Positions 1 to 6,580 of a stretch of DNA of 6,580 nt are shown here, piece after piece. The translations under genes were made by a program, and so were the position numbers. The notes under the pieces were generated by a model. The model ran no database searches and was not told the origin of the DNA. It was given only the letters and a program-made list of their open reading frames with translations. How positions within the stretch are numbered: the first letter of the stretch is position 1; every line of letters begins with the position of its first letter. Origin of the DNA: a virus (taxonomy: Duplodnaviria > Heunggongvirae > Uroviricota > Caudoviricetes); the IMG/VR virus record IMGVR_UViG_2713896780_000002, one strand, 5' to 3'.

Positions 1-26
1 CACCCATTAACCACGGAGTTAAACGG

Positions 27-1217
27 ATGAGTGACTATCATCACGGCGTGCAGGTGCTGGAGATTAACGACGGCACCCGCGTCATTTCCACCGTATCCAC
101 TGCCATTGTCGGCATGGTCTGCACGGCCAGCGATGCGGATGCGGAAACCTTCCCCCTCAATAAACCTGTGCTGATTACCAATGTGCAGAGCGCAATTGCA
201 AAGGCCGGTAAAAAAGGCACGCTGGCGGCGTCGTTGCAGGCCATCGCTGACCAGTCAAAACCGGTCACCGTAGTCGTGCGTGTGGAAGACGGCACCGGCG
301 ACGACGAAGAAACGAAACTTGCGCAGACTGTTTCCAATATCATCGGCACCACCGACGAAAACGGTCAGTACACCGGACTGAAAGCCCTGCTGGCGGCGGA
401 GTCGGTTACCGGTGTTAAACCGCGTATTCTCGGTGTGCCGGGACTGGACACCAAAGAGGTGGCGGTTGCACTGGCATCAGTCTGTCAGAAGTTGCGCGCT
501 TTCGGGTATATCAGCGCATGGGGCTGTAAAACCATTTCCGAGGTGAAAGCTTACCGCCAGAATTTCAGCCAGCGTGAGCTGATGGTCATCTGGCCGGATT
601 TCCTCGCATGGGATACGGTCACCAGTATCACCGCCACCGCGTATGCAACCGCCCGTGCACTGGGGCTGCGTGCCAAAATCGACCAGGAGCAGGGCTGGCA
701 TAAAACGCTGTCCAATGTCGGGGTGAACGGTGTTACCGGCATCAGCGCATCTGTATTCTGGGATTTGCAGGAGTCCGGCACCGATGCTGACCTGCTTAAC
801 GAGTCAGGCGTCACTACGCTGATTCGCCGCGACGGTTTCCGCTTCTGGGGTAACCGTACCTGCTCTGATGACCAGCTGTTCCTCTTTGAAAACTACACCC
901 GCACCGCGCAGGTGCTGGCCGACACGATGGCTGAGGCGCACATGTGGGCGGTGGACAAGCCCATCACCGCAACGCTGATTCGCGACATCGTTGACGGCAT
1001 CAATGCCAAATTCCGTGAGCTGAAAACAAACGGCTATATCGTGGATGCGACCTGCTGGTTCAGCGAAGAATCCAACGATGCGGAAACCCTCAAGGCCGGA
1101 AAACTGTATATCGACTACGACTATACACCGGTGCCTCCTCTTGAAAACCTGACCCTGCGCCAGCGTATTACCGATAAATACCTGGCAAATCTGGTCACCT
1201 CGGTTAACAGCAATTAA
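27..1217 (+). CDS. FI: Contractile tail sheath protein (P2 gpFI-like)
   Basis: 396-aa ORF with GGAG Shine-Dalgarno at 15-18, 8 nt before the ATG at 27. The translation (MSDYHHGVQVLEIN...RITDKYLANLVTSVNSN) reads as the P2 FI sheath protein as I recall it. It sits first in the FI-FII-E-T-U-D order and is followed 12 nt later by the tube gene. Confidence 0.93.
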   Translation: MSDYHHGVQVLEINDGTRVISTVSTAIVGMVCTASDADAETFPLNKPVLITNVQSAIAKAGKKGTLAASLQAIADQSKPVTVVVRVEDGTGDDEETKLAQTVSNIIGTTDENGQYTGLKALLAAESVTGVKPRILGVPGLDTKEVAVALASVCQKLRAFGYISAWGCKTISEVKAYRQNFSQRELMVIWPDFLAWDTVTSITATAYATARALGLRAKIDQEQGWHKTLSNVGVNGVTGISASVFWDLQESGTDADLLNESGVTTLIRRDGFRFWGNRTCSDDQLFLFENYTRTAQVLADTMAEAHMWAVDKPITATLIRDIVDGINAKFRELKTNGYIVDATCWFSEESNDAETLKAGKLYIDYDYTPVPPLENLTLRQRITDKYLANLVTSVNSN

Positions 1218-1229
1218 GGAGCCTGACCG

Positions 1230-1748
1230 ATGGCAATGCCGCGCAAACTCAAGTTAATGAACGTCTTTCTGAACGGCTACAGCTATCAGGGCGTCGCGAA
1301 GTCCGTCACGCTACCAAAACTGACCCGTAAGCTCGAAAACTATCGCGGTGCGGGGATGAACGGCAGCGCACCGGTAGACCTCGGCCTTGATGACGATGCG
1401 CTGTCAATGGAGTGGTCGCTCGGTGGCTTCCCGGATTCGGTTATCTGGGAGCTTTACGCCGCAACCGGTGTGGATGCCGTACCGATTCGTTTTGCAGGTT
1501 CTTACCAGCGCGACGATACCGGCGAAACGGTGGCCGTCGAGGTGGTCATGCGTGGACGTCAGAAAGAAATCGACACCGGCGAGGGGAAACAGGGAGAAGA
1601 TACCGAGTCGAAAATCTCCGTGGTCTGCACCTATTTCCGGCTGACGATGGACGGTAAGGAGCTGGTCGAAATCGACACCATCAACATGATTGAGAAGGTG
1701 AACGGCGTCGACCGGCTGGAGCAACACCGCCGCAATATCGGCCTGTGA
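1230..1748 (+). CDS. FII: Tail tube protein (P2 gpFII-like)
   Basis: 172-aa ORF (MAMPRKLKLMNVFLNGYSYQG...) with TAAGGAG at 1215-1221 overlapping the FI stop codon, 8 nt before the ATG. Size and position immediately after the sheath gene fit the tube protein. Confidence 0.93.
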   Translation: MAMPRKLKLMNVFLNGYSYQGVAKSVTLPKLTRKLENYRGAGMNGSAPVDLGLDDDALSMEWSLGGFPDSVIWELYAATGVDAVPIRFAGSYQRDDTGETVAVEVVMRGRQKEIDTGEGKQGEDTESKISVVCTYFRLTMDGKELVEIDTINMIEKVNGVDRLEQHRRNIGL

Positions 1749-1755
1749 TTTTCAT

Positions 1756-1776
1756 CCGGTCAGCCTGACTGACCGG
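1756..1776 (+). other. Perfect 8-bp inverted repeat (hairpin) in the FII-E intergenic region
   Basis: CCGGTCAG (1756-1763) and its exact reverse complement CTGACCGG (1769-1776) flank a 5-nt loop CCTGA, starting 8 nt after the FII stop. No U-tract follows, so it is not a canonical intrinsic terminator. Confidence 0.4.
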
Positions 1777-1804
1777 TTAACCCCGATTCAGAAGTGAGAA
1801 AACC

Positions 1805-2080
1805 ATGAACAAAGAAAATGTGATTACCCTGGACAATCCGGTCAAGCGTGGTGAGCAGGTTATCGAACAGGTCACGCTGATGAAACCTAATGCCGGGACG
1901 CTGCGCGGTGTCAGTCTGGCTGCGGTCGCAAACTCCGAAGTCGATGCACTGATTAAAGTGCTGCCTCGCATGACGGCACCGATGCTGACCGAGCAGGAGG
2001 TCGCCGCGCTGGAACTGCCTGACCTTGTGGCGCTGGCCGGTAAGGTGGTCGGTTTTTTGTCGCCGAACTCGGTGCAGTAA
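1805..2080 (+). CDS. E: Tail assembly chaperone (P2 gpE-like)
   Basis: 91-aa ORF (MNKENVITLDNPVKRGEQ...GFLSPNSVQ) lying between the tube and tape-measure genes, the conserved position of the tail chaperone. A T6G slippery run sits near its 3' end. Confidence 0.88.
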   Translation: MNKENVITLDNPVKRGEQVIEQVTLMKPNAGTLRGVSLAAVANSEVDALIKVLPRMTAPMLTEQEVAALELPDLVALAGKVVGFLSPNSVQ

Positions 2081-2232
2081 CGTTCCCGAAAAATCTCTCG
2101 GTCGATGACCTGATGGCGGATGTGGCAGTGATATTTCACTGGCCGCCATCAGAACTGTATCCCATGAGCCTGACCGAACTCATCACATGGCGCGAAAAGG
2201 CGCTCCGGCGAAGCGGAAACACGAATGAGTAA
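1805..2232 (+). CDS. E': Tail assembly chaperone frameshift product (P2 gpE+E'-like), made by a -1 frameshift at 2053-2059
   Basis: My manual translation after the slip, from codon 2059, gives VAELGAVTFPKNLSVDDLMADVAVIFHWPPSELYPMSLTELITWREKALRRSGNTNE, then the stop at 2230-2232. That is 85 aa in the E frame plus 57 aa in the -1 frame, about 142 aa. The -1 frame is open for the full extension and the stop overlaps the T start. This product is not in the ORF track because it requires recoding. Confidence 0.8.
2053..2059 (+). other. Slippery heptamer TTTTTTG for the programmed -1 ribosomal frameshift (E to E+E')
   Basis: In the E frame the codons are GGT TTT TTG (2051-2059). A shift to -1 here opens a reading frame that runs to the TAA at 2230-2232. 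A T6G slip site at the end of E is the established mechanism in the P2 FETUD operon. Confidence 0.8.
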
Positions 2233-4672
2233 CAATGTAAAATTACAGGTATTGCTCAGGGCTGTTGACCAGGCATCCCGCCCGTTTAAATCCATCCGCA
2301 CAGCGAGTAAGTCGCTGTCGGGGGATATCCGGGAAACACAAAAATCACTGCGCGAGCTGAATGGTCACGCATCCCGTATTGAGGGATTTCGCAAGACCAG
2401 CGCACAGCTTGCCGTGACTGGTCATGCACTTGAAAAGGCACGGCAGGAAGCCGAAGCACTTGCCACACAGTTTAAAAACACCGAACGTCCGACCCGTGCT
2501 CAGGCGAAAGTGCTGGAATCCGCAAAGCGTGCGGCGGAGGACTTACAGGCGAAATATAACCGCCTGACGGATTCCGTTAAACGCCAGCAGCGGGAACTGG
2601 CCGCTGTGGGAATTAATACCCGCAATCTTGCACATGATGAGCAGGGACTGAAAAGCCGTATCAGTGAAACCACCGTACAGCTTAACCGTCAGCGTGATGC
2701 GCTGGCGCGTGTCAGTGCGCAACAGGCAAAACTTAACGCAGTCAAACAGCGTTATCAGGCAGGAAAAGAACTGGCCGGAAATATGGCCTCGGTGGGCGCT
2801 GCCGGTGTGGGGATTGCGGCGGCGGGAACGATGGCCGGAGTTAAGTTGCTGATGCCCGGTTATGAGTTTGCGCAGAAAAACTCAGAATTGCAGGCCGTGC
2901 TAGGTGTGGCAAAAGACTCCGCCGAAATGGCCGCGCTCCGCAAACAGGCGCGCCAGCTCGGCGACAATACCGCCGCCTCGGCGGATGATGCAGCCGGTGC
3001 GCAGATTATCATTGCGAAAGCGGGTGGTGATGCTGCGGCTATTCAGGCGGCAACGCCGGTCACGCTGAATATGGCACTGGCGAATCAGCGGTCGATGGAA
3101 GAAAACGCGCAACTGTTGCTGGGGACTAAGGCATCCTTTCAACTGTCAAATGATGATGTCAGCCATGTGGGCGACGTGTTGTCGGCAACGATGAATAAGT
3201 CGGCGGCTGATTTTCAGGGACTCAGTGATGCACTGACTTACCTCGGTCCGGTTGCGAGGACGGCAGGTGTAAGTCTTGAGCAGGCAGCGGCCATGACAGG
3301 TGTGCTGCATGACAATAACATCAGGGGGTCAATGGCGGGTACGGGTAGTAGTGCCGTTGTCACCCGATTACAGGCTCCGACAGGGAAAGCATGGGAAGCA
3401 CTAAAAGAGCTTGGCGTTAAAACCTCGGACAAAAAGGGAAATATGCGTCCGTTGTTCACCATTCTGAAAGAGATTCAGGCCAGCTTTGATAAACACAAGC
3501 TGGGAACGTCTCAGAAGGGGGAATACCTTAAAACCATTTTTGGTGAGGAAGCACTGAAATCAGCGAACGTTTTACTGGCAGCGGCAGCAAGCGGAAAACT
3601 GGATAAGCTGACCGCCACGCTGAAAGCCTCGGACGGTAAAACGGAAGAGCTGGTTAAAATCATGCAGGATAACCTCGGTGGTGACTTTAAGGAGTTTCAG
3701 TCCGCTTATGAGGCGGTGGGGACTGACCTGTTTGACCAGCAGGAAGGCACACTGCGTAAGCTCACGCAGACGGCCACAAAGTATGTGTTAAAACTCGACG
3801 GCTGGATACAGAAAAACAAATCACTGGCGTCAACCATTGGCCTCATTGCCGGTGGCGCACTGGCGCTGACTGGTGTCATCGGTGCCATTGGCCTTGTAGC
3901 CTGGCCGGTTATCACCGGCATCAATGCCATTATCGCGGCAGCAGGCGCAATGGGGGCAATCTTCACGACGGTTGGCAGTGCTGTTATGACCGCCATCGGG
4001 GCGATTAGCTGGCCGGTTGTGGCCGTGGTGGCCGCCATTGTCGCCGGGGCGTTGCTTATCCGTAAATACTGGGAGCCTGTCAGCGCATTCTTTGGCGGTG
4101 TGATGGAAGGGCTGAAAGCGGCATTTGCGCCGGTGGGGGAACTGTTCACGCCACTTAAGCCGGTGTTTGACTGGCTGGGCGAAAAGTTACAGGCCGCGTG
4201 GCAGTGGTTTAAAAACCTGATTGCCCCGGTCAAAGCCACCCAGGACACCCTGAACCGTTGCCGTGATACTGGCGTCATGTTCGGGCAGGCACTGGCTGAC
4301 GCGCTGATGCTGCCGCTTAATGCGTTCAACAAACTGCGCAGCGGTATTGACTGGGTACTGGAAAAACTCGGCGTCATCAACAAAGAGTCTGACGCACTTG
4401 ACCAGACTGCCGCCAGAACTCATGCCGCCACGTATGGCACAGGTGGTTATATTCCGGCGACCAGCTCTTATGCAGGCTATCAGGCTTATCAGCCGGTTAC
4501 GGCACCGGCTGGCCGCTCTTATGTGGACCAGAGTAAAAACGAATATCACATCAGCCTGACGGGTGGTACTGCGCCGGGGACACAGCTTGACCGCCAGTTA
4601 CAGGATGCACTCGAAAAATACGAGCGGGATAAACGTGCGCGCGCCCGTGCCAGCATGATGCATGACGGTTAA
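2225..4672 (+). CDS. T: Tail tape measure protein (P2 gpT-like)
   Basis: 815-aa ORF whose ATG at 2225 overlaps the E' stop (ATGAGTAA). The N-terminal half is helical and rich in A/Q/K/R/E, coiled-coil-like. A long Gly/Ala/Ile/Val-rich hydrophobic segment (LIAGGALALTGVIGAIGLVAWPVITGINAIIAAAGAMGAIFTTVGSAVMTAIGAISWPVVAVVAAIVAGALLI) sits at about 3830-4070. These are typical tape-measure features, and the gene follows the chaperone pair. Confidence 0.93.
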   Translation: MSNNVKLQVLLRAVDQASRPFKSIRTASKSLSGDIRETQKSLRELNGHASRIEGFRKTSAQLAVTGHALEKARQEAEALATQFKNTERPTRAQAKVLESAKRAAEDLQAKYNRLTDSVKRQQRELAAVGINTRNLAHDEQGLKSRISETTVQLNRQRDALARVSAQQAKLNAVKQRYQAGKELAGNMASVGAAGVGIAAAGTMAGVKLLMPGYEFAQKNSELQAVLGVAKDSAEMAALRKQARQLGDNTAASADDAAGAQIIIAKAGGDAAAIQAATPVTLNMALANQRSMEENAQLLLGTKASFQLSNDDVSHVGDVLSATMNKSAADFQGLSDALTYLGPVARTAGVSLEQAAAMTGVLHDNNIRGSMAGTGSSAVVTRLQAPTGKAWEALKELGVKTSDKKGNMRPLFTILKEIQASFDKHKLGTSQKGEYLKTIFGEEALKSANVLLAAAASGKLDKLTATLKASDGKTEELVKIMQDNLGGDFKEFQSAYEAVGTDLFDQQEGTLRKLTQTATKYVLKLDGWIQKNKSLASTIGLIAGGALALTGVIGAIGLVAWPVITGINAIIAAAGAMGAIFTTVGSAVMTAIGAISWPVVAVVAAIVAGALLIRKYWEPVSAFFGGVMEGLKAAFAPVGELFTPLKPVFDWLGEKLQAAWQWFKNLIAPVKATQDTLNRCRDTGVMFGQALADALMLPLNAFNKLRSGIDWVLEKLGVINKESDALDQTAARTHAATYGTGGYIPATSSYAGYQAYQPVTAPAGRSYVDQSKNEYHISLTGGTAPGTQLDRQLQDALEKYERDKRARARASMMHDG

Positions 4673-4686
4673 GGAGGTAACGAAAA

Positions 4687-5166
4687 ATGATGCTCGCGTT
4701 AGGTATGTTTGTTTTTATGCGCCAGACGCTGCCACACCAGACCATGCAGCGTGAATCAGATTATCGCTGGCCGTCAAATTCCCGTATCGGCAAACGGGAT
4801 GCCTTTCAGTTTCTCGGTACGGGTGAGGAAAACATCACGCTTGCCGGTGTGCTTTATCCTGAACTGACCGGCGGAAAGCTGACGATGACCACGCTCAGGC
4901 TGATGGCAGAGGAAGGCCGGGCGTGGCCGTTGCTGGATGGCACCGGCATGATTTACGGCATGTATGTCATCAGCAAGGTGAGTGAAACAGGGAGTATTTT
5001 CTTTGCAGACGGCACACCCCGAAAAATTGATTTTACGCTGTCGCTCACCCGTGTTGATGAATCACTGGCCGCGCTTTATGGCGATATCGGTAAACAGGCG
5101 GAATCGCTCATCGGTAAGGCTGGCAGTATGGCGGCTAAATTCACGGGTATGACGGGGGCGGAATAA
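4687..5166 (+). CDS. U: Tail protein U (P2 gpU-like; Phage_tail_U family)
   Basis: 159-aa ORF (MMLALGMFVFMRQTLPHQT...) with a strong AAGGAGGT Shine-Dalgarno at 4671-4678 overlapping the T stop, 8 nt before the ATG at 4687. A second in-frame ATG lies at 4690. Position between T and D fits gpU. Confidence 0.9.
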   Translation: MMLALGMFVFMRQTLPHQTMQRESDYRWPSNSRIGKRDAFQFLGTGEENITLAGVLYPELTGGKLTMTTLRLMAEEGRAWPLLDGTGMIYGMYVISKVSETGSIFFADGTPRKIDFTLSLTRVDESLAALYGDIGKQAESLIGKAGSMAAKFTGMTGAE

Positions 5167-6329
5167 TGCTGGATGCGCGGACATTTGATGCAGGCAGTAC
5201 GCTGACGCCGGATTACATGCTGATGCTCGACAGCAGGGATATTACCGGCAATATCAGCGACCGTCTGATGAGCATGACTCTGACGGATAACCGGGGCTTT
5301 GAGGCTGACCAGCTTGATATTGAACTGAACGATGCCGACGGGCAGGTCGGACTGCCGGTTCGTGGCGCTGTCCTGACGGTGTATATCGGCTGGAAAGGTT
5401 TTGCCCTGGTATGCAAAGGGAAATTTACCGTTGATGAGGTTGAACACCGGGGCGCGCCGGATGTGGTCACCATCCGCGCCCGGAGTGCAGATTTCCGCGG
5501 GACGCTCAATTCCCGCCGTGAAGGTTCATGGCATGACACCACGCTCGGTGCGATTGTTGAGGCGATAGCCTCCCGTAACAGGCTGGAAGCCAGTGTCGCT
5601 CCGTCACTGGCCGGAATTAAAATCCCGCACATCGACCAGTCGCAGGAGTCTGATGCAAAATTCCTGACCCGCCTTGCTGAACGCAACGGCGGTGAGGTGT
5701 CGGTAAAAATGGGAAAACTGCTGTTTCTCAAAGCGGGGCAGGGGATGACGACCAGCGGTAAAAAAATCCCGCAGATTACCATCACCCGCAGCGACGGCGA
5801 CCGTCATCATTTTGCGATTGCTGACCGTGGAGCCTATACCGGCGTAACGGCAAAGTGGCTTCACACCAAAGACCCGAAGCCGCAAAAGCAGAAGGTAAAA
5901 CTGAAACGCAAAAAGAAAGAGAAACACCTGCGCGCACTGGAGCACCCCAAAGCGAAACCGGTCAGGCAGAAGAAAGCGCCAAAAGTACCGGAAGCGCGCG
6001 AAGGTGAATACATGGCCGGTGAGGCTGACAACGTTTTTGCCCTGACCACGGTATATGCCACGAAAGCACAGGCCATGCGTGCCGCTCAGGCGAAGTGGGA
6101 TAAACTGCAACGGGGCGTTGCGGAGTTCTCCATCAGCCTGGCTACCGGTCGTGCAGATATTTACACGGAAACACCGGTTAAAGTGTCAGGCTTTAAGCGC
6201 GTCATAGACGAGCAGGACTGGACAATCACTAAGGTGACACATTTTCTGAATAATAGCGGCTTCACGACGTCCCTGGAGCTTGAGGTCAGGCTTTCTGATG
6301 TGGAGTACGAAACAGAAGGTGATGAGTGA
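5166..6329 (+). CDS. D: Tail/baseplate hub protein D (P2 gpD-like late control gene D; gp27/VgrG N-terminal-like family)
   Basis: 387-aa ORF whose ATG overlaps the U stop by 1 nt (TAATG at 5164-5168). The translation (MLDARTFDAGSTLTPDYMLMLDSRDITG...) fits the phage GPD family. It carries an internal Lys-rich basic segment and is the last gene of the tail operon before ogr. Confidence 0.9.
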   Translation: MLDARTFDAGSTLTPDYMLMLDSRDITGNISDRLMSMTLTDNRGFEADQLDIELNDADGQVGLPVRGAVLTVYIGWKGFALVCKGKFTVDEVEHRGAPDVVTIRARSADFRGTLNSRREGSWHDTTLGAIVEAIASRNRLEASVAPSLAGIKIPHIDQSQESDAKFLTRLAERNGGEVSVKMGKLLFLKAGQGMTTSGKKIPQITITRSDGDRHHFAIADRGAYTGVTAKWLHTKDPKPQKQKVKLKRKKKEKHLRALEHPKAKPVRQKKAPKVPEAREGEYMAGEADNVFALTTVYATKAQAMRAAQAKWDKLQRGVAEFSISLATGRADIYTETPVKVSGFKRVIDEQDWTITKVTHFLNNSGFTTSLELEVRLSDVEYETEGDE

Positions 6330-6347
6330 TGTGTTTTATTTATCTGT

Positions 6348-6376
6348 TTGTTTTATAAGGATAAATTAACTAAAAT
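6348..6376 (+). promoter_or_regulatory. Candidate sigma70 promoter for ogr (TTGTTT-N17-TAAAAT)
   Basis: In the AT-rich 81-bp D-ogr gap, TTGTTT (6348-6353) and TAAAAT (6371-6376) are separated by a 17-nt spacer. A GGAAGAGG Shine-Dalgarno (6395-6402) lies 8 nt before the ogr ATG. This is a sequence-pattern call only. Confidence 0.4.
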
Positions 6377-6410
6377 GGCACCATCAACAAAACCGGAAGA
6401 GGTGCTCGCG

Positions 6411-6580
6411 ATGTTTCATTGTCCTTTATGCCAGCATGCCGCACATGCGCGTACAAGTCGCTATATCACTGACACGACAAAAGAGCGTTATCACCAGTGT
6501 CAGAACGTGAATTGCAGCGCCACGTTCATCACTTATGAGTCGGTACAGAGATACATCGTGAAGCCGGGAGAAGTCCACGC
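6411..6580 (+). CDS. ogr: Late-gene transcriptional activator Ogr (zinc-finger, Ogr/Delta family), 3'-truncated by the window end
   Basis: My manual translation from the ATG at 6411 is MFHCPLCQHAAHARTSRYITDTTKERYHQCQNVNCSATFITYESVQRYIVKPGEVH, 56 codons with no stop before the window ends. It carries the CxxC...CxxxxC four-cysteine zinc-binding arrangement characteristic of Ogr and matches P2 Ogr as I recall it. It is absent from the ORF track because it has no stop codon in the window. Confidence 0.85.
   Translation, partial: MFHCPLCQHAAHARTSRYITDTTKERYHQCQNVNCSATFITYESVQRYIVKPGEVH

Follow-up and report, generated by a model that had tools for sequence, protein, structure and literature searches.

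In this P2-like DNA, a long reading frame in the -1 frame overlaps the end of the tail assembly chaperone gene E, which lies between FII (tail tube) and T (tape measure), and raises the question of how it is expressed. A preliminary description had proposed a programmed -1 frameshift that fuses this frame, E', to E. The analysis of the whole 6,580-nt stretch of DNA, hereafter called the window, and of its relatives indicated that this is very probably the case: to judge from the sequence, a -1 ribosomal frameshift programmed on the heptamer T TTT TTG would produce gpE as the major and gpE+E' as the minor product.

The ORF list of the window showed six co-directional genes on the + strand. They were the FI gene for the tail sheath (27-1217, 396 aa, with a Pfam tail sheath match), the gene for the tail tube, called FII in P2 (1230-1748, 172 aa; PF04985 Phage_tube, 203.6 bits), E (1805-2080, 91 aa, the frame-0 product, recognized from the ORF list and Pfam), the gene for the tape measure protein, called T in P2 (2225-4672, 815 aa; PF10145 PhageMin_Tail, 152.5 bits), the U gene (4687-5166, 159 aa, Pfam GpU match) and the D gene (5166-6329, 387 aa, Pfam GpD match). 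The order FI-FII-E-T-U-D was collinear with that of P2, with E/E' located between FII and T, and the presence of FII upstream of E fixes the canonical gene order of tube, chaperone and tape measure. On these sequence features the window represents the FI-FII-E-T-U-D tail (late) operon of a phage or prophage of the P2-like type (Peduovirus). In the 701 nt that surround the site, identity to 74 Peduovirus records (Escherichia, Yersinia, Salmonella) was 95-99%, and prophages matching the whole window were present in 2169 of 5426 complete E. coli genomes.

Some other features of the operon were observed. The product of FII, although assigned to Phage_tube by Pfam, is named 'head closure' in the RefSeq records NC_001895, NC_001317, NC_004745 and others, which looks like an annotation error. 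The 61-nt intergenic stretch between FII and E had a folding z of -2.3 and contained, at 1756-1776, the inverted repeat CCGGTCAG-N5-CTGACCGG, corresponding to an 8-bp hairpin without a T-tail. The record of phage 186 carries the entry 'tI; partial terminator of pJ transcript' in the equivalent intergenic region between FII and the E homologue, and the hairpin at 1756-1776 may lower the expression of E-T-U-D relative to that of sheath and tube. At the far end, an ORF beginning at ATG 6411 with MFHCPLCQHAAHARTSRY left the window (6411-6580); this is the position of ogr in P2 and of ogrK, the late-gene activator, in E. coli prophages.

The heptamer T TTT TTG was located at 2053-2059 on the + strand and was the sole T6 run on that strand of the window. 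The E frame has T2053 in the third position of a GGT codon and reads GG-T TTT TTG, the X XXY YYZ phase for tandem -1 slippage. The E stop codon, TAA at 2078-2080, began 18 nt (6 codons) after the heptamer; the distance of 21 nt given in the preliminary description holds when counted to the end of the stop codon. The -1 frame was open from 2044, and E (frame 0) and E' (frame -1) overlapped with both frames open for 37 nt (2044-2080). When G2059 was re-read, 57 sense codons followed before the TAA at 2230-2232, giving the E' segment at 2059-2232. The extension ended 8 nt into T, as had been reported, since the ATG of T at 2225 overlapped the end of E' by 8 nt (ATGAGTAA). Translation of join(1805..2059, 2059..2232) on the + strand gave the 142-aa fusion and that of frame 0 the 91-aa E, both of which had been predicted.

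Each of the two frames carried a protein domain of its own. Pfam assigned E to PF10109 Phage_TAC_7 (47 bits, cut-off 25) and the -1 extension to PF06528 Phage_P2_GpE (78.7 bits, cut-off 23), so the similarity of the extension to E' proteins, on which the preliminary description had staked its proposal, was clear. The exact E sequence was found on at least 1000 public contigs, under the name 'phage tail assembly protein'. A PDB sequence search with the E+E' fusion returned no match at E values up to 1, and the fold search gave weak chaperone-like matches only. The arrangement also exceeded what chance would give: the six genes contained three other in-phase XXXYYYZ heptamers, all of which lay mid-gene and were followed by only 14-16 open -1 codons, and the -1 frame was open for at least 57 codons at only 3.2% of positions. 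For one gene, the joint probability of such an open -1 frame and a heptamer in phase within the final 10 codons was roughly estimated at 6e-4.

The stretch 1805-2232 aligned with P2 without gaps, with 11 nucleotide differences in 428 nt. When the fusion was aligned to P2 gpE+E' (NP_046780.1 / UniProt O64312), as the preliminary description had recommended, one residue differed, N29S; gpE was identical to P2 gpE at 90 of 91 residues, and the E' part at all 57. The reconstructed P2 sequence was exactly NP_046780.1 / O64312, 'Tail assembly protein E''. In the P2 record (NC_001895), E+E' is a two-piece CDS with the remark 'shares amino terminus with gpE; -1 frameshift; essential tail protein', and the misc_feature 'site of -1 translational frameshift' corresponded to position 2060 of the window, the base directly after the heptamer. 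The record of Yersinia phage L-413C likewise joins two pieces into the E+E' CDS through a -1 frameshift here. P2 E (NP_046781) and E+E' (NP_046780) share with the window the gene order, TTTTTTG at the same codon, the 37-nt overlap, the 91-aa and 142-aa products and the 8-nt overlap with T. The E stop codon is TAA in the window and TGA in P2, and besides the sequence differences counted above nothing else differs.

PMC3091744 and PMC3931495 state that a single start in P2 gives rise to the 91-aa E and, through the -1 frameshift at TTTTTTG, to the 142-aa E+E'; both cite for this frameshift Christie et al. 2002 (J Bacteriol 184:6522), who described it in the FETUD operon. These papers and PMC5009743 also report that P2 requires the two proteins for tail assembly. 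The parallel with P2 E/E' that had been proposed was thus borne out by the near-identical fusion and by the P2 and L-413C records. The E/E+E' frameshift at this locus is already known and annotated in the P2 reference genome, and the window is another P2-like prophage or phage with the known frameshift, one amino acid away from P2.

The selection acting on the two frames was analyzed with 71 unique P2/186-like sequences in a gapless alignment (76-100% identity), in all of which the heptamer was invariant. Upstream of the overlap (1805-2043), the variable columns were mostly third positions of frame 0 (64 of 105), and synonymous and nonsynonymous changes in this frame stood at 494:49. Downstream (2081-2224), the variable columns were mostly third positions of the -1 frame (25 of 46), and the corresponding counts were 114:24 in frame -1, 15:132 in frame 0 and 2:141 in frame +1. 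A -1-frame stop codon downstream of the site was found in none of the 71 sequences. These results showed that the frame under purifying selection changes at the heptamer, from 0 to -1, and the extension carries the synonymous-site signature that the preliminary description had named as a test.

The conservation of the arrangement extended far beyond the P2/186-like group. A tblastn search with the fusion matched 418 phage records, of which 401 had one place covering at least 80% of the query, and among the matches listed every full-length one fell into two pieces with a frame change, down to approximately 37% identity. For a wider comparison, 194 loci were taken from annotated phage records of 16 lineages and from IMG/VR contigs. 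The IMG/VR contigs were fetched with the frame-0 E part only, and the heptamer and E' played no part in their selection. Distant loci came from three further scans seeded with distant E proteins; a scan with a 7-sequence alignment gave close relatives only. The resulting sample contained 154 unique E..E' sequences, most of them fetched by the E part alone; it is dominated by the P2-like and the Pseudomonas phiCTX-like clades, with about 25 groups below 88% identity represented.

In all 154 sequences, from phages of many bacterial genera, E' occupied the -1 frame and the E/E' overlap contained a slippery heptamer in phase. The heptamer was T6G in 137 of them, T6C in 6, GGGAAAG in 8, and T7, T6A and AAATTTT in one each. 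Phage 186 (orf51/orf52, gene H), the Burkholderia phages KS5, KS14 and KL3, Stenotrophomonas phage Smp131 and the phiCTX-like Pseudomonas phages had a homologous E (33-76% identity in the aligned E part) and a homologous -1 E' with an in-phase slippery heptamer in the overlap (PMC3091744, PMC3931495). The 37-nt length of the overlap was common to P2, L-413C, 186 and YenM_06.16-2. Among the other Peduoviridae, the distance from the heptamer to the E stop varied from 18 to 66 nt, and T7, T6C or T6A took the place of T6G in some.

Two lineages had more divergent heptamers, both in phase and within the overlap. The Mannheimia phage PHL101 lineage (loci L015 and L186-L193) had the lambda-type G GGA AAG in place of T6G, and Xuanwuvirus P88_4B11 had A AAT TTT. 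In these cases the slippery motif has turned over although the gene pair is homologous. In Smp131, an extra small ORF annotated as 'putative membrane protein' (817-954 of that locus) was located between E' and T, and E' did not overlap the tape measure gene, in contrast to the 8-nt overlap in the window. No E' is annotated in Vibrio phage vB_VpaM_MAR (NC_019722) or Mannheimia phage PHL101 (NC_008201); the homologous -1 ORF and the in-phase heptamer were nonetheless present in both.

According to the mechanism that we propose, most ribosomes translating E (1805-2080) would terminate at the TAA at 2078 and yield the 91-aa chaperone gpE. A minority would slip back by one base on T TTT TTG (2053-2059), with the P-site tRNA-Phe and the A-site tRNA-Leu re-pairing on TTT TTT; alternatively, the P-site tRNA-Phe may slip alone while the A site is still unfilled. 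The slipped ribosomes would read the -1 frame for 57 codons to the TAA at 2230 and complete the 142-aa gpE+E', and E' would be translated only as a C-terminal extension of E. Residue 85 at the junction would be Leu if both tRNAs slip, which is the annotated convention (peptide ...VVGFLVAELGAVTFPK), or Phe if the P-site tRNA alone slips or the transcript gains a U (peptide ...VVGFFVAELGAVTFPK). The N-terminal chaperone domain would be common to both products, and E+E' would carry the conserved GpE (E') domain in addition. If the division of labour resembles that of lambda gpG/gpGT, the shared domain may coat or bind the tape measure gpT and the E' extension may recruit the tail tube protein FII, with the ratio of E to E+E' presumably fixed by the frameshift efficiency. 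In the present analysis the mechanism is supported by the anatomy of the sequence, the near-identity to P2 E+E', the family-wide conservation and the frame-specific selection, while the synthesis of two products from one start and its efficiency are taken from the P2 literature. The sequence held nothing that spoke against the frameshift explanation.

The preliminary description had also likened the locus to G/GT of lambda, a likeness that stood for the mechanism and the gene position and failed for sequence homology. In lambda as well, gpG/gpGT is encoded by two overlapping ORFs between the major tail (tube) gene and the tape measure gene, a canonical heptamer shortly before the first ORF ends is the site of the -1 slip, and the fusion is a minor product whose ratio to the short one matters for tail assembly. 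The layout of the lambda G/GT type was indeed found in the window, where the ORFs overlapped and the second one, in the -1 frame, had no start signals of its own. In contrast, a Pfam scan at E values up to 0.01 gave only Phage_TAC_7 and Phage_P2_GpE, with no sign of homology to lambda gpG/gpT. The heptamer also differed, being T TTT TTG here and G GGA AAG in lambda, and P2 is a contractile-tailed myovirus, unlike lambda. For the chaperone frameshift of long-tailed phages, PMC5009743 cites Levin 1993 and Xu, Hendrix and Duda 2004; the efficiency of the P2-like frameshift is given there as 2- to 3-fold that of lambda G/GT.

Another explanation to be weighed was that E' is an independent small gene, which starts from GTG at 2077 or ATG at 2113 and encodes a free peptide of 39 to 51 aa. 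This is how automated annotation routinely treats it: a separate 51-aa 'GpE family phage tail protein' is present in RefSeq E. coli prophages, E' likewise stands alone in many phage records, and about 1000 contigs carry an annotation of precisely the 39-aa peptide that begins at the ATG. The mechanical ORF list of the window also contained only a 39-aa ORF at 2113-2232 in the -1 frame, and the remark that the ORF track had missed the fusion was fair. No start codon preceded ATG 2113 in this frame, and the Pfam GpE domain match began at that same ATG. However, ATG 2113 had essentially no Shine-Dalgarno sequence (anti-SD duplex, -2.9 kcal/mol). The start codon of the RefSeq type was absent here, as the codon at 2077-2079 was GTA instead of GTG because the E stop is TAA. 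Among the 71 loci with P2-like spacing, this codon was GTG in 52, GTA in 17, ATA in one and TTA in one, merely tracking the identity of the E stop (TGA, TAA or TAG). Moreover, the -1 frame was open back to the in-phase heptamer inside E in 154 of 154 relatives, which would be needless for an independently initiated gene. PMC3931495 and PMC3091744 state that E' of P2 has no ribosome binding site of its own, extends upstream into E by 37 nt and is made as E+E' from the E start. Independent initiation of E' was rejected on the grounds of the invariable link to the heptamer, the weak Shine-Dalgarno sequence at ATG 2113 and a start codon that tracks the E stop, and we regard it as very unlikely.

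Transcriptional slippage, in which the 142-aa protein would arise mainly from RNA polymerase adding one U on the T6 run and would carry a G-F-F-V junction, appeared even less probable. A homopolymer run is the substrate of polymerase slippage, the Smp131 lineage has a T7 run, and at 2032-2053 a consensus scan detected a terminator-like site, a weak hairpin that abuts the T-run and could possibly help such slippage. An in-frame 142-aa 'GFFV' protein also exists in E. coli assemblies (RJK13013.1), which suggests either that the +1 T product is at least tolerated or that a sequencing or replication slip is frequent at this site. The G-F-F-V fusions (RJK13013.1, which is P0001, P0033, P0035 and others) occurred on 1-3 contigs each, in a few E. 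coli assemblies; the cluster of the normal 91-aa E had 988 member sequences. These fusions imply a T7 run in the DNA, which may be a genuine +1 T mutation or an error in sequencing the homopolymer.

Several observations spoke against a transcriptional origin. A run of six T is short for efficient slippage by bacterial RNA polymerase, and the window offered neither a longer run nor a stable hairpin upstream of this short one. Four of the eight pairs of the hairpin at 2032-2053 were G-U, and its stability did not exceed that of shuffled sequences (z -0.68). The terminator-like scan returned two overlapping sites against 0.7 expected, and no structure upstream of the heptamer was conserved in 20 lineages. 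The hairpin, or terminator-like site, was rejected as an element of the locus on account of its shuffle-level stability and lack of conservation. The GGGAAAG and AAATTTT of some lineages are canonical X XXY YYZ heptamers and not homopolymers, and the replacement of T6G by such non-homopolymeric heptamers argues for tandem ribosomal slippage. The event in P2 is treated as translational in the literature (PMC3091744, PMC5009743). As for a mere coincidence, in which a T-run near the stop codon and an accidentally open overlapping frame would yield no product, slippery heptamers as short as these do arise by chance, as the three others in the window illustrate, but this explanation has a negligible probability and is already refuted by the low joint chance, the Pfam domain in the -1 frame, the frame-specific purifying selection and the arrangement kept in 154 of 154 relatives.

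The surroundings of the heptamer were also inspected for RNA elements that may stimulate the frameshift. RNAalifold analysis of 21 lineages, covering the heptamer and 60 nt downstream, gave no consensus pairs, which agrees with the report that P2 has no downstream stimulatory structure (PMC3091744). The 101 nt downstream of the heptamer had a folding z of -3.1. A stable hairpin at 2110-2152 within E', beginning 50 nt downstream of the heptamer, had a perfect 10-bp stem (CTGATGGCGG / CCGCCATCAG, 2110-2119/2143-2152) and an inner 6-bp stem (2126-2131/2136-2141). All of its pairs were retained only in P2, 186 and Kp4886-2, which encode an identical LMAD...HWPPSE peptide here; distant lineages retained 4-12 of the 16 pairs. 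Because it is lost from relatives in which this peptide differs, the hairpin was rejected as a family-wide stimulator, and it may have arisen incidentally from conservation of the peptide.

Upstream, the Shine-Dalgarno-like sequence TAAGGTGGT (2041-2049) ended 3-4 nt before the heptamer. In the 18 nt upstream of the heptamer, the anti-SD energy averaged -6.8 kcal/mol, compared with -2.6 kcal/mol for background windows of the same genes, and was -8.9 kcal/mol in the window, although shared descent and the encoded K/E/Q-V-x-G-F-L peptide both confound the average. The Smp131, Vibrio MAR and Xuanwuvirus lineages lacked the element, and it was enriched in many or most of the others. TAAGGTGGT could be a modulator of the frameshift or a mere reflection of the K/E/Q-V codons.

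The dnaX gene of E. coli offers a further bacterial case of a tandem -1 slip on a homopolymeric X XXY YYZ heptamer (A AAA AAG). It has both an upstream Shine-Dalgarno-like element and a downstream hairpin, whereas the window had TAAGGTGGT and no conserved hairpin within 60 nt, and an element of the former kind lies near the heptamer in some P2-type lineages only. The element of dnaX is located about 10 nt before the heptamer, compared with 3-4 nt in the window, and the shift truncates the protein in dnaX and extends it here. It seems unlikely that TAAGGTGGT or the hairpin at 2110-2152, neither of them so far reported as a modulator there, tunes the frameshift efficiency of the enterobacterial P2/186 group, or that U-insertion by RNA polymerase at the T6 run contributes a measurable share of E+E'.

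The practical value of the finding lies in annotation. ORF calling and RefSeq split E' off as a bogus gene of 39 or 51 aa or omit it, and pipelines that rely on the GTG start would miss it in the window. The correct annotation is the joined CDS given above, not a separate small gene. For the biology of these phages the result adds nothing new, as E/E+E' of P2 is a textbook case of the conserved tail-chaperone frameshift and has been described experimentally.
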